Source: Squalus acanthias
Lineage: Eukaryota
Direction: 5' to 3'
Assembly: GCA_030390025.1 (NCBI GenBank)
Contig: CM059431.1
Location: forward strand, 150,600,001 to 150,664,000
Length of the DNA: 64,000 nucleotides
Numbering within the stretch: the first letter of the stretch is position 1; every line of letters begins with the position of its first letter. This document shows positions 1 to 64,000 of the stretch, one piece after another. Both the position numbers and the translations under genes were made by a program. A model generated the notes under the pieces. The model worked only from the letters and a program-made list of their open reading frames with translations. It had not been told where the DNA came from and ran no database searches.

Positions 1-44
1 ACCGACGCCCCATATTTAGTTCTATTGCAGTCAGCCAAACTCAA

Positions 45-640
45 TATTAGGCGGAATATTGGCAGAACACCTCCGTTCAGTCCGTGCGCGTGACCCCGAG
101 ATTCTGGTCGCCTATCACTTTAATTCTCCACTCCACTCCCACTTTGATCTCTCCGTCCTCGGGCCTCTTACACTGTTCCAACGAAGCTCAACGTAAGCTC
201 GAGGAACAGCACCTCATCTTTCGATTCGGTACTTTACAGCCTTCTGGACTCAACATGGAGTTTAACAATTTCAGACTGCACCCTCGGCCCCGATGTTTTC
301 TTCTTTCTCTCACAGGGCAGCTGTTGATGATTCTGCCATTGCCATTTACACCTCATCGAGAATCATCTTTTTTTTCTTAACTTGACCCATTACCATTTCC
401 TTTGCACCATCATCCCTTTTGTTTTTTAAGTTCTCCTGCCTACTATCCTATCACAGAACATCCCTTTGTTCTTTCCTCCCCTCCTCCCTTTCCCTGACCC
501 ATACTTGCTTAAAAATCTGTCACTTCTCCAACTATCTTCCAGTTCTGACGAAGGGTCAACAACCTGAAACGTTAACGCTGTTTCTCTCTCCGCGATGCTG
601 CCGGACCTGTTGAGTGTTTCCAGCATTTTCTGTTTTTGTC
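45..640 (+). mobile_element. Penelope-like element 3' fragment (GIY-YIG C-terminus plus pLTR tail with hammerhead-like core)
   Basis: ORF 84-380 contains CSNEAQRKLEEQHLIFRFGTLQPSGLN, typical of PLE endonuclease C-termini. The tail ctgacgaagggtcaacaacctgaaacgttaac...tccagcattttctgttttt recurs in part near 28160-28260 and 39312-39385. Confidence 0.75.
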
Positions 641-750
641 AATGGAACTGAATATCAGGCGCTGCGAATAACGGGCGGCCGAACCGATACCGCCCGTATT
701 TCGCTAACGCCCGAAACGAATTACTCGGTCAGAGTTTTTAAAATGTAGTC

Positions 751-1092
751 TCGGGATATGGGCGTCGCTGGCAAGGCCAGCAGTGAAAGCCCATCGCTGA
801 TTGCTCCGAAACAACTCAATGGCTTTGTCGGCCACTTCAGTGGGCCTTTAAGAGTCAACGACTTTGATGTAAAACTGGAGTCACATATTGGCCAGAACGG
901 GTAAGGACGGCAAGTTTACTCCAATTCCAACAGCTTCATGATCACTTTTACTGATACCTTTTATTATTTCCAGAATGAAACTTATTTCAAAATGTCAAAC
1001 TGCAATGCTGAGATTTGTACTCGCCTTATCTGCATTATCACTCAAAACCCCTGCAGTGCTAGTTTAGCGACATAACTACTACACCACCATAC
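751..1092 (-). mobile_element. tRNA-derived SINE, degenerate reverse copy of the family at 30260-30675
   Basis: Reverse complement matches the tail (gccagcgacgcccatatccc) and core (ccgtccttaccc...tgactccag...gttgactcttaa) of the 30.3-kb copy. Confidence 0.65.
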
Positions 1093-1845
1093 CGAATACT
1101 GGCCATAATTAAATTCTTGGTAGCACGATGGTGCTCTCAAAGGCACTTTGAAATATTTCTTCGGACACTAAGTGAAGCAAGGCTGAAAAGATCAGGCGCT
1201 TTCTCTATCACCTCCTACTGTAACGTTATTGAAATTGCTGATGATTACAATTTGAGTTATTTCCCAACTATATGATGATGCGGACTAGATTGACCATTTT
1301 GTGCAAAATCATGTAGCTTCTCGAAGCACATTGCGGTCCGTTAATTGTCATGACCCCAGCAGGTAACTTAACTTCGCTGCAGAACTTTGAAAGCGGTGGG
1401 AATATTGGGCGTAATTTTAACTTTAACATATAATGAAAGTAAAGGGGGGAATAGCAGGCTTGATCACTGGGTACGCGCTCAGTCGTTATTAGTTATGGAA
1501 CAGACTAATCTGAAAGGAGCTGGTTAATACAGGGGCGGGGGTATAATTTAACTCACGGCCGTGGTGCTAAATGGTCGACATGGGATTAGCCGCCCCTTTT
1601 ACACTTAGCCCCAATTTCCTTTTACAGTGAAGTAAATGTTACGGAAAATCGGGCGTGGCGTCGTCCAAAACTAAAATTACCCTCAGGTTCCACAATACCA
1701 GTTTAATTCAGCTTGTTTAATGCCCAGATCTCTGTTTTCAAGGAAGGATTATGTGATCAAGTTGTAAATTACTGTGATTATTCACCCTGTGTGAGTGAGG
1801 CTAATCAACAATTTCTGGATTATTTTCTCTCTCTCATTCTCACAG

Positions 1846-2747
1846 TTACCCTGCTGGCAATTGTCATCTTATGGAGAGGAAAGTGCGGTCTATCCAAATG
1901 CGTCACTCGCTACCTGGTGGCCATGGGAATAGCAGATCTGACCATCGTTATCCTTTATGTAATACTGTGGCAGATTAATCGTATTTACTTCTTCTTTACT
2001 CCCTTGTTGTACAGTCCGCAGTGCGCCGTCCATTTGGTCTTGTGCTGTACGGCCCTGGATTGCTCCGTCTGGTTCACGGTCGCTTTCACCTTTGATCGGT
2101 TTGTTTCCATCTGTTGCCATGAGTTCAAAAGGAAATATTGCACCGAGAAAATCGCGGCTGCTGTCATTTCGACGTTGTACGTGCTGTTGTGTTTCAAAAA
2201 TGTTCGGCTTTATTTTTCACATGGTGCTGATTACAGTCAGTGTTTGCCGAAACAATGTTTTGCTGCTGTAAACAAATGGCAAATATTTGACTGGGTTGAC
2301 AGTATATTAAACCCATTAATACCCTTCGCGTTGATTCTGTTGCTAAACGCGGCGACTGTCAGATACATTCTAGTGGCCAGTAGAGGGCGCAAAGGACTCC
2401 GCTCTCAAGGCAATGATGACACGGGCAATGATCCAGAGATGGCAAGGCGACGCAAGTCGATGATCCTGCTCTTCGCTATTTCGGCAAATTTTGTACTGCT
2501 GTGGGCGCCGCATATCGTGATATTCTTTTCACGGAAACAATACACTTTGGAGAACTTACTTCTTGTCCTCAAAGAAATTTCTCAGATGCTCCAGCTTTTC
2601 AGCTGTTGTACAAACACCTGTATTTATGCGCTGACTCAGACGAAATTCCGAGAGGAGGTGAGAAATGCGGCGAAATTCGCGTTCACTGCAATTGGTAAAT
2701 TAAAGAATAAAACTGACCAACGGACTGGGCTGCCTGATCAGAATTAA
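1846..2747 (+). CDS. GPR139-like class A GPCR, main coding exon (TM1 end to C-terminus)
   Basis: Polypyrimidine acceptor ...ctctcattctcacag ends at 1845. Protein reads VTLLAIVILWRGKCGLSKCVTRYLVAMGIADL...SVWFTVAFTFDRFVSICC...DPEMARRRKSMILLF...LFSCCTNTCIY, with seven hydrophobic segments. AATAAA at 2821 and 2878. The ORF-track N-terminus (1713-1845) is probably intron. Confidence 0.88.
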
Positions 2748-3362
2748 AGCTCAGATACCAGTCTTAATATGACGGGCGGAATTGTGTTATATCAAATTTA
2801 AAACATACGGTGTATTCAACAATAAAGCTTTTTTAAGTTACATCAAAATACATAATTTTCTGTCATAAGACTATCGCAATAAAGTACTCTCCCAAGTTGC
2901 ACAAGAAAAGAACATCAGTATTACTGCTAGCATATAAATGGAGCCGCACTTTATGCATTGGCTCTAACTAGCAGTTTAGTGGTTATCACCGAGTTAAAAT
3001 TAGAAAGCTGTAGAGTTATGATTAATGCAGAGAAATTTTACAGCAATACATCAGGTTCCTTCAGCTGACAATAGCGATACTCTCTAAGCTCAAGAAGCGA
3101 AAATGAGTTGGGGGTTCACTGCATGAAGAGTCGTTGTTCTCAGACTCCTCCCGGATAGAATAGTGTGAAGTTGTGGAAGGACTCGCCGGCTGATACAACA
3201 TGACGTGGGCGCTCTTTCCATGACCCTAAATGTCTTTATGCCAGTCGATAGGGATGCTCAGTCCTATGCTGTGGGTGCATTGTGAAGGCCTCCGCAACAA
3301 CATAGAATGAATGGGGTGGGGGGCTTATTCCCATCCAGACGTGAGTATCGAACTGGTTGACA

Positions 3363-3725
3363 ATCACTGACTCTGTGTATTGTGGGTACGGTGTCTCTCT
3401 CACTGGACATTGTGTTTGCATGGTCACTGAACCTGGACATTGTGGATACAGTGTCACTGACCCTGGGCATTGGGGTACAGGTTCACTGACTCTGGGCATT
3501 GTGGGTTAGGTCACTGACCCTGTGCATTGTGGGCACAGGTATAAAGGTGACTCTGTGTATAAAGTGGGAGTACACTCTCGGGGCAAAATAGTACGAGTTT
3601 TGTATTGTAACTGCCCTGGGAGTTTTCAACGCGGACATTGGGTAAAAATGTTCACGGAACCTGGGCATTGAGGGTAAGGCCATTGACCCTTGGCATTGTG
3701 GGTGATGTTTCACTGACACAGGGCT
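3363..3725 (+). repeat. Degenerate ~30-bp tandem repeat (gtcactgaccctgggcattgtgggtacag)
   Basis: Several diverged consecutive units, clearest at 3423-3540. Confidence 0.7.
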
Positions 3726-4029
3726 GCAGACTGGGCCCACAATTTATTGTGCTTAAGTTCCATAGGGTGATTATAGCCTCCTGTAGGTGTTTGATTTTAA
3801 AAGGAGTTTGAGCTCTGAATCTTCCTCTTTCCACACCCTGCTGTGAAGTTCCCAGCAAAGTGGGCCCAGGAATACCTGGAACAGACTGCAGAGAAACTGT
3901 GGCTGGGGGAACCCGAGCTGGAGCTGGGTCAGGAGCAGATATGGTAGGGAGCGGGGATAGGGAGGGAGTAACTGTGGTAATCTGAGGGTAATGTGCAGGG
4001 AGCTCTGTATTTTACCTGCCCTGGGAGCC

Positions 4030-7000
4030 TTCCATGCTGACCCTTTGTATAAAGGACAGAAAAAATGGAAAAGGTGGGGTGGGTTGTTCTGATAATAAAG
4101 GATGGTATAAGGACAGTATTGAGGAAGGAGCTTGGCTCGGAAGAGCAGGAAGTAGAATCAATATCGCTGGAGAAATGAAATAACAAGGGGCAGAAAACAC
4201 AACTGGGCGTATTAGCTATTCTGTATTAATCAAGAAATAAGAGGACCTTGTAACAACGGTAATCAAATAATTTTGAGGTTCTTTAATCTTCATATAGACT
4301 GGACAAATCAAATTGGCAAATGTAGTTTGGTGGACGCGTTCTGGAATGCATTCAAGGCAGTTTCCAAGAACAAGTCTTCATAGAAGCAGACAGGGAAGAG
4401 TCTATCTTAGATTTTGTCTCGTGTACTGAGACAGGGTTAAGTAGTAATCTCACAGTCAGTGACCTTATGGGGAAGATTGATCATAATATGTGAGAATTTC
4501 ACATTGAGTTCGAGAGTGATGCACTTAATTCCGAAAATTGAGTATTAAACTTAAATAGAGCTAGTTACATAGCTATTCACAATATATATTAATGATCTAG
4601 ACGAGGGATTTGGATGTAATATCTCCAACTTTGCAGACGACACAAAGCTGTGTGGGAGTGTGTGCCGTGAGGAGGATGCTGATAAACTCCAGTATGATTT
4701 GGACAGGTTGGGTGATTGGGCAGAAGCATGGCAGACGCAATATAATGTGGATAAATGCGAGGTTATCCACTTTGGTGTCAAAAACAGGAAGTGAGATTAT
4801 TATCTGAATGGCAATAGATTGGGAGAAGGGGAAGTGCAACGAGACCTGGGTGTCCTTGTGCACCAGTCGCTGAAGGTAAGCATGCAGGTGCAGCAGGCGG
4901 TTAAGAAGGCAAATGGTATGTTGGCCTCGTAATGAAAGGGTTCGAGTACAGGAGCAAGGATGTCTTGCTGCAGTTGTACAGGGCCTTGCTGAGACCACAT
5001 CTTGAGTATTGTGTGCAGTTTTGGTCGCCTTATCTGAGGAAGGATGTTCTTGCCATGGAGGGAGTGCAGCGAAGATTCACCAGGCTATTACATGGGTTGG
5101 AAGAAATGACGTATGAGGAGAGATTGGGTCGATTGGGCTTATACTCGCTGGAGCTTAGAAGAATGAGAGGGGATCTCATTGAAACTTATAAAATTCTAAC
5201 AGGACTAGACAGACTAGATGCAGGAAGAATGTTCCCGAGGTCCGGGGAGTCCAGAACCAGGGGTCACAGTCTAAGGATAAGGGGTAAGCCATTTAGGACT
5301 GAGATGAGGAGGAATTTCTTCACCAAGAGAGTGGTGAACCTGTGGAATTCTCTACCACAGAAGGCAGTAGAGGCCAATTCATTAAATATATTCAAGAAGG
5401 AGTTAGATATATTTCTTAAAGCTAAAGGGATCAAGGGATATGGGGAGAAAGCAGGGAGAGGGTACTGAATTTGGATGATCAGCCATGATCTCATTGAATG
5501 GCGGAGCAGGCTCGATGGGCTGAATGGCCTGCTCCTGCTCCTATCTTCTATGTTTCTATGTTTCTATGTATGAGGAGCGAGTTGGCTAAGCTAGATTTGT
5601 AAATTAGATGAAAATGTATGATGGTAGATAAGCAATCATTAAAATTTAACGAAATATTTCTTAATTCTGAAAGCTTATACATTCCATTGCAAAATAAAAA
5701 CTCCACTGGAAAAGTGATCTATCCGTGGCTAACTCAAATGGTTAAGGATAGTATTATATTGAAAGAAGAGGCTTTTAATTTTGTCCAGAAAAGTAGTAAG
5801 CCTGAGGATTGGTAGAGTTTTGGAAACCAGCAAATGATGACCAAAAATTGATGAAGAGGGCGAAAATAGAACATGAGAGTAAATTAGCAAGAAATATAAA
5901 AACAGATTTTAAGAGCTTCTACAAGCATGTCAAAAGTGAGAGAGTATCAAACGTGGGAACTTTAGAGGCTGAGACACGAGAAATATAATGGGAAATAAGG
6001 AAATAGCAGAGATGTTAAACAAATATTTTGTATCTACCTTCACAGTAGAAGATACAAAAACATACCAGAAATAGTGCAGAGCCACGGGTCTAATGAGAGT
6101 GAGGAACTTAATGTAGCTAATATTTGTACAGAAAAAGTAATGGAGAAATTAATGGGACTAAATGCCGATATGTCCCCTGGACCTGATGGCCTACATGCTA
6201 GTGTTCCGAAGGAGGTGGCTGCAGAGATAGTGGATACATTGGTTCTGATCTTCCAAAGTTCCCTTGATTCTGGAATGGTCGCAGTAGATTCGAAGGTAGC
6301 AAATGTAACCCCACTATTCAAGTAGGAGGGACACAGAAAACAGCGAACTGCAGGCCAGTTAACCTGACATCAGTCGTCGGGAAAATGCTGGAATCCAAAA
6401 TTAAGGAAGTGGTAACAGGTCACTTAGAAAATGATAACATAATTAGGCAGAGTCAATATGGTTTTATGCAAGGGATATCCTATTAGATAAATTTATTTGA
6501 GATTGTTGAGGATCTAACTCGCAGGGTTGATAAAGTGGAACCAGTGGAGGTTGTATATTTGGATTTCCAAAAGGCATTCGAGAACGTGCCGTGTTAAAGG
6601 TTGCTATGCAAAATAAGGGATAATGGGATTGGGGGTAACATATTAGCATGGATAGAGGATTGGTTAACGGACAGAGAGTAGGTATAAATGGGTCATTTTG
6701 CTGTGGGCAGGCTGTAACTAGGGGTGGGGGGGGTGGGTGCTGCAAGGATCACTGCTTGGGCCTCAGCTATTTACAATCTATATTAAGAGACAGTGTACAA
6801 TGTATCCAAGTTTGCTGACGCTCCAAAGCTAGGTGGGAAAGTAAGCTGCGAGGAGGACGCAAAGAGCCTGCAAAGGGTTATAGACAGGTTAAGTGAGTGG
6901 GCAATAAGTTTGCAGATGGAGTTTAATGTGAGGAAATGTGAGGTTATTCACTTTGGTAGGAAGAATAGAAAACTGAATATATGTTGGTGTTCTGAGAGAC

Positions 7001-7716
7001 TTAGTTGTCCACATACAGGAAGCACAGAAATTTAGCATGCAGGTGCAGCAAGTAATTGGGAAGGCAAATGGCGTGCTGGCCTTTATTGAAAGGGGTTTGG
7101 AGTACAAGTGTAAGGCTGTCTTACTACAATTGTACAGGGCCTTGATGAGACTACACCTGGAGTACTGTGCACAGTTTTGGTCTCCTAATTTGAAAATGGG
7201 CATACATGCCTTAGAGGTGGTGCAACGAAGGTTCAGTGGATTGTTCCCTGTGATTAGAGGGATCTCCGATAAGGAGGGATTGAGTAGATTGAGCCTATAC
7301 TCTATGGACTTTAGAAAAATGCGAGGTGATCTAATTGAAAAAGATAAGATTATGTGGGGGATTGACAGGGTAGATGCTGAGAGGTTGTTTCCCCTGGCTG
7401 GAGAGTCAAGAACTAGGGGGCATTGTCGCAGCAAATGTGATCGGCCATTGAAGACTGAGATGAGGAGGAATTTCTTCACTCAGAGGGTTGTGAATCTTTG
7501 GAATTCTCCACCCAAAGGGCTGTGGATGTTGAGTCATTGAATATATTCAAGGCTGAGAAAGATAGATTTTTGGACTCTAGGTGAATCAAGGGAAAAGGGG
7601 ATCGGGCGGGAAAATGGAGTTGAGTTCGAAGATCAGCCATTAACTAATTTGAATGGTGGAGCAGGCTCGAAGGACCGTATGGCCTACTGCTGCTCCTAAT
7701 CCTTATGGTCTTTTGT
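4030..7716 (+). mobile_element. Degenerate CR1 LINE (endonuclease through RT and 3' UTR), interrupted at 4571-5568
   Basis: ORF2 motifs SPGPDGLH, ANVTPLFK, SKFADAPKLGG, HLEYCAQFWSP, RVVNLWNS, with many stops and frameshifts. Confidence 0.9.
4571..5568 (+). mobile_element. 5'-truncated CR1 LINE nested in the older CR1
   Basis: Begins in QLFTIYINDLD, includes ORF 4932-5468 and ends in a (tatgtttc)n tail. The host element resumes at atgaggagcgagttggctaag. Confidence 0.9.
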
Positions 7717-7729
7717 TTAATCCCCTATG

Positions 7730-8070
7730 ACCACGCACCTCCCTATCTATGTAACGTCCTCCAGCCCTACAACCCGCCTAGATCCCTGAACACCAATTCT
7801 GACCGCTTGCGCCTCCCCAATTTAAAGAATCCACAATTGGTGGCAGTGACTTCAGCTGGCTAAGCCCAAAGCTCTGTAATTCCCTTCCTAAACCTGGCCA
7901 CCTCTCCACCTCTCTTTCCTCCTTCTAGACGCTCCTTAAATCCTACCTTTGCCTGTCCAAATATCTCCTTTTGTGGCTCGGTGTCAAATTTTATTTTATA
8001 ATGCTACTGTGAAGCACAATGGGACGTTTTATCACATTGAAGGCGCCATATAAATGCAACGTGTTTTTGT
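7730..8070 (+). mobile_element. L2-like LINE 3' end
   Basis: ctccagccctacaaccc...aagctctgtaattccct...aaggcgccatataaatgcaa. A reverse copy lies at 62678-63050 and the tail is shared with the DeuSINE copies. Confidence 0.6.
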
Positions 8071-8624
8071 AGTGGTAAACTGAAGTGTCTGTCTTAGTAC
8101 TATTAAAGAAAAAACGATTAAAAAAAAGTCCTATAGAGCAGGGCCTCCCAAGATGTTACTTTGTAACGAAGAAGTGATAAATTAAGAAGCTCTTTTCCTG
8201 AATATTCAATATTAAAAGGATCAAGCAGTATTTTGAGGGAATTTATCCCCTTTCTAAATTGTCGAGACATCGACGTGAGGGAACACTGGTGAAATCTTGA
8301 CATGGTTGGATTTTAAAGGCCTGAAGATTTTAAATGGCCTGTTCAGTAAAGATCAGATATTCTAATGGCCTGGAAAGGAAAGAGTTTGAGGGGAAGGATG
8401 GCCGAAGAATGTTGATTTTAACACAGGAAGGATGGAGAATGACAAACGGCATATAGGAAAGCGTACACTGGTGTTATAAGGGAAAACAGTGGGGAGGGAA
8501 GTTCAGACAATACCAATATTGTTCATCTAAGGGGAGGCAGCGAAAATTTCCAGGAGGATGCTATAGATCAGAGAGAGGCAACGATCAAACTAAAAACTTT
8601 TCTTATTTCGAGTTCTTATTTCGA

Positions 8625-8886
8625 TGGAATATAATGTGGAGTAATGTGAAGTTATCGACTTTGGTAGGAAAAATGAAGAACAGATTATTTTTTAAATGTT
8701 GAGCGATTGGGAAATGTTGATGTTCAGAGGGACCTGGGTGTCCTTGTACACGAATCACTCCAGTCTGAAAAACAGCCATTTACCACAACTCGCTGTTTTC
8801 TGTCCTTAAGCCAATTTCTAACCAAGCTGCCACTGACCCACCTATTCCATGAGCCTCAATTTTGTTAACCAGCCTTCTGTGTGGTA
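8625..8886. mobile_element. Two short CR1 RT fragments in opposite orientations
   Basis: 8625-8760 (+) MEYNVE*CEVIDFGR...QRDLGVLV; 8760-8886 (-) resembles the AHGIGG...RKQRVVVNG region. Confidence 0.7.
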
Positions 8887-10020
8887 GTACAATTCAGGTA
8901 AAAATAGCCAAGGTATTCGGGAGGCCATTTACGATGAGCTACAGATAGCGATTGAAGGACCTCTGAGCGAGGAGTTAAGCATGGGATTCGGCAAATTACT
9001 GTGTTACAATAACCAGCAATAGAATTTCGCAGAATCGACTCAAAGGGTTTGTAGAATATATTATAAAAGTCTATTTCAGGAGACCTCTGAACACCCAGAT
9101 AGGAATCAACGCATTAGGGACGGGACGAGGGACATAAAGCGAGAAATTGTCATCTATTGAAGAGGAGATAACATCGATTATAAAATGCAGAAGCTACAAT
9201 TCGATATGGATACTTCTATCATGTTCAGATATGTCCCCATTTATATCGGCACAGCTCTGACACAGATGTATTTAAGCACGTGTATAATCTTGAGAAAAAG
9301 TTATTAAACAGGGCGAGTAAGCTTGGCAATTTTCCATATCTGGAAGTCACCAGATAACAAAGCTGTTTACCGCAGAAGCAACTTTTCAGAGGTCAGCTTG
9401 TAAATTCCAAGATTTAATCTATCCAGTACTGTGTAAACATTCATAAAGCACAAAGTCCACAGCTGGTTTACTCAAGGAGCTGGGAGACTTAAACAGGGTG
9501 CAGCTCTGTCCTTATACCAAACGGTTGTAGTTTACGTGAAACTTCCTTCTGTGGATCATGTATTAATAATATTTTTATACCTTTGGTCTTCTCATAGTTA
9601 ACGTTGACTCGATATCTGAAGTTTGTATTTCAAAACCGGCTACAAATCTTACAGCTAGGTCATGCTAATCTTACGGTTGCCATAGAGTCCGCTGTATTGG
9701 CATGCCCTGTAGTTATATATTAACTACAGCGTGTGTTATCAGGAGAACATGACCTTCATGTCCTAATTTGATTATGCTTAGTTTGCTTTAAAAATTAAAT
9801 CAGGAACAATTAATGACAAAGCTCATGCTCAGTCGTTTCTGAAAACATGAAAACTATTTATATTACATTTTCTGGGAACAGGATATACTGCGTTTACTGA
9901 TATTAAGTGGACGGGCCATTCAGGCTGTGGCAGAAGACTGTCACTGATTTCAATGGAAATAAAAATAAAACCGGTAGAGAATTAAAACATCTCGCTATCA
10001 CCCGTTTTATACTTAAAACA

Positions 10021-10455
10021 TTGCATTTATATAGCGCCTTTCACGACCACCAGCCGTTTCAAAGCGCTTTGCAGCCAATGAAGTATTATTTGGAGTGCAG
10101 TCACTGTTGCAATGTAGCCAACCCGGCAGCCAATTCGCGCACAGCAAACTCCCACAAATAGCAATGTGATAATGACAACGTAATCTGTTTTTGTTATGTT
10201 GATTGAGAGATAAATATTGGCCAGAATACCGGGGATGACTCCCCTGCTCTTCTTCGAAATAGTGCCAGGGGATCTTTTACGTCCACCTGAGAGAGCAGAC
10301 GGGGCCTCGGTTTAATGTTTCATCCGAAGACAGCACCTCCGACGGCGCGGCACTCCTTCAGTGCTGCACTGTTGTGTCAGCCTAGGATTTTGTGCTTAAA
10401 CCCATGACCTTCTGACTCAGAGGCGACAGTGCTACCCATTCAGCCGCAGCTGACA
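10021..10455 (-). mobile_element. DeuSINE (SacSINE1/AmnSINE-like), near full length
   Basis: Reverse complement has a tRNA-like head, the Deu core (ggaggtgctgtcttcggatgaaacattaaaccgaggccccgtctgc) and the tail aaaggcgctatataaatgcaa. Confidence 0.85.
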
Positions 10456-10484
10456 CTTGTGCACAAGGTCTAGATCTACCCCCA

Positions 10485-11105
10485 ATGCGTCTCTCTATCT
10501 CCCATTCACTCGCTCCTTCTCAATCTTGTTTCTCTCTCCTTACCTCTTGCGCTGTCTCTCTTTCCTTTTCTAACTTTCTTTCTTGTATTCGATTGGCTGC
10601 CGTCACTCTTACATTCACTCATGCTGCACACGTCAAATCCTCTCTCTTTCACCTTTCCCCTCCTTCCTCCACATGTGTGTCTTCTGCCTCTGATCCACTC
10701 TCTTTATTCACGTTTCCTTTTGCAAACACGGTTCACCTTTATTCTGCCACAGACCTTCTGTCTGTCTGATGTACGCCAACTATTCACACTTTGCTCGTTT
10801 CTAGTTCCCTCTCTCTCTCGTTCACATTATACGTTCTTTTTTCCCGTGCTCTCCCTCGCCCTTCCTCACTGTTTCCCTTTTCTACATCAGGCTCTTGCAC
10901 TTTCCCATTCCCTCTTTCGTTCATTGATTTGGTCTTCCGACTTGCCCTCTTTCCTCATTTACTTTAATCGCTTTCCTCCTGTCCGCACTTCCTTTATTTC
11001 CTCTTCCCTCCTTTCAATCTCCCCTGTGTCTCTTGTTTAATTTCTCCCAGTCTCTCGTTTCCTCTCTCTCCTTGTCTCTTTTATGTTCATTTCTTCCTTA
11101 CTCTC
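10485..11105. repeat. CT-rich low-complexity polypyrimidine tract
   Basis: Strongly C/T-biased sequence. The overlapping S/L/F-rich ORFs are compositional artefacts. Confidence 0.75.
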
Positions 11106-11669
11106 CAGTACACGGCCAACTTCCCTGCTGTCTTTCAATAATACCGTGGGACTTTTGGACATTATCTAAAAAATCAGCCTGGACCTCATTCTAACAATAC
11201 ATCGGTAAGATGCAGTTCCGGTAGAGTAGCAATCCCTCAGTGTCAGACAAGAATATGTGCTCGGGTCTCTGGAGTGGGCTCCGAAAACAGCACCATTTGG
11301 CTCAGTGGTACCATTGCTGACTCCTAAATGTGAAACATTTAAAAAGGCCATTTATTGGTCAATTTTGATTGTTGTGTTATTCTTGGAGATCACCACGGCT
11401 TCTGTTTCATTGCTAAATGGTGATCAGACTACACTTCAGGTGTGATAATTGTACCCACTTACAGCAGGAAAGTTTTACTCGCTCTTTGTACTGCTCGTGG
11501 AAGTCAGTCAGCTATTGTCCGTGCCTGTTTTATTTCCCCACAAATAGGGATGTGTAAACACAGTCATCATCTGTGGATGTTGGATCCATTGGCAGAAGCC
11601 GCAGCATTTGCTCCCCTGTCTTTATCTTCAGGAAACAGGCACTAGTGTCAATTTCTGCCAAATCCGTGC

Positions 11670-12220
11670 TCCAGGTACAGGAAGTCATCAAAAAGACTAA
11701 TGGACCACTGGCCTTTTTATCTACAGAACTAGAATACAAGGGGGCAGACGTTATGCTGCAGCTATACAAAACACTGGTTAGACCACACTTGGAGTACTGT
11801 GAACATTCCTGGGCAGCATACCTTAGGAAGGCTATATAGGCCTTGGACGGAGACCAGCATAGGTTTACAAGAATGATACACGGAATCCAAGGTTTAAATT
11901 ACGATTACACAACCTAGGGTTGTAATCCGTAGAATTTAGAAGGTTAAGGGGTGGTTTGACTGAAGTTTTCAAGATATTAATCGGAACAGATAAGGTAGAT
12001 AGAGAGTAAGTTAGAAGTTTGAAACTCTCTTCCACAAACGGTAATTGATGCGAGATCAATTGTTAATTTTAAAGCTGAGATTGAAAGGTTTTTGTTAATT
12101 AAAGGTATATTGCGAAATGGACCAAAGTTGGGTATATGCAGTTAGGTCGCAGATCAGCCATGACCTCATTGAATGGCTGAACAGGCTCGAGAGGCTAAAT
12201 GGACTACTCCTGTTCATATG
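11670..12220 (+). mobile_element. CR1 LINE 3' fragment
   Basis: LQLYKTLVRPHLEYC motif and CR1 3' UTR (gatcagccatgacctcattgaatggc). Confidence 0.85.
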
Positions 12221-12224
12221 TACC

Positions 12225-15200
12225 GAGAATGTGGGCTGCGATGTGTGATCAGAATGTTGGATATGATTTGTAATCACAACGTGGAGTCTGGTTTATGATC
12301 AGAATGTGGGACGTGATTTGGTGTCAGAATGTAGGCTATGATTTGTGATCAGAATGTGGGCTGTGATTTGTGATCAGAATATGGGCTGTGATTTGTGTTT
12401 AATATGTGGTTTCTAATTTGGGATCAGAATGTGGGCTGTGATCTGTGATCAGAATGTGGACTATGATTTGTGACCAGAATTTGGGTTGCTATTTGAGGTC
12501 AGAATGCGAACTGTGGTTTGTGATCAGATGTGGCTATGATTTGTCATCAGAATGTGGACTGTGATTTGTGATCAGAATAGGGACTGTGATTTGTGATCAG
12601 AATGTAGACTGTGATTTGTGATCAGAATATGTCCTGTGTATTTGTGTTCAGAATGTGGACTGTGATTTGTGATCAGAATGTGGAGTGTGATTTTTGATCA
12701 GAATTTGGGTTGCAATTTGTGATCAGAATGTGCACTGTGATCTGTGGTCAAAATGTGGGCTGTGATTTGTGTCCAGAATGTGGGGTGTGATTTTTGATCA
12801 GAATTTGGGTTGCAATTTGTGATCGGAATCTGGACTGTGATCTGTGGTCAAAATGTGAGCTGTGATTTGTGATCAGAATGTGAACTGTCGTCTGTGATCA
12901 GAATGTGGACTGTGATTTGTGATCAGATTGTGGACTGTGATTTGTGAACAGAATAGGTCCTGTCATTTGTGATCAGAATGTGAACTGTTGTTTGTGATCA
13001 GAATGTGGACTGTGATTTGTAATCAGATTGTGGACTGTGATTTGTGCTCAGAATATGTGCTGTGATTTGTAATCAGATTGTGGACTGTGATTTCTGATCA
13101 GAATATGTCCTGTGATTTGTGTTCAGAATTTGGGTTGCGATTTGTGTACAGAATGTGGGCTTTGATTTGTTATCAGATGTGGGCTGTGATATGTAATTAG
13201 AATGTGGACTGCGATTTAAGTTCAGAATGTGGACTGTGATTTTTTTATCAGAATGTGTACGGTGATCTTTGATCAGAATGTGGGCTGCGATTTGAGTTCA
13301 GAATGTGGACTGTGATTTTTTTATTAGAATGTGTACGGTGATCTTTGATCAGAATGTGCACTGTGATTTGTGATCAGAATGTTTGCTGTGATTTGAGTAC
13401 AGAATGTGGTCTGTGATTTGAGTTCAGAATGTGGACTGTGATTTGTGATCAGAATGTGGATTGTGATTTTTGATCAGAATGTGAATTGCGATTTGTGATC
13501 TATATTTGGAGGCTGACTTTTACAGAATGTGGGCGGTGATCTGTGATCACAATGTGGGCTGTGATTTGTGGTCAGAATATTGGCTATGATTTATGATCAG
13601 AATGTAGACTGTCCTTACTAATCAGAATGTGATCTGTGATTTGTGATCAGAATGTAGGATGTGATTTGTAATCTCAATGTGGACTCTGGTTTGTGGTTAG
13701 AATGTCGTCTGGATTTGTGATCAGAATTTGGGCTGTGTTTTGTGATCAGATTTGGGCAGTGATTTGTGATCAGATTTGGGATGTGATTTGTGATCAGATT
13801 TGGGTTGTAATTTGTGTTCAGAATGTGGACTCTGATTTGTGATCAGAATGTGGACTGTGATCTCTAATCAGAATGTGGGCAATGATTTGTGATCAGAATG
13901 TTGGCTACGATTTGTGATCAGAATGTCGACTGTGATCTCTAATCAGAATGTGGGCAATGATTTGTGATCAGAATGTTGGCTACGATTTGTGATCAGAATG
14001 TCGACTGTGATCTCTAATCAGAATGTGGGCGATGATTTATGATCAGAATGTGGACTGTGATTTGAAATCCCAAAGTGGGCTATGATTTGTGATCAGAATG
14101 TGGACTGTGATTTGAAATCCCAAAGTGGGATGTGATTTGTTATCAGAATGTTAACTGAGATTTGTGATCAGAATTGGGCTGTGATTTGTGATCAGAATGT
14201 GAACTGTGATTTGTGATCATAATGTGGACTGTGATTTGTGATCATAATGACTGCTGTGATCTGTGATAAGAACATGGGCAGTGATTTGTGATCTCAATGT
14301 GGACTTTGATTTGTGATCAGATGTGCGCTATGATCTGTGATCGGAATGTGGGCTGTTATTTGTGATCAGAATGTGTGCATTGCAATTTGTGACCAGAATG
14401 TGTGGAATGCGATTTGTGATCAGAATGTTGGCTGTAATTTGTGATCAGAATGGGGTCTGCGTTTTGTGTTCAGAATGTGGGTTTTGTTTTCTGAACAAAA
14501 TGTTAACTGTGATTTGCGATCAGAATGCGGGCAGGATTTCTTGATCAGAATGTTGTCTGCGATTTGTGATCATATTATGGACTGTGATTAGTGATCAGAT
14601 GTTGGCTATGGTTTGTGATCTGAACGTTGACAGTGATTTGTGATCAGAATGCGGGCTGTGATTTGTGATCAGAATGTTGGATGTGATTTGTGGTCAGAAT
14701 GTGGGACGTGATTTGTGGTCAGAATGTTGGCTATGATTTGGGTTCAGAATGTGGACTGTGATTTGTAATCAGAATATTTGATGTGAATTGTGTTCAGAAT
14801 GTGGACTGTGATATTTGATCAGAATGTGGAGTGTGATTTGTGATCAGAATGCCGGCTGTGATTTGTGATCAGAATGATTGATGTGCTTTGTAATCTCAAT
14901 GTATATTCTGATTTGTGGTCAGAATGTGGGACGTGATTTGTGGTCAGAATGTTGGCTATGATTTGGGTTCAGAATGTGGACTGTGATTTGTAATCAGAAT
15001 ATTTGATGTAAATTGTGTTCAGAATGTGGACTGTGATATTTGATCAGAATGTGGAGTGTAATTTGTGATCAGAATGCCGGCTGTGATTTGTGGTCAGAAT
15101 ATTGGCTATGATTTGAGATCTGAATGTGGACTGTGATTATATATTTGTATACGGACTGTGTTTTGTGATCAGAACGTTGACTGTGAATTGTGATCAGAAA

Positions 15201-18031
15201 GTGGACAGTGATTTGTGATCAGAATTTGGGTTCCGATTTGTGATCAGAATGTGGACTGTGATCTGTGGTCAAAATGTGGGCTGTGAATTGTCTCCAGAAT
15301 GTAGGCTGTGATTTTTGAACAGAATGTGAATTGTCGTTTGTGATCAGAACGTGGACTGTGATGTGTGATCAGAATGTGGGCTGTGATGTTTGATCAGAAC
15401 GTGGACAGTGATTTGTGATCAGAATGTGGGCTGTGATTTGTGATCAGAATATGGATTGTGATCAGAAAGAGGACTATGATTTGTGATAAGAATTTGGCTT
15501 GTGATTTGTGATCAGAATGTGGACTGTGATTTGTGATCAGAATGTGGAATGTGATCAGAAAGTGGACTATGAATTGTGATAAGAATTTGGGTTGTGATTT
15601 GCAATCAGAATGTGGACTGTGATTTATGATCAGAATATGTGCTGTAATTTGTGTTCAGAATGTGGACTGTGATTTCTGATCAGAATGTGAACTGTGATCT
15701 GTGATCAGAATGTGAACTATGATTTGTGATCAGATGTGGGCTATGGTTTGTGATCAGAATGTGGACTGTGATTTTTGATCAGAATGTTGGATGTGTTTTA
15801 TAATCTCAATGTATAGTCTGATTTGGGGTCAGAATGTTGGCTATGATTGGAGATCAGAATGTGGACTGTGATTTGTGATCAGATTTGTGCTATAGTTTGT
15901 GATCAGAATGTGGACTGTGATATATGATCAGAATGTGGACTATGAGTTGTGATCAGATGTGGGCTATGATTTATGATCTGAAAGTCGACTGTGGTTAGTT
16001 ATCAGATTGTGATCAGTGATTTGTGATCAAAATGTGGGATGAGATTTGTAATCTCAATTTAGACTCCGGTTTGTTGTTAGAATATGAGCTGTTATTTATG
16101 ATCAGAAAGTGGGCTGTCATTTGTGATCAGGATGTGGACTGCGATTTGTGATCAGAATGTGAGCTGTGATTTGTGATCAGAATGTTGACACTGATTTATG
16201 ATTAGAATTTTGGATATGATTTGTGATCAGAACGTAGATTGTCATTCGCGATGAAAATGTGGGGTCTAATATGTGATCAGATTATATGCTTTGATTTGTG
16301 ATCAGAATGTGGGATATGATTTGTGATCAGAACGTAGATTGTCATTCGCGATGAAAATGTGGGCTCTGATATATGATCAGCTTATATGCTTTGATTTGTG
16401 ATTAGAATGTGTACAGTGATTGGGATCAGAATGTAGAATCATATTTCTGGTCAGAGTGTGGGCTCTAAATAGTGATGAGAATATGGGCTATGATTTGTGA
16501 TTAGAATGTTTGCTGTGATTTGTGATCAGAATGTTGATTGTGGTATGTGATCATAATGTGGAGTTGATTTGTGATCAGAATGCGGGCTGTGATTTTTGAT
16601 CAGAATTTTGGATGTGATTTGTAATCTCAGTGTAGTCTGATTTGTGGTCCGAATTTGGGATGTCATTTGAGGTCAGAATGTTGGCTATGATTTGAGATCA
16701 GAATGTAGACTGTGATTTGTGTTTAGTATGTGAACTGTAATTTGAGATCAGAATGTGGGCTGTGATTTGCGATCAGGATGTGCACTGTGACTTGTGATCA
16801 GAATGTGGACTGTGATTTGTTATCAGAATATGTGCTGTGATTTGTGTTCAGAATGTGTGCTGTGATTTGTGTTCAGAATGTGGACTGTGATTTGTGTTCA
16901 GAACGTGTGCTGTGATTTGTGTTCAGAATGTGGACTGTGATCTGTGGTCAAGATGTGGGCTAAGGTTTGTGTCCAGTTTGTGGGCTGTGATTTGTGATCA
17001 GAATGTGAACTGTCGTTTGTGATCAGAGTGTGGACTGTAATTTGTGTTCAGAATGCGGATTGTGATTTGTAATGAGAAAGTGGACTATGATTTGTGATCA
17101 GAATTTGGGATGCGATTTGTGATCAGAATGTGGACTGTGATCTGTGATAAAAATGTTGGCTGTGATTTGAGTCCAGAATGTGGGCTGTGATTTGTGATCA
17201 GAATTTGGATTTAGATTTGTCATCTGAATGTGGACTCTGATTTTTTATCAGAATGTGGACTATGATCTGTGATCACAATGCGGGCTGTTATTTGTGATCA
17301 CAATGTGGGTTATGATTTTTGATTAGAATGTGGACTGTGGTTAGTAATCTGAATGCGATCTGTGATTTGTGATCACAATATGTGCTGTGATTTGTGATCA
17401 GAATGTGCTCTGTGATTTGTGATCACAATATGTGCTGTGATCTATGATTAAAACGTGGGCTGTGATTTATGACCAGAATGTGGACTGTCCTTGGTGATCA
17501 GATTGTTAACTGTGATTTGTGATCCGAATGTTGACATTGATATGTGATTACAATTTTGGATGTGATTTGCGATCAGAATGTGGGATATGATTTGTGATCA
17601 GAACGTAGATTGTGATTCGCGATGAAAATGTGAGCTCTGATATGTGATCAGATTATATGCTTTGATTTGTGATTAGAATGTGTACAGTGATTGGGATCAG
17701 AATGTAGAATCTTATTTCTGGTCAGGGTGCGGGCTCTTATAAGTGATGAGAATATGGGCTATGATTTGTGTTCAGAATGTTTGCTGTGATTTGTTATCAG
17801 AATGAGGGCAATGATTGTGATCAGAATGTGAACTGTGATCTTTGTTCAGAATGTAAACTTTTATCTGTGATCAGAATGTGGGCTGTGATTTGTGATCAGA
17901 ATTTGGGTTAAGATTTGAGATCTGAATGTGGGCTGTGATCTGTGATCAAATGTGGACTGTGATTTGTGATCAGAATTTGGACTGTGATTGGCGATTAGAA
18001 TATTTACTCTGACTTGTGTTCAGAATGTGGG
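12225..18031 (+). repeat. Satellite array, 25-bp unit tgtgatt-tgtgatcagaa-tgtggac, about 230 diverged copies
   Basis: Continuous tandem array of about 5.8 kb. A few further degenerate units at 18570-18622 lie beyond a CR1 insertion. Confidence 0.97.
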
Positions 18032-18571
18032 GCCCTCCTTTTTGATAAAAGAAGGTTATTGTTGCCATAGAGGGAGTGCAGCAAATTTCACCAGACTGGT
18101 TCCTGGGTTTGGGGCATTGTCCTATGATGAGAGTTTGAGTAGACTAGGCCTATATTCTCCGGAGTTTGGAAGAATGCGAGGTGATCTCATCGAAACAAAC
18201 CAAATTCTTACAGGGCTTGAGCCGGTACATGCAAGGAGGATGTTTCCCCTGGCCGAGGAGTCTAGAACCAGGGGTCACAGACTCAGAATAAGGGGTCGGC
18301 CATTTAGGACTGAGATGAGGAGAAATGTCTTCATTCAGAGGGTGGTGAATCTTTGGAATTCTGTACCCCAGCGTGCTGTGGAGGCTCAGTCGTTGGGTAT
18401 ATTAAAGACAGAGATCGACAGATTTTTGAATATTAAGGGAATCAATGAATATGGAGATAGTGCACGAAAGTGGAGATGACGTAGAAGATCAGCCATGATC
18501 TTATTGAATGTCGGAGCAGGCTCGAAGGGCCGAATGGCCTACTCCTGCTCCTATTTCTTAGGTACTTATGT
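18032..18571 (+). mobile_element. CR1 LINE 3' fragment inserted near the end of the satellite
   Basis: RMRGDLIET...RVVNLWNSVP plus 3' UTR, with satellite units on both sides. Confidence 0.9.
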
Positions 18572-19125
18572 GATCTCTAATTTGATATCAGATATATGGG
18601 GGCTGTTTTGTGATCATAATGCTTTTTTTGATTGCAGTATGAGCACTCACTTGTGTCAAGGATTCAGTTAGTACTTCATTTTTTCTCGACAGTTTATCCC
18701 ATCTTTTCCATTACGAATCAACATGCTCGGCTATAGATTGATTCGCTGCAATTTTCATGTACTGTATCTTCGTGTTTATGGTGCAAAGTAATATTGCAAA
18801 CATTTTAATTAGTGCTACTGTAAATCTGTGAACATCCATGGAGTCAGTGATTATATGAAAATATATTAGTTCATATTTAAGAATCAGACCGCTGACTATT
18901 TTTAATTCCTACTTTTGATTCACATCAGTTTAGGGGGCAATATGGAACAGTACAATCATTACACAAACGTGCATTTAGTGGAAATATAATTACAACAGAG
19001 CACTGAGATTGGATGAATGTACAGATTTACATAAAACATTTACATATATTACAGTTAGTTTACAGAAACGGTTATCAATACTTTTATTGTCCCTGCGGAT
19101 ACTGTACTTGCAGTTTGTACCAAAG

Positions 19126-19213
19126 TCACACCCACACTTCCAGTCCAGCTCTGGATACTTGCAATGACCTCAGTTGTTTTTTTCCAAATACGGTGAAGTT
19201 GTTGCCAACCAAC
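19126..19213 (-). CDS. NLR-like gene, last coding exon (LRR/C-terminus)
   Basis: Acceptor gctctttcag; (R)LVGNNFTVFGKKQLRSLQVSRAGLEVWV-stop. Minus-strand AATAAA at 19083-19088. Confidence 0.85.
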
Positions 19214-19461
19214 CTGAAAGAGCATTCAGCAATTAATATAAATAATATCAAAACAGTGAAATCGTGTTATAAACGGTACAATAATGCATTAATAGCACGG
19301 ACTTATTAATAAACCTACGCGTGGGACGCCCTTCAATTAATTGTCTGTGAGTATTGTAAAGCACAGTTATAGCATTGCGGGATGGATATTTCGTCAGTAT
19401 GATACCAGTTTACAAATAAACAAGGCGCGGAAAAATGAAGGGAAACTAGTGGCTCACTCAC

Positions 19462-19629
19462 CTGATCCACTTCAGTCCTGAGCAGGTTTTTATGAGGCGC
19501 GTGAAGGTGGCAATGGATTTATCCCTGAAACAATTTCTGTCCAAGTCCAACCCCATCAAGGACCAATTTGCACCGACAGAAGAGGCAAGGTCTTCTGCGC
19601 ATGCGTCTGTGAGGCCATTGTAATCCAAT
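19462..19629 (-). CDS. NLR-like gene, LRR exon (168 nt)
   Basis: tatag acceptor and gtgagt donor, phase 2-2; LDYNGLTDACAEDLASSVGANWSLMGLDLDRNCFRDKSIATFTRLIKTCSGLKWI. Confidence 0.9.
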
Positions 19630-19791
19630 CTATACATGTGAGAGAGTCAAAGTTTAACTTCAGGGATTACTATTCTGTGCACATAAATTATGTGATAGTG
19701 CTCTTTATAATAATTTCAAATGTATTAACTCTATGTCATTATACAATCATTATCAACCGATACTTTGACGGATTCAGTGTGTTTCTCCTGC

Positions 19792-19962
19792 CTCAATATT
19801 GTGATTTTGCAGTCGGGATCCCTCAGTGCGGCACACAGTCGTTTGGCTCCAGAATCGCCCAGACTGTTGTGGCTCAAGACCAATACTTCGAGTGTCCGGT
19901 TTATACTTAGAGCAGAGGCGAGGTGTTCAGCGCAAACATCGGTAAGTTGGTTATCCCACAAC
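19792..19962 (-). CDS. NLR-like gene, LRR exon (171 nt, GC donor)
   Basis: tgcag acceptor; LWDNQLTDVCAEHLASALSINRTLEVLVLSHNSLGDSGAKRLCAALRDPDCKITIL. The canonical 171-nt RI-type LRR exon length places the donor at AG|gcagga. Confidence 0.88.
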
Positions 19963-20091
19963 CTGCATCGGTCACAGAGATACAACTTTTTGTTCCAAGA
20001 CACACCTCAAAACATACAATGGTAACTTGTAAAAAATAAACAAACGTGCATTGATAGAGCCCGTTTCACATCCTCCGACCTCCACGAACGA

Positions 20092-20545
20092 TCAGCCTTG
20101 GCTCAGTTAGTAGCTCTCTCGCCTCTAGCTCAGAAATTTGTGGGTTCATAGTACCACTCCCGAGAATTGCGCACGAAAATTTAGGCTGACACTCCAGTGC
20201 AGAACTGAGGGAGTGCTGCACTGTCGGAGGTGCCGTTTTGCAGGTGAGACGTTAAACCGAGGCCTCGTCTGCCCTCTCAGATCGACGTAAAATATCCCAT
20301 GACACTATTTGGAAGAGGAGCCAAGGGAGCTGTCCCCGATGTCCGAGCCAATATACAGCCCTCAATCAACATCACTAAACACAGATTATCTGGTTATTAT
20401 CACATTGCTGTTTGTGTGAGATTGGCTGCCGCGTTTCCTACATTACAAGTGACTACACTTCAAAACAAGTACTTCATTGGCTGTAAAGCGCTTTTGGATG
20501 TCCGGATATCGTGAAATCCTCTGCATAGATGCAAGTCTTTCTTTT
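20092..20545 (+). mobile_element. DeuSINE (SacSINE1/AmnSINE-like), full length, intronic
   Basis: tRNA-like head tcagccttggctcagttagtagc, Deu core and L2-like tail. A second head fragment follows at about 20553-20680. Confidence 0.85.
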
Positions 20546-20774
20546 TTTCTCCAAGTCAAAATGTTGTGGATTCAAGTCCCACTCCCGAGACTTGAGACCA
20601 TAATCTCGGCTGACACTGCAGTGCAGTATTGAGGGAGTGCTGCAGCTTCGGACTATTCCAGTGTCTTTTGGATGAGAGGCGAGAGAGTTGCCAAGTGACG
20701 CAAACTAATTAAGCAAACTGATAAATGCTCGGGAAAAAAGCTCTTTTAAGCAAGTTACAAAGTGTTCTCCTTAC

Positions 20775-20861
20775 TCCAGCGTCTGTATTTTGCAGTCCGG
20801 TCTACTCAATGCAGCGAAAAATCCTTCAGATGCCGAATCGCTCAATTTGTTCTCGTTTAGC
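20775..20861 (-). CDS. NLR-like gene, single-LRR exon (87 nt)
   Basis: tctttctag acceptor and gtaagg donor, phase 2-2; LNENKLSDSASEGFFAALSRPDCKIQTL. Confidence 0.88.
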
Positions 20862-21849
20862 CTAGAAAGAGACTGTTAATTAATTAAATCCCACCGTAAA
20901 TCATTAATGATTTGTTTCTTCCTTAATAAACAAAAGAAAATCCAACTTCAGAATAAGTACTCAGTAGATGACTAGAACATTGTGATTTGGGTTTTAATCT
21001 CAACCCTGGCCACATAGAGATCCAAAGCAGGATTATTTACGATTGCCTTTGCTAAACATGATTTCGGAGAAATTTTGCAAATCATAACCTGATTAGTTGT
21101 AGACTGCCCTACATTGTACAAAACTGCCTGTAAGGTGGCGATAATCGAACTCTATCATTCAAATAGCAATCGATGCAGTTATTACTCCAATTTAAAGAAA
21201 AAAATGCAATTTCCTGTATGAGTGTTTTGTGTGGAAGAGGAGTCGATCATTTTGACTTGGTGTGGATTATTTGCAGTACACCAGGAAAATGAACAAATCG
21301 ACGAAAGTGACATCAGCAAATTATTCACTCTGGCGAAAGCCTGAAGCAGAAAGCAGCACCTTTGAAGCAGGAGGAAGTTTGGAGTTAGAACGAATGTTGA
21401 GTATAACATTTTTTCAAACAGAACGCACTACAGCTCTGACAACATTCTAATGGAATATCTGTGAAGCGGACCATATAAATGAATTAAATTATGCACCTAA
21501 TTTGTTTCTGGTAATTAACGGCCACCGTGAGAAGGAAGGCAAGTGTGGCTGGAGACCAATGAAGTGCCGACTTACTTCTTTGCCTAGTGAACTTTTCTTG
21601 CTTATAAAAATCAGCATTCCTATGACTACCACTGGCATATCTTAATTGATCCCTTCGGAAATTAGAACGTGCTTGTTCTATTCAGATTGCAGTTCAGGAG
21701 CATCTTGCACTTTGAAAATGTTTTGCACAGAACATGGGCTCGTAGAGATTTCCACCCCAGAGTAACGCTATTTGTCCCATCTTGTTTGTGTCAGCTCGTT
21801 GGTAAAATAATCCAAAAGCTAAATCCATTGCCTCGTTCTCTCTCCTATT

Positions 21850-22050
21850 AATCCCTCAACCAACATTACAAAAAAACAGATTATCTGGTAATTATCTCAT
21901 TCCTGTTTGTGGGAGCTTGCTGTGCGCAAATTGGCTGCCCCGTTTCCTACATTACAACAGTGACTATACTCTAAAAGTACTTATTTGGCTGTAAAGTGAT
22001 TTGAGACGTCCGGTGATCGTAAAAGGCGCTATATAAATGCAAGTCTTTAT
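21850..22050 (+). mobile_element. DeuSINE 3' fragment
   Basis: ccctcaaccaacatta...ttggctgccccgtttcctacattacaacagtgac...aaaaggcgctatataaatgcaagtc. Confidence 0.8.
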
Positions 22051-22256
22051 TTTTCTGTCTATAGCCCCGTGTCTTCATCTGCTTCTAGTGTTGAGCCAGA
22101 TTCGCTTAACAGGCCCAATGGTCTCTGTCCCAACAACTCCCCATCTCAAAACATTTCTTGCAGGAATAACTCTCTTGGTAAAATCTGTAACAAGGAGTGA
22201 CGCCTACCATATTAAATATATAGCTATATATATTACTTAACAACAGGTGACCATAC

Positions 22257-23328
22257 CTCAGAACTTTACACTTATGCAGCACAGCTGTTAAGAGACGCAA
22301 TCCTCCATCTTCAATATAACACCTGTTGAGATTGAGCTCCAGAACCGTGCCGCATAATTCTAAACCCACCGCGACCGCAGCACAATCCATGGGGCTCAAT
22401 TTTAGAGGGCTCCATCCTCCGAATGCAAGTCGGTTTACAGAGCCGACCGCGATCCGGGCTGGTTCTTCATTCTGATATTCATACAGGTGGTATAAAGTGT
22501 TCAGGAGGTCTGTTTTGCTCTGTTCACTGTTCATATTTTGAAGATCTAATTTGACCCGCGATTCGAGGAACCAAATTAATCGGCGAGTGGTCTCGCCCGG
22601 AAACGGACCCGAGAATTCCTCAAGCAAATGAGCTGAAATCGGTGAGCAAAGACCGAACAGAAAGCGTAGAAATGTCACGGACTGGCGTTCTGCCTTCCTG
22701 TAATGTTTTTCTAGGACTCTGATGAGATCTTCGGGGTCTGTGGTCAGAAACTGTCCAACCGCGGCTATGAAATGTTGAACTGGCGGATGGAGGAATTTGT
22801 GTGTAACTCGGGCAGCAGAATCATCCTGCTCCAGGATTTCCGCCAGAAACGAGGACCGCAATTCTGATTTCCGGAATTTCTGGCGACAGACGCAGTCATC
22901 GAACACGGAGCTCTCATTACAGATTCCCTCGTAGGCCAGTTCACCCATTTTCAGCAGTAACTGACGTGGGTCTTTGATTTGCCCGGAATGAGTTTTTAAC
23001 GCGTTGCCAAGGTAATTTGAAAGCAGGTGGGTGATGGTCACCGGAAGTTTTGCCACACGTCCAGGTTGGTGCGTAAAGAATGGTGCCAAAGATGCGCAGA
23101 CGATTGCGCAGTTGGAGGGATTTGCACACAGGCTGTACAAGATAGCATTCTGCTCCACGTGCCGAAACGCTTCGGCCGCATTTTTTTCATTTCCAAAATA
23201 ATTGCTGAAATATTCTTTTTTCTCCAGGCCAGAAAGTCCCTCTATTCTGTTGTCATTCTCAAAAGTGGAATGAATTTCCGGGCGCTCATTCTGAAAGCGA
23301 GGCGGTTTTTTATGCCGCTGTTCCAAGT
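22257..23328 (-). CDS. NLR-like gene, large exon: HD1, winged helix, HD2 and first LRR, with no P-loop NBD
   Basis: Acceptor ttttacatttag and donor AG|gtatgg. Motifs IEGLSGLEKKEYF, LCANPSNCAIVC, FLHPPVQHFIAA, FLRFLFGL, LLNTLYHLYEYQN, LSPMDCAAV, LNLNRCYIEDGGL. No Walker A or B. Confidence 0.92.
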
Positions 23329-23529
23329 CTAAATGTAAAACTTAAAAGAAAACGTTTAGATCATTGTTGTAATCGTTTCTCTCTCCCTGCATTAATTTTT
23401 AGCTTTGATTTTACATCTTTGAGAAGTTTAATAAGTAACATTGTAGAAATTGGAATATAAAATGAATATTGAACAATATCTAAATGAGCGCCTCACCAGA
23501 CGCTTAAAATTAAAAAAACAAATTATTCG

Positions 23530-24130
23530 TTTTTTTATGGGATGTGGGCGTCGCTGGCCCATCCCTAATTGCCATTGAGAAGGTGGTGGTGGGCCGCCTT
23601 CTTGAGCCGCTGCAGTCTGTGTGGTGAAGGTACTCCCACAATGCTGTTAGGGAGGGAGTTCCAGGATTTTGACCCAGCGACGATGAAGGATCTGCGATAT
23701 ACTTCTAAGTCAGGATGGTGTGTGATTTGGAGGTGAACTTGGAGGTGGTGGTGTTCCCATGCGCCTGCTGCCCTTGTCCTTCTAGGTGGAAGAGGTCGCG
23801 GGTTTGGGAGGTGCTGCCGAAGAAGCCTTGGCGAGTTGCTGCAGTGCATCTTGTAGCTGGTACACACTGCAGCCACGGTACGCTGGTGGTGGAGGGAGTG
23901 AATGGTTAATGTGGTGGATGGGGTGCCAATTAAGCGGGCTGCTTTGTCCTGGATGGTGTCGAGCTTCTTGAGTGCTGTTGGAGTTGCACTCATCAAGACA
24001 AGTGGAGAGTGTTCCATCACACTCCTTACTTGTGCCTTGTAGATGTTGGAAAGGTTTTGGGGAGTCAGGAGGTGAGATACTCGCCTCAGAATACCTTAGC
24101 TCTGACCTGCTCTTGTTGCCACAGTATTTA
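23530..24130 (-). mobile_element. Non-CR1 LINE 3' fragment (clade not assigned)
   Basis: MEHSPL...LKKLDTIQDKAARLI...SLHHQRTVAAV...WNSLP. Tail ggcaattagggatggg...gccagcgacgcccacatccc is shared with the SINE at 30260. Confidence 0.8.
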
Positions 24131-24334
24131 TGCCTCTATTGCAATTTCTGCTGATTTTTATATGATGTTTGCAATCTTTCTTTCAGCCTACAGAATTGAA
24201 TCGACTTAGATGCTATAATTTCTCTCGTTTGTTAATTTTACAGACACTTTTAAAATTCTTACATTGGAACAGTTTTCTTTTTAAACATTGCGAATTGGGT
24301 AACTGTTACGCTATTGCTGGGAAATCCTACTTAC

Positions 24335-24400
24335 CCTTTAGATGATCCGGTTCTTCACCGGCCAGAGTAATCTGGACTGATGGCAATGGGTGGTTGGCAT
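24335..24400 (-). CDS. NLR-like gene, 66-nt linker exon
   Basis: tttcctttag acceptor and G|gtaagt donor, phase 1-1, open frame (D)ANHPLPSVQITLAGEEPDHLK. Joins the flanking exons in frame. Confidence 0.7.
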
Positions 24401-24769
24401 CTAAAGGAAATGATATCTGATCTTTAATTAAATGTTTCACGATGATGGAGTTTATTAAACAAATATGTCAGTCATATTTATTTCAAAAGTGATATCTTGG
24501 CAAGTCAAACGTTCACTTGCAATTACTAGCATGGTTATCAAACATTTTGTTAAACAATCATAGCTTAAAAATAAGCCCCAAATTATGAATTGTAAAATAG
24601 CCTTCACTTTCATTTGTGTGTATTTCTTTCATTCAGATGTATACAATGGGTGTGCAAGTTTAAATATTGGCTAGCATCACTGGAGGCGGCGATGACTGGT
24701 TAAATATTGAATTACATATCATCAAATAATATAAACTATGAATTGTTGTTTCTTTACTTTCTTTACTGT

Positions 24770-25484
24770 AGGGAGCATGATTAAGAAGTTTGCAGATGTT
24801 GCAAAAATTGGCCGTGTGTTTCATAGTGAGGAGGAAAGCGGGAGACTGCAGGAAGATATCAATGGACTGGTCAGGTGGGCAGAAAGTTGCAAATGGAATT
24901 CAGTCCGGAGAAGTGTGAGCTAATGCATTTGGGGAGGGCTAACTATGCAAGGGAATACACATAAAAGGTAGGATACTGAGAAATGTAGAGGAACTGAATA
25001 ACCTTGGAGTGCATATCCACAGCTCCCTAAAGGTACCTGGACAGGTAGATAAGGCGGTTAAGAAGGCATACCGGATACTTTACTTTATTAGCCGAGGCAA
25101 AGAATATAAGAGCAGAGAGGTTATTCTTGAACTGTATGAAACACTGGTTACACCACAGCTAGAATACTTCGTGCATTTCTGGTCACCACATTACAGGAAA
25201 GATGTGAGTTCACTGGAGAGGGTGCAGAGATAATTTACGAGGATATTGCCAGGAATGGAGAATGTTAGCTATGAGGAAAGACTGGATAGGCGGGTTTGTT
25301 TTCTTTAGAACAGAGGCGGCAGATGGGAGACTAAATTGAAGTGTATTAAATTATGAGGGGCCGAGATAGATTCGATAGGAAGGACCTATTTCCCAAAGCA
25401 GAGCGGTCAATAACGAGGGGGCATAGATTTGAAGTAATTGGCAGAAGGATTAGAGGGAATTGAGGAGAACTTTTTTTCAGCCAG
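24770..25484 (+). mobile_element. CR1 LINE RT/C-terminal fragment
   Basis: IKKFADVAKIG, PQLEYFVHFWSPHYRKDV. Runs into the derived minisatellite. Confidence 0.85.
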
Positions 25485-25800
25485 AGGGTGGCGGGGGTCT
25501 GGAACTCACTGCCTGATAGGGTGGCGGGGGTCTGGAACTCACTGCCTGAAAGGGTGGCGGGGGTCTGGAACTCACTGCCTGATAGGGTGGCGGGGGTCTG
25601 GAACTCACTGCATGAAAGGGTGGCGGGGGTCTGGAACTCACTGCCTGATAGGGTGGCGGGGGTGTGGAACTCACTGCCTGAAAGGGTGGCGGGGGTCTGG
25701 AACTCACTGCCTGATAGGGTGGCGGGGGTCTGGAAGTCACTGCCTGAAAGGTTGGCGGGGGTCTGGAACTCACTGCCTGAAAGGGTGGCGGGGGTCTGGG
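25485..25800 (+). repeat. 33-bp minisatellite (agggtggcgggggtctggaactcactgcctga[t/a]), about 9.6 copies
   Basis: Near-perfect units; one frame reads RVAGVWNSLP(D/E). Confidence 0.97.
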
Positions 25801-25933
25801 CGTTAGGAGAGAAAGACTCGGGGGAAATGGAACGTTATTGTTTGGCGGGATGTGACAAGTGGAGTTCACCAGGGATCTTTAATGGGACGTCAGCTTTTCA
25901 CCAGATATATTAATGACATGGATAAAGGATTAT

Positions 25934-26113
25934 GGGGGCTGAATTATTCGTGGGTGGTAGTACAAAACGTGCGATAGCGAATCGGCAGCCTGTTGGCTCT
26001 CAATTATCTTTGCCATTGAAGTCAACAGTAAACAAAATCCGGCAGCCTGAAAAGTGGGCTGCCGATTAGGTATCGCCCGTTTTGCGTTGCAGTCCAAGAC
26101 CAATTTCAGCCTC
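25934..26113. mobile_element. Short palindromic MITE-like element
   Basis: Termini ggggctgaatt / aatttcagcctc. Internal inverted pair caaaacgtgcgatagcgaatcggcagcc / ggctgccgattaggtatcgcccgttttg. Confidence 0.65.
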
Positions 26114-26276
26114 AGAGAGTTGCAAATCAAAGTTGCTGGAGGAAATAATTAGCTCCAGAAGAATTCTGACACCAAAGTCCATAAAATGATGATTGACATA
26201 ACGCGTTTCCTTGTAGGGAGGCATATTCATTAGATAAATGGTTGGGAAGGACCAAACCTTCTATTATAAAATATAA

Positions 26277-27035
26277 TGGACCTAAAATTGCGGTCGGAGG
26301 CTTCCCGCGGGCGAATACCTCCGATCCGCAAGAAAAGTACGCACCTACCTGGTCCTTCCATATCTTCCAACTCTTGCAGTCCTGGGCCTGCAGGCGTACG
26401 CCTGCGTAAAGGCCCATGCATCCCAGGAGCGCACGCGGTTCGCAAGCGTCCCTGGGATCACGTGGGCCAGTCCAACCAATCACAAAAAAGATTCCCATTA
26501 TGCTCTGGGGTTTCCATTTACGCATGGAATCCGCATAAGCATATTAGGAATTAAATAAAAACACACTTTCGCACAACCTAAATAAAAATAAAAAAACACT
26601 TGCTTAAATTTAATAAAGATACAATTCAATTAAACATTTAAAACAGCAATGTAATTTTTTGAAATATAAACTTAAACATTTTTAAAGGGGCCAAAAATAA
26701 CCTCACCTAATTTTAAAGATTTTTGAAGGTTTAAATGATTTTTAAAAATATTTTCACCCTTACGCTTGTAAAGGTAGGGCCTACGCCTACTTTTACCAGG
26801 CATAAGTGTTTCGTGGACATTCGCTGGGCAGTAGTCGGGCAAATAGCCCAACTCGCTGCCAGCAAAAGACCACTTCCTGCGCATGTGGATGATCTGTCCA
26901 GCTGAAACTTGACAGGTCGCAAGTTTTGGGTTTGCTTGCATGCATAGCGCACGCGGAAACCCGGAACTTACGGGGCACCTACGACCGCGTACGCTCTGCG
27001 TTCGTAGTCATAGGCCCCATTAGATCCGGGCCATA
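26277..27035 (-). mobile_element. Non-autonomous DNA transposon (~750-bp MITE family)
   Basis: GC-rich ends, AT-rich core and internal hairpin. Homologous in reverse orientation to 44425-45012 and 51808-53226. Confidence 0.7.
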
Positions 27036-27053
27036 AAGTGTCACAACATGTAC

Positions 27054-27444
27054 CTGTGTTTCTCTTTACTTCCGGAGTTGGCTTGGTTTGATCCTGATCG
27101 GCATCCTCAGCTCTGGAGCACTTCAAACTTAATACATCCGGGCTATCTGCTGAGGCTGCCCCTGGGATCAACGTTGCTCCGAGATGATGAGAGATTGCAT
27201 CGTTTGATGGAGCAGCTCCAGGATTTGTGAGTGAGAACAGGCCCGTGACGGATTCCACTGCTACAAGTGTCTGGTTTTCTTTTAAGGTCATATGCTGATA
27301 TTTGCAACATATGTAATTTAACACTGTTCTTAAGCAACTGCAGTTTCCATCACTTCTGGTGACAGCTTGCTCCGGTTGTCTATTGCTGACTTCAGCGGTG
27401 TAGATTGTAGAGTCCATGTTTTTGGCTGTTTCCATACTCGTCAT
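27054..27444 (-). CDS. NLR-like gene, putative first coding exon (no death-fold domain recognised)
   Basis: ATG at 27444 with an upstream in-frame TAG; phase-1 donor ACAG|gtacat matches the next exon. Strong acceptor tgtttttttctcttaccag near 27742. Confidence 0.6.
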
Positions 27445-27784
27445 CGTTTTGCACCCTACTGACCTTTGATTTGATGTCTATTCGCCGTTCCTTGTTAAGA
27501 TGGAATTGATGCGGCTGGAAGCACAGTCTGGATATTGTTTGATCTTATCATTCCTCCCTCTCCCTGTGGATTCAGTCCATCACATGAGGGGATCACTGCG
27601 TTCCCATTACAAAATTAAGCTGTGCCTCATGATACCACCTTCAAAACCTCAGAATTGAATGTTTAATTGTCCTGTTCATAGGTAAATCATTTTCTCTTCC
27701 TGCAGGAGCTGTAGGCGAATGTTTCGAATCAAGTTAATTTCCTGGTAAGAGAAAAAAACAAGGATATACAGTCTTCCAAACATT

Positions 27785-28265
27785 CTTAAGGTGTTGCTAT
27801 GGGAACCTGCATGGGTCCTATCTATGTCTGCCTTTTCGTGGGATATGTGGAACATTGTTTGTTCCAGTCCTACTCATGTCCCCTCCCTCAGCTCTTTTTG
27901 CGGTACATTGATGACTGTATCGGTGTTGTTTCCTGCTCTCGCCCTGAACTAGAAAATGTAATTCATTTTGCTTCCAATTTCCACCCGTCCCTCACATTCA
28001 CATGGTCCATCTCCCACTCTTCCCTTCCCTTCCTCGACTTCTCTCTCTCCATTTATGGGGATACGCTATCGACAAACATCCATTATAAGCCCATTGACTC
28101 CCACAGCTACCTGGAAAACACTTCCTTCCATCCCGCTTCCTGTAAGAAAAAGGTAATCGATCTGAAAAGTAAACTCTGTTTCTCTCTCCACAGATGCTGC
28201 CTGACCTGAGTATTTCCAGCATTTTCTGTTTTTTGTTCAGATTTCCAACATCCACAGTACATTGC
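27785..28265 (+). mobile_element. Penelope-like element RT fragment joined to pLTR tail
   Basis: GVAMGTCMGP...FLRYIDDC...FHPSLTFT...LPFLD...HYKPIDSHSYL...HP, the PLE RT signature. Confidence 0.88.
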
Positions 28266-28471
28266 TTTTGTATTCTTATTTCCCCGGCTCATTATGGAAT
28301 AATTTCAGAAAAAGTTCCGATCAGCATAATTTGAGAGAAGTCAATCCCTGACAATAACCAAATAACTTTTTGCTGTGGTAGATTCAAAATAATAACAAAA
28401 ACAACAATAATAAAATCATTAATATTATTTATTATCAGCATTTTTGTTTAACGTTATCAGGTTGCATACGT

Positions 28472-29871
28472 AGAGAGAAAGTGGGGAATTACAGACCGGT
28501 AAGCCTGACATTGGTAGTGGGGAAAATGCTAGAGTCCATTATAAAGATTGTAATAGCTGAGCTCTTGAAAAACAGTGACAGGATCGGACAAAGTCAACAT
28601 GGATATACGAAAGGTAAATCGTGCTTTACTAATCTACTGGAATTTTTTGAGGATGTACCAGGGAAAATAGATAAGGGAGAACCAGTAGATGTGGTGTATT
28701 TGGACTTTCAAAAGGCTTTCGATAAGGTCACGCATAAGAGATTAGCGTGTAAAGTTAAGGCACATGGGATTAGGGGCAAGGTATTGACTTGGATAGAGAA
28801 CTGGTTGGCGGACAGAAAGCAAAGAGTAGGAATTAATGGCTCTTTTTCCGAGTGGCAAGCAGGGATCGGTCCATGGACCCCAGTTATTCACAATATACAT
28901 TAATGATCTAGATCAGGGAACTAAATGTAATATATCCAAGTTTGCAGATGACACAAAGCTGGGTGGCAGTGTGTGTTGCGAGGAGGATACCGAGAAACTC
29001 CAGGATGATTTGGACAGGTTGGGTGAGTGGGTAGAAGCGTGGCAGATGCAATATAACGTGGATAAATGCGAGGTTATCCACTTTGGTGTCAAAAACAGAA
29101 AGGCACACTATTATCTGAATGGCAATAGATTGGGAGAAGGGAAAGTGCAACGAGACCTGGGTGTCCTTGTGCACCAGTCGCTGAAGGTAAGCATGCAGGT
29201 GCAGCAGGCGGTGAAGAAGGCATTGGTATGTTGGCCTTCATAGCGAAAGGGTTTGAGTATAGGAACAGGGATGTCCTGCTGCAGTTGTACAGGGGCTTTT
29301 TGAGACCACACCTTGAGTACTGTGTGCAGTTTTGGTCGCCTTATCTGAGGATGGATGTTCTTGCCATGGAAGGAGTTCAGCGAAGATTCACAAGGCTCAT
29401 ACCTGGGATGGCAGTAATGACATATGAGGAGAGATTGCGTCGATTGGGCTTATACTCGCTGGAGTATAGAAGAATGAGAGGGGATCTCATCGAAACATAT
29501 AAAATTCTGACAATTCTGGACAGACTGGATGCAGGAAGAATGTTCCCGATGGTCGGAGCGTCCAGAAACAGGGGTCATAATCTAAGGATAAGGGATAAGC
29601 CATTTAGGACAGAAATGAGGAAGAATTTCTTCACCCAGAGAGTGGTGAACCTGTGGAATTCTCTACCACAGAAGGTAGTTGAGGCCAAGTCATTAAATAT
29701 ATTCAAGAATGAGTTAGATATATTTCTTAAATCTAAAGGTATCAAGGGATATGGGGAGAAGACAGGTACAGGGTACTGAGTTTGGCTGATCAGCCATGAT
29801 CTCATCGAATGGCGGAGCAGGCTCGAGGGGCCGAATGGCCTACTTCTGCTCCTATCTTCTATGTTTCTATA
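28472..29871 (+). mobile_element. CR1 LINE, RT through 3' UTR
   Basis: NYRPVSLT, YLDFQKAFDKV, KFADDTKLGG and a (tatgtttc) tail. Same subfamily as 4571-5568. Confidence 0.93.
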
Positions 29872-30259
29872 TTACGGTGTCTTTTTAAATTTAAAATGTC
29901 AATTTTATTTTGCTTTATTAAACAAAGAAACATGGTGCCGTATTATAAGTGTATTTTACTCCGTACCAATCGTAGGTAGCCAGACGAGAATCCATGTTAA
30001 AACATAGGGTGTAAAATTGGTCTTTGGCGCTAGCGATATGGTATATATAGTGATATGTTGCAAGCACTGATACGGTGCAATTCATGCTCATAATCCATGC
30101 CTTACGTTATCTGTCAGCACAAAATATAGGGCAACATTCAGAATGTTGCCCTTTGTCTTTGCAGTAGATCAGTTCTATGGCATATGACTTGTGAGAAGTA
30201 AAATAATGAAGCGTACAAGAATACTCTCACCTTAAAATATCATAACCACTTGGCGAATT

Positions 30260-30675
30260 AGGGTTACGGTAGAATAGTGATTATGTTACTGGACTAATAA
30301 TCCGGAGGCCTGGTCCAATTAATCGAGAGACATGAGTTCATAATCCCACACGCCAATTGTGGCATTCAATTGACGAAATAAATCTGGAAAATAAAAGTAG
30401 TATCAGTAATGTTGTCCATGAAACTACCGGATTGTCGTAAAAACCCATCTGGTTCACTAGTGTCCTTTAGGGAAGGAAATCTGCTGTCCTTACCTGGTCT
30501 GGCTTATATGTGATTCCAGACCTACAGCAACGTGGCTGACTCTTAACTGCCCTCTGAAATGGCCTAGCAAGAAGCTCAGTTGTATTCATCCCCACCCTCT
30601 CAATGGCAATTAGGGATGGGTAATAAATGCTTGCCTTGACATCGATTTCCACATCCCACGAATGAATAAAAATAA
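30260..30675 (+). mobile_element. tRNA-derived SINE with tail shared with the LINE at 23530-24130
   Basis: tRNA-like head, core ggttcactagtgtcctttagggaaggaaatctgc, tail ggcaattagggatgggtaataaatgc...cacatcccacgaatgaataaaaa. Confidence 0.75.
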
Positions 30676-31097
30676 AGTACATTTCTATAATTCCGCTCCT
30701 TGTTTTTCAGTCCACCAATTAGGTGTTGCCCAGTTCTTCAGGACAAGAAATATATTTCATTGTGCACTCGCTACATAAACATTCAATATTCGGGAGATAA
30801 ATAAATCAGAGCAACAGTGTATAATCAATGTAAATATACCGAAGATTGCAGATCAGCAGTATGATTAATCTTATGAACCATCCCCTGGGCGGAGTGCAGA
30901 GAGGACAATTTGGTGGGCAGGATCATATGGTGGTAACCGAGTCCGACTGAACTCCCTTTCACTTAAATTTAATGGAAGGAAATTCAGGCTTGTTCTGGAA
31001 GGGGCGCCAGAATCTTCCCCCAGATATTTTCGCTAAGCATTCCATCGAATTGATGTTTAAGTCGCAAGCGGTAAAGGCGAACTCCTACTCCATTATT

Positions 31098-32457
31098 CAT
31101 AAGAACAAAAGAATTAGGAGCAGGAGTTGTCCATACGGCCCCTCGAGCTTGCTCCCCCATTCGATAAGACCATGGCTGATCATCGACTTCAACTCCACTT
31201 TCCCGCCCGAGCTCCATATCCTTTGATTCCCCTAGAGTCCAAATATCTATCTATATCTGCATTGATTGTAAGATTCAGCATCCAACTCCCTCTGGGGCAG
31301 AGAATTCAAAAGATTCTGAACACACCGTGTGAAGAAATTACTTCTCATCTCAGTCTTAAATGTCCGAACCCTTAGTCTGTGAATATGCCCCCTAGTTCTA
31401 GAGTCTCCATCCAGGTGAAACAAGCTCTCAGCATCTACCCTTTCAATCCCCCTCAGAATCCAATATGTTTTAGTGAGATCCCCTCATTCTTCTAAACTCC
31501 AGAGAATATAGGCCCAATCTACTCAATCTCGCCTCATAGGGCATACCTCTCATCCCAAGATTCAATCTACTGAACCTTCGTTGTACCGTCTCTACGGCAA
31601 GTATATCCTTCCTCAGATAAGGAGATCCAAACTGTGCACAGTACTCCAGGTGTGGTCTCATGAAAGCTTTGTACAATTGTAGCAAAACTTCCTTACTCTT
31701 ATACTCCAACCCCCTTGCATTAAAGGCCAACATCCCATTTGACTTCCTAAATCCTTGCTGTATCTGCCTGCTAACTCTCTGTGTTTCCTGTACGGGGTCA
31801 CCTAACTTTCTCTGTATGTTAAGGCACTTGGGGAGGTGCAGATGGGACTTACAAGAATGGTTCTGGGGATGGGGGTTTGTAGCTATAAGTACAGGTTGGA
31901 GAAGCAGGATTTATTTTCATTAGAGCAAAGGAAATTGAGGGGTGATTTGATAGAAGTGTACAAGATTATTACGGCTTTGAAAAGGCTAGACAGCGAAAGT
32001 CTGTTCCCACTCGTTGATGGTACAAGGACTAGGGGACACCGATTTAAGGTTTTGGGCAAGAGATACAGGGGGTTTGTGAGTAAAAACTTTTTTACGTCGC
32101 GAGTGGTGAGGACCTGGAACTCGCTGCTGACGGACATGGTGGAAGCGGAGACATTCAATATTTTCAAGAGGGGACTGGATAGGCACTTGAGGGAAATAAA
32201 CGTGCAGGGCTACGGGGATAGAGCGGGTGAATGGGACTGACTGGATTACTCTACAGAGATCCGGCACGGTCTCGATGTGCCGAATGGCCTCCTTCTGTGC
32301 CGTTATGACTCTTTGACTCTGTGCCATTGAATAGTTTCTCACCATCCAAAAATGTTCTGTTTTTCTATTCTTCCTAACAATGTGAATAACCTCACATTTA
32401 CCCACATTATACTACTTCTGACACCTTATTGTCCGCTCACTTGACCTGTCTATATCC
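31098..32457 (-). mobile_element. CR1 3' portion interrupted at 31817-32322
   Basis: ORF 31470-31733 (RPHLEYCAQF). The upstream part (GKCEVIH) resumes at 32323-32457. Confidence 0.85.
31817..32322 (+). mobile_element. CR1 3' fragment nested antisense in another CR1
   Basis: LFSLEQRKLRGDLIEVYKI...WNSL and a (tgactct) tail. Same subfamily as 43740-44366. Confidence 0.88.
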
Positions 32458-32469
32458 GGCTATTAAAAA

Positions 32470-33260
32470 CCCGTATGGGAACCTTGGCTTTATTAATAGA
32501 GGAGTAGAGTACAATTGCACGAAAGTTATGCTACAGAGTTAGAAAACGCTGCTTAGGCCTCAGATGCATTATTGTGTTCAATTCAGGGCACCAAATTTTA
32601 GGAAGAATCGCAAGGCCTTGGAGAAGTTGCAGAAGAGATTTGCTAAAATGTTATCAGGATGAGGGACTTTAGTTATGTGGAGAGACTGGAGGAGCTGGGT
32701 TTGTTCTCCTTGGAGCAAAGAAGGTTAAGAGGTTTGATGGAGGTGTTTAAAATCATGAATGCTTTTGATAGAGTTAATATGGAGAAACTGTTTCCAGTGG
32801 CAGAAGAGTCAGCAACCAGAGGACACAGATTTCTGGTAATTAGCAAAAGATCCAGGGGCGACAGGAGGAAACATATTTTTACAGAGCGCGTTGTGATCTG
32901 GAATGCGCTGCCTGAACTGGTGTTGGAAGCAGATTCAATAGTAACATTCAAAAAAGAATTGGATACATATTTGCAGAGAGAAAAAATCATAGGGCTATGG
33001 GGAAAGAGCAGGGCAGTCAAATTAATTGGATAATTCTACCAGAGAGCAGGCACGGGCACGATGGGCCGAATCGCCTCCTTCTGTGCTGTATTATTCTATG
33101 ATTCTACGATATCAACTCCTTAATCATCTTAAAAATCTCAATTAGATCACCTCTTTAATCTTCCATAAGAGAGGGTATACAAACCTAGTCTGTGCATACT
33201 TTTCTCAAAATGTAACCCTCTTCGCCCCGGAATCGTTCAGCTGAATCTGTGCTGCACTGC
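32470..33260 (+). mobile_element. CR1 3' fragment (32470-33107) plus short antisense CR1 fragment
   Basis: ORF 32659-33033 and an (attctatg) tail. Confidence 0.85.
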
Positions 33261-34364
33261 ATTTCGAGTCTACCTTGTTTTGAAAAATTACAACATCTAC
33301 TTCTAAAGCTCAGTGAACGTTATAACATCAGAGTTAATTTGATACTTCGGCCTTGAAACTATTCCCTGTGAAAATTTCCATGGAAATTGTAAGGTTCAAC
33401 CAGAGCGGACTCTGCTGCAATGTCCCCTTCCCCCCACCGTCCAATTGCCTTTTTACTCTGGTTGCCTACCTTCACATTTAAAAGCTAACCACTTGAGGAA
33501 GATATCTTTGCTAAGATATCAAATACCACACTCGGCAAGTGTCAGGAGATTAACTAAAGGGACTACAAATGAAGGAAAGAGGCGCCGTTCAATTTGCGTT
33601 ACTGTGGACTCAGCGGTCACCAGAGGTGGATAATTGAAAAATGCGTCATTTCACCCCGATTGCGGGAGCACAGAAATGATTTATATTACCTCATGTGTGT
33701 ACCTTAAAGAGTCGTTCGCTAGATATTATGCCTACTCGACTTGCTTAACTATTCTCTAAAACTCTGGGCCGAGCAGCGACATATGCCTCAACACGACTGA
33801 CAGCTGCAGCTTAGTCCTGTTCCAATCCGATGATGTCATGTTAAAACCAGCGACCGACTCAAATGGCCTATTGATTCTATAAATACCGCTCGTCCCTGGT
33901 TCAGCCCATTCCAAAGGTTGAACAGCGGGGCACAACTCGGATACAAAATCTCTGGAGACTACAGCTGCACAAAGAATATATCCTTACCGATCAGGCAGCG
34001 AGCATTGCGAGACTTTCTGTATCTCACTGCTACCAAGCAAAGAAACTAGAAGCCAGAATCACCGTCATTCATTTTCACGTAAATCATTTTCGAGTTTGAC
34101 TGGCTTCAAACCTGTCAGTTTTAATCATTTTCCTATTTGTCTTTGTTATCCCTTACCATACTCTGCCTTCCTGATTGTGTTTCCACTGTTTCAAGTTCGC
34201 ACTTTACCGTGTCTAAGATTAGATACAGACACACCTTGATCAAAGGTCGCCTGCATGTGACTGGAAAAGACGTTAGATAATGGAAATCAATTATTAGCCC
34301 ATGAATGCCTTGCTATGACAATGGACGCGTTTGTTCATTTCCCCATACAGATGAACAATACTTC

Positions 34365-34543
34365 CAGAACGGGTGGTGGAAGCAGATTCAATAGTAACAT
34401 TCAAAAGAGAATTGGCTATGTATTTGAAGTGAGCAAATTGCAGGGCTCTGGGGAAAGAGCAGGGGATTGGGACTGATTGGATAGCTCTTTCAAAGATCTG
34501 AATAGGCAGAATGACCGCCTTCTCTGCTGTAAGATTCTATGAT
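34365..34543 (+). mobile_element. CR1 extreme 3' fragment
   Basis: gtggaagcagattcaatagtaacattcaaa...attctatgat. Confidence 0.75.
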
Positions 34544-35030
34544 GAATCATATATGCCACGATATGATGTTACTTATTATTGGCACTGAATTATGTTTCAG
34601 AAATTGCATTCCATTCCTTTACCGTGTATGCAATAAGCTTTTCACACATTTCCGAGGTGCTTATAATGCTGTAATGGTGTTTTTAACATTATCAAAAGCG
34701 GATCCTTCAGCAGCTCTGGATTAAAATCAACTGAGCATTGGTCACCTTACGTTCAGTGTCATGATCTTGTCTAACAGTTTGCATTAAGCTAAATGAAACA
34801 TTCTGCTAAGGTATCGAAAAGGTATTATTTTCTCAGTCGCTCCAGTGTGCGCCCCTTTAGATAGCACAAATCCACACCATGTCACCACGATGGACGCTGT
34901 TGCCTTGTGAGTCCAGTTCTGTAAACATCTGCGGGCATTCGACCGTGGTGGGCATCAGAGTTGAGCCCAGCATTCATAGAGGTGCATTTTCCAGCAAGGG
35001 GACTGGATCAGCATTTATTGAAGGGATATT

Positions 35031-35205
35031 GAGGGGGAATTGTCATTTTGTACGAGAGGGTAAGACGGGTATTAGCGAGTCGACGACCCGCTTTACATCT
35101 CTCCGGATTTTTTTGTTTACATTTAAGTCTTCGGAAGAGATGTATAGCAGGCTGCTATTTCGCTACCGCTCGTCATACGCTATCGCACAGTCAAAATTAC
35201 ACCCA
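35031..35205. mobile_element. Short palindromic MITE-like element (probably the family at 25934-26113)
   Basis: Inverted segments tagcgagtcgacgacccgctttacatctctccg / cggaagagatgtatagcaggctgctatttcgcta; ends in aaaattacaccc. Confidence 0.5.
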
Positions 35206-35587
35206 CTAAGTATTTCCCTTCCAAAGGTCAATACGAGAGAGCCCAATTGTAGCTTTCAAAACTTTGGATTCGGATCAGTGTTGTAATTAAGTAACAACCA
35301 TCTTTTTTGGCGATGTTCCATTTCTCGGTCATGCCTTATCATTACATAAACCAAATCAGACTGCCTGACTGCTCACCCAGACACACAGCTAGACGTTCGA
35401 GTTAATTCCGGACCTCGGCCAATAAAACCAATTCGAGCTTTTCCAGAACGCACATCCGCTTTGTCTTCCGTTAATGTATATGGAAATCGAGGAGGGTAGT
35501 GCTGCGAGTGTGCAATCCTATTGGCCAGATTTTACTCACTGCGCCCTGAGCAGGCAATTCCTAGCGGCCAAGCGGTAAATAATAAGA

Positions 35588-38370
35588 TCATAGAATCACA
35601 GAATCATGGAATGGTTACAGCACAGAAGGAGGCAATTCGGCCCGTCGAGCCCGTGCTGGATCTCTGCAAGAGCACTTCAGCTAGTCCCACTCCCCCGACC
35701 TTTCCCCGCAGCCCTATTTTTTTATCCTTCAGGTACTTATCAACTTCCCTTTTGAAAGCCACGATTAAGTCTGCCTCCACCACCCTGTCAGGCAATGCAT
35801 TCCAGATCATTAACTGCGGAAAAAAAAGTTTTTCCTCCTGTCGCCTTTGGTTCATTTGCCAATCACCTTAAATCTGTGTCCTCTGGTTCTGGATCCTTCC
35901 GCCAATGGGAATAATTTCTCTCTATCTGCTCTGTCTATACCCGTCATGATTTTGAACAATTCTATCAAGTCTCCTCTCAACATTCTCTGCTCTAACGAGA
36001 ACAACCCCTGCTTCTCCAGTCTGCCCAAGTAACTGAAGTCCCTCATCCCTGGAACCATTCTTGTAAATCTCTTCTGCACACTGTCTCAAGCCTTCACATC
36101 CTTCCTAAATTGTGGCGCCCAGAGTTGGACACAATACTCCAGTTGAGGCCGAATCAGTGTTTTATAAGGGTTCATCATAACATGTAATTCCCCTATTCAA
36201 GAAAGGAGGGAAACAGAAAGCAACAAACTATAGGCCGCTTAGCCTAACATCTGTCATTGGAAAAATGCTGGAATCCATTAATAAGGGAGTAGTAGCAGGG
36301 CGTTTAGAAAATCATAATACAATCAAGCAGAGTCAACATTGTTTTATGAAAGGCAGATCGTGTTTGATAACTTTATTAATTTCTTTGAGGATGTAACGAG
36401 CAGGGTGGGTCAAAGGAAAGCAGTAGATGTAGTGTATTTGAATTTCCAAAAGGTATGGATAATGTGGCATATAAAAGTTTACTGCACAAGATAAGAGCTC
36501 ACGGTGTTGGGGTAATATATTAGCATGGAGAGAGGATTGGCTAACGAACAGATAACAGAGAGTTGGGTAATTGAGTCATTTTCAGCTTGGCAAACTGTAA
36601 CTAGTGGGGTGTCACAGAGATTAGTGCTGAGGCCTCAACTATTTATAATCTATATTAATGACTTGGATGAACGGACCGAGTGTACTGTAGCCAAATTTGC
36701 TAATGATACAAAGATAGATGGGAAAGCAAGTTGTGAGGAGGACACAACCAGTCTGCAAAGAGATATAGATAGTTTAAGTGAGTGGGCAAAATTTTGGCAG
36801 ATGGAGTAAAATGTGGGAAAATGTGAGGTTATCCACTTTGGTAGGAAGAATGGAAAATCTAAATATTATTTAAATGGAGCGAGACTTCATAATGCTGCAG
36901 TACAGAACATAAGAACATTAGAACATAAGAAATAAGAGCAGGACTAGGCCATACGGCCCTCGAGCCTGCTCCACCATTCAATAATATCATGACTGATCAT
37001 CGACCTCAACTCCACTTTCCCGCCCGATCTCCATATCGCTTGATTCCCCTAGAGTCCAAAAATGTATCTATCTCAGCCTTGAATATTCTCAAAGATTCAG
37101 CATTCACAGCCCTCTGGGACAAATAATTCCAAAGATTCACAACCCTCTGAGTGAAGAAATTCCTCCTCATCTCGTTCTTAAATGGCCTACCCGTTATCCT
37201 GAGACTATATGCCCTAGCACTAGACAATCCTAACAGGGGAAACGACCTCTCAGCATCTACCCTGTCAATCCCCTTCAGAATCTTGTATGTTTCAATGAGA
37301 TCACCTCTAATCCTTCTACTCCAGAGAGTATAGGCCCATTCTGGACAATTTATCATCATAGGACAGCCCTCTCATCCCAGGAATCAATCTAGTGACCCTT
37401 CGTTGCACCGCCTCCAAGGCAAGTATACGTCAACGATCTTGCTGTCCTCGTACATGAAACACAAAAGGATACCCTGCAGGTACAGCAAACAATTAAGAAG
37501 GCAAATGGAATTTAGGCCTTTATTGCTAGGGGGAATGAGTATAAAATTCAGGAAGTCTAGCTACAACTGTGCAGGGCGTTGGTGAGGCAACACCTGGAGT
37601 ACTGCCTATAGTTTTGGATACCTTATTTATGGAGGGATTTACTTCCATTGGAGGCTGTTCAGAGAAGGTTCACTAGGCTGCTTCCGGAAATGAAAGGTTT
37701 GTCTTATGAGGAAAGGTTGAGCAGATGGGCCTATACTCATTAGTATATAGAAGAATGAGAGGGGATCTTATTGAAACATGTAAGATGCTGAGGGGTCTAG
37801 ACAGGGTAGATGCTGAGAGGATTTTCCCCCTTGTGGTGGAATCTAGAACTAGGGGGCATAGTTTCAGGATAAGGGGTCGCCCATTTAAGATTGAGATAAG
37901 GAGGAATTTCTTCTCTCAGAGGGTCGTGAATCTTTGGAATTCTCTACCCCAAAGAGCTGTGGAGGCTGAGTCAGTGTTTATATTCAAAGTGAAGATAGAT
38001 GGATATTTGAGCTACAGGCGAGTCAAGAGTTATGGGGAAAAGGCAGGAAAGTGGAATTGTGGAAAAAGATCAGATTAGCCATTATCTTATTGAATGGCGG
38101 AGTAGGCTCGAAGGCTCGAATGGTCTATTCCTGCTCCTATTTCTTATGTTCTTATGTTCTTATGATCCTTGCTTTTGTACTCTGTGCCTCTATTTATGAA
38201 GCCCAGGATTCTGTATGCTTTTTTTAACCCCTTTCTCAACCGGCCCTGTCACCTTCAACAATTTGTGTACATGGACCCCCAGGTCACTCTATTCATGCAC
38301 CCGCCTTTAGGATTGTACCCGTTAGTGTATATTGCCTCTCCTCGTTCTTTGTACCAAAATGGATCACCAA
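35588..38370. mobile_element. Three-level nest of CR1 LINEs (minus 35588-38370 > plus 36182-38165 > minus 36906-37430)
   Basis: Each host resumes at the interrupted position after its insert. Microsatellite tails mark the three 3' ends. Confidence 0.85.
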
Positions 38371-38499
38371 GATATATTGATCGGTGGTCTGATGCCGTTC
38401 CTGTTAGTAAACGGGCAGTCTCTTGCTCAGCATATGTTGCAGCGCACATTCGACAGGCCGAATGGCCTCCTTCTGTGCTGTACTATTGTACGATTATAT

Positions 38500-38650
38500 G
38501 ATCTGGTTATTCTCAAATTGCTGCTAGTGTTTGCTGTGTGCAAATTGGCTGCCGCGTTCCCCCTGATTACAACAGTGACTACACTTCCTTGGCTGTACCG
38601 CACCAGTCGGCCAGATGTGGTGCAAGGCGCTACGTAAATGCAAGTTTTTC
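38500..38650 (+). mobile_element. DeuSINE 3' fragment
   Basis: gctgtgtgcaaattggctgccgcgttcc...aaggcgctacgtaaatgcaag. Confidence 0.7.
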
Positions 38651-38813
38651 TTGCTCTTTCGCGTTATTTTTTCGGCTTTCATTGTCTCTTTCAATCAGCA
38701 TCGCTGCTCATTCAAGTAAGCAAAGTATTTTTAGGGGGAATGGGAAATTTTCTTTCCCGAGAGCCCAGTTTCAGCACTAGATATTTTAAGCGAGATATAT
38801 TACATGACAAATG

Positions 38814-39420
38814 AAAACAGAAAATGATGGAAACACTCAGCAGGCGAGGCAGCATCTGTGGAGAGAGAAACAAAGTTAATGTTACACGTCAATGACTTTT
38901 CATTAGATTTAGTTGTTTAATAATTTCTAAGCATGTACAGAGCCTGGGAAAACATGGGTGGGGGCTGCGGGAAGAAAGCACAAACGGAAAGATCTGTGAT
39001 AGGATGGAAGGCAGATGAGATTAAATCTCAAAAGGGATGGTGATGCAATGAAAAAGGAGGTGGTGATGAGACATTAAAGAAACACAACATGGGTCCAGAG
39101 GAGCTGTAAATGGCAACAACAGAAACATCACCAGCATCAACTCTCCGAGTAAATGGCAGCAGTGGTTATGATCTGAAGTTGTTGATCTCAGTGTTGAGGC
39201 CGGAAGATTAACACTGCTGGATCGAAAGGATGAGGTGAAAGGGCAGGTGTTGCATTTCCTCCGCTAGCTAGGAAGGAGCCAGGGAAGGAGAGCGGATATT
39301 GGGGCTGATGGAACGTTAACTCTGATTCTCTCTCCACAGATGCTTCCTGACCTGCTGAGTGTTTCCAGCATTTTCTGCTTTTCTTTCTGATTTCCAGCTC
39401 CCGCAGTACTTCGCTTTTTT
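38814..39420. mobile_element. Penelope-like remnant with inverted pLTR ends
   Basis: 38814-38883 is the reverse complement of 39312-39382, the same tail as at 570-640. Confidence 0.7.
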
Positions 39421-39437
39421 ATTATGGCTGAGTCAGT

Positions 39438-41148
39438 GACAGCTGTGGCAAAGTTGGCAGCACCCGTTCAGGAAGATGTGCGTTTAAATCCCACTCCAGA
39501 GACTGTGGGGGGTGGGAATGGGGTCAGCCTTCACCTCTGACTCAGTGAGCGGTTCCAATCGCTCCCACGCCCCTGGTTCCTAGACTTTGGACTTATTTAG
39601 GGGTTGTGAACACAGATGCAGAAGACAACAGGTTCTGATGAAATAATGTTGACTTTATTAAAAGAAAAAGTTAACAAACTTAAAACACACTTAATACTTA
39701 AACACAGGTTGGGGAAACACACGGTACTGGCGAGGGTGATTGACAATATACAAAAAAACCTTATCCCTCCTAAAAATCCCACTATCTAGCTAGGTTTTGG
39801 TTTCAGGAGATCAGGAATAATGCTCACCAAACGAATCCTTGACAGTTGAGAGTTAGGGTTTAGAGTCTTTTGAGTAAAAGATTTCGTAAGGCCCTTGTTG
39901 CCGTGAGGTGTCCGATGGTCACTGAGGCAGTCGCTCTGGTTCCTTCTTGTGTGTTGGTCTGTTTGTGAAGTTGTTGGCCTTCTTTTCTCCTCCTCCTCGT
40001 GGCTTGTGGTGTCTTTGCTGGAGCAGAGCAGAGAGAGAGAGAGCTGTGCGAGCGTTGAGAGCGTTGTCGGCGAGTCCAGAGAGAGAGAGTCCTGGGACAT
40101 TAGGCCCCAATTATACTGTCCTTTTCGCGCCCAAAACCCCTTACTAAAACGGTTCCCTTTAGATTTCAAATGAGCCCTGTTTATTCCATTGTCTTAGTTT
40201 TGTCGGGCTTGTCAGTTTCGATGGCTTTAACTTAGTGTTAAACATGGCCTGCTAGCTTCCGATTTAGGCAAGGCCTTTATCTACGCGCCAAACCTTGCCC
40301 CTATTGTCCTAGGTTTTTGGCGGGCTGTCCTGTGGATACCTGGTTGATTGGTTTTTGATGAAATAAATCGGGTTACTAATTGTTTTATTGATTTCAGGCT
40401 TCTGATATCCTGTGTGGGCCTGGGAATTTCAAAAGAGGTCTTGGATTATTCATATTTCGATGTGTGTGTGAGGCTTTTGGGTTTGTCTCTTCCTCCTTGG
40501 CAGGAAGGCAGTGTAACACATTCCCAGACAGCTTGACTGAGCCCCAATACCCAAAGCTGTCCACTGCCTGGCCACGCCCCTCCGCAGACTGTTCGTGTCT
40601 GTGAAAGGTGTATTTCCCAACAGTAAGAATCAAAAAGTAATTTTCCTCAGGGTTTTTCTTCCCAGATCTTTAAAAGTGTCCTAAACTGAGGGTTTTACCT
40701 CAAATCACTTCACTTAGGGTTCTGTTCCAGTTTCTGGGGGATTTTGCGAAGCCTACAAGACTTCAGCACAAACATCTAGGCTGACACTCCAGTGCAGTAC
40801 TGAGGGGACGCTGCCCTGTCAGAGGTGCCGACTTACAGATGAGACCTTAAACCGAGGCCCCTTCTGCTGTCTCAGGTGGACGTAAAAGATCCGATGGCCA
40901 CTATTTCGAAGAAGAGCAGGGGAGTTCTCCCCGCTGTCCAGGCCAATATTTAACCCTCAATCAACATCATTTAAGCAGATTATCTGGTCATTATCACATT
41001 GCTGTATGTGGGAGCTTGCTGTGCACTCATTGGCGGCCACATTACAAAAGTGACTACCCTTCAAAAAAAGCACTTCATTCACTGTAAAGCGCTTTGGAAC
41101 GTCAGCTGGTCGTGGAAGGCGCTATATAAATGCAAGTCTTTATTTACT
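39438..41148 (+). mobile_element. DeuSINE split by the solo LTR (head 39438-39503, body 40758-41148)
   Basis: Joining the halves restores cccactccagagacttcagcacaaacatctaggctgacactccagtgcag, as in the intact copies. Confidence 0.85.
39504..40757 (-). mobile_element. Solo LTR (1254 bp)
   Basis: Begins TG, ends CA and is flanked by the 4-bp duplication AGAC (39500-39503, 40758-40761). Splits a DeuSINE. Minus-strand AATAAA near 39655. Confidence 0.85.
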
Positions 41149-42669
41149 GTCACCTGTAATCTGCTGCCATCATGTGGTTCCCGGCACTGCTGCCGTTCTG
41201 CCAAATCTGAAGTATTCTGTTCCAGGACAGTCACTGTGTATTCCCACATTATTGCAACCGATGCTAGGGCAGAACATACTGTTAAAACAGTATCATAGGA
41301 AGGTAGAACAACTTTGTATGGCATTCATCTGTGAAGTTGTATTCAATAAATATAGCGATATCTGGACTGGCAGCAGCAAGAAAACATCAACGTGTCATCA
41401 TACAAGCTTCAGGATTGCAATACAACCTCGACTGGTTCACTAATTTCCTGCATGAAGCGGAAGCTGTATGATCGTGTTAACTGAGTTGTATGGATTTGGC
41501 CAGCAATTATACATTTTCATGATTAGCATTGGGGGGAACCGGGCAGTCATGGATTGGGCACCCGTTTGCCGCACCCCCCATTTTTCATCTCCAATACCTT
41601 TACACACCAAGAACAAAGCAGTTAGTGAGGAAGTTAGAGCTGCAAAAGATACAAATAAGAGTGAAGCTAATTTATATGAGAACTGAATATTTTCTAAAAG
41701 CATTCGCTAGTGAGGGGGATGCTGATTTGAGATGTCGTTCATTCCAGTTGCTAGAGGGTTTAGAATTCAGTGCAGAGGCAGTTCTCTATAACTTCAAGGG
41801 GAAAGTCCCGAGCATCAACAAATCCGGTGAGCTGGATCAACGCTCATACAGACCGTTCAGAGACATGGTAGTGTAACATTTGCAATATTTACAAGATACG
41901 AAATGTATATCTAAATTGTCCGTGACTATAACAGACAACTCCTGGTACAGGGATATTGTGTATAAGTAAAACAGATTTATTAAGCACTTTACATCCAGTA
42001 CAAGCAAGTAATACTGAACAAGATGATAGTAGCAATCCGTTCCTTGGAACCCCAGTGTGCCAACCGGGTGACTGCGGTGCCATCTCTTTTCTCAGTCTTG
42101 CTGTGTTCTGTTGACTGAAGTTTTCTCTTCTTCTGGTTTCGTGCTGCCTCCACTGTTTAATAGCTGTTCATTTATACCTTTTTGCCCTTCAAAATACATA
42201 GCAACTTGCAGCTGCTTGGCTATCTCACCATCCTGAGCTTCAATTGTACGGTCTATGATTTCCTCACTTTTCCCTGAATGAGCTCTTCTATGAGAACTTT
42301 TACACAAGCAAAGTTCCCACGAATTACGACAGATGTCTTTTGCCTTTCGCATAGCCCATTATCTGGACTGGTCTGAAACTTCAGCGATAAGGGATGTTAG
42401 GTATTGAAAACCCTCTATCTTATTTTGAGACTTAATTAATATTTTGTCCTTCACTGGCTTCTTGTTTTTAACATAACAGAGCTTCTATCTACTTTAGCAC
42501 TATTCTCGCAGTTAACACAATGTTGGCTTAATTTTACCATCATGCTTTGCTTCTCAGCCTTGTGTCTTTTTAACTATGTTATACATATTGTAACAGAGGT
42601 TTTATGCTTCTAACATACCTTATTATATATCATATTATTTTTTTTAAAAGCATTACATTTAAAACATTA

Positions 42670-42873
42670 TCAAAGGGCTCTGGAGACTCAGTCATTGGGT
42701 ATATTCAAAACAGAAGTCGATAGATTTCTGACTAGTAAGGGCATCAAGGGGTATGGTGATAGGGCCGGTGAATGGAGTTGAGGCTGAAGATCAGCCAAGA
42801 TCTCATTGAATGGCGGAGCAGGCTCGAAGGGCCGAATGGCCTACTCCTGTTCCTATTTTTTATGTTCTTATGT
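42670..42873 (+). mobile_element. CR1 extreme 3' fragment
   Basis: 3' UTR gatcagccaagatctcattgaatggcggagcagg and tatgttcttatgt tail. Confidence 0.85.
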
Positions 42874-43274
42874 AAATCCTACATATAAGCTCTATTCTAC
42901 AATCGAGTAGCGGCTACCATTACAGCAACATAATATAATGGACTTGCCTGAAACAGCAAGACCGGAACCACACAAACACAAACTGTACTTGTATTTAAAG
43001 CAAGTGATAAAATAACCTCATCGCTCAGGTCCATTTGTCCATTATCGATGACATATAAAATAATGGAAACTAGCTCATGGTACAAGATAGAGAATCGTCT
43101 TTGTAACAAGAATGCAATGCGAAACTCTCAGGGACAGCTCCTCCTTCTAAAATCCTCTCTATAGACCTTCATATAAAACCAGGAAGTGTGGAAATTATGT
43201 AGGAGTTAAAGTTATGTCGGGCACATGGATTAAGCTCTTGTTTTACTGAATATTTTGTACAGTGGCTTAGAAAG

Positions 43275-43712
43275 TCCAGGAGTGGTAACATTCTCGTCTC
43301 TGAGTCAAAAGGTTGTGGCGTCAGGTCCCACGTCAGAGACTTGAGCACGAATTATCGGCTGACACTCCAGTGCAGTAATGAGGGAGGGCTGCACTGTCGG
43401 AGGTGCCGTCTTTTGGACGTGAAGTTGGACCGAGGCCCCGTCTGCTCTCTCAGGTGGGTGTAAAATATCCCCATGGCACTGTTTCGAAGAAGAGCTGGGA
43501 AGGTCGTCCCGGTGTCCTGCCCAACATTTATCCCTCAATATCATCATTAAAACAAATGATCTGGTTATTATCTCACTGCTGCTCGTTAGAGCTTGCTGTG
43601 TGCAAAATTACCTGCACATTTTCTAAACTTACAACAGTGACTACAGTTCGAAGTAGGAGTTGTGTGGAACGTCCTGAAGTCATGCATAACGCTGTCTAAA
43701 CGCAAGTTCTTA
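43275..43712 (+). mobile_element. DeuSINE (SacSINE1/AmnSINE-like)
   Basis: Head, Deu core (gcactgtcggaggtgccgtctttt) and degenerate tail. Confidence 0.82.
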
Positions 43713-43739
43713 ATTTCTATATTTATTTCATATAAGCAT

Positions 43740-44366
43740 ATGTGATCTTGGGATTCACAATAGAGGTATCGAGTACAAAAGTAAAGAAGTTATGCTGAAA
43801 CTTTGTAAAGAGCTGGTTAGGGCCACAACTTGAGTATTGCGTCCAGTTCTGGTCACCACACTTCAGGAAGGATGCGAGGGCCCTTGAGAGGGTGCAGAGG
43901 AGATGACCATGAATTAGATACAAGGACAGGTTGGAGAAGATGGATCTGTTTTCATTAGAGCAAATTAGGTTGAGGGGTGATTTCTTAGAGGTGTGCACGA
44001 TTACGACGGGCTTGGATAGGCTAGACGGGAAACGGCTGTTCCCACTAGTTGATGGTACAGGGACGAGGGGACACCGATTTAAGGTTTTGGGCAAGAGATA
44101 CAGGGGGGGGGGGGGCGTGAGGAAAAACTTTTTTACACAGTGAGTGGTGATGACCTGGAATTCGCTGCCGATGGAAGTGTTGGAAGCGGAGACACTCAAT
44201 GTTTTCAAGGGGAGACAGGACAGGCACTTGAGGGAAATAAACTTGCAGGGCTACGGGGATAGAGCGGAGGAATGGGACTGACTGGATTGCTCTACAGAGC
44301 GCCGGCACGGACTCGATGGGCCGAATGGTCTCCTTCTGTGCCATTATGACTCTATGACTCTATGAC
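43740..44366 (+). mobile_element. CR1 3' fragment
   Basis: [12 protein letters not shown]...LFSLEQIRLRGD and a (tatgactc)n tail. Confidence 0.88.
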
Positions 44367-44424
44367 AAGGGGGGAAAGTGTACTTCGTACAAAATAGTTT
44401 ACAGATATTTAAAAATGATAAATA

Positions 44425-45012
44425 TAGGGCCGAATTTTAAAACCCCTATGGTTGCATGTGCACGCAACCATAGGGGGCGAGCAAGTGCCGGGTTTAGGCA
44501 CGCGCTGCGCATGCGCTAAAATCCGGCACTTGCGATCTGTCAAGAATCCTCTTGACAGATCCTTCGCATCCCCGGGATATGGGAATCCGCGGGTGGAGAT
44601 TTGCGCTTTTTGCACAACTACCACCTGCTGAAAGCTTGTCAAATTCTTACGCCTTGTAAAAGCAGGTGTAAGGCCTGCTTTTACCAGCATAAGAGTTTTA
44701 CAAAATAGAAAAATAAAATTTAATCACTAATTTATTAGTTAAAATTACTCTTAAAAAAGGTAAGTTTATTTTTAGCCCCGATAAAACATTTAGTTATTTT
44801 TTTCCAAAAAATTAAATTTTTGTTTAATGTTATTTTAATGAATTTTAAATATGTAATTTCAAAAAAATGTATTTAATGTTTTAGTGTGTTTTTAAATGTG
44901 ATCCCCATTCATACATTTGACAGTTCTTTGCCGATGGAACTGTTAAAAGTATGAAGTGGATTCCCTTCTTTCATTAGTTTGCTTGGCCACGTGATCCCAG
45001 GGGCGCTTGCAA
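44425..45012 (+). mobile_element. MITE family copy, truncated by a CR1
   Basis: Starts agggccgaatttt; shares gcgcatgcgc...cttgcgatctgtcaagaatcctcttgacagatc with the 51808 copy. Confidence 0.7.
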
Positions 45013-47458
45013 GGAATATAAAAGAGGATTGTAAAACCTTCTTCAAGTACGTAAAAAGAAAAAGATTAGTGAAGACAAATGTAGGTCAATTGCAGTCAGA
45101 AACGCGAGAATTTATATTGGGAAACAAGGAAATGGATATGCAATGAAACAAATACTTTGGTTCTGTCTTCACGGAAGAGGACACAAATAACTTCCCAGAA
45201 ATGTTAGGGAACTAAGGGTCTAGGGAGAAGGAAGAATTAAAGGAAAATAGTATTAGTAAAGAAACAGTGCTGGAGAAATTAATGGAACTGAAAGCCGATA
45301 AACCCCCAGGGCCTGATAATCTGCATCCCAGGGTACTAAAAGAGGTAGCCGTGGATGCATTGGTTGAATCTTCCAAAATTCTACAGCTTATGGAACAGTT
45401 CTTGCACATTGGAGGGTGGCAAATGTAACCCCACTATTTAAAAAAGGAGGGAGGGAGAAAACAGGGAACTACAGACCGGTTAGCCCAGCATCAGTAGTAG
45501 GGAAAATGCTAAAGTCTATTATAAATGATGTGATAACAGGACACTTAGAAAATATAAACGGGATTAGACAAAGTCAACATGATTTTATGAAAGGGAAAAC
45601 GTTTTTTACAATCTACTGGAGTTTTTTGAGGATGTAACTGGTAGAATAGATAAGGGAGAACCAGTGGATGTGGTGTATTTGGATTTTCAGATGGCCTTTG
45701 ATAAAGTCCCACACAAGAGGTTAGTGTGCAATATTAAAGTACATGACATTGAGGGTAATATATTGGCATGGATTGAAAATTGGTTAACAGACAGAAAACA
45801 GAGAGTAGGAATAAATTCGTCATTTTCGGGGTGGCAGGCGGTGACGGTGGTGCACCGCAGGGATCAGTGCTTGGGCCCCAGTTATTCACAATATATTTCA
45901 ATGATTTTGATGAGGGAACTAAATGTAATATTTCCAAGTTTGCTGACGACACGAAACTAGGTGGGATTGTGAGTTGTGAGGAGGCTGCAAAGAGTCTTCA
46001 AGCCGCTTTAGACAAGTTGAGTGAATGGGCAAATACATGGCAGATGCAGTATAACGTGGATAAATGTGGAAAAACAGAAAGGTAGAGTATTATTTAAATG
46101 GTGATAGATTGGGAAATGTTGATGTACAAAGGGACCTGGGTGTCCTTGTACACCAGTCACTGAAAGCAAACATGCAGCCGCAGTAAGCAGTTAGGAAGGC
46201 AAATGGTATGTTGGCCTTCATTGCAAGAGGATTTGAGTACAGGAGCAAGGATATCTTACAACAGTTTTACAGGGCCTTGGTGAGACCACACTGGAGTACT
46301 GTGTGCAGTATTGGTCTCCTTACCTAAGAAAGGATGTACTTGCCAAAGAGGGAGTGCAGCGAATGTTCACCAGCCTGGTTCCTGGTATTTCAGGACTGTC
46401 GTATGAGGAGAGATTGGGTCGACTAGGCCTGTATTCACTAGAGTTCAGAAGAACGAGAGGTTATCTCATTGAAACGTGTAAAATTCTGACAGGGCTAGAC
46501 AGACTGAATGCAGGGTGGTTGTTTCCCCTGGCTGGAGGGACTAGAACGAGGGGTCACAGTCTCAGGATACGGGGTAGGACATTTAGGACTGAGATGAGGA
46601 GAAATTTCTTCACTCAGAGGGTGATGAACCTGTGGAATTCACTACCACAGAAGGCTGTGGAGGCCAAGTCACTGAATATATTGACGAAGGAGATAGATAG
46701 TTGTCTAGACACAAAAGGATTCAAGGGGTATGGGGAGAGAGCGGGAATATTGTATTGAGATGGAAGATCAGTCATGATCATTTTAAATGGCGAAGCAGGT
46801 TTGAAGGGCCGAATGGTCTACTCCTCCTATTTTTCTATGTTTCTGTTTCTACAAAAGCAGGGAGGTTATGCTTGAACTGTATCAAACACTAGTTAGGCCA
46901 CAGCTAAAGTACTGCGTGCAGTTCTGGTCACCACATTACAGGAAATATATGATTGCACTACAGAGGGTAGAGAGGTGATTTACGAGGATGTTGCCTGGAC
47001 TGGTGAACTTTAGCTACGAGGAAAAATTGGATCGGCTGGGTTTGTTTGCTTTGGAACAGAGGAGGCTGAGGGGAGACCTTATTGAGGTGTATAAAATTAT
47101 GAGGGGCCTAGATAGAATGGATAGACAGGACCTATTTCCTTGAGCAGAGGGGTCAAAAACCAGGGGGCATAGATTTAAAGTAATTGGTAGGAGGTTCAGA
47201 GGAGATTTGAGGGGAAATTTCTTCATCCAGAGGATGGTGGGGGTCTGGAACTCACTGCTTGAAATGGTGGTAGAGGCAGAAACCCTCACTACATTTAAAA
47301 AGTGCTTGGATGTACACTTGATGCGCCTTAACCTACAGTGCTGCCGACCAAGTGCTGGAAAGTGAAATAAGGCTGGGTAGCGCTTTGTCTGCGGCGTGGT
47401 CACGATGGGCCGAAATGTTCTCCTGCCGTGCTGTAAATTTCTATGATTCTATGATTGT
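45013..47458 (+). mobile_element. Two adjacent CR1 fragments (45013-46849 linker-RT-3' UTR; 46850-47458 3' part)
   Basis: ANVTPLFKKGGREKTGNYRPVS, YLDFQMAFDKVPH, FADDTKLGG; two separate tails. Confidence 0.9.
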
Positions 47459-49321
47459 ATAATATTCTGGCCAGCTTTGCACACTACGACCCATAGTCTT
47501 CTATGCTTTGATCAAACCGGGCAGCAGAAGTGCCACTGCGTAGCAATGTTACGGCAACGAATTCATTCATTAGCTGTTGATGTTTTAGGGCACTAGGACC
47601 CTGGGTATATGTGTGCTCCAATTACAGGGGACACTGCGACAGTATAGCCAGAACTGGGGCGGAGCAGGAAGTATCTGCTCGGTTGCGTTCTGATTGAGCC
47701 AGCATTGATTAGCGGTCATAACTCGGGAGGGCAAGGTTGGTAAGAGTATTGCAGAGCTGCACAAAAACCACGGCTGAATATGGGTCAGGCGGTAAGTTTA
47801 CTGAGCTTTGCGCCTCAGCACCGTTGTTTTTTTAAACTTTAAAAGAACATTGTGATAACATGAGATCAGTAGGAAGCCGATACTTATAATCATGACTACT
47901 GGGTAGATGAAACAACTGAGGAAAGGTTGTAACATGGGTTGTCTTTTGGGAACTGTGCATTATCAAAGTAAAGTGCGTCTCGCTCAAGCATTGCAGCATC
48001 ACTGTGTTCAGCTCCAGACATGTAAAACTGGCATCGCTGCTGTTGGAAAATAGAAGGAATGTGAGTTCATCAAATCTGAGCTCCCTTATGTGTTATGACT
48101 CGATGCATTTCCTCCATCGCCAGCTTGCAGGTTTCGAACGACCTATTGACGACCTCAGCTGCATAGATCAAGTGATAGCTGTCGAATCAGTGCACAGGAC
48201 TAATGATCATTAAAAAGCCGGGCACCCTTCCGGGCGCTATCCAGACCTAGTCAGTGCTGTGATATTTCTATCAGTAGTAAGCGGATGAAGTCACTCAGGT
48301 ACAGAAGGTAAATCTGACATCGAGGAACCTAAGGAGCAGTAATCCGATAGAGTGACAATCCATTGGCGAAAACGCTCTTCAGTGTTATTATTAGACCACA
48401 GTAGGGAGCGGTAGTGACTTCGCAATTTAGAAATGCTGAAGGTTCTGTGATATCGCCGCTATTGCTTTGGGACATGAGTTCGAGCTTGTACCTCGATCCC
48501 GCAATATCACATAACCAAGTATAACTGGAAATTAATGCGACATTATTTGGTCGCACTAGCAGTGAGCGGATGCAATGACTGTGTTCGATCGCTGTGTTTG
48601 GCGACGTTTCGAACTCGACTGCTAAAATCCTTTACGATCTTGCAACTATAATCTGCCTTCAGATTCCGCGTTGCAATCACATTGAGGAATGGAATTCTTT
48701 ATGCAGCAATACAACTGAGCTGGCAGCTTTGTAAAACATTTGCCGTCGTGGCCTTTATTCAAGGAGATGAGAGTGTAGCAGGTTCCCCATGTGCTGGTCC
48801 CGCTGGGAAGGTGGTGAGTCCCGGGTAGGATTGGTCTCGGCTGTGGCACTTCACCATCAGGGTTCATGTAGAAGTATTGCGCACTGGGCAGTACGTCAGA
48901 GCTTTGAAAGATGTCCGTGAGGGTCTCTTTCTCCTGCCTTTCTGGTACGCTTGCTCGAAGGACATTCAGCGAGCGTCAATTACAGTTCTGACACCAGGCG
49001 AGTTTTCCTGAATTCCAATTGCATCTAACTCCCTAAAGGACGATCATGTTCTGTGAGAGAATTTGTATTCTGTTTGTTTTGGTACATTTATGTCGCTTCG
49101 AGCCTGCCGATTCCTACCATAAACTTGAAGCAGAATATTGTACTGCAGTGTGTGTATGTCTGGCACACGATGCGTCCTGTGCGCACTTAGCGTGTTTTCT
49201 GAAGCACTGAGTGCAGGTTTATGTGTCGACCCGCAGAACGTTACCCAGTCATGTCTTTGCAGGACACTTTGAAGTGAAGGTGACTTTCCAGTGCCGAGTG
49301 ACTTTAGAACACAGGTAGACT

Positions 49322-50390
49322 TAGAATCATAGAAGCTTACAGCACAGAAGGGATCATTCCTGTGCTGACTCTTTGAAAGAGTTGTCCAATTGAGTCCCAG
49401 ACCACAGCATTTTCCACATAACACTACAAATTACTTCTCTTCAAATACATGTCCAATTGCCTTTTGAAAGTTCCTATGGAATCCGATTCCTATTTCCTTT
49501 CAGGTAGCACGTTCCAGCCCATAACAAAATTCTGTGTGAGATCATTTCTCCTCATTTCCCTCTAGTGCTTTAGCCAATTTTTTTAAATATCTGGTTACCG
49601 ACCCACTTACCAGACGAAACAGTTTCTCCCTTCTAGATCCATCAAAACCCCTTAGATTTTTGAATACCTCTATTAGGTCTCCCGTTAACCATCTCTGCTC
49701 TAAGGAGAACAATACCAGCTTCTCCAATCTCTCCACATAGCTGAAGTCCTTCATCCCTGGTATCACCCTGGTAAATATCCTCTGTACCCTCTCCAGGGAC
49801 TTGACATTCTTTCTAAAGTGTGTGCCCAGAATTGTACTCCAACTGAGGCCTCACCAGTGATTTGTAAAGGTTTACCATGAATTCCTTGCATTTCTAATCA
49901 ATGCCACCCTATTTGCAAAGCCGATTATCCCACACGCGTTCGTAACTACGGTATTAATTTGCACACATTCAAAGATTTGTGAATATGCAGCCCCAGATCC
50001 CTCTGCTGAAGCACCTTCTTAAAAATTGGACCATTTAGATTATACTGCCTCTCTATTTTGTTTCTCCCAAATTGCACCACTTCACACTTATCCACATTAA
50101 ATGACATCTGTCATGTGTCTGCCAATTTCACCAGTCTGTCTATATCCTCCTGAAGTCTGGCACGATCAGTTCACCACTATTATTTGCCTGACCAGCCCTG
50201 AGCCAATTACGTAGCCAAGTGACCACCGTCCCTTTACCACCATGCGCTTCTATTTTCCGAGTAAGACTTTTGAGAACAAAGTAACTAATTAACACAGATG
50301 GATTGTGAAGTACACAGTGACATTCTAGTAAAAGGTAAGTCTCTAACAAAGATTGATTTCCAAGTACAGGGCAACTTTCCCTCACGACTG
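49322..50390 (-). mobile_element. CR1 fragments (RT to 3' UTR)
   Basis: MIPGMKDFSYVERLEKL...; reverse tail tagaatcatagaa at 49322. Confidence 0.85.
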
Positions 50391-50552
50391 TGTCCTCTGC
50401 CCGGTTCCGTTAGAAATATTTTATTACCAGGTTAGACGATTCGCCAGCAAGATATGGACGTTATGATCAAATTCAGCGAAAGTCGTCGATAATTTGTATA
50501 ATCTGTTCCCAGTCCGTAAACAGGCACAGCCACATTAGCTGACGTAATAACA

Positions 50553-50837
50553 AAAATGAGAAGTCGCACAACACCAGGTTATAGTCCAACAGTTTTATTT
50601 AAAATTTTGAGCTTTCGGAGCGCTGCTCCTTCTTCAGGTACAAGTACAGTGAGGGAATACAAATCGGCAGTATATATACACAGAGAGCAATTTGTATTCC
50701 CTCACTGTACTTGTACCTGAAGAAGGAGCAGCGCTCCGAAAGCTCGTAATTTTAAATATAACTGTTGGACTATAACCTGGTGTTGTGCGACTTCTCATTT
50801 TTGTCCACCCCAGTCCAACACCGGCATCTCCGCATCA
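50553..50837. mobile_element. Fold-back Penelope-derived mini-element with hammerhead-like cores and 13-bp TSD
   Basis: 115-bp inverted arms 50550-50664 and 50690-50804 with 3 mismatches. Direct repeat tgacgtaataaca at 50540-50552 and 50838-50850. Confidence 0.88.
50712..50750 (+). ncRNA. Putative minimal hammerhead ribozyme core (mirror copy on minus strand at about 50604-50642)
   Basis: CTGAAGA-A-GGAGC(agc)GCTCC-GAAA-GCT, i.e. CUGANGA, a 5-bp stem II and GAAA. PLE pLTRs are known to carry minimal hammerheads. Confidence 0.6.
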
Positions 50838-51807
50838 TGACGTAATAACAGTTTGAGGATTTGATATGTTGGATTGCCAAATGGAGTATGTATGGCCACT
50901 TTTCCAACGGGTTACCATAGCGATGCACAAAATTGTATTGTCACCACTGAATTACTTGGCCGTTGCTTTGCTAACTGAATTCTTTGCCTCCAAATCGTCC
51001 CTATAATTTATTGTTATTTTTTAAAAAGTATATATTAAGAAGAATTAAGCCAGCATTGATCAAGGATCTTGTTCCGCTGCAGTTCTCTTTGTTTTGAGTT
51101 AAAATGTTTAATAATACCAAAAATCCGGCTCCAGTTCCGTGAGAAAGTTTGTTTCTGTTGATTGTTTTGGTGAAATAACTCGTCTGGTGCAGATGTTGTT
51201 AGAAGCAGTTTAATTCTGGCTCGTCACCAGGGGCGCGTATTTCTCAATGGAATGTGTGTGTGCGCGCGCACTTCCTGGCACAAAATAAGAAGACTCGGCA
51301 ACAGCTCAACACAAAGTCAGGTGACGACTTAGTCTCTGAGAGTTGCTATGGTCACAGCGAGACAGAATATTGTTTTTCATTTTGATTGTATTATTTTTAA
51401 AAATGACGACACGCTGGGGTAATTTTACCTTTGAACGAAAGTGTAAAATGGGGATATCGAATTGGCCGCATATTCAATTTTCAATGTTATTAAAACAACG
51501 TTTATCTCAAACCAACGCTTACTTTGAAACTTCTGACACTCGCTCCCCCGCCCCGCCCCCCCCATTAAACTAGTGAACCTCTCATTTTTCTTTACATTAG
51601 TGTCGCTATTTGATATGAAGTTTGATAATTCTGATATATTTGGCCGATCCCTGCTGGTGAATTTTAAGTGTGCTATTGTTACAGAATCTCCGACTAAAGA
51701 TAGATTCCTCGTTATCTAGCTTCCTTTCAATCCGTTCTACGTGTGTCATATTTGGTTGGACATTATTTCACTTTTTAATCAAGAGGTGTGAGCTTCAGAT
51801 TCTTTAT

Positions 51808-53226
51808 AATGGCCCGTAATTTGCAACCCCTACGGGCGCGTACGAGGCCTCGCAAGTACCGGGTTTTCGCGCGCGAAGCGCATGCGTGAATACCCGGAAC
51901 TTGCGATATTTCAAGAATCTTCTTGACAGATCGCAGCCATCCCCGGGAAAATGGCATTCATGGGTGGAGAGTTGGTCTATTGGCCCAACTTCTGATCAGC
52001 GAATGCCCGTGAAATACTTGCCAGCGTAAGAGTTTACAATTAAAAAAAAATTGCATCATAAATACATTAAAAAACCTGTACAATAAGGTAAGGTTATTTT
52101 TAGCCCCTTTAAAACATGTACATTTATTTTTCAAAAAATTGAATTTTTGTTTTAAATATTTAACTAAATGACACTTAAATTAATTTTAGATATGTAACTT
52201 TTTTTATTTATTTGACGTGTAGTTGTATTTTTGGGGGTATTCCCACTCATGCTTAAGGGGTTTCTGTACACCACTTTCCATACCTCGAACCTATTGTCAA
52301 CAAGTGAAGACGTCGATGACGAAGTCCAACACCACCTTCAGAGTGCCAATGCAGCCTTCGGTCGCCAGAGGAAGAGAGTGTTTGAAGACCAGGACCTCAA
52401 ACCCGGCACCAAGCTCATGGTCCACAAAGCAGTAGTGATACCCCCCTCCTGTATGCCTCAGAGACATGGACCATGTACAGCAGGCACCTCAAAGCACTGG
52501 AGAGGTACCACCAACGCTGCCTCCACAAGATCTTGCAAATCCATTGGCAGGAGAGGCGCACCAACATCAGTGTTCTTGCTTAGGCCAATATCACCAGCAT
52601 CGAAGCTTTGACCACGCTCGATCAGCTCCGATGGACGGGTCACATCGTCCGCATGCCCGATTCGAGACTCCCAAAACAAGCGCTCTACTCGGAGCTCCCA
52701 GGTGGGCAAAGAAAACGCTTCAAGGGCACCCTCAAAGCCTCCTTGAAAAAGTGCAACATCCCCACCGACACCTGGGAATCCATGGCCCACGATCGCACAA
52801 ATTGAAGGAGAAGCATTCGGGAAGGCGCCCAACACCTCGAGTCTCTTCGACGGGAGCAAGCAGAAGCCAAGCGCAAGCAGCACAAGGAGCACACGTCAAC
52901 CCAAGCACCCGCACCGACCCGCCCCTTCAACTACCGACTGTCCTACCTGTGACAGTGTCTGTAGGTCCAGGATTGGACACATCAGTCACCAAAGAACGCA
53001 GTTTTAAAGTGGAAGCAAGCCATCCTCGGTTCCGAGGGACATCCTAAGAAGAAGACATAAGGCATCCCCATAAGCATGAATGGGGATTCCCTTCTTGTAT
53101 TGGTTGGGCTGGCCCTCGTGATCCCAGCGGCGCTTGCGAACAGCGTACGCCCCTGCGATATGTGGGCCTCTAACCGCGTGTACTCAGAGAGGCCCAGGAC
53201 CGCGATCTCCATACCTCCCGGACCAC
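51808..53226 (+). mobile_element. MITE family copy interrupted by an RTE fragment
   Basis: Left part 51808-52265 and right part 53060-53226 match the reverse complement of 26277-27035. Confidence 0.72.
52270..53058 (+). mobile_element. RTE-clade (BovB-like) LINE 3' fragment
   Basis: ANAAFGRQRKRVF...TKLMVHKAVV, ETWT, QLRWTGHIVRMPDSRLPKQALYSEL, GGQRKRFK, C-terminal CPTC...SRIG..SHQRT and an (aag)n tail; frameshifted. Confidence 0.9.
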
Positions 53227-53274
53227 ACTATCTAATTCCCTCTATCTCCCTCCTTTCTTGAATAGGGGCGTTAC

Positions 53275-54600
53275 ATTTGCGGTTTTCCTGTCCAGGGAGT
53301 TTTGGTAGATTACAACCAACGCATCCACTATCTCTGCAGCCACTTCTTTTAAGACCCTAGGATGCAGGCCATCAGGTCCAGGGTACTTGTCAACCTTTAG
53401 TCCCATTGGTTTGCCCAGTACATTTTCTCTAGTGATAGTGATTCTTTTAAGTTACTCTCTCCCTATAGCCCCTTGATTATTAATTATTATTGGGATGCTT
53501 TTAGGCTCTTCTACTGTGAAGACCGATACAGAATATTTCTTCAAAGTCTCTGCCATTTCCAAGTTTCCCATTATTAATTATCCAGTCTCATCCTCTGCGG
53601 GGCCAACGTTTACTTTAGCTACTCTCTTCCTTTTTAATACCTGTCGAAGCGCTTAATGACTGGTTTTATATGTTTTGCTTGATTACACTAATAATCTATC
53701 TTCTCGCTCTTTGTTTTTTCTTTGTCATCCTTTGTTGCTTTCTAAAAATTTCCCAATCCTCTGGCCTACCACTAATCTTCGCAACATTGTATGCCTTTTC
53801 TTTCAATTTGATACCATTCTTAACTTCCTTAGTTAGCCACGGATGGTTCATCCTACTCGTAGAATCTGTCTTTCTCACTGGAATAAACATTTGCTGAGAG
53901 CTATGAAATATTTTGTTAAATGTCTGCCACTGATTATCTACCATCTTACCCTTTAATCTATTTTCCCCAGTATAATTTAGCCAACTCTGTCTTCAAATCA
54001 TTTTAATTGGCTTTATTTCAGTTTAGGACACTAGTTTCAGACCCAAGTTTCTCACCCTCAAACTGAGTTTTAAATTCTATCATACTATGATCACTCTTCC
54101 CTAGAGGATCCTTTACTATTAGATCATTAATTAATCCTGTCTCATTTCGCATTACCCGATGTAAAATATTCTGCTCCCTGGTTGGTTCCACAACGTATTG
54201 TTCTAAAAAACCATCCCGAATACATTCTATGAACTCGTCCTCAAGGCTACACTTGCCAATTTGATTTGTCCAATCTACATGAAGATTAAAATCGCCCAGG
54301 ATTATTGCAGTACCTTTCTTACGAGTCGCAATTATTTCTTGATTTATACTCTGTCCTACTGTTAGGGGGCCTATAGACAACTCCAACCACTGACTTATTT
54401 CCCTTACTATTGCTTATCTCCACCCAAAATGATTCTACATCTTGATCTTCTGAGCCAATATCATTTCTCACCACTGCACTGATCTCAGGTGTGGTCTAAC
54501 CAGAGGTTTGTACAGCTGCAGCATAACTTCTACCCCCTTGTACTCTAGTCCTCTAGATATAAAGGCCAGCATCCCATTAGCCTTTTTTGATTATTTACTG
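53275..54600 (-). mobile_element. CR1 endonuclease/linker fragment plus short RT fragment
   Basis: IILGDFNLHVDW...YVVEPTRE...LGKSDHSMIEF; PWLTKEVK. Confidence 0.88.
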
Positions 54601-54979
54601 GAATCCGGCGGCCAGATTGATGACAGCTGCTGATAATGTTATGCTAATTTTGTTGAACAACTTCACCATTGTCTTTGATTGTGGAATTCAAATGTTGTCT
54701 ATTTAATTCCTTCAGATGAATCAATGTCTTTCTGTGTACTTCATGTAAAATCGACAGCCACTACTTTATCCAACGATTTGCCCAACCTTCGTCAAATTTT
54801 GTCGGCTTTGTCTGGACTAATTCCCTTTTTCAGTTCAAATGGAGAGTCCAAGTTATGTCCATTGTGGATTCTCTGATTTTTTTCCTTTGTGCATAGCACC
54901 TATTTCCCCATCAGTTTTCCGGTCCCTTCGAACGCACAAAATCATAGCCTTATATGTGCACTCCTCCCATATCTCTATA

Positions 54980-55615
54980 GTTGGTATTCTGGCTTTATAA
55001 ATAGAGGAATAGAGTTCAAAATCCAGGAAGTTATCCTAAACCTATATCAAACACTAGTTCGGCGCCAGCTGGAGTATTATGCCCAATTTCGGGCACCACA
55101 CATTAGGAAGGATCTGAATGCTTTGGAGAGGGTACAGAGAGATTTATTAGACTAGTTCCTAGGGAGGAAGGATTTCAGCTAATTGGATAGACTGGAGAAG
55201 CAGGGGTAGTTCGCCTCAGAGCAGACAAGGCTAAGAGGAGATTTCATAGAGGTGTTTGTGATCATGAAGTATTTAGAAAGAGTAAATGACGATAAGTGCT
55301 TCCAATGAATGAAATATCGATAACCAGAGGAAACAGATTTAAGTTGTTTGGCAAAAGAACCAGAGGCGACATGAGGAAAAAGTATTTCACGCAACGAATG
55401 GTTAGGATTTGGAATGCACTGCCTGATAGGGCAGTGGAAGCAGATTCAATAGTAGCCTTCAAAAGGGAATGGGATAAAAACTTGATGGAGAATTTTTTTC
55501 AGGGAAATGGGGAAAGTGTTGGGGAGTAGGACTAACTGGATTACTCTTTGAAAGAGCCGGCGCAGACTCCGTGGGCCGAATGGCCTCTTTCTGTGTGGTA
55601 CTCTTCTATGATTCC
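54980..55615 (+). mobile_element. CR1 3' fragment
   Basis: GFINRGIEFK...RQLEYYAQF...WNALPDRAVEAD. Confidence 0.85.
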
Positions 55616-55945
55616 ATCGGCCGTATAATGCTTCTGTCTAAACACTGAATTCGAAATAAGAAAAGATTCTAGTTTGACCGATACCTCTCGCTGATCTTTA
55701 GCATCCTCCTGTAAATTTTCGTTGCCTGCCCTTCGTTGACCAATACTGCTATTGTCTGAACTTCCCTCCACTTATAGCACCAGTGTACGCTTTCCTATAT
55801 ATCGTTTGTCATTCACCATCCTTCCTGTGTTAAAATCAACTTTCAGCGTCCATTCTCCCTCTCCAACTCTTTCCTTTCCATACCATTGGAACATTTGATC
55901 TCTATTGAACAAATCTTTTAAAACTTCAGATCTTTAAAATGCAAA

Positions 55946-58740
55946 CATAGAATCATAGAATCATAGAAAGTTACAGCACGGAAGGAGTCCATTTCGGCCC
56001 ATCGTGTCCGTGCCGGCCAACCAAAAGCTATCCAGCCTAATCCCACTTCCCAGCTCTTGGTCCGTAGCCCTGCAGGTTACAGCATGCCAAGTGCACATTC
56101 AAGTACTTTTTAAATGTGGTTAGGGTTCCTGCCTCTACCATCACTTCAGGCAGTGAGTTCCGGGCCCCCACAACCATATGGGTAAATAAATTTCCCCTCA
56201 AATTTCCTCTAAAGCTTCCACCAATTACTTTCAATCTGTGCCCCCTGGTTTTTGACCCCTCTGCTAAGGGAATTAGGTGCTTTCTATCCACTTTATCCAG
56301 GCCCCACATAATTATAAACACCTCAATATGGTCTCCTCTCAGCCTCCTCCGTTCCATGGAAAACAGACTCAGCCTATCCAGTCCATTTTGGACAGATCCT
56401 GCCTTATCATATTAACATCGGCCTTCCCCCTATTTAGAACCTTTATTTCCGGTCCATCTTTGTCCTTTTCCATGACTACCATAAATCTCACCGAATTATG
56501 GTCAATGTCACCAAAATGCTCTCCTACTGACACATCTACCACTTGCCTGGCTACATTCCCTAGAATTAGGTCCAGTACCGCAACCTCTCTTGTAGGACTT
56601 TCTACATGCTGGCTCAAAAAGCTTTCCTTGATGCACTTTAAGAATTCCGCACCCTCTAAGCCGTTCACACTCTGACTATCCCAGTTAATTTTGGGAAAGT
56701 TGAAATCCCCTGCTATTATCACCCTATTATTTCTACAATTCTCTGAGATTTGACTGCATATCTGTTCCTCTATCTCCCCCTGACTGTTTGGGGGCCTATA
56801 GTACACTCCCAGCAAAGTGCTTGGCCCCTTTTTGTTTTTACGTTCTACCCATATGGCCTCATTAGAGGAACCTTCTTAGTTATCAGCCCTCCTTACAGCA
56901 GTAATTGACTCCTTGATTAATATTGCAACAACACTCCTATTTTTCACCCCGCTCTGTCTCGCCTGAAGATTCTATACCCCGGAATATTGAGTTGCTAGTC
57001 ATGCCCCTCATTCAACAATGTCTCCCTGATAGCAACAATATTAACTGCCATGTGTTCATCAACACCTTCAATTCATCTGCCTTACTCGCAAGACTTCTTG
57101 CATTAAAATAAATGCCATCCAGCCTTGCCATACTGCCTTATGCCGTTACATATATGCTCTGCCTTCCAGGCTGACTTGCTTTTTCCTCTATATTTGGCTG
57201 TGCATCACCCCCTTCTATAGCTCCACTCCGTATCCCATCCCCCTCCCTTGTAAGTTTAACACCCCCCCCCCCCCGCTCACTCGAATCAGTACTAGCAAAC
57301 CTCGCCGCAAGGATGTTGTTCCCGTTCCGGTTCAGGTGCAACCCGTCCGACTTGTACAGGACCCACCTTCCCCAGAAGCATACCCAGTGATCCAGGAAAC
57401 TAAAGCCCTCCTTCTTGCACCAACTCTTTAGCCACGCATTCATCTGCTCTATCCTTCTATTCCTATACTCACTAGAAGGTGGCACCGGGATTAATCCAGA
57501 GATTACAATCTTTGAGGTCCTGTTTTTTAATCTGCTATCTAGCTCCCTAAATTATTGTTGCAGGACCTCATCCCTCTTTCTACCCATGTCGTTGGTACCA
57601 ATGTGAACCACGACCTCTGACTGTTCGCCCTCCCCGTTCAGAATGCCCTGCAGCCGTTCAGTGACATCCTTGATCCTGGCACCAGGGAGGCAAAATACTA
57701 TCCTGGAGTCACGTCCGCGGCCACAGTAACGTCTATCTCTTCCCCTTGCGATAGAATCCACTATCACTATTGCTCTCCCACACTTTTTCCTCCTCTCTGA
57801 GCCAGTCGTAGTGCCATGGATTTGGCTCTTGCTGCATTCCCCTGGGAAACCATCTCCCCCAGCAGTAGGCAAAACGGAAAATCTGTTGGAGAGGGAGATG
57901 GACCCAGGGGACTCCTGCACTACCTTCCTAGTTCTTTTACTCTGTCTGGCGGTCACCCATTTCCTGTCTGCATGTGCACTCTTTACCTGCGGTGTGACCA
58001 CCTCGTTAAACGTGCTATCCACGAAGATCTCAGCTTCGCGGATGCTCCACAGTGACTCCAGCCGCAGCTCCAGCTCCGAAACGCAGATTTCGAGTAGCTT
58101 CAGCTGGAGAAACTTCCTCCACATGTGTTCGCCGTGGACACCTAAAGTGGCCCTGACTTCCCACATAGCACAGGAGGATCACTCCACGCAGCCGAGCTGC
58201 CCTGCCATGTCCTACCCTTAATTTACACCATATACTTCCTTTAAATTAAAGAATATTGAATACACTAGGGACCTTACTTCCCTTTAAACACTACTTACTC
58301 TAAACTACACACCTTACTTTGACTTTAAGGACTGGACTGTAGCAATACTCACCAGGTCCTACTTACCAATCAGCTCCTTCACTGGTTGTGACGTCACTTT
58401 AGCGGTTTCGCAGTTGTTGCTGTTTGACTGCTCCCGCTCTCAGACTCGTTCCTTGATGTACAGTAAGAACCAATTCCTACAGGGTCAAAAGTTAGGAAAA
58501 ATAAAGGCGAAGCAAGGAAGCTCCTCCTTCCGCTCCTCATCTAACTCCCTGACTCACCCAACTCGCAGCACTCTGTTTAAACCGCACTCATTCTCTGCGC
58601 TCGGTCTCCACCCAGGGCCGCTCTCGCTGCCTCTGCTGCCGGTGAGTCTGAGCCGCTCTCTCTCTCTCCCCGCTCTTTAAATCCTCGGTCTCTGCGCTCG
58701 GTCTCCACCCAGGGCCGCTCTCGCTGCTGCCGCCGGTGAG
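55946..58740 (-). mobile_element. CR1 copy B: 5' UTR, ORF1 (coiled coil and SGNH esterase), endonuclease, large internal deletion, 3' end
   Basis: ORF1 from ATG 58208 has ELELRLESL, VVVHIGTND, DGLHLN. EN has GVYYRPP, AGDFNFP, LDLILGN, DHN. Jumps at about 56385 to the ERRRLRGD...WD 3' end with an (attctatg)n tail. Confidence 0.9.
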
Positions 58741-61700
58741 ACACTCCAAGGTTCCTTTGTTCCTCTACACTACTCAGTGTCCTACCATTTAATCTGTATT
58801 CCCTTTCCTTGTTAGCCCTCCCCAAATGCATTACCTCACAGTTCTCCGGATTGAATTCCATTTGCCACTGTTCTGCCAACCTGAACAATTTATTGATATT
58901 TTCCTGCAGTCTACAGCTTCCTTCTTCAGTATCAACCACCCAGCCGATTGTAGTATCAACTGCAAACCTCTTAATCATACCCCCTATATTCAAGTCTAGA
59001 TCATTTATATATACCACAAAAAGCAAGTGACCTAATTCTGAGCCCTGCGGAACACCGTTGGAAACAGCCTTCCAGTTACAAAAACACCCATCAACCATTA
59101 CCCTCTGCTTCTTGTCTCCGAGCCAGTTTTGAATCCAACGTGACAATTTGCCCTGCATCACATTGGCTTTTAACTTCGTGACCAGTCTGCCATGTGGAAC
59201 CATATCAAAAGCCTTGCTAAAGTCCATATACACGACATCAAACGCACTAACCTCATCTACCCTCCTTGTTACATCCTCAAAAAAATCAATCAAATTTGTC
59301 AGATACGACCTTCCCTTCACAAATCCGTGCTGACTCTCCTTGATTAATCCGTGTCTTTCTAAATGAAGATTTATCCTGTTCTTCAGTATTCTTTCCAATA
59401 ATTTTCCCACCACCGAGGAAACGCTGACTGGTTTGTAATTACTCGGTCTATGCTTTTCTCCCTTTTTAAACAAGGGTACCACATTAGCAGACCTCCAGTC
59501 ATCCAGCACCACACCTAAAGCCAGAGAGGATCGGAAAATGGTGGTCAGGGCATCTGTTATTTCCTCTTTTGCTTCGCTTAACAGCCTGGGATACATTTCA
59601 TCCGGGCCTGGGGATTTATCGACTTTTAAAGCTGCTAAACCCCTCAATACTTCCTCTCTCACTATGTTTATTTCATTTAATATTTCACACTCCTCGTCCC
59701 TGATAGCAATGTCTGCTTCGCCACTCTCCTTTGTAAAGTAGACGCAAAGTATTCATTAAGAACCCTGCCGACGTCTCCCGCCTCCACACACAGATTACCC
59801 TCATGATCTCTAATAGGCCCTACTCTTTCTTTAGTTATCCTCTTATTCTTAATATATTTATGAAACATCTTTGGGTTATCCTGAATTTTACTGGTCAAGA
59901 ATTTTTCATGCTCTCTCTTTGCTTTCCAAATATCCTTTTTAATTGCACCTCTGCACTTTCTGTACTCCTCTAAAGATTCTGCAGTACTTAGCTCTCGGTA
60001 TCTGTCATATGCTTCCCTTTTTTTCATAATCCTACCCTGTATGTCCCTAGACATCCAGGGGGCTCTAGATTTGTTAGTCCCACCTTTTTTCTTTAAGGGC
60101 ACATATTTGGTCTGAACACTCCAGATCTCCTATTTGAATGCCTCCCAATGCTCTGACACTTATTTACCTTCAAATAGATATTTCCAGCCCACTATGGCTA
60201 AATCCTCTCTGAGCTTAGCAAAATTTGCTTTTCCCCAATTTGGAATATTTATTCCTGGTCTATACTTGTCCTTTTCCATAATTACCTTAAATCTAACTGA
60301 ATTATGGTCACTAGCATCAAAATGCTCCCCCACTGATACGCCTTCTACCTGCCCAGCTTCATTCCCTAAAACTAATTCCAGCACCAACCCCTCCCTTGTT
60401 GGGCTTGCTACATACTGGCTAAAAAATTCTCCTGGATGTATTTTAGTAATTCCGCTATACCCTTCACACTAATTTTATCCCAGTTAATATTGGGGTAGTT
60501 GAAATCCCCTACTATTACTACCCTATAGTTATTGCACTTCTCGGAAATTTGTCTTCATATTTGTTCTTCTATCTCCCTCTCACTGTTTGGGGGTCTATAG
60601 TACAGTCCCATCAGTGTGATCGCCCATTTATTTGTTTTTCAATTCGACCTATATGGCCTCGTTTGATGAGCCCTCCAAAATATCATTCCTCCTCACAGCT
60701 GTAATAGTTTATTTAAACAATACCGCGACCCCACCCCCCTCCCATTTTACCTCCCACTCCATCCCGTCTGAAAATCCTGTAACCAAGAATGTTGAGCTGC
60801 CATACCTGCCCGTCTTTCAGCCACGTCTTTGTAATAGCTATAATATCATAGTCCCAAATATCTACCTGTGCCCTCAGCTCATCTGCCTTGTTCGCTATAC
60901 TCCTTGCATTGTAGTATATACCATTTAGTACAGGCAAACCTCCTTGTTGAATACTTCTCGCCCTTGATTCCTCTGTCCTTCCAATTTACTTTCTACGTTT
61001 TTGTTTTCGAATTCCAGTTTTTCTTCCCTCCCTACTGACTCTATTCTTAGGTTCCCATACCCCTGCCAAACTAGTTTAAACCCTCCCCGACAGCACTAGC
61101 AACCGCACCCGCGAGGATATTGATCCCAGCTCTGTTGAGGTGCAACCCATCCGGCTTGTACAGGTCCCACCTCCCTCAGAAACGGTCCCAATAACCAGGA
61201 ATCTAAAACCCTCCCTTCTGCACCATCCTTCCAACCACGCATTCATCTGCTTTATCCTTCTATTTCTGGACTCACTAGCACGTGGCACCGGGAGTAATAC
61301 GGAGATTACTACTTTTGAGGTCCTGTTTTTTAATCTGACTCCTAGCTCCCTAAACTCTGCCTGCAGGATCTCTTGCCTCTTTGCACCTATGCACCAGGGA
61401 GGCAACATACCATCCTGGAGTCACGTCTGCGGCCGGGGAAACGCCTGTCTTCTCCCCTCACTTTGAATCCCCTACCACTATTGCTCTTTCACAATTTTTC
61501 CTCCCCCCCTGTGCAGCGGAGACACCCGTGGTGCCGAGGACTTGGATCTGACTGCACTCATCAGAGCGACCATCGCCACCACCAGTATTCAGAATAGAAT
61601 ACCTGTTGGAGAGCGAGATGCCCTCCGGGGCCTCCTGCACTTCCTGCCTGAACTTCTTCTGTCTGGTGGTCACCCACTTGCTCTCTGTCCACTTTCTCTT

Positions 61701-62440
61701 AGGCTGCGGTGTAACCACCTCACTAAACGTGTTATCCACGTATTTCTCAGCCTCGCGGATGCACCACAATGACTTCAGTCGCCACTCAAGCTCCGTAAAC
61801 CGTCGCTCGAGTCGTTGCAGCTGGTGACACTTACTGCACATGTAGTCATCCATGCAACGCGAATCGTCCATGACTTTCCACATGACACATCCGGTAGACT
61901 GAGCTGCCCTGCCATTCCTGTCATCCCTTTACCTAACAGACTATTTAAAAGACTGAGTACTAACCTTTATGTAAAAGACTAGGAACTACCCTTTATTTAA
62001 AGACTAAGAAATAACTTAACAGAATAGGCTTTAAACTTAAATAAAAACTATCATCCACTACTCTCCAATCAGCTGCTTCCCTTGTGCCGACGTCACTTTT
62101 AATCTGTGACGTCACTTTCGAATGTTGCCTGTTGGGGGCCGCTCTCGCTGCTGCCGCTGCCGGTGAGACTGGGCTCGCTCTCCCTCCCGCCCCTCATACA
62201 CCCCGCTGTCGCTCAGGCTCCTCCCAGAGCCGCTCTCGCTGCTGCCGCTGCCGGTGAGTCTGGGCTCGCTCTCTCTCCCGCTCCTTATACACCCCGCTGT
62301 CGCTCAGGCTCCTCCCAGAGCCGCTCTCGCTTCTGCCGCTGCCGATGAGTCTGGGCCTCGCTCTCCCACCCGCTCCGAAGACACCCCGCTGTCGCTCAGG
62401 CTCCTCCCAGGGCCGCTCTCGCTGCTGCCGCTGCCGCTAT
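58741..62440 (-). mobile_element. CR1 copy A: 5' monomer repeats, ORF1, endonuclease and RT, 3'-truncated
   Basis: ORF1 YMCSKCHQL...IVVGDS. ORF2 YYNARSIANK...KSPGPDEMYPRLL...YMDFSKAFD...GVPQGS...EEQRNLGV, where it ends. Confidence 0.92.
62135..62440 (-). repeat. ~91-bp GC-rich tandem monomers at the CR1 5' end (about 3.3 copies)
   Basis: gccgctctcgct recurs at 62138, 62229, 62320 and 62412. Confidence 0.9.
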
Positions 62441-62677
62441 CAAGATTTCATTAGTATGCACTCACGTCGATGTCTCGACAATTTAGACAGTGGATAAATT
62501 CCGGCAAATACGGCTTGGTCCTTTTTGCGTTGGATAATTAGTAAATGAGCTTATTAATTTATCACTTCTTCATTCCAAAGTAACAGTATTGGGAGATCCT
62601 GTTCATTTGGACTTGTTTCTTTTTAAAGCTTCTTTTTATCGTTAAAAATCCTAAAATTGAACTTTGAATTTAGCGCT

Positions 62678-63050
62678 ACAACAACAAGTTGCATTTGTAT
62701 AGCGCCTGTATTGTAGTTAACCTTTCCAATGAGCTTCACAGGAGCGTTATCAAACACAATTTGATAACGAGTTGCAAAAGGAGATATTTGGAGAGGAAGA
62801 GATAGGTTTTAAGGAGCCTCTGAAGGGAAGAGAGAGAGGCCGAGAGCCTGCGAGGTTTAGGGAGGCAATTACAGAGCTTAGAGCCTCGGCAGCTGAAGGC
62901 ACGGCCGCCAATTGTGGATTGATAAAACTTGCGGATGCGCAAGAGGTCAGAATTGGAGGAGTGCAGAGGCCTTGGAGGGTTTTAGGCTGGAGACGTTACA
63001 TAGATATGGAGGGGCGAGGCCATGGAGGGATTTGAACACAAGGATGAGAA
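62678..63050 (-). mobile_element. L2-like LINE 3' end
   Basis: Reverse complement resembles 7730-8070 and ends ggcgctatacaaatgcaacttgttgttg. Confidence 0.65.
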
Positions 63051-63356
63051 TTAATTGTATCGTATCTTTTGATAAGTCATTTGTAATTAAATAATTTTTC
63101 CATTGTAGATATTTTCGTTTTGGTGAAAGGGCTAACCGATTGGAATTGTTTTCGGTGACAAGGCATCTAAGCTGTGGTTCACCACATCCTCGCTGTTAGC
63201 TGTCCAACAAAGTCCCAGACGACATTGATTTGAAGACAAAGTTCAGAGTTGCTGAAGAAGAGAACCGGAACGTGGGTTACACAAGCAAAGAAGGACACAA
63301 CCTAGCTCCGGCTGAACACAGAATACTGAAAGTATAAAAGACTGAACGAAAACAAA

Positions 63357-64000
63357 ATGAGGAACGTCATACACTTGCGTGTCCCGAAAAGGAAAATATT
63401 GCTTCTCATTGTTGTGTTTGTAGTTTGTTATTTTGTATCACTGCACATGGACGGACAGGCGGATATGTTCCCCACAACTTTGCAAAAATCTTCACGGAAA
63501 CCGAGACAGACGTGCAGAGAGATGCTTCATGATGTTCTTGATATCACCGAAAAAGATTCAAATTGCTTTGAAATAATCAGTAGCAACGAGGAAACCTTTC
63601 GAAGTTTGACCAATTTAACTGGAATCGGAAACAAAGACCCGCACTTAACGGAAATCGATTATGTAAATGTTTGCACAGATTGCGCTTCTTTCATCAAATC
63701 CCACAAATACATAACTTTCCCCATAACCAGCGAGGAACGCGATTTCCCCATTGCCTATATCATTCTGATCCATCATAAAATTCAGATGTTTGAGAGACTT
63801 TTAAGGACCATTTATGCGCCGCAGAATGTGTACTGTGTCCACGTGGACAGGAAGTCTCCACAACCATTTCATTCGGCAGTCGCAGCCGTCGTCTCCTGTT
63901 TTGATAATGTCTTTATCACCAGTAGATTGGAAAGCGTGGTATACGGATCATTTTCCAGGCTCCAGGCCGATATCAACTGCATGAGCGATCTGGTAAGAAG
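63357..64000 (+). CDS. GT14 beta-1,6-N-acetylglucosaminyltransferase (core 2/I-branching, GCNT family), 5' part, runs off window
   Basis: Open from ATG 63357: MRNVIHLRVPKRKILLLIVVFVVCYFVSL (type II anchor)...EERDFPIAYIILIHHKIQMFERLLRTIYAPQNVYCVHVDRKS...SCFDNVF...VVYGSFSRLQADINCMSDL. Candidate acceptor ttttccattgtag ends at 63108. Confidence 0.95.
   Translation, partial: MRNVIHLRVPKRKILLLIVVFVVCYFVSLHMDGQADMFPTTLQKSSRKPRQTCREMLHDVLDITEKDSNCFEIISSNEETFRSLTNLTGIGNKDPHLTEIDYVNVCTDCASFIKSHKYITFPITSEERDFPIAYIILIHHKIQMFERLLRTIYAPQNVYCVHVDRKSPQPFHSAVAAVVSCFDNVFITSRLESVVYGSFSRLQADINCMSDLVR

Follow-up and report, generated by a model that had tools for sequence, protein, structure and literature searches.

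We analysed a window of 64,000 nucleotides from the 3.7-Gb genome of Squalus acanthias (C7:150600001-150664000), the minus strand of which carries a gene related to the NLRs. The initial annotation had proposed seven exons that splice to an uninterrupted reading frame, and this model could be rebuilt from the splice sites and the frame: the exons sum to 391 + 66 + 1072 + 87 + 171 + 168 + 88 = 2043 nt and encode a 680-aa open reading frame (ORF) with a single terminal stop, beyond which lies a hexamer resembling a poly(A) signal. Splice sites are AG/GT throughout with one exception, a GC donor after exon 5; the large third exon (23328..22257), for example, is preceded by an AG acceptor and followed by a GT donor. 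The elements of the gene, in the order in which they are read, are listed here.

27054..27444, minus strand: exon 1, 391 nt, with the ATG start; a clade-private N-terminal region, domain-free by Pfam
24335..24400, minus strand: exon 2, 66 nt, with AG and GT bounds and the frame kept
22257..23328, minus strand: exon 3, 1072 nt, a large NLR exon without the nucleotide-binding domain (NBD); a 28-codon head, then HD1, WHD, HD2 and the first LRR
23245..23328, minus strand: the retained ancestral head and the deletion junction; NLR homology restarts at 23245
20775..20861, minus strand: exon 4, 87 nt, one LRR
19792..19962, minus strand: exon 5, 171 nt, two LRRs, with the GC donor
19462..19629, minus strand: exon 6, 168 nt, two LRRs
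19126..19213, minus strand: exon 7, 88 nt, the C-terminal cap and the stop
19083..19088, minus strand: a poly(A)-signal-like hexamer (AATAAA/ATTAAA), 38 nt past the stop, identified by pattern match only

The N-terminal part of the gene is distinctive. Exon 1 is open in all three genomic copies of the gene (described below) and has no further match in the genome (of 24 candidates, these 3 matched). It matches no Pfam family at E <= 1, and its best Atlas score of 0.78 falls under the lead level of 0.9. Neither exon 1 nor the first 200 residues of the orthologous proteins contain an NLRP-type pyrin or other death-fold effector domain detectable by Pfam at E <= 1, and the N-terminus is predicted to be disordered. 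The translation of exon 2 resembles, in a comparison made by eye, the residues that immediately precede the large exon of the Scyliorhinus orthologue. The sole well-conserved piece of the N-terminal exon among the orthologues P0001, P0153, P0155 and P0157 is a hydrophobic stretch with adjacent cysteines at 27300-27330 (minus strand), which reads L-x-x-(L/I)-C-C-x-x-(R/Q) and is followed by L-K-E-N-Q..V-A-V-E; the S. canicula version of the cysteine motif is C-L-C-W. We would guess at lipid modification or membrane anchoring for this stretch.

None of the public runs recorded for the 9-kb stretch of the gene is labelled as RNA. One sequencing run, which we guess to be RNA, contains a 208-letter contig that matches 19465-19629 exactly and stops at the exon-6 boundary. 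Its 43 further letters were not placed on the adjacent intron. Another contig of the same run lies over 27437-27615, and exon 3 has no cover in it; these contigs count neither for nor against expression, and contig depths cannot rank the parts of the gene.

The introns and surroundings of the gene hold several repeats. A 33-nt tandem repeat (25485-25799; 9.5 copies, 94% matches) lies inside intron 1, and all three copies of the locus have it. LINE-type fragments occur at 23565-24135 (minus strand), 28382-29779 (plus strand), 54018-54413 (minus strand) and 56369-62000 (minus strand), with a match to RVT_1 (E 1.6e-24) and a weak endonuclease match (E 1e-4) that stays under Pfam's cut-off. One of these fragments, ~240 nt upstream of the large exon in intron 2, shows an enormous contig depth in every run compared.

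The missing NACHT block and the retained fold

The frame of exon 3 begins with D-L-E-Q-R-H-K-K, continues for 20 further residues and then reads I-E-G-L-S-G-L-E-K-K-E-Y-F at codon 28. The large exons of full-length paralogues open E-D-V-Q-Q-K-H-K-E; exon 3 shares this head and resumes at their (A)EILGF..EYF motif. When exon 3 is aligned with the large exons of four full-length paralogues from the same genome, all that stands between D-V-Q-Q-K-H-K-E and (A)EILGF is absent from it, and the columns of Walker A, of the FDGLDE-type Walker B and of TSRP are empty. The 28-residue head itself aligns, in local alignment and without gaps, to the very start of the paralogues' large exon, with a score that was equalled by 12, 0 and 3 of 500 shuffles for three paralogues. 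The heads of the other species' proteins were individually non-significant in the same test (their scores were reached by 18 to 461 of 500 shuffles). Since the whole head corresponds to the start of the paralogous exon, what is missing from exon 3 is, as judged from these alignments, one block of about 220-240 residues that comprises the pre-NACHT segment and the whole NACHT NBD. A multiple alignment made with MAFFT had scattered the head over the NBD columns, as if several small remnants of the NBD were left, and this reading was ruled out by the local alignment with shuffles.

Domain searches agree with the alignment. No NACHT domain (PF05729) was detected by Pfam at E <= 1 in the 356-residue translation of exon 3; a full-length paralogous exon, used as a control in the same kind of scan, gave NACHT at E 2.7e-35. 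Two other families, NOD2_WH (residues 123-169, E 1.8e-5) and NLRC4_HD2 (residues 180-288, E 1.7e-11), are both present in the exon. When the pre-ILGF halves of seven paralogues were searched by tblastn for a NACHT exon elsewhere in the 64 kb, the best match reached only E 0.66, which argues that no such exon has been overlooked. NACHT-coding exons number in the hundreds across the genome (of 481 candidates, the best 95 were scored, and all of these lie above Pfam's cut-off). Among the 114 scored genomic matches to exon 3 (from 552 candidates), 111 start at query residue 27-33; residues 1-356 are covered by only three, which are the gene's three copies. Likewise, all 32 PDB hits to exon 3 found by phmmer begin at residue 27 or later. 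Thus, the central claims of the initial annotation, that the entire NBD was removed in frame and that the large exon opens with a family head of the D-x-Q-x-KHK type, are borne out by alignment, Pfam and tblastn, and its estimate of more than 200 residues is narrowed to the single block given above.

The remainder of the gene retains the expected NLR modules. Residues 28-292 of exon 3 align to residues 370-647 of NLRP3 (phmmer, E 5e-19), the best PDB match and the closest solved structure; we take the region of NLRP3 residue 370 to be the NBD/HD1 boundary. Exon 5 matches LRR_6 in Pfam (E 5.1e-6), exons 4-7 are collinear with the LRRs of the orthologues, and about six LRRs are kept in all. The histidine of the F-x-H motif in the WHD (H185), presumably the ADP-contacting residue of NLR structures, is invariant in all orthologues. 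Of the features that mark an NLR, the gene has HD1-WHD-HD2, RI-type LRRs and descent by phylogenetic nesting, and lacks the NACHT NBD.

We modelled exon 3 with AlphaFold2 from an alignment of 61 rows (the two intact copies, six orthologues, and 53 full-length NLRs picked from 150 listed representatives). The model has a mean pLDDT of 86.6 and a pTM of 0.86, values that owe much to the full-length relatives in the alignment and speak for compatibility with the fold, not for stability without the NBD. Residues 28-356 are predicted to fold as the helical domains and the first LRRs, and residues 1-27 (pLDDT below 50) to be disordered. The best PDB matches of the model in Foldseek are NLRP3, NLRP7, NOD2 and oocyte NLRPs (TMq 0.59-0.69, probability 1.00). 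For the whale-shark orthologue, a 5-row alignment gave a poor fold (mean pLDDT 49.2) in which the LRR part is confident.

Genomic copies, orthologues and phylogeny

The same NBD-less structure occurs in three genomic copies, namely the window, C7:150.795 Mb and C7:152.63 Mb. The exon 3 protein of the second copy is 98% identical to that of the window and that of the third 93% identical (with one TGA), and the whole loci, including introns and transposons, are identical at 98.8% and ~95%, respectively. Because they align end to end through introns and transposons, the copies are segmental duplicates. In the third copy (exon 3 at C7:152632517-152633584), the TGA stands at codon 198 and the first ATG is gone; its intron 2 is ~1.8 kb longer than in the other two copies.

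NACHT-less orthologues are annotated in Rhincodon typus, Chiloscyllium plagiosum, C. punctatum, Scyliorhinus torazame, S. canicula and Mustelus asterias. These proteins of 523-713 aa are automatic gene models with automatic names ("NLRP3-like", "NLRP1-like"), and in none of the six was NACHT detected by Pfam at E <= 1. The deletion is also annotated, with the junction, the private N-terminal exons and the C-terminal exon all unchanged in plan, in six other shark species, relatives in which the initial annotation had suggested that it be sought. The whale-shark orthologue P0001 (713 aa) was found by a word-index search; it is 53% identical over 97% of exon 3, and its precomputed domains do not include NACHT. 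It is collinear with all exons of the window: exon 1 matches the whale-shark N-terminus at E 4.9e-15 (tblastn), and exon 7 is 63% identical to the last 30 residues. When P0001 was used in an exhaustive HMMER search, two more NACHT-less clusters came out at 714 and 607 bits, far ahead of ordinary NLRs, which score at most 422; the remaining orthologues were added by profile search. The orthologues have in common a junction region with an S-T-F-E-N-D-type motif, followed by the ..E-Y-F helix, and four of the six also share the motif of the N-terminal exon. The N-terminal exons are absent from all others of the 156 proteins compared and stand beside no other NLR exon of the genome.

To place these sequences, we built a tree of 32 hand-picked rows (8 NBD-less, 7 full-length paralogues of the same genome, 15 of the 150 listed representatives, and the two full-length NLRs P0002 and P0159) by a quick method, with support given by SH-aLRT only. 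The 8 NBD-less rows form one clade (SH-aLRT 100) that has a stem of 0.84 changes per site and is nested among full-length NLRs; within it, the pair from the window's genome is sister (support 94) to a clade of carpet sharks and ground sharks. As there is a single clade, the NBD would have been lost once, before these lineages split. The loss is thus, on the evidence of the tree, ancient and common to several shark orders, and not private to this gene; we assume, from divergence dates, an age on the order of 200 million years. No ray or chimaera orthologue was found in the protein library searches, which is weak evidence of absence.

Identity among the orthologues ranges from 41 to 64% between genera, with the window protein 52-59% identical to those of other genera. 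Within one genus, the proteins P0155 and P0157 of the two Scyliorhinus species are only 78% identical, a divergence that is very rapid for sharks of one genus and suggests diversifying selection, relaxed constraint or a comparison of non-orthologous copies.

Maintenance of the gene and alternative readings

Open frames of ~520-710 codons in seven species whose proteins are so divergent point to selection against disabling changes. Judged from these frames, the gene is maintained over the long term, an argument that assumes the public gene models to be honest translations; the frame of the window itself was verified. The initial annotation had likewise taken the gene to be maintained rather than debris, and the recurrence of the same NACHT-less architecture in six other sharks, in one clade, upholds this. 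Conservation of individual positions was also compared. Among 53 full-length NLRs, 31 columns are at least 90% conserved, and 25 of these are kept in the window protein, compared with 158 of 344 columns overall; the six family-conserved positions that it has lost were counted against maintenance. The orthologues keep 17-20 of 29-30 such columns, versus 115-135 of 344 overall. The very fast evolution of the protein might also reflect relaxed constraint.

Selection among the recent copies is weak. Nei-Gojobori dN/dS values for the three comparisons are 0.75, 0.67 and 0.80 and are indistinguishable from 1 (12 of 39 changes are synonymous; binomial p 0.17). Values not significantly under 1 would be expected if the gene were dying in this species, that is, if the three copies were neutral recent duplicates of a locus whose function is, or was, confined to other sharks. 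The loss of the first ATG and the stop at codon 198 in the third copy fit such decay, and copies as young as these could have stayed open over that time without selection. However, the full 680-aa ORF is intact in both the window and the second copy, and none of the three copies has lost any of the 13 splice sites. Moreover, exons 2-7 have diverged among the copies by 0.42%, 2.6% and 2.9%, versus 1.0%, 4.5% and 4.6% for non-exon sequence (Fisher p 0.019, 0.0004 and 0.002; similar without CpG sites, with p ranging from 0.0004 to 0.03), a rate of 0.55-0.6 times that of non-exon sequence, and 6 of the 13 exonic differences listed for an ~8%-divergent run are synonymous, although this sample is small and incomplete. 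We therefore regard a dying gene as unlikely, the most serious of the alternatives nonetheless. Exon 1 diverges among the copies at the non-exon (neutral) rate. Among the copies, the slower divergence of exons 2-7 favours a maintained gene; the dN/dS ratios of 0.67-0.80, the check that the initial annotation had proposed, do not.

A second alternative accepts that the gene is functional and makes it a non-immune scaffold that would employ the helical and LRR surfaces of NLRs with no nucleotide cycle, as oocyte NLRPs do. Oocyte NLRPs sit in the subcortical maternal complex and in cytoplasmic lattices, and the Foldseek matches include NLRP5, NLRP2, NLRP7, NLRP4f and NLRP14 in oocyte complexes (TMq 0.58-0.68); an N-terminus without a death-fold effector domain would suit such a role as well. 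These matches are, however, no better than those to NLRP3 or NOD2, and the gene is nested in an expanded, presumably immune, family of shark NLRs and evolves fast, which is typical of immune genes. We find this alternative improbable, more so than a dying gene.

An assembly or annotation artefact, in which the NBD was dropped by the assembler or sits in an overlooked exon, has a negligible chance of being correct, given the same junction in three copies, the NBD-less architecture in six other species, the failure of tblastn to find any NACHT-like stretch in the 64 kb, and the contigs of two other public sequencing runs near 23230-23260, which bridge the exon start at 23328 in one case with 0 differences (contig 23252-23477) and in the other, with 14 differences (contig 23214-23381), together with the junction at 23245.

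Possible function and comparison with known systems

NLRs are defined by their ATPase switch, and truncated forms are usually dismissed as pseudogenes or missed domain hits. Here, a form without exactly the NBD keeps its ORF, splice structure and core fold residues across several shark orders. The gene is probably a working ATPase-free NLR derivative that is intact here and in at least six other sharks, and not debris. Our preferred reading, which we consider likely, is that the gene descends from the expanded NLRP-related NLR family, is old and conserved in sharks, exists in this genome in three recent segmental copies (the window's among them), lacks the NBD and acts as an ATP-independent binding module.

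In an ancestor of several shark orders, one in-frame deletion took the pre-NACHT segment and the whole NACHT NBD from the large exon. Left over are an unstructured head of 28 residues, joined directly to HD1-WHD-HD2 and about six LRRs, and, ahead of it, two N-terminal exons specific to the clade. Because it has no NBD, the protein is predicted neither to bind nor to hydrolyse ATP, nor to enter the NBD-mediated oligomerisation that switches NLRs on. Full NLRs use their helical-domain and LRR surfaces to bind ligands, partners and adjacent protomers; as only these binding surfaces are retained, binding without signalling is to be expected. The module could thus bind a ligand or a full-length relative through its helical-domain and LRR surfaces, and may as a result serve as a decoy, an oligomer cap or a negative regulator of the large shark NLR repertoire, a regulatory role that we infer by analogy with the systems discussed below.

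A more ambitious version, which we put forward tentatively and rate somewhat below even, is that the gene encodes a conserved sensor-only HD1-WHD-HD2-LRR NLR that has been without a nucleotide switch since the ancestor of carpet and ground sharks or longer, and that tunes or caps the hugely expanded NLR repertoire or serves as an independent, ATP-free receptor itself. If true, no conserved clade of NACHT-less NLRs would have been described in a vertebrate before, and plant NRG1C would have a counterpart in animals. In either version, the gene would offer a natural test of what helical and LRR modules can do by themselves, and would be a candidate regulator of one of the largest vertebrate NLR expansions. 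It also shows that not every shark entry annotated as "NLRP3-like" or "NLRP1-like" is an NLR in the strict sense.

Among known relatives, the full-length shark NLR paralogues resemble the gene in having a large exon followed by short LRR exons and in the head motif of the large exon, and they are 43-45% identical to exon 3 over HD1-WHD-HD2. The gene differs from them in the absence of the pre-NACHT segment and NACHT NBD, in its about six LRRs, in its private N-terminal exons and in the stem of 0.84 that separates its clade. Outside animals, Arabidopsis NRG1C is a truncated helper NLR that antagonises its full-length neighbours. Both it and the shark gene are natural truncations without a working nucleotide switch that are kept beside full-length relatives, with a regulatory role that is proposed for the shark gene and demonstrated for NRG1C. 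NRG1C, however, belongs to the plant NB-ARC lineage and is of independent origin. Its truncation has taken the N-terminal signalling domain and a part of the NB-ARC; that of the shark gene is a clean loss of the NBD. POPs and COPs, the PYD-only and CARD-only proteins of primates, derive from inflammasome genes, consist of a single module and act as decoys. They have retained the effector domain without the sensor; in the shark gene, which has no death-fold domain, it is the sensor and regulatory module that is left.

A published whale-shark sequence is NLRP-like and has no detectable NACHT, in an account that treats missing NACHT hits as possible false negatives; this sequence may be the orthologue P0001. 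The passages that concern it describe no in-frame deletion, conserved clade or function. Apart from that remark, we found no description of a conserved NACHT-less NLR clade in the full-text literature (subscription journals were outside the scope of this search).

Two further features flank the gene in the window. A 4-kb satellite at 14005-18031, which starts ~1.1 kb past the last exon, consists of 25-nt units (162 copies, 72% matches), and its translation shows a repeated H-S-P-H-S-D-H-K-S-Q pattern. At the opposite end, an open frame at 63330-63998 (plus strand) runs off the end of the window and codes for the beginning of a Core-2/I-branching glycosyltransferase (Pfam Branch, E 9.5e-22), an unrelated neighbour gene.
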